Source: Octopus vulgaris
Taxonomy: Eukaryota
Assembly (NCBI GenBank): GCA_951406725.2
Contig: OX597818.1
Coordinates: 3,906,001 to 3,970,000 of the forward strand
Length of the DNA: 64,000 bases
Direction of reading: 5' to 3'
The notes under the pieces were generated by a model. The model saw only the letters and a list, made by a program, of their open reading frames with translations, was not told the origin of the DNA and did no database searches. Made by a program: the position numbers and the translations under genes. Shown in pieces: positions 1-64,000 of this stretch; the first letter of the stretch is position 1, and every line of letters begins with the position of its first letter.

Positions 1-160
1 CAGTATTACATGTCAAAACTGAAACAATAACATCTCTATTGTTATGAGATAATACTTTCAGTTTTAATAAGTTTCACTATTAATACTTTCACTTTCTATA
101 TATAATACTTTCATTTCTATTGCTTTCTACTATATATTTATATACATGTTTGTATATAAT

Positions 161-193
<33 letters not shown>

Positions 194-209
194 CACACGC
201 AAATATATC

Positions 210-249
<40 letters not shown>

Positions 250-445
250 TATATTTGCGTGTGTATATATATATATATATGTATATTATATACAAACATG
301 TATATAAATATATAGTGAAAGCAATAGAAATGAAAGTATTATATATAGAAAGTGAAAGTATTAATAGTGAAACTTATTAAAACTGAAAGTATTATCTCAC
401 ATAACAATAGAGATGTTATTGTTTCAGTTTTGACATGTAATACTG
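1..445. repeat. Near-perfect long palindrome (fold-back) centred on a (TA)n tract; may extend left of the window
   Basis: cagtattacatgtcaaaactgaaac (1-25) is the reverse complement of gtttcagttttgacatgtaatactg (421-445); the arms match inward to the central TA tract apart from small indels. Confidence 0.9.
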
Positions 446-634
446 AAATAATTTAAGATATAAGAGATTGCTCCAGGCTCACCTAATGCAAGAAGTTGAA
501 ATTTGTTTTGGGCCCATGAAACTGCATGGACCCTAAGTAAGTCATGTGTAAAATTTGAATGTAATCGATTGGGTAGTTCTTGAGTTTTAGTGATGTACAC
601 ATACGGACCCACAGACAGACAGATACACATTCTC
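350..634 (-). mobile_element. Non-autonomous Helitron-like 5'-terminal fragment, truncated by an RTE insertion
   Basis: Homologous to 14350-14647; carries the aaatttgaat...acagacagacag terminal motif shared with the other Helitron ends in this window. Confidence 0.55.
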
Positions 635-2091
635 CAAATCCCTTCAGGTAGATGGCTCTGCCCAATCTGTAGTAGAGGCATAGGTAGAAACTCTATAAGA
701 TGTACCCAGTGTAAGCTATGGACACATAAGAGGTGCAGTAATATCAAAGGAAGGCTAACTGGGAAGATAGTGTTTGTATGTGGCAGATGCTCGGGAGCAA
801 TAAACACTGAAAATGCACATAGAACAACTTCCGACACATTCCAGGGAGAAAAACTATAAGTAGTTGATAGTTTCTCTTACCTAGGTGACCAAGTCAGTAG
901 CAGGGGAGGGTGTGCTGAAAGTGTAGCTGCTAGAATAAGAATAGATTGGGCAAAGTTCAGAGAGCTCTTACCTCTGCTGGTGACAAAGGGCCTCTCGCTC
1001 AGAGTAAAAGGTAGACTGTGTGACACGTGTACGAACAGCCATGCTACATGGCAGTGAAACATGGGCTGTGACTGCTGAGGACATGCATAATCTCGTAAGG
1101 AATGTAGCCAGTATGATCCGATGGATGTGTAATATCAGTGTGCATACTCGACAGAGTGTAAGTACCCTGAGAGAAAAGTTGGACCTTAGAAGCATCAGAT
1201 GTGGTGTGCAAGAGAGACGACTGCACTGGTATGGTCATGTAGTGCGAAGGGATGAGGATAGCTGTGAAAAAGTGCCACACCCTAGTGATTGAGGGAACCT
1301 GTGGAAGAGGTAGACCCAGGAAGACCTGGGATGAAGTGGTGAAGCATGACCTTCGAACTTTAGGCCTCACCAAGGAAATGACCAGTGACCAAGACTTTTG
1401 GAAATATGCTGTGCTTGAGAAGACCCGGCAAGCCAAATGAGAACATAACCTCGTGGCCTATGCCAGGGGCATAACCAGCCCACTTATGCATACCTTTTCC
1501 TTCTTTAGACACTAAACTCTGCTTGCGAAGACCTGTTGAAGCAAGTGAAATCAAAATCAAATTCGATGACTGGCATCAGTGCTAGCGGGGTGCAAAAAGT
1601 ACCATACGAGTGTGATCGTTGACAAAGCAGCTAACCGGCTTCCATGCCAGTGGCACATAAAAGGGACCATTCGAGTGTGATCATTACCAGTGACGCCTTA
1701 CTGGCACTTGTGCCCATGCTAGTAGGGTGCTAAGAGCACCATCCAAGCATGATCGTTGCCAGAGCTGCTAACTGGCTTCCGTGCCAGTGGCATGTAAAAG
1801 GCACCATTCGAGCGTGATCGTTACCAGCGTTGCCTTACTGGCACCTGTGCCGGTGGCATGTGAAAAAACATTTGAGCGAAGTCGTTGCCAGTACCTGGCT
1901 CCCATGCCGGTGGCACGTAACAGCACCCACTACACTCTCGGAGTGGTTGGCGTTAGGAAGGGCATCCAGCTGTAGAAACTCTGCCAGATCAAGACTTGAG
2001 CCTGGTGCAGCCATCTAGTTCGCCAGCTCTCAGTCAAATCATCGAACCCATGCTGGCATGGAAAGCAGTCGTTAAACGATGATGATGATGA
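635..2091 (+). mobile_element. 5'-truncated RTE-clade LINE: RT C-terminal part with PHD-like finger, 3' UTR repeats, (GAT)n tail
   Basis: Frameshifted ORFs with CPICSRG..CTQCKLWTHKRC..CGRC, MLHGSETW, RRLHWYGHV and GRGRPRKTW; ends in gatgatgatg. Confidence 0.93.
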
Positions 2092-5000
2092 CTAGCTGAG
2101 ATACCCGGCATTGCACAGGATTAAAATGTCATAGTTTGTTTATAATATATTATAGTTAAGTTGAAAAAGGTGATATGGGAAAGTACAGCATTGACAACAA
2201 AACATTTGTGGAGTAAATGGTGAGCTAATTTGACTAAGCAACATAGTATGCATTCGTTTGGAGTATCTCAGGCCCCAACCTGTCATGGAAAACTGGGGAT
2301 GGGGGTTATGTGATTTTTGAACGCACCGAAAAGCTGACAGTGGATATACTCTCTTTTGCAGAAGTCTGTGCTATGTCTAACACGACCCATCATCTGAAAT
2401 TTTGATACCGCCTTCAGGTTTCATGTCCTACATCACTCAAAAAGTAAATTTAGAGGAACTGTGGTTGTTCATTTGTGGGTAACAGGGAACCAATGAGGTG
2501 ATAGACTTGCCCTTGAACTTTGACATCGGCGTAAATTCATATTTAAGTATCTTCTTAGATGCAGTAAACAATGTAATTTGAAATGCAGAGTTGTATTGTC
2601 TGATACTGTTCAGAAAATCCTTTGACTGGATGTAAGTGGCTTCTACAAGATCCATGCCTGAGCAGCATGTGCCATTTGTTTCATTTGAAAATTTTAAAGC
2701 TCTACAGAAACGACAATTTGTGTTTATCACACCAATTTGGACAGAGTCATCATTTTTATAAGAATGGGATGGATATCTGAAAGCAGCTCCAGGAGTTGTG
2801 AAGAATGAATTTGTACATAGTCTGTTTCTGAGAGCTATTCTATTGAACCTCTGTCTAGTCATCAAAACATTGATTTAATGATCCAGCATTAAGTTCTGTA
2901 GCATGCATTTGCTAATCTTGGGAAAGTCTCATCTCACTTCTCTCTTGAGACTTCATCTGATGTACTGCAGCATCCCTTTGCTGATCTTGAGAAAATCTCA
3001 TCTCACTTCTCTCTTCAGACTCTCGCCTTCGGTTTTCTACAATCCTCCTTGCTTTATACTTGTTTCTGGAGAGATTATGTATTTTCTGTGGTGGCATATT
3101 TCTTTAAATATTGTAAGCAAAAAATTATGAACATAGAAAAAAATTACACATTGATCCCTATTTTTGTAAGCAGTTGTATGTATGTAGTATGTTTTTATAT
3201 TTGTATGCAGTATAAATTAACCAAAGAGAAGTGCATGTATGAACTGCTAATTTAACAGTAAATGCCACACACATATATATATATATATATATATTAAGCA
3301 CATGTATTAAATGTTAATTTAAGGGTAAATATGTAATTGTAAATACCTTGCAACTGCTGTGATAATGACTAACTGGTAACTGAACGGTAAATGTGTATTT
3401 TTATATACCTTGGACCTGCCACCTAATTGTTTTTTGTCAAGAGTTTCACTTCCAGCCATTCATTATGTCAGTCAACACATAGACTGACACACCATTCTGC
3501 TGTGGTGGCCGTAAAGACAGAAAGTTGCCGATGTGTAATGTTGTTCACATTAGGATGTAAATTATTCATTTATTTCAAATATAATAGAAGTAAGATGATC
3601 TTAACCCTTTCGTTACCAAACTGCCCAAAGCCGCCCCAAAAAAATTTTGGTTAATGTGACCAAACCACCCAAAGCCGCCCGAATTTACCTATTCATATTT
3701 AAATGAGAATATCAGAGCAAATCTCTTTAGTACATTTGTGAAAACACGTGATTATACTTCGTAAACAGTTCATCTACAGTTTTGTACAACGATTGACGTG
3801 TAATTTTAATTCCCTGAATTTTGGGAGATTTTTTTTCCACATTTTTTTCGGCATCGATTTTTCTTCAACTTTGAAAATGGATTGGAGTTTCATGTTATCA
3901 AGCATTGATTCCTAATTGGAAAATTTGTGAAGCAAATACTGGGTACTGTTGTGGATTTAGTTTTTATACAGGGAAACTAATGTTAGTCAGCATGGCTTAG
4001 GGTATGATGTGGTCTGGAAGTTATTGTTTGAAGCGATCAATGCGGAAACAAACTTACGCAAAATGTAAACAAACACAAAATGGGGGTTCAAATTTCGGAA
4101 ATTTGTGAAACAAATACTGGGTACTGCGTGGATTTAGTTTTTATACAGGGAAAATAATGTTAGTCAGCATGGCTTAGGGTACGATGTGGTCTGGAATTTA
4201 TCACTTCCATACCATAACCAGGGCCGTATATTATTTTTTGACCGATTTCTTTAGTTCGGTCAAACTTGCGGTGGATTCCAGTATTTCACTTTATTCCACC
4301 TTTATGGTACACCTGTTGTGCATTAAATTCAACTAATGATATAGTGATGTGCACAATTCTTCTTTTTCAAAATTTTGTTGCATACCCATTTGAATATTAG
4401 CTGATGATTCATTTTCTATGGTGATGTTTAAACAAAATTTAAATATTTTTACCTTTTGCTCAATTTAAAATTTTAATATTTTTACCTTTTGCTCAATTTA
4501 CCTGGATTTACCTGTAATTAAAGTCACTTTGAGACAAAAGTTATGCAATAGAATTGATTAAGAACCCTTTCTTTAATTATGTTCCAAATATCACATTAAT
4601 ATGTTGATAAGTAAAAAAGTTACAGTTATTTAATGAAACAAGCCTAGATTCATGATTATTTTAGAATTTAACTGAAACTCATGAGGGGTGTATTTTGGTC
4701 AGAAATATAGTAATGAAAGGGTTAATGTTATCACATTAGAATTAAAAGTGAAAGAATGAAAGTGAAACAATATTATGGGGGCAACCCAATTTTCGAATGC
4801 ATAAAGAACATACACATACACGTGCACACACACACACAAACTCTCACTCTCACTCTCTCTCTCTCTCTCTCTCTCTTAGAACATAGATAAGGTATGAAAT
4901 AATAGCATTTTTCTGTCATCCGCTATCCCTGTCTTTCATCTTCTATAGAAACTTGTTTTCTGTCTCCACATGAAATGGACGTGTGTGTGTGTATGTGTGT

Positions 5001-5407
5001 GTGTGTGTGCATGCACGTGTGTGTGAGAGAAAGAGTGAGTGAGTGAAGGTGTGTGTCATGATAATTGATATCGTTGAAAGTACACACATATAGAAAATGT
5101 GACGTCATCGTTGTATAAAATGTTTACGGTAGTTGATTTATGGAAAACATTCTAATGTTAAATTTTTGAAATGCAAATATGTGAAGGACAATGAAGTGTA
5201 ATTTGTAGCTGAAATAGTACTGAATCTTTTGATCCCCCATACGTCAAAATTAGTAACTTGGTTTTGGAATGCATATATATAGGGCAGACTTCTTTCGAAT
5301 TTGAAGTAAGGCATGTGTAAAATTTGGTGAAATTCGGTTGAAAATTGTAGGAGTAGAAGTGGTTCACACAACACACAGACAGACAACTTGCTTTTTAATT
5401 TATATGA
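2092..5407 (-). mobile_element. Internally deleted Helitron carrying a RepHel N-terminal remnant (2437-2865)
   Basis: Minus strand starts TC(ATATAAATT) at 5407 and ends with a hairpin plus CTAG at 2095-2092, between A and T; ORF has CRFCRALKF..E..TCCSG and FLNSIRQYNSAF, typical of Helitron Rep N-termini. Confidence 0.8.
3605..4721 (+). mobile_element. Non-autonomous piggyBac element nested in the Helitron
   Basis: TTAA on both sides; TIRs CCCTTTCGTTAC / GTAATGAAAGGG; ends homologous to 49935-50984; internal ~180-bp direct duplication at ~3920-4200. Confidence 0.9.
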
Positions 5408-5410
5408 TAT

Positions 5411-6826
5411 ATTGTTACGAAAATTTAACCTTTTAAGGCTACTTTCAAGCCTTCGCCATAACTTGATTTATCTTTCTATCTCTCTCTCTACAAAATTTAA
5501 CCTTAGGCTAGGCTACCTCAAGCCGTAATCCCATCTCTTCCCATCTCTTCCCATCTTTCAGCCATTGGCGGTCTTTTTTCCTCCTCTTACCATTACGATT
5601 CTACAATTTAAATTCCCAATTCAACTAACTTACTTCTTCAATTTCAACTCCCGATCGATGTCCGCAGCAAGTTCTTTAAAAATTTATCTTAATATTTCTA
5701 TTCGTTGTTACTACGTTTATTCATACATTGTTACGAAAATTTAACCTTTTAAGGCTACTTTCAAGCCTTCGCCATAACTTGATTTATCTTTCTATCTCTC
5801 TCTCTACAAAATTTAACCTTAGGCTAGGCTACCTCAAGCCGTAATCCCATCTCTTCCCATCTCTTCCCATCTTTCAGCCATTGGCGGTCTTTTTTCCTCC
5901 TCTTACCATTACGATTCTACAATTTAAATTCCCAATTCAACTAACTTACTTCTTCAATTTCAACTCCCGATCGATGTCCGCAGCAAGTTCTTTAAAAATT
6001 TATCTTAATATTTCTATTCGTTGTTACTACGTTTATTCATACATTGTTACGAAAATTTAACCTTTTAAGGCTACTTTCAAGCCTTCGCCATAACTTGATT
6101 TATCTTTCTATCTCTCTCTCTACAAAATTTAACCTTAGGCTAGGCTACCTCAAGCCGTAATCCCATCTCTTCCCATCTCTTCCCATCTTTCAGCCATTGG
6201 CGGTCTTTTTTCCTCCTCTTACCATTACGATTCTACAATTTAAATTCCCAATTCAACTAACTTACTTCTTCAATTTCAACTCCCGATCGATGTCCGCAGC
6301 AAGTTCTTTAAAAATTTATCTTAATATTTCTATTCGTTGTTACTACGTTTATTCATACATTGTTACGAAAATTTAACCTTTTAAGGCTACTTTCAAGCCT
6401 TCGCCATAACTTGATTTATCTTTCTATCTCTCTCTCTACAAAATTTAACCTTAGGCTAGGCTACCTCAAGCCGTAATCCCATCTCTTCCCATCTCTTCCC
6501 ATCTTTCAGCCATTGGCGGTCTTTTTTCCTCCTCTTACCATTACGATTCTACAATTTAAATTCCCAATTCAACTAACTTACTTCTTCAATTTCAACTCCC
6601 GATCGATGTCCGCAGCAAGTTCTTTAAAAATTTATCTTAATATTTCTATTCGTTGTTACTACGTTTATTCATACATTGTTACGAAAATTTAACCTTTTAA
6701 GGCTACTTTCAAGCCTTCGCCATAACTTGATTTATCTTTCTATCTCTCTCTCTACAAAATTTAACCTTAGGCTAGGCTACCTCAAGCCGTAATCCCATCT
6801 CTTCCCATCTTTCAGCCATTGGCGGT
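5411..6826 (+). repeat. Tandem array of a 316-bp monomer (4 full copies plus about half), forming the 5' end of an RTE-derived element
   Basis: attgttacgaaaattt recurs at 5411, 5727, 6043, 6359 and 6675; homologous to the 364-bp array at 25224-26803 (minus). Confidence 0.95.
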
Positions 6827-7801
6827 GCGCCCGCCCCCCCACCCCCACCACCAATACCGATGAACACTGTTCTCACCCCCACCACCAATACCGGTGAACA
6901 CTGTTCTCACCGCCAACACCACCAATACTGGTGAACACTGTTCCTCACCCCCCACCACCAATACCAGTATACCCTGTCCTCACCATCTACACCGGATACG
7001 CCTTACTCATCTACACCGGGTACGCCCTACTCCCTCCTCCTCCCCCACTACCCCTTCTCCTCATATGCTTTCACTGTGAAAAGACACGCTGCTAGCGCCA
7101 TAGCTCATCAACTGCCCACCGATCTTACGCTTCCTCCTGACACTGCTTCATTCCGACTATCCCCCTTTAGCACCCTCCCGCCTCGTAATATCCTACGTTT
7201 TTATTTCTTAGGAACCTACACCAACCCTTCCTGCCATCGTTCCTCCTTACCCCAACCTTCCCCACTGGTTGCTCCCCTATATTACCCACCTCAACTGGAC
7301 CCCCCCTCCCCAACTCAACTCTAGAATATCTGTATTCTTTCCTCTACCTAATAACGTTACTCAGTGACGATAACGAATGTCTTTATTTCTTAGGAACCTA
7401 CACCAACCCTTCCTTACTCAGTGACGATAAATGCTGTGACTACAAAGACCCGGGCTGCTTTCTGCAGCAATTCCACATACCCCCTACTCATTCTAAGTAC
7501 CCCGGATCCCCAAAGTACCCTGGATCCCCAAAGTACCCCGGACCTCGTTGCCCCCGTGCCGCTGACACGTTAAAATGCTCGAACCGATCGTGACGATGCC
7601 GGACCCTCCGGCCCCTGTGCAGGTGGCACGTAAAAAGCACCCAATCCACTCACGGAGTGGTTGGCGTTAGGAAGGGCATCCAGCCGTAGAAACTCTGCCA
7701 GATTCAGACTGGAGCCTGGTGCGGCCCCTGGCTTCCCAGACCCGGTCAAACCGTCCAACCCGTGCTAGCGCGGAAAGCGGACGTTAAACGATGATGATGA
7801 T
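5411..7801 (+). mobile_element. ORF-less, internally deleted (5'+3' bipartite) derivative of the RTE LINE at 21117-26803
   Basis: 6827-7381 matches the 5' UTR at 25223-24646 (minus); 7431-7801 matches the ORF end, 3' UTR and (GAT)n tail at 21502-21117 (minus); EN and RT coding regions are absent. Confidence 0.92.
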
Positions 7802-8314
7802 ATACATATATATAAAGAGTTCAACAGAAAACACAAGGAGAAAAAGTTAGTAGATGAAAGGAGAGCAAATGGAAAACTAGACTAAAACCTAACAGACAGG
7901 AAATTTAGGCAAAGACACAATACACAGAATATTCACAGCTGATTTTTCTTTATCAATCAATGACCCAAAATATCATAGTGATTTTGCACCATTTAACATG
8001 AGACCACTCAATTTTGGAGACACCAGTGCTTTTATTAAGCAATGGGAAAAAGCTAGCAAATGTATGCTAAGACAGAGATAAAACAACACACAAAGAATTA
8101 TGCATGAAGCATGAAAAGCCTTATGGCTATATACAACAGAAGAAAAAGAATAATTATACATGTACCACAAATACAACAGAAAGAGCTTTGCAGCTACTGA
8201 ACAAACTTAATGGGGTGGCACAAAGATCAAATGGAGAGAGTCGAATATATATATATATTTATATATATACACAGACACACATAGATATAGATATATATTT
8301 ATTTTCTCACTTCA

Positions 8315-8464
8315 TTTTCTCTCCTTATTTCTTTCTGTGTTCCTTTCTGTGAAGGAGCGTAGGCTCAAAACGTTAAAGACTTTTTCTCTTCCCGAGCGTT
8401 GAACTAATACATCTGTTAGTTGTCTACACCACATGTCTTCATCTTTTGCTTTTATGTGAATCCT

Positions 8465-8468
<4 letters not shown>
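8315..8468 (+). mobile_element. Short repeat with a hammerhead-like motif (probable Penelope-type terminal repeat fragment)
   Basis: Homologous to 45140-45291; contains ctttctgtgaaggagcgtaggctcaaaacgttaaag; runs into (TA)n. Confidence 0.45.
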
Positions 8469-8501
<33 letters not shown>

Positions 8502-8511
8502 CATGTATATG

Positions 8512-8559
<48 letters not shown>

Positions 8560-8562
8560 ATG

Positions 8563-8597
<35 letters not shown>

Positions 8598-8599
<2 letters not shown>

Positions 8600-9326
8600 C
8601 AATAATAATTCTCTAAATGAGATATAGACAGTAACTGCTCCATAACATAAGGGACTAAAGCCATCTGAATATGGCTAGGGACAGGGCAGGGTGGTGGGGG
8701 TGTTACTGTTGCATTTAGCCCCAGGCGAACATCAACGTCGCCAGATAGGCTTGACACCATCACGGCGTCCTCTATCCTGCAAAGGGAGATAATTCCCCGA
8801 TGAAGCGGAAACCACACACGGACCTAGGTTTCAAGGTGTTTGCCTATTATCAACGTATGGTAGGCTCCGCTTCCTCGACGAACAACTCACTCTGCAGGAT
8901 ATTTATATATAGATTTTCAAGCAAAATACATTTGCTGATTTCGAAAATCTGTTCGACAGCAATAATAATTCTCTAAATGAGATATAGACAGTAACTGCTC
9001 CATAACATAAGGGACTAAAGCCATCTGAATATGGCTAGGGACAGGGCAGGGTGGTGGGGGTGTTACTGTTGCATTTAGCCCTAGGCGAACATCAACGTCG
9101 CCAGATAGGCTTGACACCATCACGGCGTCCTCTATCCTGCAAAGGGAGATAATTCCCCGATGAAGCAGAAACCACACACGGACCTAGGTTTCAAGGTGTT
9201 TGCCTATTATCAACGTATGGTAGGCACCGCTTCCTCGACGAACAACTCACTCTGCAGGATATTTATATACGTTGATAATAGGCAAACACCTTGAAACCTA
9301 TCTCCGTGTGTGGTTTCCGCTTCATA
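8598..9326. repeat. Direct duplication with 360-bp period plus a ~58-bp inverted partial copy
   Basis: agcaataataattctctaaatgag at 8598 and 8958; 9268-9326 is the reverse complement of atgaagcggaaacc...tatcaacgta. Confidence 0.9.
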
Positions 9327-9329
9327 CGT

Positions 9330-9445
9330 GGCACTAGCACAAGCAAGGTTAGTAGTTTTGTCATGATTTTTACAGCTGGATGCCCTTCCAAATGCCAACC
9401 ACTTTACAGTGTGGACTGGAAGCTTTTTACATGGCACCAGCACTG
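9330..9445 (-). mobile_element. RTE 3' UTR-like fragment
   Basis: Reverse complement of the tggttggc..ggaagggcatccagctgtaaaa motif found in all RTE 3' UTRs in the window. Confidence 0.6.
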
Positions 9446-9533
9446 GTAGGGTGAAATTTGGTGCAAATCGGTTGTAAAATGTAGAAATGCATAGTTACAC
9501 AGACAGACAGACAAACATCTTCTGTATTATATA

Positions 9534-11273
9534 CTAGCAAAGTTATCCAGCATTGCCCGTGTTACATGCAATTGAAGAATTAGACTTTTCTGTTATATTT
9601 TCTGTAATGAACTGGAATATCTATGTTTCGAATTTCATCAAAATTGCAGATGAGGGTTATTTCCCTCTTTACACACCTTAAAAAACTGTAATCGTGCCAC
9701 ATGTATCCCATACTACTGATTTTTATGCGCATATTCCAAAATTCCAGTCTTATAGAACCTGTTAAAAGGATTTTGCTCCTGAAAAATGGAGGTTATGGAG
9801 CTCTAAAATGTGACAGTTAAGGCTCCTATTGGGAGTGGGCATCTTAACACTTTTGTTACCAACCCGGCCAAAACCGGCTCTGGCTCTGTAGTATAAATGT
9901 CTTGTTTTCATAAGTTTTGAATTAAAATATTCCACCAAGCCTTAGTCACAATTTATGTTCCAAACACTATCTGAATGATAACTAAGTTATTTTACTAAAT
10001 TCTTTGTTATATTTAAAATAATTGAAAGAAACACAGAGCATCTCAAAATAAATACAGTAACAAAAGGGTTAAAGTCAACTAGAGAAGTTGAATTGTTGAG
10101 AATCTTTTTATATCTATTGTTTGAATTTCTTTGAAATAGGAAATATATGTTCACTGGGTTTGTAAAAGAGAGAATAGCTACACGAAACCAAAAGACGAAT
10201 GATCACAATAAGCAGTCAGCTACAGTACCCTAGTCGTTACCAATCCCAATGTAGTATTCCTCACCATCCAGGTGACAGGCACAGCCGTAAGACGCATTAT
10301 GAATTTATAGCAATTGGAAGGGCGTGACCCAACTGAAATAAACATTAACAACAGTGTGACGTGACGGCTAACGAGAAATGAAAGTGTCACCTCTGGAGTT
10401 TGCAAATAACGACTATACTGATACGTAACTGGACAGAATAAATTTACAATCTATAAATGTCTTTTCATAACCAGTCACTCATCTGGGAAGGCCTTGAAAT
10501 CAATGATACATCTGGGGACTATGTGTGACCCAGTGATAATAAAAAGACTGAAAGGAGGTCTGCAATCAAATAACTTTACTCAACACTTTGCAACTGAATC
10601 AATGGAAGCAAAGATACCTCTCATTTACTTGACAATTTATCCAGCACATTGCAGAAATCATAATCTAAGTGTATGTCAAAGCAAACACTTACACTGGTGT
10701 ACTATTGAATTACAAATAATGCTGGAGGGGTCTTTCTGACTTGTAAGAAGATGAAATTTTATAAATATTACTTCATTTGTGTCTAATATCTATGGTTAAA
10801 ATTTCATCAACAGCAAAAATATATGAATTGTCATGGGGGTTATGGCCCTTATGCATAGAATATAATTCCCAAATTTCCTAAAGATCCATTCAGTACTTTT
10901 GACCTAGTTTTGGATCATAAAAGAAATGACTAAAATTTGGGAGTTAAGGCCCCCATTAGGGTGTCTTAGAATCCTCATGTGAAGTGGAAACTTTGAGAAT
11001 ACTTCTTGATGTGTGTCAATTACCCATAGTTGAAATTTCATCAACATCAAAAATTTATGCATTATACCCTCTCTTATGCATTGAATCTAAGTTTCAAATA
11101 TTAAAAGGATCCATTCAGTAATTTTGGTCCATGAAATTGTATGAAACACACAGCATTACCCTTCTCTGTAGGCTTGGATTTTGTGTTCCAAATTTCATTA
11201 TGATAGGTGCAGCAGTTTTCAAATGTATAAGTAACACACAAACACATAAAGACATTGACTTTGATATAATAGA
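9534..11273 (-). mobile_element. Non-autonomous Helitron
   Basis: Minus strand starts TCTATTATATC at 11273 and ends cgggcaatgctgg hairpin plus CTAG at 9537-9534; A|T target site. Confidence 0.7.
9848..10068. mobile_element. piggyBac-type MITE (~220 bp)
   Basis: TTAA on both sides; TIRs CACTTTTGTTAC / GTAACAAAAGGG. Confidence 0.8.
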
Positions 11274-11299
11274 TATAAATGTGCACATATACATACATG

Positions 11300-11330
<31 letters not shown>

Positions 11331-11609
11331 ATTATATATATATATATACACACACAAAGATAAATTGATAGATACAACTGAGTGGGCAAAGAAAAATATG
11401 AGACACAGCCTAGTGTTTTTTTTTTATGTGGATAAGCCTGGTACTTATTCTATTAGTTTCTTCTTGTAAAATCATAAGTTATGGGGATGTAAATAAACGA
11501 ACAGCAGTAGTGAAGCAGTGTTGAGGGCGAAACACAGAAACAAAGTCACACACACATACACTTACATATATATACAACTGATTTCTTTAAGTTTCTGTCT
11601 ACGAAATCC

Positions 11610-11647
<38 letters not shown>

Positions 11648-11649
11648 AC

Positions 11650-11719
<70 letters not shown>

Positions 11720-11757
11720 TATATATATATATATGTATGTATGTATGTATACGTATT

Positions 11758-11801
<44 letters not shown>

Positions 11802-12084
11802 CATGTGGAAGAGAGTGTAATTCAGCAGGAGGATTTAAACGACATGCAAAGGTACATGAAGCCCAGTTATAACTACAGCCGGCTATTACCAGTAAAGGTT
11901 TTAGTTGCCAATTTTGTACAAGACATTGTTGATCTTTAGCTGAGCTAAAAAGTCACATTCGATCACAGCAGCAGTAACAGTTAAGCTTCGTGCAATGGCC
12001 ATACTCTATTACGAGAGGGCAGCCATAATAATAATAATGTATGTATACACACACGCACACAAACAAATATAAATTGATAGATAG

Positions 12085-12450
12085 AACTCAGTGGGCAAAC
12101 AAAAATATGAGACACTGCCTAGTGCTTTTTTTATTTTGATAAGCCTGGTACTTATTCTATCAGTTTCTTCTTGTGAAACCAGTAAGTTATAGGGCTGTAT
12201 ATAAATGAACAGCAGTTGTGAAGCAGTGATGAGGGAGAAACACAAAGACACACACTTAGACTTACATATATACATCCATATGTATACAATTGATTTCTTT
12301 CAGTATCTGTCTACAAAATCCACTGACAAGGCTTTGGTTGGTCTGGGGCTATAGCAGAAGACACATGCCAAGTCACCACACAGTGGGACTGAACCCAGGA
12401 CCATGTGTTTTGGAATGAGGTTTGTTACCACACAACCACACCTGCACCTA
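12085..12450 (-). mobile_element. tRNA-derived SINE (duplicate at ~13410-13775, partial copy at ~11375-11605)
   Basis: Minus strand has A-box-like tggttgtgtggt and B-box-like ggttcagtccc; homologous to 44462-44615 and 45375-45500. Confidence 0.75.
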
Positions 12451-12691
12451 TGTATGTGTGTGTATGTGTGTATGGGTGTATATATGTATGCATGTATATA
12501 TGTGTACATATTACATGTACATCTATATATATATATACATCTACACATATACATGTATACATATACATCTATATCTATAGAAATACATGTGTACAAATAC
12601 ATGTATACATATACAGCTATACATATACATGTATAGATATATATCTATATATATATATACATCTATATATATACATGTATATATATACATC

Positions 12692-12724
<33 letters not shown>

Positions 12725-12928
12725 ATATATATATACATCCATATATATAGATGTATATATATATACATCCATATATATACATGTATATATACACATCCAT
12801 ATATATACATGTATATATACACATCCATATATATACATGTATCAATAATACAGTGATTGTTTCTTGTCAGGAACAAAAAGATTAGTAGGACTGCTATAGA
12901 AGTGCTCTATTGAAAGAGACAAATATAT

Positions 12929-12993
12929 CAAACTAAGGTTAAAGAACAAACAAACAACGACCTTGCATTTGTTTGTTCTTTAACCTTAGTTTG
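12929..12993. repeat. Perfect 26-bp-arm hairpin
   Basis: caaactaaggttaaagaacaaacaaa, 13-nt loop, tttgtttgttctttaaccttagtttg. Confidence 0.9.
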
Positions 12994-12998
12994 TATAT

Positions 12999-13084
<86 letters not shown>

Positions 13085-13124
13085 ACATATATATATATAT
13101 ATATGTATGTATGTATGTATGTAT

Positions 13125-13362
13125 GCATGTGGAAGAGAGAGTAATTCAGCAGGAGGATTTAAACAACATGCAAAGGTACATGAAGCCCAGTTACAACTAC
13201 AGCCGGCTATTACCAGTAAAGATTTTAGTTGCCAATTTTGTACAAGACATTGTAGATCTTTAGCTGGGCTAAAAAGTCACATTCGATCACAGCAGCAGTA
13301 ACAGTTAAGCTTCGTGCAATGGCCATACTCGATAACGAGGGGGCAGACATAATAATAATAAT
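13125..13362 (+). mobile_element. LINE 3' end (RTE/BovB-like) encoding two C2H2-like zinc fingers, with a (TAA)n tail; second copy at 11801-12038
   Basis: CGRESNSAGGFKQHAKVH...[20 protein letters not shown], then a short hairpin and taataataat. Confidence 0.6.
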
Positions 13363-14206
13363 GTATGTATACACACACACACACAAACATATATAAATTG
13401 ATAGATAGAACTCAGTGGGCAAACAAAAATATGAGACACTGCCTAGTGCTTTTTTTTATTTTGATAAGCCTGGTACTTATTCTATCAGTTTCTTCTTGTG
13501 AAACCAGTAAGTTATAGGGCTGTATATAAATGAACAGCAGTTGTGAAGCAGTGATGAGGGAGAAACACAAATACACACACTTAGACTTACATATATATAT
13601 CCATATGTATACAATTGATTTCTTTCAGTTTCTCTCTGCAAAATCCACTGACAAGGCTTTGGTTGGTCTGAGGCTATAGCAGAAGAGACATGCCAAGTCA
13701 CCACACAGTGGGACTGAACCCAGGACCATGTGTTTTGGAATGAGGTTTGTTACCACACAATCACACCTGCACCTATGTATGTGTGTGTATGGGTGTATAT
13801 ATGTATGCATGTATATATATACATCCATATATATATACATGTATATATATATACATCCATATATATAGATATATATATATACATCCATATATATACATGT
13901 ATATATACACATCCATATATATATACATGTATATATATATATTATATACATCCATATATATAGATGTATATATATACATCCATATATATACATGTATATA
14001 TACACATCCATATATATACATGTATATATACACATCCATATATATACATGTATATATATATATATATATATACATGTAAATATAAATTTAAAATAATAAG
14101 GGTGAAAAATTGAATATTAATTTGATTAATATCAATTTAAAACCAGTGGTGTATCACATTTAAAAGTCTGAAGTTTCAGAGAAAAAATTATATTATATAC
14201 ATATAA

Positions 14207-14340
14207 GAGGGATGACCTGTAAGTGGACATCCATTATGCTAGAAGAAGATCCACTATGGTCTTACCATTCCTTTGTTAGTGGTAAGACCATAGCGGATCT
14301 TCTTCTAGCAAAATGGATGTCCACTAACAGTTAATCCCTC
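14207..14340. repeat. Imperfect hairpin with ~60-bp arms
   Basis: gagggatgacctgtaagtggacatccatt...ggtcttacca pairs with tggtaagaccatag...atggatgtccactaacagttaatccctc. Confidence 0.88.
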
Positions 14341-14349
14341 ATATATAAT

Positions 14350-14647
14350 AGTTTCACTTTATTAGTTTCGGTATTAAAGTGAAAGTATTCAAGTGAAAGC
14401 ATCTGACATTACAATAGAGAGATGTTTTTGTTTCACTTTTAACATGTAATGCTGAAATAGCGGAGAAGATATGATATTGCTGTGGGCTCACCCTAGGCAA
14501 GAAGTTAAAAAAATTTTTTGCCCATGACACTACATGGACCCTAAGTAAGGCATGTGTAAAATTTGAATGAAATTGGTTGTGTAGTTCTCAAGTTTTAGGG
14601 ATTCACACAGACAGAAAGACACACATTCTCAGTTTTATATATATAGA
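14350..14647 (-). mobile_element. Helitron-like 5'-terminal fragment
   Basis: Minus strand starts TCTATATATATAAAACTG, the same start as the Helitron at 55380; homologous to 350-634. Confidence 0.6.
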
Positions 14648-15299
14648 TATATAGATGCTCAATTTTAGTACATTCTTCAACTCCTCTTTTAGTTTCTCAA
14701 CATTCTTTAATGTTTCCATTATCACAAGTTTATCATCTACACATCTGGTGTATATTAAATATTTGAGATTTTGTATTATTCTGTTCTCTACTATGGATAA
14801 ACAGAATGCTACATATGTAAGTCCTAAGGGAGAAGCTATGGATACTGCATCTGTTATATAAATTACCTTGTGGGCAGTGAAAAGATACTTTAACTGTACA
14901 TATCATGAGTAGTCTTTTGAATAAGTTTGCAGGTACTGCTATATATTGTTTAAATAAATTTTCAGGTACAGCTATATTTTGGAGTGTTAATATGTTTTCT
15001 GTTATGATTTTTATTGTTTATGATGGGATGTTAGTGAACAAACTTACAACATCTAAGATGTAGATAGTACCTATTATATTGGTTTATTTTAAAATTTGTA
15101 AAAAAATTTCAAATGACCTCATAATGTATTTCACTGGTGTGATTTCATCATTATGCTATCCATTTGTTTGGTGACTGAATGTGAAGGCATGAAGTTTCAG
15201 CATTTGACAAAAGTATCAGCTGCATTAGTTGCTACAATTGAGAGGCTCACAAAGGCCTGGGCAATAATTCACAGCAGTGATTGGAATGATCATCTCTAA

Positions 15300-15998
15300 T
15301 GTAAAGTTTCAATGAAAATATTCCAAGCAAATAGTCTTTCTCTAATTTTGTTATTTCAGTATTAAATTTTGATTTCTGTTGCAAAAATCCAATGGCTAGA
15401 GGCTAGGGTCTGCAACTACCTGAGATAACAATATAACCTATAATTTCTTTATGGATGAACTAAAATATCTGTTATGAATGTTTATAATGCCAAAAAACAG
15501 CTGAAATTAATTACATTTTCAGCTGACATGGAAATGGAAATTGGCCAAAAGAAATGTTCATATTTGATTGCTGAACATGGAAAATGAGTCCTCCAAAGCC
15601 AAAACTGATACATAGAAGGTCTCTCTATCTCTTCTGTTCCACACAAAGAATGCTACTAATACCCAAGCATTGATGAAAACTTATCATATGACATTGTGAA
15701 TAATGAATTGTCAACTGAGAATATGACACCAGACTTAGAAAATATGGTAGTCAGAACTCTCCTCTTACAAAACAATGTCCCACAATACATTTGCATAACC
15801 TGTGTTGATGCCAATACTTGGGATACTTGAATGGTCTATAGCAGAAATCCACTCCATAGACATTAAAATCTGCAAGAACCTGACATCAAATGGAGATTTC
15901 CACAGAAACAATGATAACAAGAAGAAATGAAGGTAGAGTTTTGAGATAAGAGCAGATAGCCTTCAAATGGTCATATAGTATCCCTTAGTATCAGCTAA

Positions 15999-16063
<65 letters not shown>

Positions 16064-16185
16064 GAAAGAATGGAGTCACCCAGAGTTTCTACCCTTGACA
16101 GGTCGCTTCAACCGTGTTTTCTGACGTTTCGGTTAAACAAATTTTCCATGCTGACGATAAACATAGGATAGTTCCTTCACCTACT

Positions 16186-16224
<39 letters not shown>

Positions 16225-18815
16225 TTAGTGAGAGCTATGCGAGCCATGTACAGGGACACTGCTAGTAAGGTGAGGGTTGGCAATGAGTACAGTGAAGAAT
16301 TCCGGGTAGAGGTAGGGGTCCACCAAGGTTCAGTCCTCAGCCCCCTCCTATTTATCATAGTCCTCCAGGCAATAACGGAGGAATTCAAGACAGGATGCCC
16401 CTGGGAGCTCCTCTATGCTGATGACCTTGCTCTAATTGCTGAGTCACTATCAGAACTGGAGGAGAAATTTCAGGTGTGGAAGCAAGGATTAGAATCGAAG
16501 GGTCTTAGAGTCAACCTAGCTAAACCCAAAGTCCTAATAAGTAGGAAGGTAGACAAATCACAAACGCCTTCAGGTAGATGGCCCTGCTCGATCTGTAGAA
16601 AAGGCGTAGGTAGAAACTCTATAAGATGCACCAAGTGTAAGCTATGGACACATAAGAGGTGCAGCAAAGTCAAAGGAAGGCTAACTAGGAAAATAGTTTT
16701 TGTATGTGGCAGATGCTCAGGAGCAATAAACTCTGAAAATGTGCAGAGACCAACTTCCACCACATTCCAGGGAGAAAAACTAGAAATAGTTGATAGCTTC
16801 CATTACCTAGGTGACCAAGTCAGTAGCGGGGGTGGGTGTGCTGAAAGTGTAACTGCTAGAGTAAGAATAGCCTGGGCAAAGTTCAGAGAGCTCTTACCCT
16901 TGCTGGTGACAAAAGGCCTCTCGCTCAGAGTAAAAGGCAGACTGTATGATGTATGTGTACGAACAGCCATGCTACATGGTAGTGAATCATGGGCCGTGAC
17001 TGCTGAGGATATGCGTAAACTTGCAAGAAATGAAGCCATATGCTCCAATGGATGTGTAATGCCAGTGTTCGTACTCGACAGAGTGTAAGTACCTTGAGAG
17101 AAAAGTTGGACCTAAGAAGCATCAGTTGTGGCGTGCAAGAGAGACGTTTGCGCTGGTATGGTCATGTGACAAGAATGGATGAAGATAGTTGTGTGAAAAA
17201 GTGCCACACCCTAGCAGTTGAGGGAACCTGTGGAAGAGGTAGACCCAGGAAAACCTGGGACGAGGTGGTGAAGCACAACCTTCGAACTTTAGGTCTCACC
17301 AAGGAAATGACTAGAGACCAAGACCTATGGAAGTATGCTGTGCGTGAGAAGACCCGGCAGGACAAATGAGACCTTAACCCATGGCCTCTACCTGGGATGT
17401 AGCCTGTCCACTTATGCATACCTTTCCTTCTTGGGACACAAAACTCTACTTGAGAAGACCTGTTGAGGCAAGTGAGAATCAGAATCAAATTCAAAATTGA
17501 TCAACATCAATGGAAATTGTAGCTGTGATACCAGTGCTAGTAGCACGTAAGCAAACCATCCGAACGTGGCCGTTGCCAGCGCCGCCCCGACGGGCCTCTG
17601 TGCCGGTGACACGCAAAAAGCACCATCTGATCGTGGCCGTTGCCAGACTTGCCTGGCCCCTGTGCCGGTGGCACGTAAAGAGCACCATCCGACCATGGCC
17701 GTTTGCCAGCCCCGTCTGGCACCTGTGCCGGTGGCATGTAAAAAGCACCCACTACACTCACGGAGTGGTTGGCGTTAGGAAGGGCATCCAGCCGTAGAAA
17801 CATTGCCAGATCAGACTGGGCCTGGTGCAGCCTTCTGGCCTCCCAGACCCCAGTTGAACCGTCCAACTCATGCTAGCATGGAAAGCAGACACTAAATGAT
17901 GATGATGATACATATATCATCATCATCATTTAGTGTCAACAACATTCCTATGTATCTATGTATCAACAGTGAACTCCTCAGGAAGTATACTCTTTCTGAC
18001 AACTTCCAAGAGTGCCAAAACAGCCAGACTAAAATACTTCAAAGAAGAGCTGGATGTGAAATGCTCAGCATACCAAAAGAGAATACATGGGTATGTTTCC
18101 AAAGACTTTAAAATGACATTAATATTGATATGAAGTGCAGCCTTTCTTGGAGTCATGACCATTATGTCACATCACACTTCAAAGACGACATGTTTGCAAT
18201 TCAAAACCAAGAGATTGCTACCAAATACCTAATAAAAAGAAAAGAAGCCCTTAGTGCCCCAAGATGGAACCAAAAATATTGATGATACCACATTTCTGTA
18301 AATGACATCATGCATGATAGCTGCCCCAAAATGCCATCAAGGTACTACTTCCCAATGTGACATCATGTTGTCACTGAAACAATATACAATATCCCCTGAC
18401 AAAAGCTCCTGAAATAAATATAGAGAATCCCATTGTTATTGGATACATTCATAAACATCAACAAAGAGAATATGGCTAAACATTCTCTATCAAAACTTCT
18501 ACTAAATGCAAACATAACAGACCAGATGTTGTTTTGAACAGACAAGGAGAAGTATGAACCATAACAGAGGTCAGCTGCTCTGCTAATGGGAATATCTCTT
18601 TGAAAATCCAAGAGAAAGAGGATAACTATGGACAACTGCTTTGAAACGTCGAACTTCGATACTCAGATTATAAATTCATGAGTAAATGCCTAGGTGATAA
18701 TGTAGATAAGTTAGAGTTTTCAGAAAAAGAAATCAGTCAATTAACTCACACATTTGAAATACTATTTGTAAGTAGAACAGTAAAAATATACAAGACTTTT
18801 TGCAAGTTCAAAATG
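15300..18815 (+). mobile_element. Decayed R2/R4-like (RLE-type) non-LTR retrotransposon, split by a TA tract and an RTE insertion (pieces ~15300-15990 and ~17935-18815)
   Basis: Degenerate RT motifs (FFMDELK, FSADMEMEIG.KKC, IDENLSYD, HNTFA.PVL) colinear with the copies at 19480-21095 and 32480-34800; many stops. Confidence 0.6.
16222..17909 (+). mobile_element. 5'-truncated RTE-clade LINE with a well-preserved RT half, inserted in (TA)n
   Basis: ORF 16228-17088 has GVHQGSVLSPLLF, LLYADDL, a C4HC3 finger and FHYLG; one frameshift near 17039; (GAT)n tail. Confidence 0.95.
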
Positions 18816-19479
18816 TAAATTTATTTTTGTTACCTACATTCCAACTATGGAACTTTGTACCATTGTTAGAAACAGTTCTTTCCCTTACAGGAAGGCTTCA
18901 AATAATTAAAAATAGAACAGAAAGAGAAAACAAATGAAACAGATAGGTGGGTAGGAAAGCAGGCATTGATGGATGCAGGCATGCATGCATGCATATGAAC
19001 ATACATACAAAGCAACAAGTTGCATATTTGGTGTGGGAGACGACTCATCAAAAAGAACTTTGAATATTGTGTCCAATTTTGAATCCACAACTATCAACCC
19101 TGTTAAATAACTGCTGAATCTTCAAATGAATTGACTGAAGGTGCTGTTATTTCAAGTTGAATTTTTGTCTCAAACTTAAAATGGCTGAACGTGCTGCATC
19201 AACAACAACAGTTACAAAACAGAAATTAACATTGTAAAAAGTAAACAGATTTTCTTTTAGTTGTAGCAATAGATTGTAGCAATAGAAGAAACTGTAAATA
19301 TAAAATGCATTTTCTTCAAAATTATGAGCTCAATAATGATTTATATAACTGCTAATCATTATAAAAGAGCATAGCATACTAGGACAATCTGCTTCCAATG
19401 GTAAAAGATTTTATGGCAAAAATATAATGCCAACAACAAACATTTCTTGAATATGGGAAGAATGTTAATGAATGTAACT

Positions 19480-21095
19480 TAATCCAAAGAAGAGATGAAA
19501 TTGTATGCCAAACAGTATAAACAAAAGTGTGAACAATGTTAGAATACCATGAAGACTTCAGTCAAAGACATTCCTACAGACATTATATTGCCTGTTAGCT
19601 GGACTACATTACAAGCTAAGGCAACTATTACCACTGTAATAAACACCAGGTACAACCTTAATGATCATTGCAGCAATTATTAGGGATAAATACAGGTGAA
19701 AAATGTCCTCAATTATATATTTCATGAAAAAATAACTTAAGCTTTATGTACTAAGTAATAGCTGATAAATAAAACTGTAATGTCAGATGTGTGGCAGCAT
19801 AGGAGGAACCTGACTTCAATGTAGTTGGACTATAAGAAAGCTTTTGACTATGTTTCCCATTCAAGGATGCTAGGAGTCCTTTGACTCACTAAAGTTCCAG
19901 AGAACATAGTCAAAGCCATAACTGACCTCGTTTCATCTAAAGTTAAATACAATGAGAGATAAAATATAGTATCACAAAAGTCTATTCCAAAGAGACAGTC
20001 TCCTGCAATGATGTCCATATTTTCAATAAACCACTTGTCATTCATGTTGAGGAAGTTTGAAGGGTATCTTACTGGTTCATAGAGAAAAAAAATACAAAGA
20101 TTACACACTGCTTCTTTGAAGATAACTTGAAGCTATACGCCACAGAAATGATTGATAAGAAAAAGAGCCTTGACTTCATTACAACATTCTCAAAGGATAT
20201 AGGGTTAGAACTTGGTCAGGATAGATATTCCTATATGGTTGTGAAACAAGGGAAAACTGTGAACCAAACTACCAGCATCTCCATCAATGAATTGAATGTT
20301 TCTCCTGTATCTGATGAGGAATGTTACAGGTACCTAGGGATAGATAAAAACATATCTTACGATGGTACCTGTAACAAGGAATGCATCACGAAGGAATACA
20401 ACAACTGGATAAGAAAAATATGGACCTTAGAACTCTCAGCATACAATAAAATGTGTTTGTAATACCAGTATTTATACCAACATTTGGGCTACTTGATAAG
20501 CTCCAAACCACTGATGTGAAAACCTAAAAGATACAAACCAGCACAAATAATTTTCACGTCAATAGTGACATAGACCGCCTATACCTAAAACAAGAACGAA
20601 GAAGCAGAGGTTAAACATCGATTCAGACAGCTTCTGAATGCCACATCATATCCCTTTGCCAATAGCTTTTACCACCAAGTGACAAAGTACATCTATTGAT
20701 AAAGTTGCCATACATGAGGTAGATAACTTCATGAGATTTGGAAAGCAGCTCCTCAAGAAATATTCCCAGTCTGTTAATCTCAAATACATGCCCAAAAAAG
20801 TTGCATGACTCAAACAGCAACAAATCATTAGATGAAAGGATGAGTACAAATCAGCAGATCATGCACAGAATTGTTAGCAGAAAGCTCCAGGATGACAGCA
20901 ATATGGACCAACAATCATGGACCAACAACCAGATCCCTAACTCTCACTTTGAAGGGCATACATTTGCAATCCAGGAATAAAAAATACCTACCAAATTCTT
21001 CATGCACAAAAGGGACAGTGGCCTACCATAAGCAGTTGTCTGAAAATGTCATCATACTTTTATCCAAGGCACTGGACAATGTGATAGAGATCATA
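19480..21095 (+). mobile_element. Decayed R2/R4-like non-LTR retrotransposon RT region; C-terminal remnant probably at ~27930-28285
   Basis: LDYKKAFDYVSH, ITHCFFEDNLKLYA, FSKDIGLELG, CYRYLGID, LELSAYNK. Confidence 0.7.
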
Positions 21096-21350
21096 ACTAC
21101 TCATATATATATATATCATCATCATCGTTTAACGTCCGCTTTCCGCGCTAGCACGGGTTGGACGGTTTGACCGGGTCTGGGAAGCCAGGGGCCGCTCCAG
21201 GCTCCAGTCTGAATCTGGCAGAGTTTCTACGGCTGGATGCCCTTCCTAACGCCAACCACTCCGTGAGTGGATTGGGTGCTTTTTACGTGCCACCTGCACA
21301 GGGGCCGGAGGGTCCGGCATCGTCACGATCGGTTCGAGCATTTTAACGTG

Positions 21351-24300
21351 TCAGCGGCATGGGGGCAACGAGGTCCGGGGTACTTTGGGGATCGGGGTAC
21401 TTTGGGGATCCAGGGTACTTTGGGGATCCGGGGTACTTAGAATGGGTAGGGGGTATGTGGAATTACTGCAGAAAGCAGCCCGGGTCTTTGTAGTCACAGC
21501 ATATCTCCAGAGATCTCGGTCCTTCGCCATTGCCTCAGTGAGGCCCAATGCTCTGAGGTCATGCTTGACCACCTCATCCCATGTCTTCCTGGGTCTACCT
21601 CTCCCCCTGATACCTTCAACTGTTTGGGAGTGGCACTTCTTCACACATCTCTCTTCATCCATCCGCAGCACATGACCATACCATCGCAAGCGTCGCTCTT
21701 GCACACCACATCTGATGCTTCTTATATCCAGCATTTCTCTCAGGATACTTACACTCTGTTTTGCGTGCACACTGACACTACACATCCAGCGGATCATGCT
21801 AGCTTCATTTCTTTCAAGTCTACGCATGTCTTCTGCAGTCACAGCCCATGTTTCATTACCGTGAAGCATGGCAGTTCGCACACATGCATCATACAATCTA
21901 CCTTTTGCTCTGAGGGAGAGACCTTTTGTTGCCAGTAGGGGTAGGAGCTTTCTGAACTTTGCCCAGGCTATTCGTATTCTAGTGGTGATACTCTCTGTGC
22001 ATCCACCTCCGCTACTAACTTGGTCTCCCAGGTAGCGGAAACTATCAACTACTTCTAGTTTCTCTCCCTGGAGTGTGATGGAATCTGTTTTCTGAGTGTC
22101 TGTTGTGTCTATTGTCCCTGTGCATCTGCCGCACATGAAAGCTATCTTATCTGTTAATTTCCCTTTAATGTTGCTGCACCTCTTATGTGTCCATAACTTA
22201 CATTGAGTGCATCTTATGGAGTTTCTACCTGTACCTTTCCTACAGGTTGAGCAGGGCCACCTACCCGAGGGGATGTGTGCTGAGTACCTCTTGCTGCTTA
22301 CTAATACTTTGGTCTTTGCTACATTTATTCTAAGGCCCTTTGATTCCAACCCTTGCTTCCACACCCGAAATTTCTCTTCTAGTTCCGGTAGTGATTCTGC
22401 TATGAGAGCTAGGTCATCGGCATAGAGGAGCTCCCAGGGGCATCCCGTTTTGAATTCCTCTGTTATTGCCTGAAGGACTATGATGAATAAAAGGGGACTG
22501 AGGGCTGAGCCCTGGTGCACACCTACTTCTACTCGGAATTCTTCACTATATTCGTTGCCAATCCTAACCTTGCTGACAGCCTCTCTGTATAGAGCCTATA
22601 CAGCCCTTATTAGCCATTCTTCAATCTCCAGTTTCCGCATCGACCACCAGATAAGGGAACGGGGAACCCTGTCAAAGGCTTTCTCCAAGTCTACAAAAGC
22701 TATGTAGAGGGGTTTATCTTTAGCTAGGTACTTCTCCTGCAGTTGTCGGACCAGGAATATAGCATCAGTGGTGCTTCTACCTGGTACAAAACCGAACTGC
22801 ATTTCATCTAAACAAATTCTCTCCCTAATGAGATTGGTTATGACCTTCTCTGAGACCTTCATCACCTGGTCCAACAGTTTGATACCTCTGTAGTTATTTC
22901 TATCTAGAGCATCACCCTTACCCTTGTAGCAGTTGACTATGGTGCTGCTGCACCAGTCATTGGGTATGGCTCCATTGTGAACTACCTGGTTTACAATGCG
23001 GGTGACTATGGCATGGCCCACATAGCCAGCTGTTTTAAGCATCTCAGCAGTGATTCCTGATAGGCCAGGGGCTTTGCCTGGTTTCATATCCTTAATTGCC
23101 TTATCTACAAGGGAGCTGTCTATTCGGGTAGCTGGTCCCTCTACTGGGTCAACATTTGGCAGGCTCTCCTCCTCCCATTCATTCTCCTCATTCAGCAGTT
23201 TTTCATAATGGCTTCTCCAAGCCTCTTTCTTTTCACTAGTAGTAAAAGCAAGTGCCCCATCATCCATGCGGACACATTTCTCTCCTATAACATCGCTATT
23301 TTCTCTGACACACTGTCTGGCAATCCGAAATACTTCAGCTCTTTGATCCTCGCGACGCTGGACATTGGCAAACTTCTTCTTTTCTGCTACATCTTTGGCA
23401 ATGTATACCTGCCGCCCAGCCTCCCTTTTGGCTATCTGGTACAGTTCCCTGCTGCCCCCATCCTTCCAGGCTTTCCAGGCCCGTCTCTTTTCACAGATGG
23501 CTTCATCTACTGCACTATTCCACCACCACGTAATTCTAGGTCTGGAAGGGACTTTGCACCTTCCACAAACTTGGTCTGTGGCACTCAACAAGCTGTCCCG
23601 TAGGAATTCCCAGCTACCTTCTATGTCTGACGTCTGAAGCTCCTCTTCCCTCTCATCAAATTTCTTGATGAGTATGTCCCTAAATTTCTGACCATGCGAA
23701 GGGTTCTTTAGCCTCCAAATCCTTCTTTTCTGGATTGGTTTGTTTCTTGGAGTCCTTCTGGCCTCAAGCTTAAAGTCACTGATGATTAGTCTATGCTGAG
23801 GGATACATTCTTCACCCGGGAGGGTCTTTGTATTCAAGAGCAACCCTGCATCCCGTTGTCTGGTGAGGATGAAGTCTATTTGGCTAGCGGAGTCTCCTGA
23901 CTGATAAGTTATAAGGTGGCAGACTGGCTTCTTGAAGTTAGTGTTGCAGATTGAAAGGTTACATGCATCACAGAATTCCAGCAGTCTAGTTCCCTCATCA
24001 TTTCTGGTGCCAATACCATAGCCACCATGTACCCCAGTGAAGATACCCGATTCCCGCCCAACATGCCCATTAAATCTCCACCTACAAAGATGAGGTCCTT
24101 GTTACTAGTCTTTGAAGTAGCCTGCAGAAGGGTATCATAAAAGTTGTCCTTCTGATCATTTGGTAGTCCCGCTTGTGGGGCATAGGCTGAGATAATCATA
24201 GCTGTGCCACTCTGTAGGACCAACCTGAGCTTAAGCACTCTATCACAAACCCTGACAACCTCTATGACCTTATCCACCCATTCCTCCGCAAGGAGAATGC

Positions 24301-24651
24301 CTACACCCCCTACACCTTCCGCGTTACCTTGCCAGTAGAGTTTGTACCTAAGTGCCTTGCCCGTGAGGACCCTAGCCGAAGCATCTCTCCATCTTACCTC
24401 TTGTATGCAGCATACATCAACCTGTCTTCTCTCTAGCATCTCTACAATCTCACTAGACTTGCCTGTCAATGTACCGACATTGATAGTGCCAACTCTGAAA
24501 ACTGGGAAGGAGATGTGGGGGGGACGGGGGGATTCGGCGCCTGAGAAGAGGAGGGTTGTAGTGGTGGTGATAGTTTTCGTGGTATTTTTCTTTTGATCTC
24601 TCTTCCAACCTGACCACGCCGTGGGCAGGAGCTGGTGTTAGCAGTGGACAT
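21351..24651 (-). pseudogene. RTE endonuclease/reverse transcriptase ORF, disrupted
   Basis: Track ORFs 24466-24651, 23909-24469, 22596-23843 and 21351-22520 join through frameshifts near 24520 and 24070 and one stop at 22596-22598. Confidence 0.9.
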
Positions 24652-25223
24652 TCGTTATCGTCACTGAGTAACGTAATTAGGTAGAGGAAAGAAATACAGA
24701 TATTCTAGAGTTGAGTTGGGGAGGGGGGTCCAGTTGAGGCGGGTAATATAGGGGAGCAACCAGTGGGGAAGGTTGGGGTAAGGAGGAACGATGGCCGAAG
24801 GGTTGGTGTAGGTTCCTAAGAAATAAAAACGTAGGATATTACGAGGCGGGAGGGTACTAAAAGGGGATGGTCGGATTGAGGCAGTGTCAGGAGGAAGCGT
24901 AAGATCGGTGGGCAGTTGATGAGCTATGGCGCTAGCAGCTTGTCTTTTCACAGTGAAAGCATATGAGGAGAAGGGGTAGTGGGGGGAGGAGGAGGGAGTA
25001 GGGCGTATCCGGTGTAGATGAGTAGGGCGTATCCGGTGTAGATGGTGAGAACAGGGTATACTGGTATTGGTGGTGGGGGTGAGAACAGTGTTCACCGGTA
25101 TTGGTGGTGGCGGTGAGAACAGTGTTCACCGGTATTGGTGGTGAGAACAGTGTTCACCGGTATTGGTGGTGGGGGTGAGAACAGTGTTCATCGGTATTGG
25201 TGGTGGGGGGGGGGGGCGATCGC

Positions 25224-26803
25224 ACCGCCAATGGCGGAAAGATGGGAAAAGATGGGATTACGGCTTGAGGTAGCCTAAGGTTAAATTTCGTAGAGAGAGA
25301 GAGATAGGAAAGATAAATCAAGTTATGGTGAAGGCTTGAAAGTAGCCTAAAAGGTTAAATTTTCGTAAATTTTCGATGGGTAAGACGAATCAAGTTATCA
25401 ATGTATGAATAAACGTAGTAACAACGAATAAAAATAGTAAGATAAATTTTTTAAGAACTTGCTGCGGGCATCGACCGGGAGTTGAAATTGAAGAAGAAAG
25501 TAAGTTGAATTGGGAATTTAAATTGCAGAATCGTAATGGTAATGGCGATTTTCAAGTTTTAGCATAAGAAGAAGAAGAGGAGGAAAGACCGCCAATGGCG
25601 GAAAGATGGGAAAAGATGGGATTACAGCTTGAGGTAGCCTAAGGTTAAATTTCGTAGAGAGAGAGAGATAGGAAAGATAAATCAAGTTATGGCGAAGGCT
25701 TGAAAGTAGCCTAAAAGGTTAAATTTTCGTAAATTTTCGATGGGTAAGACGAATCAAGTTATCAATGTATGAATAAACGTAGTAACAACGAATAAAAATA
25801 GTAAGATAAATTTTTTAAGAACTTGCTGCGGGCATCGACCGGGAGTTGAAATTGAAGAAGAAAGTAAGTTGAATTGGGAATTTAAATTGCAGAATCGTAA
25901 TGGTAATGGCGATTTTCAAGTTTTAGCATAAGAAGAAGAAGAGGAGGAAAGACCGCCAATGGCGGAAAGATGGGAAAAGATGGGATTACGGCTTGAGGTA
26001 GCCTAAGGTTAAATTTCGTGAGAGAGAGAGATAGGAAAGATAAATCAAGTTATGGCGAAGGCTTGAAAGTAGCCTAAAAGGTTAAATTTTCGTAAATTTT
26101 CGATGGGTAAGACGAATCAAGTTATCAATGTATGAATAAACGTAGTAACAACGAATAAAAATAGTACGATAAATTTTTTAAGAACTTGCTGCGGGCATCG
26201 ACCGGGAGTTGAAATTGAAGAAGAAAGTAAGTTGAATTGGGAATTTAAATTGCAGAATCGTAATGGTAATGGCGATTTTCAAGTTTTAGCATAAGAAGAA
26301 GAAGAGGAGGAAAGACCGCCAATGGCGGAAAGATGGGAAAAGATGGGATTACGGCTTGAGGTAGCCTAAGGTTAAATTTCGTAGAGAGAGAGAGATAGGA
26401 AAGATAAATCAAGTTATGGCGAAGGCTTGAAAGTAGCCTAAAAGGTTAAATTTTCGTAAATTTTCGATGGGTAAGACGAATCAAGTTATCAATGTATGAA
26501 TAAACGTAGTAACAACGAATAAAAATAGTAAGATAAATTTTTTAAGAACTTGCTGTGGGCATCGACCGGGAGTTGAAATTGAAGAAGAAAGTAAGTTGAA
26601 TTGGGAATTTAAATTGCAGAATCGTAATGGTAATGGCGATTTTCAAGTTTTAGCATAAGAAGAAGAAGAGGAGGAAAGACCGCCAATGGCGGAAAGATGG
26701 GAAAAGATGGGATTACGGCTTGAGGTAGCCTAAGGTTAAATTTCGTAGAGAGAGAGAGATAGGAAAGATAAATCAAGTTATGGCGAAGGCTTGAAAGTAG
26801 CCT
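25224..26803 (-). repeat. Tandem array of a 364-bp monomer (4 full copies plus about one third), forming the LINE 5' end
   Basis: accgccaatggcggaaagatggg recurs at 25224, 25588, 25952, 26315 and 26679. Confidence 0.95.
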
Positions 26804-27388
26804 ATATATATATATATATATATATACGAGCAAAATATATGGATGGTGCTGAGTTGTCAAACATTTAAACCAAATTTTCTCAAAACAACTTGTTCAACCA
26901 TCCCATAGCCTCCCCTTTGAGAAACACTGATTTAATCTAAATTTGAGACACCAGCAAAAGAAGAAATAAAGATAGACTTTTTTCTATTCCAAAGAAAAAC
27001 GATTTTATTCACACAAATATGCAACCGAAGAGTTTAAAGTACCAGTAAATGATAAGGCTGTTGACTGGGAGAACACAAACATGGTTTAAACAGTAAGCTT
27101 TGCAAGAAAGAAATGTGCCTTTAAGCAGTACAAAAACAACAAAAATAGAAGGTGCAGTTATGTACAGGTTGACGGAAGAAAAGCAAGACAAAAACAATGC
27201 ATGCAAATGGGTTAGCTGGAGGCAAATCTAGATGGAAAAGGATGATGAATTTATGAAAACGTACCTGGGACAATAATAAGTTTATCCAATAAAACATATA
27301 GGAAATCAACTTGGGGTGATTTTTTATGAAAAGCAACAACCTAAGGAACTAAGTAACTAATTTTAAGTTAACTTATTTTACGGGATGT

Positions 27389-27921
27389 TCAAGGGCATGG
27401 AAAAGCTAGTGGAGCACAGCCTTGTAAACCACATTCCTTGTTACCCTGTCTAGAGCGTAGTAGAAAAGGTTTGTCAAACAGCCCACATAAAGTTGTCCGT
27501 GCGAAAAGCAGGGAGTGCTGAGGTCCAATCCCACGACTTTCAATGACTGCCCCTGCGCTTTGTTGATGGTCATCGCGAAGCTCAGGTGAATAGGGATTTG
27601 AATGCATTTCATCTGGTAAACACAGTCCAACGGAATCAATGGCATGCAGGAAATAAAAACAACATTCCCTGCTCCTTGACCCGTGATAACTTTTGCCTTG
27701 AGAATGTCATCCATGATGTATTTACATGTACAAATGCACGTTCCCACGGCTTTATCGATTGCATTCTTACCTGGAATCAATTTTTGTAATTTTTTCAAAA
27801 CTTACACATGCCCTGATACCGTCGGTATCTACATATCAAATTTGAGCACAATCAGATGGGGGATGCCCGAGATCCTAGAAGACACACACACAGACAGACA
27901 GAACGCATTTTATATAATAGA
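27389..27921 (-). mobile_element. Helitron deletion derivative: 5' terminus joined to the PIF1-like helicase C-terminus
   Basis: ORF 27406-27798 has FAMTINKAQGQSLKVVGLDLSTPCFSHGQLYVGC (SF1 helicase motifs V/VI); minus strand starts TCTATTATATAAAA at 27921. Confidence 0.85.
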
Positions 27922-28349
27922 TATGAAAGAGTAATAGCAGAATACCCTTGTGAAAACCTCAATAAAATGCAAACATAATAAATTAGACATAATGATTTGA
28001 AAAGGGAGGAAAATCTATGTACAGTACTGGAAATCAGTTGCCCAGTGAATGTCAACATAAAACAGAAAATACCTCCATTGAACTACTGAGAAACTTACAG
28101 TTAGTCTACTTGGATTACAAGTTCAGATTTATATTCGTAATTATTGGGACACTAGGATATGTAACCAACTACCAGAGAGATTAGGGTCCTCAAAACTAGA
28201 AAGGAGAAAACTAATTAGAAGACTACAAATACAAGCCATTAATTGAAACTGTCAAAAAAACATTAAAACTTTCCAAGAGTTAAGCATAGAAGTACATATG
28301 CACATGTCTAGACATGCAATTGTGTGTATGGTATACACACACATATATA

Positions 28350-31190
28350 TATAATAAAATGACCTATACAACATGCCACTGGATACCTACAAGCAATTGA
28401 TACTTAAACATCTGCACAAGAGCTACCAAATTGTACCAACCTGAACCTGAGAGATATCTACCTCAAAACTCAAGGTCTTGTCTTTAAACTCAGCTTTCAA
28501 ACCTTTCAAACCTTGACCACTCCATATAAACTTAAAAGACAATATGGGAAATTTTGCTGCAAACCCTTCCGTTTGCCTCATTTGCTCCTCAAGCTCTGAT
28601 GTAAGTAGGATTAGTAATGTTAGATTAGAATTCTACCCCACCTTCAATCTAAGATTACACTAAACCTCTGGACTAACATCACTGAAACCATCCAATGGTT
28701 TAAATTCTAAGTCCCAAAAGTAAACACGAATTCATTCAAGTAAGTATACACCAATACTATTCCAGTGTATCTCCTATCCTACTTAACAAAGCCCTCATAT
28801 TTGCACTAAAATAATCTGACCTGACTAGAGGTGATATCAGTATTATCCTGGCAATCCATTTAACTACTATAAAATGCAATGGAAAATTTTGGACCCGCAA
28901 GGATACCCCTAACTACTACAACACCCCAATGGAGGAAAGTGACTCAGCTTAAGTTACCCACTTAGTGAGTTGTTACCTGCTCCATTGCCTCCAGGACCAA
29001 TTCCCTAATATTTTCAGTGGTCTATATAAGGACAACACTCTGTTTGCAATCCCAGACTCTAGTAGCTGTGAGGTAGAACAATTTAGGAACAGAATCAGAT
29101 TCTTTAAAAACATGAACCTTAGTGTCTCTTTCACTTCTAATATTAAAACTGCTAATTTCCTAAATGTCACTCTAGATTTACAAAACAACACCTATCCATA
29201 CTATAAACCCCAGGAGAACTTTAATTATGTTAACTTTTCCTCAAATCAACCCGCTCGTCCTAAAATCCATTGGTGACAGTGTGTCTTGTAGGATCTCATC
29301 CCTATCCACTATTAAAGAGATATTCAAGCATTATGCTGAATATTACAACAAAATCTGATTAGATCCCTTCTTATATGGAGTGATCCTTCTTCCACTGAAC
29401 CTGGGACTGCAGATACATCTGCCCCATTAGATAGAACCTGTACTATCCCCTGTATTCCTCCCTTCCCATATCTGTCCAAATTTTACTGTAATTGCAAACC
29501 CAATAGGCACTCCTCTCACCCTGGGATTCTGGATCCCAAATCTGCCACTGCCCATTGAAATCCACACCTCCCTACCCCAAGCCATACTCAGGTAACCCCC
29601 TAGAACAGAATAAGTGGACTAGGACATGCAATGTTATCTGGTTTCACCCCCACTTTGCCCTTAATGTTCAGACCAGAGTACCTAAGCGTTCCTTTGTTCG
29701 ACTTGAAAAATATTTCTCTAGGTCCAGTAATCTGAAGAAAATCTTCAACCCCCAATCTATTAAATTCTCTTACTCTACCACAACCAACACTGCCAGTATA
29801 ATCCCTCTCTACCCCATAAAAATATCAATCCTAAAACCACTGCAGATACTGCAAATAACACCAGGTTAACCCCAGGTAATCATAACTCCGCAAACTCCAC
29901 TTTAACACTTTCTAGAATCCTATGCAGCTATAGATGCCCCACCACCTGTCCCTTGGAAAATAGATGCCTCACAAAACATATCGTATATAAATATATGGTA
30001 TCCACAGGAGATTTCAAATATGTATATATTGGCTTGTGCAGCACAACCTTCTAAGTCAGAGTTGGTAACCACTATATTAGCTTTAAATATCAAGTGAAAA
30101 CTAACAGCACTTCTTTATCTAGGCTCATTCATAACCTAAAACAAAACTCAGTTTTATACAATTTAAAATGGTCCATCATTACCAATACCAAACCATATAA
30201 CAGTTATAACAACTAATGCAATCTCTACATCATTGATGTCTTATCTGCTATGCAATGCAATAATGAACGAAGCAACCTAATTCTTAATTGCAAACACAAG
30301 TTATGTAATACATTCTTAAGATACAAATAATAGTGCCCTCCCCAATTATTCCATAACTAATCCTCCTGCATTCCCACCCTCCACTTGAAGCTCTTCTTTG
30401 TATTTATAACATGAAATTTTGTTATTAGCTACCTTTATATTTTCTTAACTCTGTAATCTTTCTCTCTGCGTGAAGATATGCAGTCATGTACATGCACAAG
30501 CACACCTATAGGGATATTATAGGTGCACAGTAAATGAATGCATATGTGCATGGGTATGCAAATGTGTAGTTTTACTGCTAAGTAGCAAGCCACCAATTTA
30601 ACTCGAACTGTTATGTTCCTCTAATAACAGGGGAATACAACCTTAATCTCCCATCTCACTCTCTTCTCCCTCCTTTCCTTTCTCCTAGCAAATCCACCTT
30701 ATTCTCACTCCTAAATATTCTTTTCTTTTCTTTTTTTCTGTCTAAATGGATGCAACAATATATTTATTTACCATTAACATAATAGAGTGAACCCAGCTTA
30801 ATATTCACAATGACCTTCCGCTAAAGTCAGCATCAATCTAACCTAAATTTCCCCTTCTCCCCAATCTCCTTTTCTTTATTCTTAAGAATTTTAGACAATT
30901 GCTCATTCCCAAATTCTTTGCCTCTTCCTTCTTTTCTCTTACTGACCATTTTATTTCTTAACACATTTTTCTATTTTGTTATTTTAGTTCTTTCTTCTGG
31001 CTTCACCACTCATTTCAAATTATATCTCTGGTGAGTTAACTTGGGATTCTTTAACAACAATGTAACTTTCATATAACTAAACTATCTTTGGCCTGATGAG
31101 TAGCCAGTGGAGTTCGCTTCGTTGATCAATTATTATTTCTGCTAGCTAGAAAACATATGTAGCCTGGATTTTACCACCTCCACTCCTATT
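28350..31190 (+). mobile_element. Decayed Penelope-like element (RT + GIY-YIG + terminal repeat)
   Basis: GLYKDNTL, NFLNVTLDL..YPYYKP..YVNFSSNQP, NVIWFHPHF..KIFN..IKFSYS, CPLENRCLTKHIVYK..YIGL; hammerhead motif at the 3' end. Confidence 0.85.
31090..31164 (+). ncRNA. Type I hammerhead ribozyme motif in a Penelope terminal repeat
   Basis: ggc-CTGATGA-gtagccag...ctagcta-GAAAAC-atat-GTA-gcc; homologous copy at 57759-57838. Confidence 0.65.
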
Positions 31191-31221
31191 TGGATATATA
31201 ACAAAACATATAGTTCTTCAT

Positions 31222-31993
31222 GGATCTAGTTGGATAAAGTTTATTGAAAATTTTAAAATTTGGCACAATAATATACTTTTCCAAGCTGAATCACTGGAGT
31301 TAGTTCACTTTTTCCAGATAAATGCTTTTAAAAAGTTATAAAAGTTTAAAGTTTGATCATTTTCACCTAGTTAGGAAACAGGATTTGGAAGCTGTCATTT
31401 TGTGCCTGACTGCACATTTTGTCATCAACATCCTGAAAATAGCATATGTTGTCAATATTTGTAAACAACATGTGTTTTGCAGTTTGAAGCATTCAATATG
31501 AATTTAATGTAACAGCATGAACTTAAAAGATTTATCTAAAAACAAAATAGTACTTTACAAGTCAAATATTTTTAAAAAAACAAACATTTTGTTGACCAGT
31601 TCATTGAAAGCAAAAGTTAAAAATGCATTCAATCAATTTCTCACACAAATCACAATTTTCATATCTCCTGCGCCACCTAAATTCATATGCTCAATTGTCA
31701 TCAGATAGGTAAAACAAGTGATTTCAATGTATTTGTCAATACATGCTTTCTCGCAGACAAAAGAGTTCTCATGTTCTACTTGTTTCTATGGAAACAGGCA
31801 TGAATGTGTCTGTGGCTTACAATTGGCTAAAATTACCAAAACTTTCAAACTTTAATTGCTAATAACTTTTTATTTATTGATCTATAGCGAAATTGATTTT
31901 CATATCATTCATCGGCCAATAAAAGTGTACCATTACACTGAATATGAATCAATTTGAACAGAAGTGATGCTGGCAGCCAAACCAACTAGATCC
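31222..31993. mobile_element. MITE with 12-bp TIRs, possibly Kolobok-type
   Basis: ggatctagttgg at 31222 and ccaactagatcc at 31982-31993; flanks resemble decayed TTAA; sub-terminal inverted aaaagttat motifs. Confidence 0.6.
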
Positions 31994-32479
31994 TTCTACA
32001 CATGCATTGACTCCAAATACTTAAACATTATACACAAAACTACTCTGTCGATGTTGTTAAAATTCCAATAAAAGAGGCTTCAATCTAGATTAGAAACCGG
32101 TTCTGCCTGTATTGGCAAGAAACTAGAAATAAACTAATTAATAAAAAGAACATACATACAAACTGGATAGTAGTAGCAGTGGTCAACCAGCTTCTCCCAC
32201 ACTGAGACATTTAAAGAACATACAACAATACCATCACTATCAACAACAAAAAGCAATCACAGTGAAATACTCAGCCTGCTAGAAAACAAAAGCAGCCAAA
32301 TGATAGCTTCTTCAAACAAAACAGGAGAATATTGAAATATTATAAATTTTGTAAAACTGGTGTGGGAAGATATGATGTTAAGTAGGTTGAAAACATTAAC
32401 TTTAAAAACAAGCCATTTAAAACAAACACAAAAAAAAGCCTTTTAAATTGGAACTGGAAGTAATTAATACAATAACAGA

Positions 32480-34800
32480 AAACTAATTTAATGTGTATTG
32501 AATTAAAACTCACATACAAAGCTATAAATCTTTTGCTATATGAGTCAGCAATAACATTGTTAGCCTACCATAAGTAACTGAAGTTGTTCAATAAAGACAG
32601 GGGTTAAACATTCAGAGCTGAGCTCACAGCTTGAAAAATAAAATTCTGATTCTTTGAAAAACTATCTCACAGATCATCTTAGTTATGAAGTGTTCCACTC
32701 TCAATAAATTCACAAAACATCAGAAACAGTTAAAAGATAAACTAGGAAAGCAGTTTGGGGACTCAAAAACCTAAACCTAAAATTCCAAACTTCGTCAGCA
32801 GAAACAAGAACAGCAACAGCTGAGAAATTGAAATACAAATCTGCAGAATATAAATGGAAAACACTGAATATATTATTTCAGAGTGTTCCCAAATCAGTCC
32901 CAAATCAACCAAAATAACACAAAATCAGTAAAAAACAACCCCTTGACTGAACAAGTGGAAAGTTACTGCAAATCAATTTGGAAAAGGAATGATGGATTCA
33001 ATAAAAAGGTTGAATGGATGAGGAATTCAAACAGGAATACTGAAAGCATGTGAAACAAAACTTTTATGAAATCAATAGTGCAGTACCAGAAACACACCTG
33101 AAAAAGTACCAAACGTTGAATCTCTTGACCCAGATCTTATTATAGGATATTGGTTAAAAAGAATCTCAACCTTTATCAAGAAATTTAACAACACAGTTTG
33201 GAAAGAGTATCAAGGGCACACTAAATATATCTATATGTCTGTCAACCATCCGTCAACTTTCTCATCCCCAAAATAGCCAAACCACTGAAACTAAAAGTAG
33301 CTAGTCAAAAATTCATGTATAAGATGTACACAGGTTGCCTCAACTTGTTTTCACAGCATCACTGTAACACAAGCAATATTGTAACCACAGAACAAGCTGG
33401 AGGGAAGAAGGAAGTGTGGGGATGTATTGAGCACATACTGATTGACAAAATGACACATGAAAGAACAATAAAGATTTGAAGAAACTTACCTACAGTGTGG
33501 TTGGACAACCAAAAGCCTTTGATAGTATACCACATGGGTGGATAATCAAGGCACTTGCAATTAACCAAAGTACTATCCACTACCTAACCAAAAAATGGTA
33601 CATCTTACTTCTTTGAAGTGATAATGAAAACATCAAATCTGACACTATACTTCCAAAAAGGCATCCTTTGGGGCAATAATCTGTCAGTACAACTCTTTGT
33701 ACACTCACTGAACCCCATGCCTTACCTAATCACAAAACACAGCAACTATAGGAATAGATCCAACAACAGTTTTAACTTTCCTTTGTTGATGACTTGAAGC
33801 TGTATGAGCCAAATAATAACCACTTCAAAAACTGGATCTCATAACACAAAGACATTGGAATAAAATTTGATTAGTCTAAATGTGCATTATTGGTGGTAAA
33901 ATGCAGCAAACTTGTGCTTTCATCTAAGACATGAAACATAAATAACCTAGAAATACAGCGTCTACTCTCTGAAAAAAGCTACAGATACTTGGACAGGATG
34001 AGAATCTCAGCTATGATGGACCTATCAATAAGGAGAGAATAAGGAATGAGTACCTCAAGAGGATAAAAAAATACAGTCATCTGAATTCTCTGCTTACAAT
34101 AAGCATATTGCTCACAACACATTTGCAGAGCCTGTTCGCATGCCTACATTTGACTTTCTGAATTGGTCACTACAATAACTTGATAAGATAAGTGTACAAA
34201 CTTACAAGCTCTCAGTATAACTGGAAATTTCAACATCAGTGAAGATGTAAACAGGCTATACTTCCCACAAAAGGATGGTGGCCATAGTCTTAAATCTGTT
34301 TTGATGTCATATAAAGCACATATTGTGGCACTAAAACAATATCCACGGTAGGGGAAAGAGGCCAGTAACTATCTTGTCCAAGTTTGAGGCTATGAAATCA
34401 ACAACATAATTAGGATGGCTTGAGGTGAAGTAAGAACTGATACACATCTCTCTCCAAGGGGCATTGATCAATTCTATTCATCAGAAGAACAAAGTTTAAA
34501 AATGAACCAGTTCACTGAAAAGGTAGTACAAGGGTGTTTGGCACAACATAAAAAGCAGAAAAGATTGACAGACAACAAACGTACGCTGTGTAAAACCAAG
34601 ACTGAATTCATCAACCACATTATTGCCAACTGCAAGAGAACGTCTTCCAAATACCTTCCCATGAGGAATGATATAGTGGCAGAACGGTCTAGAACAGGTT
34701 AGGAAAAGACAATGCCAGCAGACAAAGTTGACTATATTAAGACACATGGGTCAAAAGAATATTGGCAGAGCTTAAAAATTACAATAGTCACCAAGTTAAA
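32480..34800 (+). mobile_element. Decayed R2/R4-like non-LTR retrotransposon
   Basis: EQAGGKKEVWGCIEH, WLDNQK..D..PH, FVDDLKLY, and a CCHC/RLE-proximal remnant RTLCKTKTEFINHIIANC..YLPMRNDIVA. Confidence 0.75.
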
Positions 34801-34829
34801 AATGCAACCAGTCAGATATTGTTGGATTG

Positions 34830-37721
34830 GAAACCAAAACAAAAATATGCTCTGTGGAAATCAGCAGCTTCCTAAATGCCAATTTGGTAAGAAAAATACA
34901 GGAGTGGACCATTGATAAGGCGTACTCAAGATACACTTTCAGCTTTATATCTCTTGTTATTAGGGCAGCAGGATAACAAAAGACAAGGAGGTACTCATTA
35001 TGGGAGGGGACTTCAATGGACATGTTGGAAGACACCCCAATGAATTTCAGAGTGTTGGCTCCAAAAATGAGAAGGGGACAAGGCTGCTGGGGTCTTGTGA
35101 TGCTCATGACATATTAGTCTGCAACACCTACTTCAGGAAACCTGCCAACCATCTGATCACTTACCAATCTGGTGGGCACACCAGCTAAATCAACTACATT
35201 CCCAAGAGACACAGGAACAAGTGTATGCTAGTAAATGCAAAATCTTTCCTGGAGGAAGAATGTACAGTGCAGCATAGGGTAGTGATTAGTGACTTCATAC
35301 TTAGAGCCAGAAGGATGCAGTGACACAAACCAATATAGAAAAGGAGGTTGTGGAAGCTCAAGGATCCTCCAAATGGGCAGAGATTTAGAGATGTTCTTAA
35401 TAAAGCTTTTGATGAGAAGGAGGAAGAGATAGAGATATAAGATGTAGAAGACAACTGGAAGTTCCTATGAGACAATCGACTGAGGGTGACAGACCAAATC
35501 TGTGGTGGGAGCAAAGCTTCTTCCAGACCAGGGTGACATGGTAGTAGAACAGTGATGTTGATAGGGCCACAAAAGAGAAGAGATGGGTCTGGAAAGAATG
35601 GAAAAGAGTGGGTAGCAGAAATCATTTCAAGAAGCTAAAAGGGAAGTGAGACGTCAGCTTACCTAGTTAACATAAAAGCGGAAAGGAAGAGGTTTGCCAA
35701 TGCCCTACAACTTGAAGATCAGAGACATGGGGTGTTCCAGATTGTGAGTCAGTGTGTCAGAGAGAATCAGGATATTGTGGGAGAGAAGTGTATATGCATG
35801 AATAATGGTATGTTTGCACTTAGAATTCAGACAAGAAAAAAGTGTGGAAGAGTTACTATGCAAGGCTATTGAATGTTGAGAATGAATGGGATAAAAGGAG
35901 TCTCCCTCATGTGAACTAAACTGAGGGACCAGCTATCTTAGTGGACAGCAGTATGGTAGGTAAGGCAATTAAAGATATAATAACAAAGAAGAACCCTGGT
36001 CCATCTGGAGTCACTGCTGAGATACTCCAAATATCTGGCAAGGTAGGATACGGAATAGTTACCTGCATATTGTTAGCTGCTACAAGGGTAAGGAAAATGC
36101 CTTAGCTAGAAGCATTTATAGAGGTATCAAACTTCTGGACCAGGTAATGAAAATTACAAAGAGAGTTACAGCACAATTAATTAGAAACAGAGTTAAGCTA
36201 AATGAAATGCAGTTTGGTTTTGCCCTGGGGAAAAGCACTACTGATGCTATTTTCATTGCCAAGCAATTGCAAGAGAAATACTTAGCCAAGAATAAACCAT
36301 TACACTTGGCATTTGTTGATCTAGAGAAAGTCTTTGACAGAGTTCCCCACTGTGTGATATGGTGGGCTCTGAGGAGGCCAGGAATGGATGAGTAGCTTGT
36401 GAAAGCTGTACAGCCTATTTTTAGGGGCACTGTCAGTAAGGTGAGAATTAACCACAAGTAATGTGAAGAATTTGATGTACAGGTAGGGATTCATCAAGGC
36501 TCAGTCCTCAGTCCCCTATTTTTCATCATTGTCCTCTAGGTCATAACAAAGGAATTCAAGATTGATGGCTCCTGGTCACAACTATATGCTGACAGTCTTG
36601 CCCTCCTAGCAGATTCTGTATCATTGCTAGAAAAGAAATTCCACATGTGGAAGCAAAACCTGGAATCTAAAGGACTTAAGATTAACTTAGCAAAGACTAA
36701 GGTCTTATTAAAGATGAAAACTAACAGGATCCTACCCACTTCAGATAAAGTGGCCCAGCTTGATTAGTAGGAAAGGTGTAGGTAGGAATTTCATATGGTC
36801 TACCCAGTGTAAGCTATGGACACACAACAGGTGCAGTGGAATAATAGGAAGGCTATCAGCAAAAGTAGTGTTCCTATGTGGAAGATTCACAAGAGACAAA
36901 AATATTTTTGCTACCTAGGGGACGACATTAGTAGTCAGGGTGGCTATACAAAGTGTGTAATAGTTAGAATAAGAATAGGGTGGAGAAAATTCAGAGAGCT
37001 TTTACTTCTGTTGGCAACCAAAGGTTTCTCTCTCTGAATGAATGGAAAATTGTATGATACATACATATGAATAGAAATTCTATATGGTAGTAAGACATGG
37101 GCCCTGAATGCAAAGGTCATGTGAAGGCTAGAGAGAAATGAGGCTAGTGTGCTCTGCAGGATGTGTAATGCAAGTGTACACATGTGACAGAGTGTTAGTG
37201 TATTGAGAGAGAAGTTAGGAATAAGAGGAATTAGATGCAGTGGGCAAGAGAGAAGACAGTGTTAGTTTGGTCATATGATGTGAATGGATGCTGATGGCTC
37301 CAAAAAGAAGTGCCAATCTCTGAAAGTGGATAGAATTTGTGGAAGAGGGAGACCCAGGAAGACATGGGACAAAATACTGAAGGATTGACTTCAGAACGCT
37401 GAACCTTTTGGATGAGCAGACCAAGAACCAAAACACTTGGTGTTTTGTTGTACTCAAGAAGATCTGTCTTCCATAGAAGAAGTGTTAAGGCTACATCTCC
37501 TGGTGAAAAGTTTTGTGTCAGAGTCACATATAAAGCACGCTGGTGGCACATTTAAAGCACCCAGCACACACTATGAAATGGTTGGTGTTAGGAAGGGCAT
37601 CCAACCATAGAAACCAAGCCAAATCAGACTGGAACCTGGTGCAGCTTCTTAGCTCCAGTCAAATCGTCCAGCTCATGCCAGCATGGATGGAAAAACAGAC
37701 ATTAAAGGATGATGATGATGA
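34830..37721 (+). mobile_element. Old decayed RTE-clade LINE (EN, RT, 3' UTR, GAT tail)
   Basis: GGDFNGHVG, CNTYFRKP, QFGFALGKSTTDAIF, FVDLEKVFDRVP, decayed PHD remnant, ggaagggcatcca motif, gatgatgatg. Confidence 0.9.
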
Positions 37722-37879
37722 CATATATAACATAGATATTATATATATATATATACTATGTTGCAGTGTATATTTTTTTATTTCGATTTCAACTTTTAAT
37801 GCTGCTATTACTGTGTCCTCTAATGGTTCATTGTATTTAGGTATCAATCCGCATGTCACAGTTTTTACGATGGTAGAAA

Positions 37880-40800
37880 TTCCATCTTAAAGTCATAATT
37901 TAGCAGGATTGTACCCCAGCGCAGCAATTGGTTGGCTGTATATGTGGGGATACTCTTTCACGATCCATAAATTGACAACAATGGGCAGTGATCTGTTTGC
38001 AGACTAAATTTCCTTCCATGTATAAATTTGTGAAATTTTTTCACTGCAAAAATAATGGCTAATGCCTTCTTAATTTGGCTGTAGTTTTTCAGCTGCCATC
38101 AATGAACATGAAGCATGAGCGATGGGTTTTACACTACTTTCATACTTGTGTAAAATTATCGCTTCTATACCACTTTCTCTGGCATCTGATGCTACTACTA
38201 TTGTTAAATTTGGATCAAAGTGCGTTAATGACATTTCCGATGTTAACACATTTTTGTTTCTTCAAGCGCTTTTTGGCACCTGTCCAACCAATACCATTTA
38301 ACGTCTTTTTTCAATAGGTTATTTAGGGGTGCTCTTAGCTCATGCATTTTCAGTATATATGTTTGGTAATAGTTTGCAAGCCCCAATAATGCTTGTAATG
38401 TAATATTTTTCAGGGTAGGCATATTTTTTATTGCAGTTGATCTTGAAGGATCTGGCCTGTGACCATTTTTATCGATAACTTGCACTAGATACTTTATTTC
38501 TGGCATGAAAAATTTGCATTTTCCCTCGCTAACTTTAAATCCATACTCCTTTATTCTTGCAAAGACATTTTTAACATGTTCCTCATGCTGGCCTCGAAAC
38601 TCACTTTTTATGGGTATGTCATCCAAGTAAGCTATAGCGAAATCCGTATCTACAAGCATAGTGTCCAGCACGTGTTGGAAAATACTAGGTGCAACCTTTA
38701 TCCCAAAAAGAAGTTGATTGAATTTATATAAACCTTTATGGGTGTTTATTGTTAAGAATTTTGAACATTCCTCCTCGACTTGTAAATGTAAATATGCCTC
38801 CAACAAATCCAACTTTGAAAAAAAATTTTCCTCCACTGAGTTTTGCAAAAATTTCCTCTGGACCTGGTAATGGGTAATTGTATGTCAACTCAACAAACAT
38901 TCGTTCAAGCCTGTTGAAAAGTCAGTACATACTCGTATTTTCTTTTCTTTGCATCAACAGTTGGTGATGCGCATTCTAAATAATCAAATTTTTCTATAAC
39001 TCCAAGCTTTTCAAGTCTATCCAATTCCTCGTTGACTTGATTCAGTGCCATGAAAGGTACAGCTTGCTTTGGCTTAAATACCGGCACAGTGTTTTCTTTC
39101 ATTTGAAATTTTATTTTTGTCTTGGTGCACCTACCTAATTATTCAGAAAAAACATCAGGAAAAATCTTTTCCAATTTCTTTTTTAAATCCTCCAATGCCT
39201 TATTTGAACTAGCATTAAGAACCGTTTACATTATAGCAAAAAATATTTATGGGGAGGTCCCCTAAATTAAATAGTTCCATCTAGTCTGTGCCAAATAGGT
39301 TTGTCATATTTTTTAATACAAAAACTTTGGCTTTCAAAGTTTTTCCATAATATGTCACCTCACTTATCATTTCGTCCAAAAATTGCAATTGTTTCCCTGA
39401 AATACCACACGTGATTTAAAAAAATTTTTTCAATGTAGGCTTTCCAATTTTTCTCCATGTATCATCATTAATTATCATGATATCACTACCTGTGTCCAAC
39501 TGTAGTCTCATATTCACATTATTTATTTTTATGGAGATGAATATTCTTTTTTTTTCTGCCTCATTTTGCATTTGTGTTGACAATACTTTTTCCGTCAAAT
39601 TTTTTCGTTCGACCTTTTTTATTTCACCCAATAATGTGAATTCTTATGTCTGATTTTTCCACATCCAAAACATTTAAAATTTTTAAAAGGACAGTTTCTT
39701 TTAAAATGTATTTCTCCACACCCAAAGCATGGTTTGGGTTTTGACTATTGTTTTTTTCTTTTTTCTTATCTGTTACAGGTTGACACATATATATATTTGA
39801 ATAATCTTTTCCAATTTTTTCTGCATCCTGTTATAAATTTATAATGCTTTGGCATTCTTCAGCTACTGTAGAGTTAGTTTCAAATTGGCTATACTAAATT
39901 CTGCTTTTTCCTGTGCTCATGTAATTTCAGAGCAAGAGCTGAACATTATGTATGCAAGGATTGGGCGATCCAAGATGAAATTGAGTAAGGTAAACACAAC
40001 ATCATACACAAACCACTTGTGAAAAGTGGTAGAATTTTTTTACCACTTTTGCATATCAAACTTGGTTTGTTTAAGCAATTTGTGAAAGCCTTGGACGAGG
40101 AATCCTCCGCATTTGAATATCTTGCAGAAAAGTTCCCTTCCCTAAGTCAAGCTAAAATTAAAGAAGGTTTCTTCGTAGGTCCCCAAATTCAAAAAATTAT
40201 ACTTGATGAAACCTTCATCACACATCTCAAGAGAAAAGAGAAACTTGCATTTGAGTCATTCAAGAAAGTTTGTGATAACTTCCTGGGCAACCATCGTTCA
40301 GAAGACTATGTGCAAACTGTGAATGATCTGCTGAGTCATTACCATGATATGGGATGTAACATGTCTCTAAAAGTTCATGTGCTTCACTCTCATTTGGATT
40401 TTTTGCGGAAAATCTTGGTGATGTGAGTGATGAACATGGCGAAAGGTTCTATCAGGATATTTCAGTGATGGAGTGACGATTCAAAAGAAAATGGGACCCT
40501 GGCATGTTGGCAGACTACTGCTGGGGTATAAAAAACAGAAAACCACACCCCGCACAAGAGGCTTAGAGGGACAAAAGTTGTTTAAACTGACAGGTGTGTT
40601 TTTAATTCATAACCAATATATGTTTTGTTATACCAACTAAATTTTTGTTTTGTTTTTTGTAACTTTCAGTATTTGCAATAATGTGTTCAATACGCAATAT
40701 TATACAGTATATTATAAAACATATGGTTCATGGTACAGGAAAACGGTACCTAATCTAGAGAAATAAAGGTCAGAATCAGAATCAGGAGAATTTTTTGACC

Positions 40801-41726
40801 CAGAAACAAGTCTTACTTAACTTGTACTTTTTTTGAACCTGAAATTTGTTGCACAGTGTAATCCTTGTACAAAGATTAGACATTTGAACATGTCCAGGAT
40901 TAATCTGTTTAGTTTAAATTTTTCACATTCTCTGTTAACGATTCCGGCATATGTGACAAAATCTTCAGTTTATTATTTTTTTTTTTTAAATTCAAGCACT
41001 CCCAGCAAATATTAAATAGTGAACTTCTTTCACTGAATATCTTAGATAACAGGTTGTTTCCTTGAAACAAATTTCGGATGGTTTTCTCGGCAGGATGTAA
41101 TTACAGTACTTTTCCTGTTCTGCAGGTGACAATTTCCTTAAAAGAAGTCATACCTTCTTTTCGTCTGCTAGTTTCTACATTCTTCTTTGAAGATTCCTTC
41201 ATACCTTCTGAAGTATGCTGAAAACATAATCCCTTCTGGATTATAAGTAAATTCTTCAGTTGAATTAGCAACCCCATCTGCCGAAAACAAACCTGAAGTG
41301 TTTTGGACTGCAACAATAATTCCAACAACTGTTGATTTTGCTGTTGCTGTTCCTGTTGCACCAGTTGTTGCTGTCTGTTGTTCTTGTTGTTGTAGTTTCC
41401 GTTACTGCTGTTGCTATTGTTGTTGTTGTTGTAGTTGCTGTTGCAATTGTACCACGGAAGCTAATAGTTCATCCATGCTAAGAACATTCACAGTGAGCTT
41501 CGAATTTCTCGTCGCGACTCTTATATCTTTGCGGCGTTTGGATATAACACTACAAAATCTAAATCAGTAACAAACATATCTTTTCTCAATGATTTCTATG
41601 ACTGTCTTCACAAATGCAATTGCAAATACCACACTGTATGTCACACTGTCAGTATGCATACGCCTTTATAAAGTTTAGGACAGTTCACTTGTACAGACAC
41701 TGGAGTGTCAGGATTTCACCACAACA
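37880..41726 (-). mobile_element. Ty3/Gypsy LTR retrotransposon remnant (Mag/K02A2.6-like): putative 5' LTR, gag with poly-Q and two CCHC knuckles, protease, RT, RNase H
   Basis: LDTGSDIM; FSKLDLLEAYL..INTHKGLYKFNQLLFGIKVAPSIFQ..YLDDI; CFGCGEIHFKRNC; PBS-like tcgcgacgag near 41507-41516; TG-starting ~210-bp LTR at 41726-41519. Confidence 0.88.
39891..40858 (+). mobile_element. 5'-truncated Chapaev3-like (CMC) DNA transposon inserted in the gypsy gag
   Basis: LPLLHIKLGLFKQFVKAL..KFPSLSQAKIKEGFFVGPQI..FLGNH..GCNMSLKVHVLHSHLDF, then SDEHGERF.QDI after a frameshift; 3' end tttgttgcacagtg followed by TAA. Confidence 0.75.
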
Positions 41727-41729
41727 GTG

Positions 41730-42165
41730 ACATTGGATCGCGTCAAGCTCTGCTGTTAGTTTGACACTATGTGGCAACTAGAGCTGAAAGCAGTAGTCCA
41801 GGCAGCTGATAACAAAGGTCATCCACAGGGTCAATATAGCTTCTTGGTCTCTTGTCTTGAAGGACCTTAGTATCTATCCTGCCTGTTGAAAGTACTCTGC
41901 TACTATCTTGGTAAGGTGCATATGAAATGATGCATCATTGCACATACTGATCCCCAAGTCTCTCACTGCCTGTGACTCTGAGATTGCAGTGTCTTTGGGT
42001 CCTGTATATGCAGGCTGCAGTGCATTTGTGAGCTGACAGCACATTGCTTGAAATTTTCCAACATTAAGTTGCATGTTGTTTACTTCAGCCCACTTTTATA
42101 TTTCATTCACATCCTGCTGTAAGCTTTCGATGTCATCTGGATTTTTTATTGCCTGTGTTAATTTA
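41730..42165 (-). mobile_element. CR1/L2-like LINE RT fragment
   Basis: LQQDVNEI*KWAEVNNMQLNVGKFQAM...VRDLGISMCNDASF. Confidence 0.65.
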
Positions 42166-43110
42166 CTAGTTATGCCAATGATACAAAAGCAGTACAGAAA
42201 GACCTAGATGCCATATATAAATGGCTGAAGAAAACATCATGCAATTTAATGCAGGTCAATTCCAAGCCATCAACTACCAGCTAACTGGTACTCACAAGCT
42301 GCAATGATACTTTAGACCAAAATGAGCAGCAATCCTAGAGTACATACAGTGTGTGACCTGGGGATTGATATGAGCAAAGATGCCTTATTTCACAAATCAC
42401 GAAGACAGTAGAAATGTGCAGGTCAATGGCCAGATGGATTCTGAGAACCTTCAAAATAAGGGACCAAGAAACTATGCTGGTTGTATGGAGGACATTTGTC
42501 CTCAGCTGTCTGGTGTACTGCTCTCAACTGTAGTCACCCTACAGTGTCAGATTAATAGCAGAATTTGAAGCAGTTCAGCAGTGCTACACCAGGAAGATTG
42601 CATCAATGGAACAGCTGAGCTACTGGGAGAGACTGAAAGAGCTACAACTCTACTCTTTGGAATGAAGATGAGAGAGGTATGCAGTGATATGTGTATGGAA
42701 GATCCTGGAGGGACTGACACCAAACATTGGTATCAAGAGCTATACCAACCCCCAAACTGGACATCACTGCACAGTTCCGAAAGTCTCAGCTATCCCATGT
42801 AGAGTGAAGACCATATACTACAACAGCTTGAAGACCATATACAACAGCTTGGGCCCACAGCTATTTAATGCCTTGCCTAAACATCTGAGTGATCTTCATG
42901 GAGTAGGGATAAATGCTTTCAAGAAACAACTTGACCGCCTGCTATCCAAGGTCCAAGATGAACCAAGGCAGGAAACTCAAAAGAGGGCAACAGTGTTCAA
43001 CTCCTTCCTTCACCAAAAGCCAATCACATAACATTGGCCACTGAAAAGGTGATTACACTGCTGATGCACCAGCATGGCCACAGCCTTAGAGCTGAAAAGA
43101 ATAAAAGAAC
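42166..43110 (+). mobile_element. CR1/L2-like LINE 3' part with tail
   Basis: SYANDTK, DLGIDMSKD, SYWERLKELQLYSL, VWKILEG, GPQLFNALP..FKKQLDRLL; tail ccagcatggccacagcc..gctgaaaagaataaaaga. Confidence 0.8.
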
Positions 43111-43134
43111 ATATACATACATAGAATATATGTA

Positions 43135-43208
<74 letters not shown>

Positions 43209-43214
43209 TGCGCA

Positions 43215-44454
43215 CAGTGGCCTACGATAAGTTTTTAACCACCTTAATTTTTTGAGAGGTCATGATTTGTAACAGGTTTCTTAGATTTTATATTGTATTT
43301 TCTCTCATCTTTTGCAGAGTAATAGATTTTTCAAATGATATTTCACAATGAGAGTGAAAGGAAGCGCACAAATTAGCAAGTCCAAATGAGGGCAAATCAT
43401 AGGATGGCATCAGTGCAGAAAGTCAAACAGAGAAATAAAGTTTTTTAAGGTAAATTATCAGACTGAATAATATTGTCAAAAGGTTTCAAGAAGGACAATG
43501 TCATATGAAACCTCATTCTGGAAGGCTGACTATTGTTTCAGATAGAGAAAAGAGGGCACTGAAGAGGGAAACCGCCAGAAACTGCCATCTTAGCATTAGA
43601 GAGGTCACAACCAACATGGAAATGTTGTCTACTCTGTAAGAAAAGTCCTAAAAGAACTAGCATATGAAAGAAGAATTGCAAGAAAGAAACCATTGATTTC
43701 AGATACCAACAAGGGGAAAAGGTGTGACTGGGCTTGGGAGCATGAGGACAAGGAAGCTGAATTTTGAAAGTCTGTGGTGTGGCCAGATGAAAGTAAGTTT
43801 TGCCAATATTCGAATTCAAGGCAAGTCTATGTATGGAGAGACAAAACTGAAGCTTGGAAGGCTGAATGTTTGTAACATACCATGAAATATGGCAGGATTG
43901 GAGTCATGGTTTGTGGGGCTGTCTGGGCAGAAAGGAAATCTGATTAATTTCCATGGAAAACCTGTTGGATGGACCAAAATACTATATTAGGAAAGGGACT
44001 ACTTCCAATTTACAACACTGGTAAAATGGATAAGAACACCTCTTTTTCAAGAAGATGGAGCACCATATCATACAAGCAAAGTTTCAAATGCCTGGAGAGA
44101 AATGCATGGCATCAAGTCCCTCAGTGGATACCTCAAAGCCCCAACTTGAACCCAATTGAGCATGTCTGGGAGTACCTTGACAGAGAAATTCGAGCTAATT
44201 CTGTCAAAGTTACGTCTGTGGCAGCCCTTAAAAGCACTCTCTTGGAAACAGGGAATAACATGGATCAAACTATTGTCACTAACTTAGTCAAAATGATAAA
44301 AGACCCTGTAAAAGCTGTGAAACTTGTGAAAGGAGGTTCTACCAAATAATAGTGCAAATTTTCAGACAATTCTGTAGGGTGTTTCTTGAGTTATTAAACT
44401 TTGAATATGATTACTGTTTTACTCCTTCAGTTAAAAATTAATTATAGGCCAGTG
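43215..44454 (+). mobile_element. Tc1-like (DD34E) transposon, decayed
   Basis: Imperfect TIRs cagtggccta..aagtttttaa / ttaaaaatt..taggccagtg followed by TA; FQEDGAPYH, WIPQSPNLNPIEHVWEYL, KGGSTK. Confidence 0.88.
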
Positions 44455-44461
44455 TATATAC

Positions 44462-45286
44462 AAGCATGGTTATGTGGTAAGAAGCTTGCTTCTCAATCAC
44501 ATGGTTCCGGATTCAGTCCTACTGCATGGTACCTTCAGGCAAGTGTCTTCTACAATAGCCTCAAGCCAACTGCCTTGTGAGTGGATTTGGTAGATGGAAA
44601 TTGACAGAAGCCTATCATACACACACATATATATACAGTCAATTTGAGGATGTCAGGTCCTCATTAGGGATTAAATAATTCAAAAATGGCATCTACCATT
44701 TCTTTTAGAGCTTTATAATTTATTTGTTTTGTTTCTATAAAAAAATCTTTCAACCTTACTATATCATATAAATATATTATTTATACATTCATAATTCTCC
44801 ATTTTCTTTCTTTCATTATATACCCCACCATCCCTATACATCCCATCCCTTAGGCCTCAACCCTTGTTTCCCCTACATCCCAACACCACCACACCATATC
44901 ACACCACCCCGCACACACTAGCACTGACCACTTCCCAACACCCACACCAGCGCACACATTAGCACTGACCACTTCCCAGCACCTACACCATCACCCACAC
45001 ACTCTCACATACATGCACGTGCACCTTCATTTTGGGATCACCACTACTTTATTATATCCCCTTCTTCCTAACTCTCCTGTGTAACCCTTCTGTCCAGCAT
45101 TTGCCATGATAGATCGCTAGCCACTAAGCCTTTTTCTATTTTCTCTTCCTGTTTATTTCTGTGTTCCTGTCTGTCGAAGAGCGTAAGCTCGAAACATAAA
45201 AGACTTTCTCACTTCCTGAGCGTTAAACTAACACATCTGTTTGTTGTTTACACACCCATTTTCCTCTTTTGTTTTTTTGTAAATTC

Positions 45287-45353
<67 letters not shown>

Positions 45354-45600
45354 GTATGTATCTATATGTGCATGTCTTTGTGTCTGTGTTTGTTCTCCAT
45401 CAGTGCTTGATAACTGATGTTGGTGTGTTTACTACATTCCCATTACTTAGTGGTTCAGCAAAAGAGACTGATAAAATATGTACTAGGCTTAAAAAAACGA
45501 TAAGTCCTAGGTTGATTTGTTTAACTAAAACAATTCGAGGTAATGCTCCAGCATGGCCACAGTCAAATGACGAGTGAAACAAGTAAAAAAGGATAAAAGG
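44462..45600 (+). mobile_element. tRNA-derived SINE (head 44462-44615, body/tail 45370-45600) interrupted by a Penelope-like fragment (~44640-45291) and (TA)n
   Basis: A-box-like tggttatgtggt and B-box-like gattcagtcct; the two halves are contiguous in the copies at 12085-12450 and 13410-13775. Confidence 0.72.
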
Positions 45601-45621
45601 ATGCATGTATACATCTATGTA

Positions 45622-46432
45622 CCCACAGTTTCATCTTCCATGCTGTACGTTAGAGAAAACTTAAGATCCCTATGTTCAATCCAATTCTTCCTAATTCTAT
45701 CTTCTCCCACTCTTTCACGCTCATTTATTATTGTTATTCATTCATCTAATTTTGTCAAAGTTTGTCTGACCGAATACTGTTGGTTATAGCTCTATTTAAG
45801 AATGCAAATGTCCAATTCTATCTCGTTATTGTTATTCCTCCATACCAGCAGCCAGAGTGTTTGCTGTTTTGTGGTGTTATTCACCTAGTGGTTTGTATGA
45901 TGGCAAATTAAATCTAATCGTTCAGTTACGTTACTCTAAATCCCCAAAATTTCATCTCGTGTTTTGTCTTCAGCCAGCCAAATCTGGTCTCTCTCTCTCT
46001 CTCACACTCAGTTCCGTTAGCTCTATTCAGATTCCCCTACCTTATAATCTAATATCTTGCCACACAAAGTAGAAGTCAAAGAAGATGTTCAGATAAGCGA
46101 CTTTTGTTTCCAACCAAGCACACATCTAAGAACCTCTTTTAAAGCACAAATTATAATTACTTTATTATTTCATTATCTATCTATATCCCCACAATTTCGT
46201 CTTCCATGCCATATGTTAGAGAAAACTTAAGATCCCTATTCTTCCTCTTTCTCCCTCTCTTTCACACTCATTTATTATTGTTATTCATTCATTTATCTAA
46301 TTTTGTCACAGTTTGGTTGACCGAATACTGTTGGTTATAGCTCTAGTTAAGAATGCAAATGTCCAGTTCTATCTCATTATTGTTATTATTATTTCTTCAC
46401 ACCATCAGCCAGAGTGTTTGCTAGTTTGTGGT
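45622..46432 (+). repeat. About 1.4 copies of a ~566-bp unit directly upstream of an RTE endonuclease
   Basis: cccaca.tttc.tcttccatgc...gttagagaaaacttaagatccctat at 45622 and 46188; both copies run to cagccagagtgtttgct..tttgtggtg. Confidence 0.85.
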
Positions 46433-47935
46433 GAGCCTGCCCATCCCGCCCTCCCCCACCTATACTGGATGTCTTTATCCTCTGACCTCTATGGGATGTC
46501 TTTCCCCTGAACACCTCCAATGACTTAAATGCTACCCCATCTCTACTTAGTGTTTATCTCAAATGGAGTGTAGTGATTATGTAGCACATGAAATGATGGT
46601 GTAGTGCATGCAGGTTGAAGGCTATTCTATGTTTATGAGTTCTACCAAATCCGAGCTTTCATTTCAGATACATGCTGCTGCTGTCTCTCATCCCAGGATC
46701 TCGTAGGCCCATGCTTTCCACACCTTCAGAGTTGGCACATTGAAAGGTAGGTCTGGTGAGATTGTTGAGACACTTGAATGGAGATGTGTAGATTTGTGCT
46801 GCATCCAAGAAGTAAGGTAGAGAAGGCATTCTGCTAGGTTCCTCACAGGCAAAGAACATAGGTATAAGATTTTCTGGGTAGGGAACACTGATGGGGTGGG
46901 AGGCATGGGTATACTTCTTGTGAAGAAATGGATTGATATGGTAATCGAGGTAGTCAGAGTCTGTGATAGAATACTTAAGCTTAGATTAGTGATGCAACAT
47001 GGATTAGCAACCATTATCTCAGCTTATGCCCCTCATCCAGGGCTATCTGATGAACAGAAAGACCGATTTTATGATACCCTCTTGCAGACTACCTCATCAA
47101 TGAATGACAGGGACCTTCTCATTGTGGATGGCAACTTCAATGGGCATGTTGGACAATAAGCAGGGAGCTCCCACGGTGTACATGGTGGCTATATATTTGG
47201 TTCCCGCAATGCAGAGGGAACCAGGCTGCTGGAGTTCTGTGATGCAAATGATCTTATGGTCTGTAATACTAACTTCAGGAAACCTGCCAGTCACCTGTTC
47301 ACCAACCAGGCTGGTGGACACATTAGTCAGATTCACTACATTCTCACCAGGAAACAGGAAAGATGGCTACTTATAAATGCCAAAACCTTCTCAGGTGAAG
47401 AATGCACCCCACAACATAGGTTAGTAGTCAGTGACTTGAGAATCAGGGCTAAATGGATGCCCAGAAGATGACCAGCATGGAAAAGAAGGGTCTGGGAGCT
47501 TAAGGATCCTCTGAATGGACAGACATTTAGAGACATATTACTCAAAACTTTTCACAAAAAAGGAGGATATAGCATCATATAATGTGGAAGACAACTGGCG
47601 GTTCCTATGTGACAACCTGTTGAGGGCTAATGACCAGATCTGTGGATGGTGCAAAGTCCCCTCCCAACCTAAGGTAAATGTGGTGGTGGAACAATATAGT
47701 TGACAAGGCCATTAGGGAAAAGAAACAGGCATGGAAGGACTGGAAGAATGGTGATAGCAGGGAACTGTATCATATCATCAGAAGGGAAGCTAGGAGATAT
47801 GTTTACATAGCTAGAGGAGAAGCAAATAAGAAAAAAATTGCCAATGTTCTGCATCATGAGGACCAAAGATTTAAAGTGTTTTGTGTTGCAAGACAGTGTG
47901 TCAGAGAGAATCATAATGTCATAGGAGAGAAATAT
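46433..47935 (+). mobile_element. RTE-clade LINE 5' half (5' UTR, endonuclease, linker), decayed
   Basis: FRVGTLKGRSGEIVE..VDLCCIQEVR, ISAYAPH, GNFNGHVG, CNTNFRKP, WWWNNIVDKAIREKK. Confidence 0.9.
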
Positions 47936-49008
47936 GTAGACAAGACAAGTATAAGAATTGGATCAGAGTTAGAATTGGAGTTTGTGGTGGAAGTTGGTGT
48001 GCATCAGGGATCTGTGTTGTCACCATTGTTGTTTGCAACAGAGGTTGATGTGGTGATGGAGAGTGCAAGAAGGGATTGATAATGGAGATACTGTATGTGG
48101 ATGACCTTGTTCTGATGAGTGAGATGATGGAGGGATTGAGGGAGAAGTTTTGGAAATGGAAGTAAGGGTTTGAAGGTAAACCTCAGGAAGACAAAGGTGA
48201 TAGTGAGCGAATGGAAGAAGTGTTAGTGTGTAAGGTGGATCCATGTGGTGTATGTTGGAGGAGTGTAATGGCAAATATGGTGTTGCGTATGAGATGTGAG
48301 AAATGGATTCATGGTAGATGTGCGAAAATGAAGAAGGTGACCCCCAGACTGGTGAGAGAGTTTGTTTCTGGAAGATGTAAGAAAGGAGCTGGAGGGCTGG
48401 TGGAACCAATGGAAACACTATGTGATGAGGTGGAAATAGTGAGAGGGTTTTGTTATTTGGGAGATAGAGTGGATATAAGTGGTGGATGTGAAGCAGCTGT
48501 GACAGCAAGAGTGAGATGTGGCTGGGTGAAGTTCAGGAAGGGTCTATAAGAGTTGTGTGAGAGCTGTTGCAATGTTGTATGGGAATGAGACATGGTATCT
48601 GAAGGAGAGAGAGATGGTAATTTTGAGGACTAAGAGAGCAATGGTGAGAGAAATGTGTGGGGTGAAGCTGTTTGATAAGAGGAGGACTGAGGATTTGATG
48701 GAAATGCTAGGGTTGAAGGAATCAGTAGAATGGTTGGCAAGGTCAAATGGAGAGAGGTGGTATGGGCATATGTTGAGGAGGGATGAAGAGCATGTTCTGA
48801 GGAGGGTGATTGTGTTTGAGGAAAATTGAGCACAAAAGCAAGGTAGACTGAGGAAAAGGTGGAGGAGGAGATTGGGAGGGTTGGTTTGAAAAAAGGAGGA
48901 TGCCCAAAACCTGACGAGATGGTATGAGGGCGGTTGCTATGACATCAAGGTAGATCTGGTCACTCCCGTTAATGGGGACAAAACTTGGATTTAAAACACT
49001 GGATGATG
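47936..49008 (+). mobile_element. 3' half of a different RTE family (RT C-terminal part with decayed PHD, distinct short 3' UTR)
   Basis: GVHQGSVLSPLLF, ILYVDDL, CGVCWRSV..RCEKWIHGRC..GRC, FCYLG, RWYGHMLR; ends cactggatgatga. Confidence 0.85.
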
Positions 49009-49934
49009 AATATATTATACATTATTCACACATGGCAGTATGTGAATAATATTAAGATCAACTTTTAATCACTTGCAGCCAATTTGATGCTTTACCACTA
49101 ATTCAATTTTAGCTCAATCTTAATTCGGTATTTTGCACTATGATGAACTAATGGTAAGCTATATTTTGACATAAAATAATTGAAATTTGGTTCAGCAGAA
49201 AAAAAGTTATGATAAAATATGTAGGGCTCAAAATGGGAGAGTAATGCCCGATAGTTACTTTGACTCATAATTTCTCAGTTATTTAAAAGAAAACTATACC
49301 CTAATTATAACCTTATAAAAGAACTCAATAAGTAGAATCTTTTGGTGAAGACCTCACTAAAAGACATGAGATGGAAAAAAAGTTATGCAGTTCTAAGTAG
49401 CCAAAAATTGGTAAGTAACGCCTAAAACTGATCTTGACTCAAAATATCTCAGGTATTTCAAAAGTAAACTATACTTTCATTATATTTTTTTAAAAGTACT
49501 TGATGAGTAGATTCTTCTGGTGAAAACCCTGTTAAAAGATATTAGATAGAAAAAAGTTATCCAGCTTTAAGTTATGAAAATAATGATAATTTGTTGTTTC
49601 CAACTTTTACTCACCAATTTAACACTTTACCACTAATTCAGTTTTAGCTCAATCTTAATTTGGTGTTTTGCACTTTGTTGGGCCAAAGGTAAGCTACATT
49701 TTGACATAAAATAATCGAAATTTGGTTCAGTAGAAAAAATGTTATGATAAAAAATGTAGAGCCAAAAATGGGAGAGTAATGCCTAATATTTACTTTGACT
49801 TGTAATTTCTCAGTTATTTAGCAGGAAAACTATACTTTAATTATGACTATTTAAAAGAACTCAATAAGTAGAATATTTTTTGGTGTAGGCCTTGTTAAAA
49901 GATATCAGCTAGAAAAAAAGTTATGCAGCTTTAA

Positions 49935-50984
49935 CCCTTTCATTACCAAACCGCCCGAAAAAAAATTTGGTTAATGTGACCAAACCGACCAAAGCCGCCC
50001 GAATTTACCTATTCATATTTAAATGAGAATATCAAAGCAAATCTCTTTAGTACATTCGTGAAAATACGTATTATACTTTGTAAAGAGTTCAACTACAGTT
50101 TAGTACAAAAATCGAAGTGTAATTTTAACTCCGTGAATTTTGGGAGATTTTTTTCCGAAATTTGTTCCTATTGTGTTTTCAAAATTTGTAATTCTGACAA
50201 AAAATGGATACGAATTTCATTATATCAAGCAGCGAGTCAGAATTCGAAGGATTTTCTACTGAAGACCTTCATAAATCTAACTCTATGACTGAAAAAAAAA
50301 AGCATGTGGTATTTGATAATGAATCTGATATTTCATTTTCCGAAAGTGAAAACAGTGAATCCGAGAGCTCCGACAGCGATAAAGAAAATGAATTGGCACC
50401 TGAATGGAGTGAAAATTTAAAAACTGTTTCTTTCGGTGATTTTTCTGAAGAAACTGGACCAAGCCACAGACTTTCCCAGAAGAGTAAAGCTTTAGACTAT
50501 TTCCTTTTACTTTTTCGAATGAGCCTATTTGAAATCATTATGGCGGAAACGAACCGTTACGCTAAATGTAAACAAAACGAAAGAAAGGATAGTTTGTGGT
50601 TTCCCACAACCTTAAATGAAATTAAGACTATTTTGCCATAAATATTATTATGGGTATCAGAAAGTTACCCAGAATAACAAATTCTATCGTAAAATTTTGT
50701 TGTATACCCAATTGAATATTAGCTAATAACCCATTTTCTATAGCAATGTTTGAACAAAATTTTAATAATTTTATATTTTGTTGAATTTACCTGTATCTAC
50801 CTGCAATAAGAGTCACTTTGTGACAAAAATTATAGTATAGAATTGGTTGAGAACATTTCATTAAATTATCTTCCAAAAATCAGATTAATATATTGATAAA
50901 TAAAAAAGTTATAGCTGTTTAATGAAACCAGACTAAATTTATGATTACGTTAGAAATTAATTGAAACACATAGTAACGAAAGGG
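49935..50984 (+). mobile_element. Internally deleted piggyBac element with a transposase N-terminal ORF (50204-50641)
   Basis: TTAA on both sides; TIRs CCCTTTCATTAC / GTAACGAAAGGG; acidic N-terminus then DYFLLLF..LFEIIMAETNRYA..WFPTTLNEIK. Confidence 0.92.
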
Positions 50985-51079
50985 TTAAGTAGCCAAAAAA
51001 TTGGCAACACCTAAACTTGATTTTTACTCAAAATATCTCAGGTATTTCAAATTCAAACTATACTTCAATTATACCCACT

Positions 51080-52180
51080 TTTAGAGAGAAGATATATTAC
51101 TACGTATGAGTGAAGTGAACAAAGTCCAATTTCAGACTTGCAGAAGTGCTATAGGAGGGAGAATCACTACAACAGCTTGCCCAGGGACTTTCAGCTCTTC
51201 TTCTGAAAGAACAGTTGGGCAGTGCAGAGCTCAAAGTTCAAGTGAAGCACAGCTAGAGCTCTGGAACTTGAGTCATATGTAAAGTCTCGCACAGGAAGAT
51301 TCTAGGTGGACTACAGTTCCAGATTCAAAGCAAGGAAGGGGCAAGTACGTGAAGCAGGAAGATTTAATGAAAGTTGCTGGTACTGCAAGAAGGTCAGACA
51401 TAAAAGAGAAAGCTATTTGAAGAAAAAAGAACAAAAGATGGTTGAAATAAATTGTTGGCACTGTGAGAAGCCAGGACACAAGATACAAGATTGTTACAGC
51501 TTGAAGAAAGAACAAAAGCAGGACAGTAGTAAAAAGTTCACACTTAGAAGAGAGTGCTGGATATGTGGTGAAAAGGGACATCTCAGTTTTTACTGCCCCA
51601 CATGAAAGAAGGATAGTAAGAAGATAATGAAAGACAAAGGAGAGTCAGAAAACTAGAAGAGGCTGGTGTTAAGGGGCAACTGCCAGCCAAATATTCCAAA
51701 GAAGCCCCAACCCTGAGATGTAAAAGGACTGTAATTAACAACATAGAATTGATGGCCAGAAGTGCTGCCTTGTGATTGGTTCAGCCTTGGAGTAGACTTT
51801 TGTGAGACTTGAGATGTTACAGCATCGAGACCTACCAGAGTCATCACAGCAATTGTGTGGTGTTACCAGGCACTGTACTGAACTGCGAGGACCAGTTGAT
51901 GTACTGACTGAAGTTGCAGGACAAAAGGTCATGCTTCCAGTCTATGTGATGGAGATGGAGTATCCTTGTCTCTTAGATCTGGACTACTTGCCGACTATGG
52001 TGTGTCACTTGGACTTCTGCTCCATGAAGCTTTGGGTGAAACGAAGATTAGTCCCTGTCAAGATGGTAAAGCAGACTATTGCTGGTGGTGAATTGAAAGC
52101 GTTATGGACGACAGTGATCCCAATAAAATCAGAACTACTGCTCCAGTGTAGTGTGAAGCACCATATTGACACAGCGTAAA
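51080..52180 (+). mobile_element. Ty3/Gypsy-like gag/protease remnant with three CCHC knuckles
   Basis: CWYCKKVRHKRESY, CWHCEKPGHKIQDC, CWICGEKGHLSFYC; downstream PCLLDLDYL resembles a retropepsin C-terminus. Confidence 0.7.
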
Positions 52181-53264
52181 GAAATAAAACATTGTAAAAA
52201 AGCAGTCAATGCGAGATAAAAGAAATGTTGAGTGAGAATTGCACAATATTCATCAAAACTTTGTAGAGGAGACCTAATCTTTCCACAAAGTCAAAGAATA
52301 GCATACATAGCAGTTGATAAGAAAAAACTTGAAACAGAAAATAGATCTTTTAATGAAATAAAACTGAAAGAACAAGTCTTCTCACTGAACAGTGACAACA
52401 GTTGACTGTCAGAAAGTAAATTTTAACTTATCTGGGAAATTAATGAACTAAAAGTGAATATGTTACAAAAACAAAATAAAAAGAGACCCAAGAAATTAAT
52501 GAACTAAAGACAAATATCTTACAAAAAAAAAAACAGGATGCATTAAAGGACTGCTGTATAAAAGATGTAAATTTGAATTCTGCTCTCTGGTTTTGCAAGC
52601 GAAGATGGAAAAGATAATTAATTGTGATCAAATGACTGTTCAAAATGTAGGTGGTATGATTTACTGTGTGGCTGATCTATAAGTACTATTGAACATGTGG
52701 CAAGTTTAGTTATGCAGCTTTAAGTGGTCAAAAAATAGGTAAATAAACCCCAAGATTGACTTTAACTCAAAATATCACAGCTGTTTGAAAAGCAAACTAT
52801 ACTTTATTTGCATTCAAATGAAAGATTTCCACCACTTGTATCTTTTCTTACTAACCCCATAAAAATATATTAAAGAGAAAAAAAGTTATGCAGCTTTCAA
52901 TAATTACCATGTCTTGCAATTACAAAGATACTTAAATGACAACTTGGCAATACAAAGCAAATCCAGTCTATAATGTTTTGTTTTTTAGTCAATCTACTCT
53001 CCTAATTCATTTGATTTCTCATTGCTCATAGATATTGCTTTATATTTTTTTTATTATTGCTCTCTTTTTAAAAAAATTTATTCTAAATAGGCAGATATCA
53101 ATACTCAATGTAAAGAAAGCGCTATTCAATTTAGTATTTCTAACAAAAAAGAATAGGCATCAATTATTGATCAATAGGAAATTAAATAATATGAAAAAGT
53201 AAGCTAAATTTATTATTAGAATAAACATTATTAATTTTTCTGCATTGTCTGTAAAGAAAGTGAA

Positions 53265-54104
53265 CTAGAATGAAAAATGCGAGCAAGAGATAACAATATT
53301 CTTAGGTATTTAACAAACCCGGAAAATACAAGACAAGAAGTAAGCCTGAAATAAAAGAAAAGTGCTTAAAATATTGCAGCTAAAATAAAATTTGAATGGG
53401 TTGCCAATTAAATAAAATATTCAAATAAGCCAAGCCATTCAATACTGATCAACCATTTTTCACCCAAATTATTTCACTATTGCTGAGCTTGACTATAAAT
53501 AAATTTTAAATTTCAATATATGAAAATAAAGTGATAACTGCCATAATATTTTGTAACATTAATAGTTAAAATTACTTTATTTACTGAAAATTTTGACAAA
53601 ATTGTGCTCCAGTATGGCAACAGTCAAATGGCTGAAACAAATAAAAGAATAAAGTAGGTAAATAAATTAAATGTTTGGCTATAGTACAATTTAAGCCTAT
53701 TTAAGTAATCAGATGTTTTCATTACTTTATTTTTGGCAAAAACTATTTTACTTTTAAAATTTTAATTTTTAGTTAGTTAACTGTTTGTCAGTTTATTTTA
53801 CTGCTAGGTAATCCGTTTCCCTCAAATAAATGCAGATGTCAATCATAATGAAAGAAAATAAAGATTATCTTTATAACATTGTATTAATAATAAATAAACA
53901 AAAATGAATCTCCATTTCAAAAATCTTAAAACAATTTTTATTTGATACATGGGAATTTATGATAAAGCATTAGATTATTTTTTATCAAATTTTATATTTA
54001 GCTGCAATATTTTAAGCTCTTTTCTTTTATTTTAGGTTTACTTATTGTCTTGTATTTTTCCAGGTTTGAATATTGTTACCCTTTGCTCACATTTTTTATT
54101 CTAG
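53265..54104. mobile_element. Fold-back/MITE-like element with ~130-bp imperfect inverted termini
   Basis: ctagaatgaaaaatgcgagcaa...cttaaaatattgcagctaaaataaaatttga is inverted as tcaaattttatatttagctgcaatattttaag...ttgctcacattttttattctag. Confidence 0.75.
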
Positions 54105-54166
54105 TATATTATGTATAATATATATATTATGTTTAATATAAATAATATATTATATATAGAGATATA

Positions 54167-54640
54167 TCTCTTATTATAAAAGGCAGATTTTATCTGCCTC
54201 CCTTTGGGAGTTATAGAAATCTACAATATAGGATTTCTTCAATTACAATTTACCTAGCATTTTTAAGAGTACAATGCATCGCGTCATGCCAGGTCCAGTT
54301 TTTAAAATTTAAACTCCAATTAAGCAAAATTTACAGAAAACTCACATTCTGGTGTGTGTGTCAAATGCTTTTCTTAGTCTGGTTTACACCACACGCAAAC
54401 GCACACACACAGTGGGCAACGAATAAAATGAAAGTAAATAGCGACAGAGTGATTTGAGGAAGACTAAACTGAAAGTATTCTGTCTATGACGCTGATAGAT
54501 ACATGAGTAAAATGTATGGGAAGCTAAGAGCTAAGAGTGAGTGAAAATGTTCTTGGAAGAGAGTAAATAGCGAGAGAGAGAGAGTGATTTGAGGAAGACT
54601 TTCATTAAATAACCGTAGTGGCTTGTGTTAGTAATAAAGT
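54167..54640 (+). mobile_element. Probable Helitron 5' fragment
   Basis: Starts A|TCTCTTATTATAAAA inside a TA-rich tract; no 3' CTAG end found. Confidence 0.4.
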
Positions 54641-54670
54641 AAACATACACTCATACATACATACATACAT

Positions 54671-54701
<31 letters not shown>

Positions 54702-54994
54702 TACACACACACATACATACACACACACATACATACATACACACATACATACATATACATACATACATACATATACATACATACATACACACACACACAT
54801 ACACACACACACAGTATTGAAGCTTGAGAACAATCAGATACATTTGCAACACATCTGTTGAAAATATTATTGTTCACACACATACATATACATATATACA
54901 TACAGACAGACAGACAGATAGACACATACACACACACACACATGATCCAGCATGGCCACAACCTCAAGGCTGAAACATATAAAAGAATAACAGA

Positions 54995-55360
54995 ATATAA
55001 ATGTGTGCAAAGTACAAGAAATATTAATGCAGTATATGGGGATTGGACAATAAGCGTAAGGCAGTGTCAATGGTGGTTCCAGAAATCCCGAGCCATAAAC
55101 TACAGCCTAGAAGACGAGCCTCATCCTGAAAGATCTGTAGAACTCGACAAGGACATCCTGAAAACCCTGGTGGAACAAAATCTCATCGTAACTGTTGAGG
55201 AACTAGCAGAGAAGCTTGGATTTGGTCATTCAACCATTCATTGACACCTGTGTGCTATCGGAAAAGTCAGCAAATTGGGTCAATGGGTTCCTCACGAACT
55301 TTCCGAGTCTAATTGCATGCAGAGAGTGAATGTATGCTTTTCTTTGCTGTCACATCTCAC
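54995..55360 (+). mobile_element. mariner (Mos1-like) transposase N-terminal fragment
   Basis: RNINAVYG..SVRQCQWWFQK..SLEDEPHP..TVEELAEKLG..STIH*HL..GKVSKLGQWVPHELS. Confidence 0.88.
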
Positions 55361-55379
55361 CACTACTGCGCTATGTATA

Positions 55380-56015
55380 TCTATATATATAAAACTGTAG
55401 TTGTGTGAGTGTCTGTCCCCTTCGATTTAGATTCCTAACTACTCCCACATTTTGCGGTGCAGTTTAACCAAATTCGGGTAGCTTATAGTCGTGATTCATA
55501 TCGAGCCCGTCTGAATATTAGCGCGCGTCTACGATGAGTCTACGATTTTAAAAATAATTTAACATCATTTTTTATTCCATTTTAATGCATAATTTTTCGT
55601 GTGTCGATGGCGGCGGAGTTGGCGTCCACGCTCACACCTGCACCTGTGGGGAAAGGAGTGTAAGGAAATCAACGTCGTAATGCGTTGTCAAGGAGACCAG
55701 TGTTCTTTTAGAACAACGACTTCATGGCTTGAAGACACCAAAACAGAAATGGCTAAGAAAGCGTCTACATGAGTCTACGATTTAAAAAAAAATTTACCAT
55801 CGTTTTTTTCCATTTTAATGCATTTTTTCGCTATTATATAAGGGAAGTAACTCTCTAAAAATGTCTACGATGAGTCAACGATTTTAAAAAAAATTTACCA
55901 TCATATTTTTTCCATTTTTAATGCATTTTTTGCTATTTTTTTGCTATAACTCTCTAAAAATGCTTATATAGTTATTTCCCTTACAAACCCGAGCAACGCC
56001 GGGCGATACTGCTAG
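55380..56015 (+). mobile_element. Complete non-autonomous Helitron (~635 bp) with three internal ~60-bp repeats
   Basis: A|TCTATATATATAAAA start; cccgagcaacgccggg hairpin then CTAG|T; gtctacgatgagtc.acgatttt..catttttaatgca at ~55527, ~55763 and ~55863. Confidence 0.88.
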
Positions 56016-56068
56016 TATCATATATAATAGAAATAATATATTATAAACATTCATACATATATACATTA

Positions 56069-56930
56069 CAGGGTGCAGACAGTATTCATTCACATGACTG
56101 TCTCAGGGAAAGGTGTACAGTGTTGTTTTTTGAGATATATTCATCAATTTTAGGTCAGTTTAGTTTTATGATATTCTGTTGATTTCATTTGATCAACCCA
56201 GCTTTGGCATCGAGGACACTCTCCAGGTGACAGCGGAACCAGCCATAGGCCTTTATCAATTTTTCACATTTTAAATCCCTGAAGGCCTTGGTTATCCTAG
56301 CCCTTAGCTCATCCTTAGTGTTGCAAATAGATATGTTGGTCTCTCATTCCATCGCACCCCACACAAAGGAGTCAAGGAGATTGCAGTCAGGCGAGTTGGG
56401 ATACCAAGTGTCAGGTGCTGTGTGATTGAAGAAATTCTCTGACAGCCAGGCCTGGGTCTTCCAGATGATGTGGAAAGGCACTGAGTCTTCCTGTCACATG
56501 TATAGCTACCCAGCAGCTATATGGTTGATCCAGAGCTTCACCACCTCACTCAGAATATGGATGCAGCCATTGGTGTTCAGCCTGAGGCTCTTGGGGAAGA
56601 AGTAGGATAAGTGGTGACAATACTGAAGACCTTGATTATCACTGGAAATTTCATCTGCATGACTCTGGGCACATCTCTGAGTGAGACAGCAAATCACCCA
56701 TTGTTCTGGGAGTTTTCTTGTCTTGCCAGAAATTCTTCTTGTCAGAGAAGAACCACAGCATGTCTGGTTCCAGTAAATATTTTGACTTGATCAGTTTCTT
56801 GGTGTGCTTAAGCCGCTTTTCCTGCATCACCATGAACAGAAATTGTCCCTTCCTCATCTTGTATGAAAAGTAGGAAGTGTCCACATGCACTACTAGCCTG
56901 ATGAACTTTTCATCCACACCTTTCTCCTGT
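56069..56930 (-). mobile_element. maT/DD37D-like Tc1-mariner transposon, 3' half
   Basis: WFFSDKKNF, QEDSVPFH..TQAWLSENF..WYPNSPDCNLLDSFVWG; terminus TA|CAGGGTG. Confidence 0.78.
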
Positions 56931-57029
56931 ATGTATGTATGTATGATGATGATGAACATTTGTGTGCATGCATACAAACACACGCATGGAGGCAAGACAA
57001 AAATTATATGCACTTTTGCATGACTTAAG

Positions 57030-57870
57030 CTTAATAAAACAAAAGCAGAGGTTGAACAATTACATCATTTTTCGAGAGTTTCCTTAGTTTTTGATGCACT
57101 TCTTCCAGTGGTCCTCAAGCCTAGTTATTCCATCAGAAAAGGTTCTCAACTGGCTGAGAAGCCATCTATACACCACTTCATATGTTTCCACATTTGTAGC
57201 AAATCATCAACCTCAGAAAGGATGTCTGAGCAGTCCAAAGGTGATAGTTAGAAAGAACATCCCTATCCAATATGAACTACTATGTTCCCCTACTGACCAA
57301 AAACATCTTCCACCTCCTTTGCCTTCTCTCCCCTCTTCTCCTAACAAATTCTGACTACAACCTTCTCTTTCTCTCCTCCAACTGACATTCTTCCCCTTCA
57401 TTTTTCTTTGACTCTGTTTAAATGTATTTACAGGGTGCCACAATATATTTATTTATTTATCTATTCTACAGTAGACATAGTAAATGACCCCAGCCTAAAT
57501 TTACACAAACATTCCCTTAGCCAGACTCAATAATACCAAAGTTTTCCGCTACTCTCCCCTTCTTTTCTTTATTCATATTCTTATTCTTTTTCTTACCAAA
57601 TTTAGACATTTACCCACTCCCATACATCATTTCTTCACACATACTTTCCCTTTTGCTTTCTCCTTCTATGCGCCCCATGCATTTTCAATCAAATCTTCTG
57701 CGAGTTAATATGGAACCCCTTGACCACAATGTAATTTTCGTTTGACTAAGGTATCTTTGGCTTGATGAGTAGCTAATGGAGTATCCCTCGTTTGGGTAAT
57801 TACTACTTCTGAGGTTCTGCTAGGAAACATATGTAGCCTGGATTTTATCTACTCCATTCCCTAAATTTAG
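57030..57870 (+). mobile_element. Penelope-like 3' fragment with terminal repeat
   Basis: 57440-57850 is homologous to 30755-31180, including the hammerhead motif. Confidence 0.65.
57759..57838 (+). ncRNA. Hammerhead ribozyme motif, degenerate (C3 to U)
   Basis: ggc-TTGATGA-gtagc...gctag-GAAAC-atat-GTA-gcc. Confidence 0.55.
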
Positions 57871-58106
57871 ATTTTTATTCATATACACAGCAACCCCAAT
57901 TGCTAACTGGGAATTATAAAATAACTTTTTTCAGTTTATCAAACTTCGATACGGGAAAAATTTACAACCTTCTATGTCAATAAACTATTATTGTTCCTGA
58001 AAGTTGTTTTTTATACCTTCTACAGACTGCTTGAAGCTTACTAACTCCCTACACCTTGATCCATGGATTTTACCTTTACATATGTACATATATATATGTA
58101 ATTTAA

Positions 58107-58456
58107 TTGTCACTAATAGTGACTGAGGGTGCAGGGTAGCACCTACAATGCTAGAAACAAGAGTCAAAGACCATTATAGCCACAAAAAGTGCAAGTCTAT
58201 AACTGACAGGGGAGATAACCACTCCACAGCAAGCAAGGGTACTATATAGGCAAGCCAATTTCCCCATATGAATCAATAGCCGATTCAGAGGTACTACTGA
58301 TGAGCTTTAATTTCAAGTGAAACTGGCTTGCCAATATAGTATCCTCACTTGCTGTACAGCAGTTATCCCCCCTGCCAGTACATAGACTTGTGCTTTTTGT
58401 GGCTATAAGGGTCTTTGACTCTTGTTTCTAGCACCCTCAGTCACTATTAGTGACAA
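58107..58456. repeat. Inverted repeat with ~140-bp arms containing a hammerhead; direct partial copy at ~58530-58727
   Basis: ttgtcactaatagtgactgagggtgc..gctagaaacaagagtcaaagacc..tatagccacaaaaag is inverted at 58392-58456. Confidence 0.88.
58288..58346 (+). ncRNA. Type I hammerhead ribozyme motif
   Basis: gaggtacta-CTGATGA-gctt(taatttc)aagt-GAAA-ctggcttgcca-ATA-tagtatcctc; all three stems can form, with one C-A mismatch in stem III. Confidence 0.7.
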
Positions 58457-58953
58457 CTGAATTTTTCCTTTTTAGTTTCATATATCATCTAGCCACCTTC
58501 ATCATTTTATAATTTTCAGATTACTATTTTACTGAATCAGCTATTGATTCCTATGGTAAATACTATCTACTGACAGGTAGGATGTAGCATAACAATTAGC
58601 AATGGAGTAGTACTACTAATGAGCTTTAATTCCAAGCAAAACTAGTTTGCCATCCCTCACTCACTGTGGGATGATTATCTCCCCTGTCAGTACATAGACT
58701 TATGCTTTTTGTGGCTATAAGGGTACTGAGAGAAAGAATAGAGATACATTCTGATGAGAGAAAAAATAGATAAGTAAGAATTTTGTATTAGATATATATT
58801 GTTCAGTATATTGAGAACATTCCAGAAAGAGAATGAATACTAGCAGTTCCGAAGTTGTGTGAATACTGAGAGGAGGAATAAATAATACATTCTGGTGAAA
58901 GAAAAGATAGATAGGTAAGAGCATTGTATTAGATATATATACTATTCAGTATA

Positions 58954-60151
58954 TCTATAAGATGCACCAAGTGTAAGCTATGGACACGTAAGAGGTGCAG
59001 CAATGTCAAAGGAAGGCTAACTAGGAAAATAGTCTTTGTTTGTGGCAGATGCTCTGGAGCAATAAACACTGAAAATGTGCAGAGACCAAGTTCTACCACA
59101 TTCCAGGGAGAAAAACTAGAAGTAGTTGATAGCTTCCGTTACCTAGGTGACCAAGTGGGTGTGCTGAAAGTGTAACTGCTAGAGTAAGAATAGCTTGGGC
59201 AAAGTTCAGAGAGCTCTTACCCCTGCTGGTGACAAAAGGCCTCTCGCTCAGAGTAAAAGGCAGACTGTATGATGCATGTGTATGAACAGCCATGCTACAT
59301 GGTGGTGAAACATGGGCCGTGACTGCTGAGGATATGCGTAAGCTCGCAAGAAATGAAGCCAGTATGCTCCAATGGATGTGTAATGTCAGTGTTCATACTC
59401 GACAGAGTGTAAGTACCTTGAGAGAAAAGTTGGACCTAGGAAGCATCAGTTGTGGTGTGCAAGAGAGACGTTTGCGCTGGTATGGTCATGTGACGAGAAT
59501 GGATGAAGATACTTGTGTGAAAAAGTGCCACACCCTAGCGGTTGAGGGAACCTGTGGAAGAGGTAGACCCAGGAAAACCTGGGACGAGGTGGTGAAGCAC
59601 AACCTTTGAACTTTAGGTCTCACCAAGGAAATGACTAGAGACCGAGACCTATGGAAGTATGCTGTGCGTGAGAAGACCCAGCAGGACAAGTGAGACTATA
59701 ACCCATGGCCTCTACCTGGGATGTAGCCAGTCGACTTATGCATACCTTTCCTTCTTGGGACACAAAACTCCACTTGTGAAGACCTGTTGAGGCAAATGGA
59801 AATCAGAACCAAAATCGAAGTCGATCAACATCAATGGAAATTGCAGCTGTGATACCAGTGCCGGTGGCACATAAAAACACCATCCGATCGTGGCCGTTGC
59901 CAGCCTCGCCTGGCCCCCGTGCCCGTGGCACGTAAAAAGCACTATCCGACCGTGGCCGTTTGCCAGCCCCGTCTGGCACGTAAAAAGCACCCACTACACT
60001 CATGGAGTGGTTGGCGTTAGGAAGGGCATCCAGCTGTAGAAACATTGCCAGACCAGACTGGGCCTGGTGCAGCCTTCTGGCTTCCCAGACCCCAGTTGAA
60101 CCGTCCAACCCATGCTAGCATGGAAAGCGGACGCTAAATGATGATGATGAT
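58954..60151 (+). mobile_element. 5'-truncated RTE-clade LINE, same subfamily as 16222-17909
   Basis: Starts within the PHD (CTKCKLWT); MLHGGETW, RRLRWYGHV; 3' UTR repeats and (GAT)n tail. Confidence 0.94.
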
Positions 60152-60741
60152 ATCCTAGAGTATTCATTCCTGAGAGAAGTGGAAAGAATAAATTCTGGTA
60201 TGAGAAAGATAGATAGATAAATAGATCAGGGCATTGTAGTGGATATATACTAAGCAGTATAATGGGAGGTATTTTTATCTTGGGAAATTAGAGGGAGTGC
60301 AAAGGGCTAGTAAACTGGTATTCCCAGCAAAATAAGTTGGAGATGGAGTGGCGGAGGCAAATGTAAAGACCACAGATAAGGGAGAAAATAAACAAGGCAG
60401 ATGCCAGACCCACAGGGCTGGGCATCAATGAGAGGTGAGTGGGTTTGTAGGTAATAAAGTGAACATAAGGAAGATAAAGAAAAGACAAGTGTATAGTGTG
60501 TAGTCAAATCTTACTAGGGTGGAGATGTAGCGTTGTCTACCCACTAAGATAAGCTAAATGTCAACTAGTAAAGAAAAGATTTAAGATTTGTGGTATAAAA
60601 CAGTTAAGATATGTTATAAAACTAAAATAAAGACAGATAACTAAAGAAAATAAATAAAGATAATTAAAAAATAAATTAAAGTTAAAATAAAGTTAACACT
60701 TAAAATCAACTTTAGGTTAAAATCATAAAATTAAAAATTAA

Positions 60742-60830
60742 CACTAATGAAGATACATTATTAATGAGGCCTGCACTAATGAAGATATATTATTAATGAG
60801 GCCTGCACTAATGAAGATACATTATTAATG
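60742..60830. repeat. 32-bp minisatellite, about 2.8 copies
   Basis: cactaatgaagata(c/t)attattaatgaggcctg. Confidence 0.85.
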
Positions 60831-60899
60831 GAACTAAGGAGTTTATGTATATGTGGAGAGAATGTTTAGTGCTGCTCATTTAATAATGGTAAAAACAGT

Positions 60900-61430
60900 C
60901 ATGTATGTGGAAGTATTGAATAGGTAAAATGTCTAAGTTAGATGCTAGTGATAATCAGAAGTGTTAGTTTTTCTTAATTTAGATCTATGGAAAAATTTGA
61001 AGGACTTAAAAAATCTGTGTGTACAGGTGGAGAATGCTTCATGCTGCTTATTAAGTAACAGTGTAGGGTTATGTAACAGTAAGTGTAAGGATTCTTTTAA
61101 AAATGGCCAACAAGTAGTACACTGGCCCTGGCATAGGAGACCAGAATCACTTATAGATCAGAATATACCGTAAGGAATTTTCTTTTTCTTAAAGTAATAC
61201 ATGTGGTCAGCTAGAGAGGTAGACTTGCTATGCTCTTCATACTTAAATGAATTTAAATGGGTCAAATATCGATGCTTGAAAGTGTGGATCCTATATAGCA
61301 CCTAGTAGAGCTGTTAAATGTGTTATGAACTATGCATTTGTAGACAAGGTTAAACCTTCTGCAATTTCCTAGATTTGCAGTTGCAACTAGACCTATCTAG
61401 TACAAAGGAGCCTCCCATATATGGAACGGA
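60900..61430 (-). mobile_element. Penelope-like GIY-YIG endonuclease remnant
   Basis: Minus strand reads CNCKS...TFKHRYLTHLNSFKYEEHSKSTSLADHMYYFK...KESLHLL..LLNKQHEAFSTCTH. Confidence 0.65.
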
Positions 61431-62639
61431 TGCTGTACTATTAGATGGCACACTAGGGTTGAGGGTAGTGTCCTCCAGTCAACTCCCAGTGTTTTCACTA
61501 TTATGGATATCATTTATACCTATAATATACTGATTAATAAATGAGATCATAGATATACTAGATTTCTGGAAAATATTAAGAGCAGTAGTATCCTGTTGGT
61601 TTGCCTTATCAGGTCTATTGTTAGGCTGTCTTGTATGGTAATCTACAGTTACTCTGATACTTTGGTGGATGGAGTTAGCTTTGTGTTGGATGCTCTCCAT
61701 TGTGCTCCTTTTGGTTTCTTTGGTAGTCATATAGATGATATTGATATCATCTATATACAGTAAAGTAACACACACACATTTCCTCATCACCTTTTAATGT
61801 CCATCGCCCATGCTGGTTTAAGCTGGATGGAGTGACAGATTTGGATGTGTTGGAAGAATGCATCATGCTCCAATGTATTCGTTTGTATGGTTTCTACAGC
61901 CTTTCTGAATTACAACTAGTGAGTATCAATTCCTCTTGCAAGGTGCTAGCTAATCCAAGGTAATTCTAGAGACACTTGCCCAAGTTGCTGTGCAGAACTG
62001 AGTTTAAGGTTAAAGACTACATGGTTTCAAATCAAACTTCTTAACCATACAGCCATGCCTGATTATATATATCTATTACTGTGCAGTATCAGTAGAAAAC
62101 AAGAACATAATTTTAATGGCATCTAGTCATGTCTCTTTACATTCTGATCTTAATTTTTTTTATATTTTAACTTTTTTTAAGCAATAAACTAACAACCAGT
62201 GAAACACTGTACCTGATTTAATCATCTGTGCCCTACAAAAATGCAAGAAATTATACACATAACACTATTATGTAAAACACAAAATAAATGTTACAATTTC
62301 ATATATGAGATACAGTCAACCAGATTATTAAAGGCTCATCAAAGAAACCAATAAAATCCAGAAATAATGAACAAAGGGGGATTATTTTTCATTTCTTTTA
62401 ACATCTGTAAGCTCACCCACATTCAAGTGGGATAATAAGTAAACAGAACACAACTTTTTTATATCTTTTAGTCAGGAGGGAAGACAGTGTCCACAAGGCT
62501 TCCAAGACTGATGGAAGAAAGAGAGGAAAGCATCTTCAAACTGGAAGCCTGCCCAAATGCTTATAACAGAGTGGACTCTGCTAAGGGCTCCCGTGGTACC
62601 AGGTGGTGCTTTTAAACTGGGCAATGGTTAAGTCTACCA

Positions 62640-62885
62640 CCCAAGTAAGTCATAGTGGGATTTGAACTAAGAATGTAAAGAGCTGGAATAAATACAACAA
62701 GGCATCCGATTCGTTGGTTTTACAGTTCCACAAATCCATCACCTTGGAATAGTACTTTATTTTTATCAACCCTGAAAGCATGAAAGGCAAAGTTGACCTC
62801 AACGGGATTTAAACTCAGAGCACAGAATCAGAACAAATACTGCAAAGCATTCTGTCCAATGTGCTAACAAGTCTACCAAAGTACT
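62640..62885 (-). mobile_element. Two degenerate tRNA-derived SINE heads
   Basis: gggattt(g/a)aact.agag...aaatac..caa.gcat occurs twice; minus strand gives B-box-like g(a/g)gtt(c/t)aaatccc. Confidence 0.5.
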
Positions 62886-64000
62886 GCTGAAGCATACTGT
62901 TGGGTGGGGGGGCAATTTAACTATGAGCTGGAAATTTTTTTTCATATCTCCAAAATTCTCCATTCACAATTCAAATCTGAGTTGTGTAGTCATAATTTAA
63001 TACTAATCCTTTAAGAAGTCAGACTGTTGAGTTGATATTGTTTTTGTTAGCAGTGGTTGGTGGTGGTTGATTTCCAATCTACTAACTTTTCGTAAGGCGT
63101 AGTTTGCTAGTTAAGACCGTGAAAAAAATATCAGATTTTAAATACACTGAACAATAGCACCCAAACCTTTTAGTTCTTCTGTAGAGATGTAATTAGAGGT
63201 TTAAAGATAGATATACAATTGTGTCATTAGTGTATAATACGAGGAAATAGGTTGCCAACAATGATAACAAAAAGCGCTTGTATGATTTTAATTTGATTGC
63301 TGGATAGGGCAAATAATGTTCGAAACATTAGATTTTCACTCTCACGGCGACAAAAGTTTCTCACACCAAGAAACACTTTTCAAAAAGTTTTATTAGAATA
63401 TTGGGAATAACAACAATATTGATTTAATAAAATACCATAACAACATAGTTTATATGCAATTTAGCAGAGATGCTTAATGTGTAGAGTGAAGTCGACGCTC
63501 ATTGAAACATAGATCAAGGCAACGCCGTCACAGTAAGCAGAAATCTAAATTTTGACAGAATAAAGTCTGTTTACTGTGTTTATCACTTTTGTGTATTGAA
63601 CTTATATTAAATGTTCATGATATTTTGTTAGACATATTGCGACAGATATATCATCAAGGTGAATGAGTATAGTAAATGATGTACTAATTAATGACCTTGT
63701 TGCATTACACAATAAAAATCTTATTAAGGTAACATTTGTCTTGAGATCGAAATGCCTTATCCTATAGATAATAATATAATAATAATATGAAACAAAATAT
63801 AACATAAAAAAGTTACAATGACCATATAAACGATCACATATGACGAGATAGTTGCTTGTAAATAAACGTGAAACAAAAAGGATAAATGTGACATGTTAAC
63901 ATAGCTGGAATAAAATAACACTTTGTTTAAAGACAGATAAAACAATATTTTTAATATTTTACCCACCATCGCAGTCGAAAAGAAATGTATCAACATGTGC

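Follow-up and report, generated by a model that had tools for sequence, protein, structure and literature searches.

The tandem array with which a young RTE family of Octopus vulgaris begins is an integral part of the family's own 5' end, a conclusion that leaves hardly any room for doubt. It draws on the window, that is, the whole stretch of 64,000 nucleotides analysed here (GenBank assembly GCA_951406725.2, contig OX597818.1, positions 3,906,001 to 3,970,000), and on genome-wide searches, whose loci are labelled L. In the explanation that we consider best, although on an evenly balanced judgement, the array is the 5' leader of autonomous and ORF-less copies alike, likely acts as a promoter and, when the element inserts or shortly afterwards, likely regrows in a burst.

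Element A is a 4.1-kb APE-RT LINE with a (GAT)n tail at 21115, inserted in (TA)n (Table 1); the (TA)n run is found past the tail too (~21102-21114) and flanks the element at both ends. It encodes APE, RT and a weak PHD, and its APE-RT ORF is open over ~1095 aa in sister copies. TRF reported 4.3 x 364 bp at 25224-26804 (36% GC, CpG o/e 1.55, 2-3 differences in each pair of units) and, in element B, 4.5 x 316 bp at 5399-6810, where the 306-bp proximal unit departs from the 316-bp units by one 10-bp indel. Both arrays end at CCATTGGCGGT, immediately before GCG and the same C-rich UTR. Units A and B are distinguished by blocks of 31, 30, 5 and 10 nt and by ~5% substitutions (13/250). The original prediction had announced these unit lengths and copy numbers, the near-identity of the units within an array (the three 316-bp units of B are identical), the common joining point and the block indels, and was right in each case. 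It had also called the element that begins at 5411-6826 a sister of element A, which holds for the homologous array and the shared junction but not for the body, of ~974 bp and without ORF. Element B is an ORF-less derivative belonging to a very young subfamily.

Table 1. Features of elements A and B in the window.
Feature	Position	Strand	Remarks
Array B of element B	5411-6826	+	one partial unit; three identical units of 316 bp; proximal unit of 306 bp
Element B body	6827-7800	+	~974 bp; 5' UTR joined to 3' end, whole ORF absent
3' UTR and (GAT)n tail	21115-21350	-	
Single APE + RT (+ PHD-like finger) ORF	21351-24637	-	one frameshift near 24.08 kb, one stop at 22596-22598
uORF, 61 codons	24466-24651	-	ATG at 24651; overlaps main-frame start
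Unique C-rich 5' UTR (tether)	24652-25223	-	internal repeats of 34 bp (25044-25209) and 24 bp (24996-25044)
Array A of element A	25224-26804	-	126-bp partial unit (26679-26804) and 4 units
Units of array A	m4 26315-26678; m3 25952-26314; m2 25588-25951; m1 25224-25587	-	364, 363, 364 and 364 bp
(TA)n target at 5' junction	26805-26827	.	array begins with TA microhomology

The non-repetitive part of the tether is nearly invariant between both clades of full-length copies. The uORF (61-65 codons) supplies the only ATG before the endonuclease; in 25 full-length copies its frame relative to the APE-RT ORF is set by the length of the C-tract and coincides with it in only five, and a control by frameshift or re-initiation is possible. 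At L151 (C12:71.593 Mb) an 18-bp UTR motif is present at ~8 copies, a second and smaller unstable repeat of the leader. The PHD-like finger (window ~22120-22260, minus strand) falls in the C-terminal half of the RT ORF; many unnamed homologues have it too.

The window holds further repeats. Abundant short repeats with the 3' tail of the RTE, at 73-88% identity (1897-2089, 17656-17917, 37539-37729 and 59974-60153), are probably SINEs mobilised by this RTE clade. Older RTE fragments are found at 635-1428, 16249-17357, 35052-37369, 46731-47937 and 58954-59679, an unrelated near-perfect tandem of 1.9 x 360 bp follows a (TA)n run at 8598-9269, and a fragment at 38243-38884 (minus strand), its translation judged by eye, resembles the reverse transcriptase of LTR retrotransposons.

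The association between monomer and element was followed in both directions. Unit A gave 38 scored hits from 257 candidates, and all 37 loci outside the window were fetched; every one runs straight into RTE sequence, 11 of them into full-length elements, 25 into internally deleted ones and one directly into the ORF. From the searches with unit B (25 scored of 221) and with a third unit type (38 scored of 266) 20 loci each were picked among the listed hits, and 39 of these 40 adjoin an RTE body. Altogether, 76 of 77 monomer-found loci lie next to RTE sequence, 73 of them with their joint on one common UTR junction or no more than a few bases away; the lone exception, L102, is an array without a body at a perfect 257-bp local duplication. 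Conversely, at least 25 bp of monomer stands upstream in 38 of 40 UTR-found copies (40 scored of 598 candidates), and an array in 36 of 40 found with the B-specific junction (40 scored of 1080), the other four being truncated within the UTR. Trees of the monomer and of the ORF from 23 full-length copies gave the same two clades (support 100/99-100) with matching subclades. The frame is uninterrupted over the compared stretch in 14 of these 23 copies, which indicates that the family is young.

Duplications resembling TSDs, of 26, 29 and 22 bp, enclose array plus body at L054, L129 and L152. The TSD filter was passed by 7 of 95 candidates, most targets being uninformative (TA)n, against 1.6 expected and a maximum of 6 in 200 shuffled pairings. 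Further information comes from L034 (C27:15.915 Mb), where a 5' inversion consists of nothing but monomer and its two breakpoints are separated by ~20 nt in the monomer register. This inversion fits twin priming with a ~20-nt gap, which implies an RNA template of at least four monomers. L115 (C17:58.385 Mb) has a second, less informative, monomer-only 5' inversion. Head-to-tail monomer joints were present in contigs of all eight public runs inspected, under three organism labels (a shorter unit in X18), so the tandem arrangement is not an artefact of this assembly.

A free satellite, with RTE elements landing by chance in or beside it, or an error of assembly would be the obvious alternative, and we rate it as the most improbable of all. 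It could appeal to the bodiless array of L102, to a 119-unit array on C2 whose distal ~70 units seem mis-joined, to two large runs in which the contig depth, when summed, is tens of times as high on the monomer as on the UTR (this depth is not a copy number), and to the scored hits being a minority of the search candidates. It is opposed by dozens of dispersed loci that share one junction and one polarity, by the congruent trees and TSDs, by the joints in the eight runs and by the duplication that accompanies L102, and is refuted for the sampled loci. The array was found 5' of the RTE at the sampled loci, in tandem in all the runs and with the layout foreseen in the original prediction, namely that of mouse L1, with monomers followed by a unique tether.

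The array also accompanies copies devoid of ORF. Internal deletion has given at least five independent classes that went on to amplify (L031-L067, L098-L179), with body joints near 457/3872, 453/3804, 498/3737 and 569/3722 and that of the B type. The array directly adjoins the 3' UTR in L106, the ORF in L066 and the middle of the UTR in L125, and L106 consists of little beyond ~21 monomers and a 300-bp tail.

The differences among the 23 full-length copies amounted to 2.7% in the monomer, 0.8% in the unique UTR and 0.6% in both the ORF and the 3' UTR; between the two clades they were 3.6-5.5% in monomers and 2.4-2.9% at four-fold ORF sites. Monomer divergence is ~4.6 times that of the ORF and only ~1.5 times that of four-fold sites, which indicates that the monomer is less constrained than the body and not dramatically fast. 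The array thus diverges faster than the body overall, in agreement with the original prediction, but its turnover as proposed there is not supported: the excess over four-fold sites is small, and no replacement by a non-homologous unit was seen in the sampled copies. The 150 listed matches of unit B, spread over many chromosomes, are 98-100% identical to it; hence the difference between A and B is one of subfamilies, and the uniformity of an array is chiefly inherited from its subfamily. Variants private to an element and present throughout its array exist but are few (L108, L114). The idea that each element homogenises its own array is not supported in its original form; homogeneity is mostly per subfamily, and single-unit variants dominate within arrays.

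Each monomer probably supplies promoter activity, a putative role to which several features point. The array lies where a promoter would be expected, the CpG o/e ratio, 0.26 in the flank and 0.35 in the ORF, reaches 1.3-1.55 in monomers, the array is kept in every bipartite subfamily sampled, and monomers with their joints are present in contigs of four runs whose RNA label is a guess. The 5' ends, pooled from 114 loci in a search-biased sample (15 loci with gaps, inversions, open ends or no array were skipped, two were unresolved and a few were mis-called after internal breaks), spread across the whole monomer, non-uniformly (KS p=5e-5), and are overrepresented at A positions ~40-160; among the 31 body-found B copies no cluster was significant (p=0.09-0.63). 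A G directly precedes the array at only 5 of the 114 loci. At 66 loci the joints have more TA microhomology than simulated ones (1.23 vs 0.84, p=0.0007), as would be typical of truncation. YY1-like words (CGCCAT/CCATCTT) are enriched in unit A (p=0.003) and not in unit B (p=0.07-0.12); neither TCT-like nor DRE-like words were enriched in the units.

Some of these observations would suit a neutral large-unit minisatellite at the 5' end, with transcription starting in the conserved tether or arising from read-through and the array serving at most as a buffer against truncation. The 5' ends lack phasing, neither TATA nor any other core motif tested was positive in both units, and the monomer diverges near or above the four-fold rate while the tether is nearly invariant, which fits the tether holding function. 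Nevertheless, an RNA started in the tether could not transmit monomers, yet 38/40 and 36/40 copies have them and L034 implies four or more in its template; the retention of CpG in the monomers and of the array in every bipartite subfamily sampled are also at odds with neutrality. We regard this possibility as unlikely. Far less probable is a rolling circle, in which a ribozyme-cut circle of monomer would be reverse-transcribed repeatedly and joined to the RTE. Animal retrozymes do have units of similar size and a burst-like homogeneity. However, no Rfam match at E<=1 was obtained in 24600-26000, neither an exact hammerhead CUGANGA nor, by a simple descriptor, an HDV-like fold was found on either strand, where divergent ribozymes could escape, the folding z-scores of the units are +0.1 to -1.3, and monomer arrays do not occur free, 76 of 77 being linked.

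Arrays range from less than one to more than 30 units of 316-370 bp, and their ends fall over the whole monomer, the two distributions that the original prediction had proposed to survey. The body-found sample of subfamily B (n=40) has a median of 2.8 units and a mean of at least 7.4, with 11 of 40 arrays of ten or more, several of these lengths being lower bounds. L143 and L156 have ~33 and ~28 units, and at L171 a ~13.6-kb array precedes a full-length element. At C2:127.450-127.489 Mb (L166/L184/L185/L188) an array was assembled as 119 units over 39 kb; its proximal ~40 units are clean and only these were counted, because the distal ~70, probably mis-joined, are noisy and of another subtype. 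A contig start or N gaps occur in or beside the arrays of L114 (C25:1-4865), L099, L150, L160, L048 and L123, whose real lengths may be greater. A telomeric role for L114 was set aside on the assumption that its start at the first base of the contig is an assembly break. Such arrays give rise to gaps in assemblies, and annotation would wrongly take them for satellite. In mouse, more than 10 intact monomers are reported at 7 of 5765 loci (PMC9022269), and arrays are described with a mean of 2.7-3.1 monomers and one case of 50 (PMC6454616).

The distribution of variants inside the arrays bears on how they grow. A census of 41 arrays of at least four units (452 units; those with three or more rare changes dropped and the STR-rich end excluded) gave 35 variant sites confined to one unit and five shared by several, a dominance that argues against ongoing homogenisation, and no rare substitution shared by two loci at a given distal index. 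Steady growth was simulated to leave 60-71% single-unit sites (P 1e-4 to 0.014) and a pure burst ~99%, both with approximate array sizes. With singleton counts that are inflated by sequencing error, and consensus calling that may erase variants in near-identical arrays, singleton density equals body-private density in 23 non-B arrays (32/33624 = 0.095% vs 35/44821 = 0.078%, p=0.46) and is five-fold lower in 14 long B arrays (12/58975 = 0.020% vs 10/9244 = 0.108%, p=3e-4). The long B arrays are therefore younger than the split of their bodies from sampled kin, and they would have been regenerated from one or two units after that divergence. The proximal, position-1 unit has 3'-end variants of its own, found in siblings on different chromosomes (287A>T and/or a missing 309 T insertion in L101, L107, L110-L114, L143 and L166). 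Two-block arrays at L055, L130, L047 and L109 reveal stepwise or later duplication, L047 has phase-shifted shared variants, and L056 and L109 show alternations.

The pattern fits a few monomers inherited via RNA followed by regrowth in a burst near insertion, and such a burst seems, on moderate confidence, to be the main mode of growth. The five multi-unit variants are more than a pure burst would leave, and the evidence favours some stepwise or later duplication at L047, L055, L109 and L130. The cycle would start with transcription initiating broadly within an upstream monomer, giving an RNA of several monomers, tether and body. The next step is shown by its footprints: the (GAT)n tail primes reverse transcription at (TA)n, and microhomology joins the product to the target at a largely arbitrary point of the array. 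Copies long enough to include the UTR therefore mostly retain some monomer. The lost length would be regained when one or two distal units are copied again in register, the template slipping or looping back in the course of insertion or repair, which would leave runs of identical units, a distinct body-proximal unit and, occasionally, tens of units. Later the arrays would be mostly static and gather single-unit mutations.

Whether the RTE insertion machinery itself writes the array, re-copying one monomer tens of times in a single insertion, is more doubtful, and we hold it as a tentative proposal only; for one insertion, 28-40 units (9-13 kb) make a long array. If true, a 1-kb parasite would be born with a 5-13 kb promoter satellite, a LINE leader would turn into satellite DNA in a single step, and the family would offer a direct view of the renewal of a monomer promoter that evolved independently of rodent L1. 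Alternatively, a monomer promoter inherited through RNA might regain its length in chromosomal DNA, by unequal exchange or replication slippage as in a VNTR, the long arrays being nascent satellites. Arrays of ~28, ~33 and at least 40 units speak for it, as do the phase shifts of L047 and the alternations of L056 and L109; recent expansion explains the low singleton density of long B arrays equally well, the distinct proximal unit could be a generic edge effect, and unequal crossing-over is the explanation preferred for the mouse case of 50 monomers (PMC6454616). On the other hand, steady growth predicts more multi-unit variants than were found, older arrays are internally as diverged as their bodies, and the longest arrays belong to the youngest subfamily instead of the oldest. 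This chromosomal route appears to us rather unlikely, and the burst near insertion continues to be preferred. With its long and near-mutation-free arrays, the very young ORF-less subfamily makes re-copying at insertion and unequal crossing-over separable.

The element is not an L1. That clade was ruled out by the single APE-RT ORF with a 61-codon uORF and the (GAT)n tail, in place of ORF1 and ORF2 with poly(A). The structure points to the RTE clade, with a single APE+RT ORF, ~3-4 kb, a microsatellite 3' tail and bipartite ORF-less derivatives, and so do the C-terminal motifs of the ORF, which we take to be those of RTE. Homologue searches returned unnamed proteins of up to ~52% identity over the full length. 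Microsatellite tails and bipartite forms are described as RTE features, the latter only in RTE, Ingi, Vingi and R2 (PMC6007223, PMC5786205).

The analogy with HeT-A/TART drawn in the original prediction did not hold, since the monomer had no match to the 3' end of the element in an element-versus-window BLAST. The octopus copies lie dispersed and singly, in (TA)n or unique DNA, whereas HeT-A/TART form head-to-tail series of whole elements; the shared idea is that of the Drosophila elements, a promoter supplied by an upstream repeat. Ogre elements of Lathyrus reportedly give rise to satellites from short internal arrays that occasionally undergo very long expansions, but the octopus array is the 5' leader of a LINE, not an internal region of an LTR element, and its long arrays stay attached. 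TRE5-A of Dictyostelium is said to have a tandem A-module. A 200-bp promoter module is described for TRE5-A (PMC3159450). RTE-2_OV, an octopus RTE LINE expressed in brain, resembles the present family in ORF size and in its ~600-nt UTR (PMC9115989). Its identity with this family was rejected, as six of its published primers do not match (five without a site within 6 mismatches, one with a site at 6), and the word 'tandem' is absent from the main text of that paper (PMC9115989). Switching of the 5' UTR is reported for tobacco SolRTE, in an account whose accessible text contains neither 'tandem' nor 'monomer' (10.1101/2022.11.04.512097). In searches of open-access text we found no RTE or cephalopod LINE with a 5' end of tandem monomers, nor a report of bipartite RTE derivatives with arrays. 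Like RTESINE1/2, MAR4_MD, WALLSI3 and Bov-A, the ORF-less octopus copies are fusions of 5' UTR and 3' end by internal deletion, amplified in trans; unlike them as described, they carry a tandem array, often several-fold longer than the ~1-kb body, and no HDV-like ribozyme was found at their 5' end (PMC5786205).

The closest resemblance is to mouse L1. Long 5' monomer arrays are presented as a special feature of mouse L1, whose mechanism of renewal 'remains unclear', and position-1 monomer subtypes are reported there too (PMC6454616); rat L1 monomers measure ~650 bp (PMC6454616, PMC9022269, PMC5381506). As in the mouse L1Md A, Tf and Gf types described in these three papers, a variable number of head-to-tail monomers occupies the extreme 5' end of the octopus element with a fixed joint to the tether, the 5'-most unit is partial, the position-1 unit is distinct, the monomer type tracks the subfamily and CpG is retained. 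In contrast to mouse L1, the octopus element has a single APE-RT ORF, a (GAT)n tail, a (TA)n target and AT-rich units of 316-370 bp, its 5' ends are not clearly clustered, as they are in type A, the arrays ride on ORF-less derivatives as well, the B subfamily attains ten or more units in 11/40 copies against 7/5765 mouse loci above 10, and the promoter role is putative. The leader works like the monomers and tether of rodent L1, yet belongs to an unrelated LINE group. A young RTE family with the layout of mouse L1 is a case of convergence.
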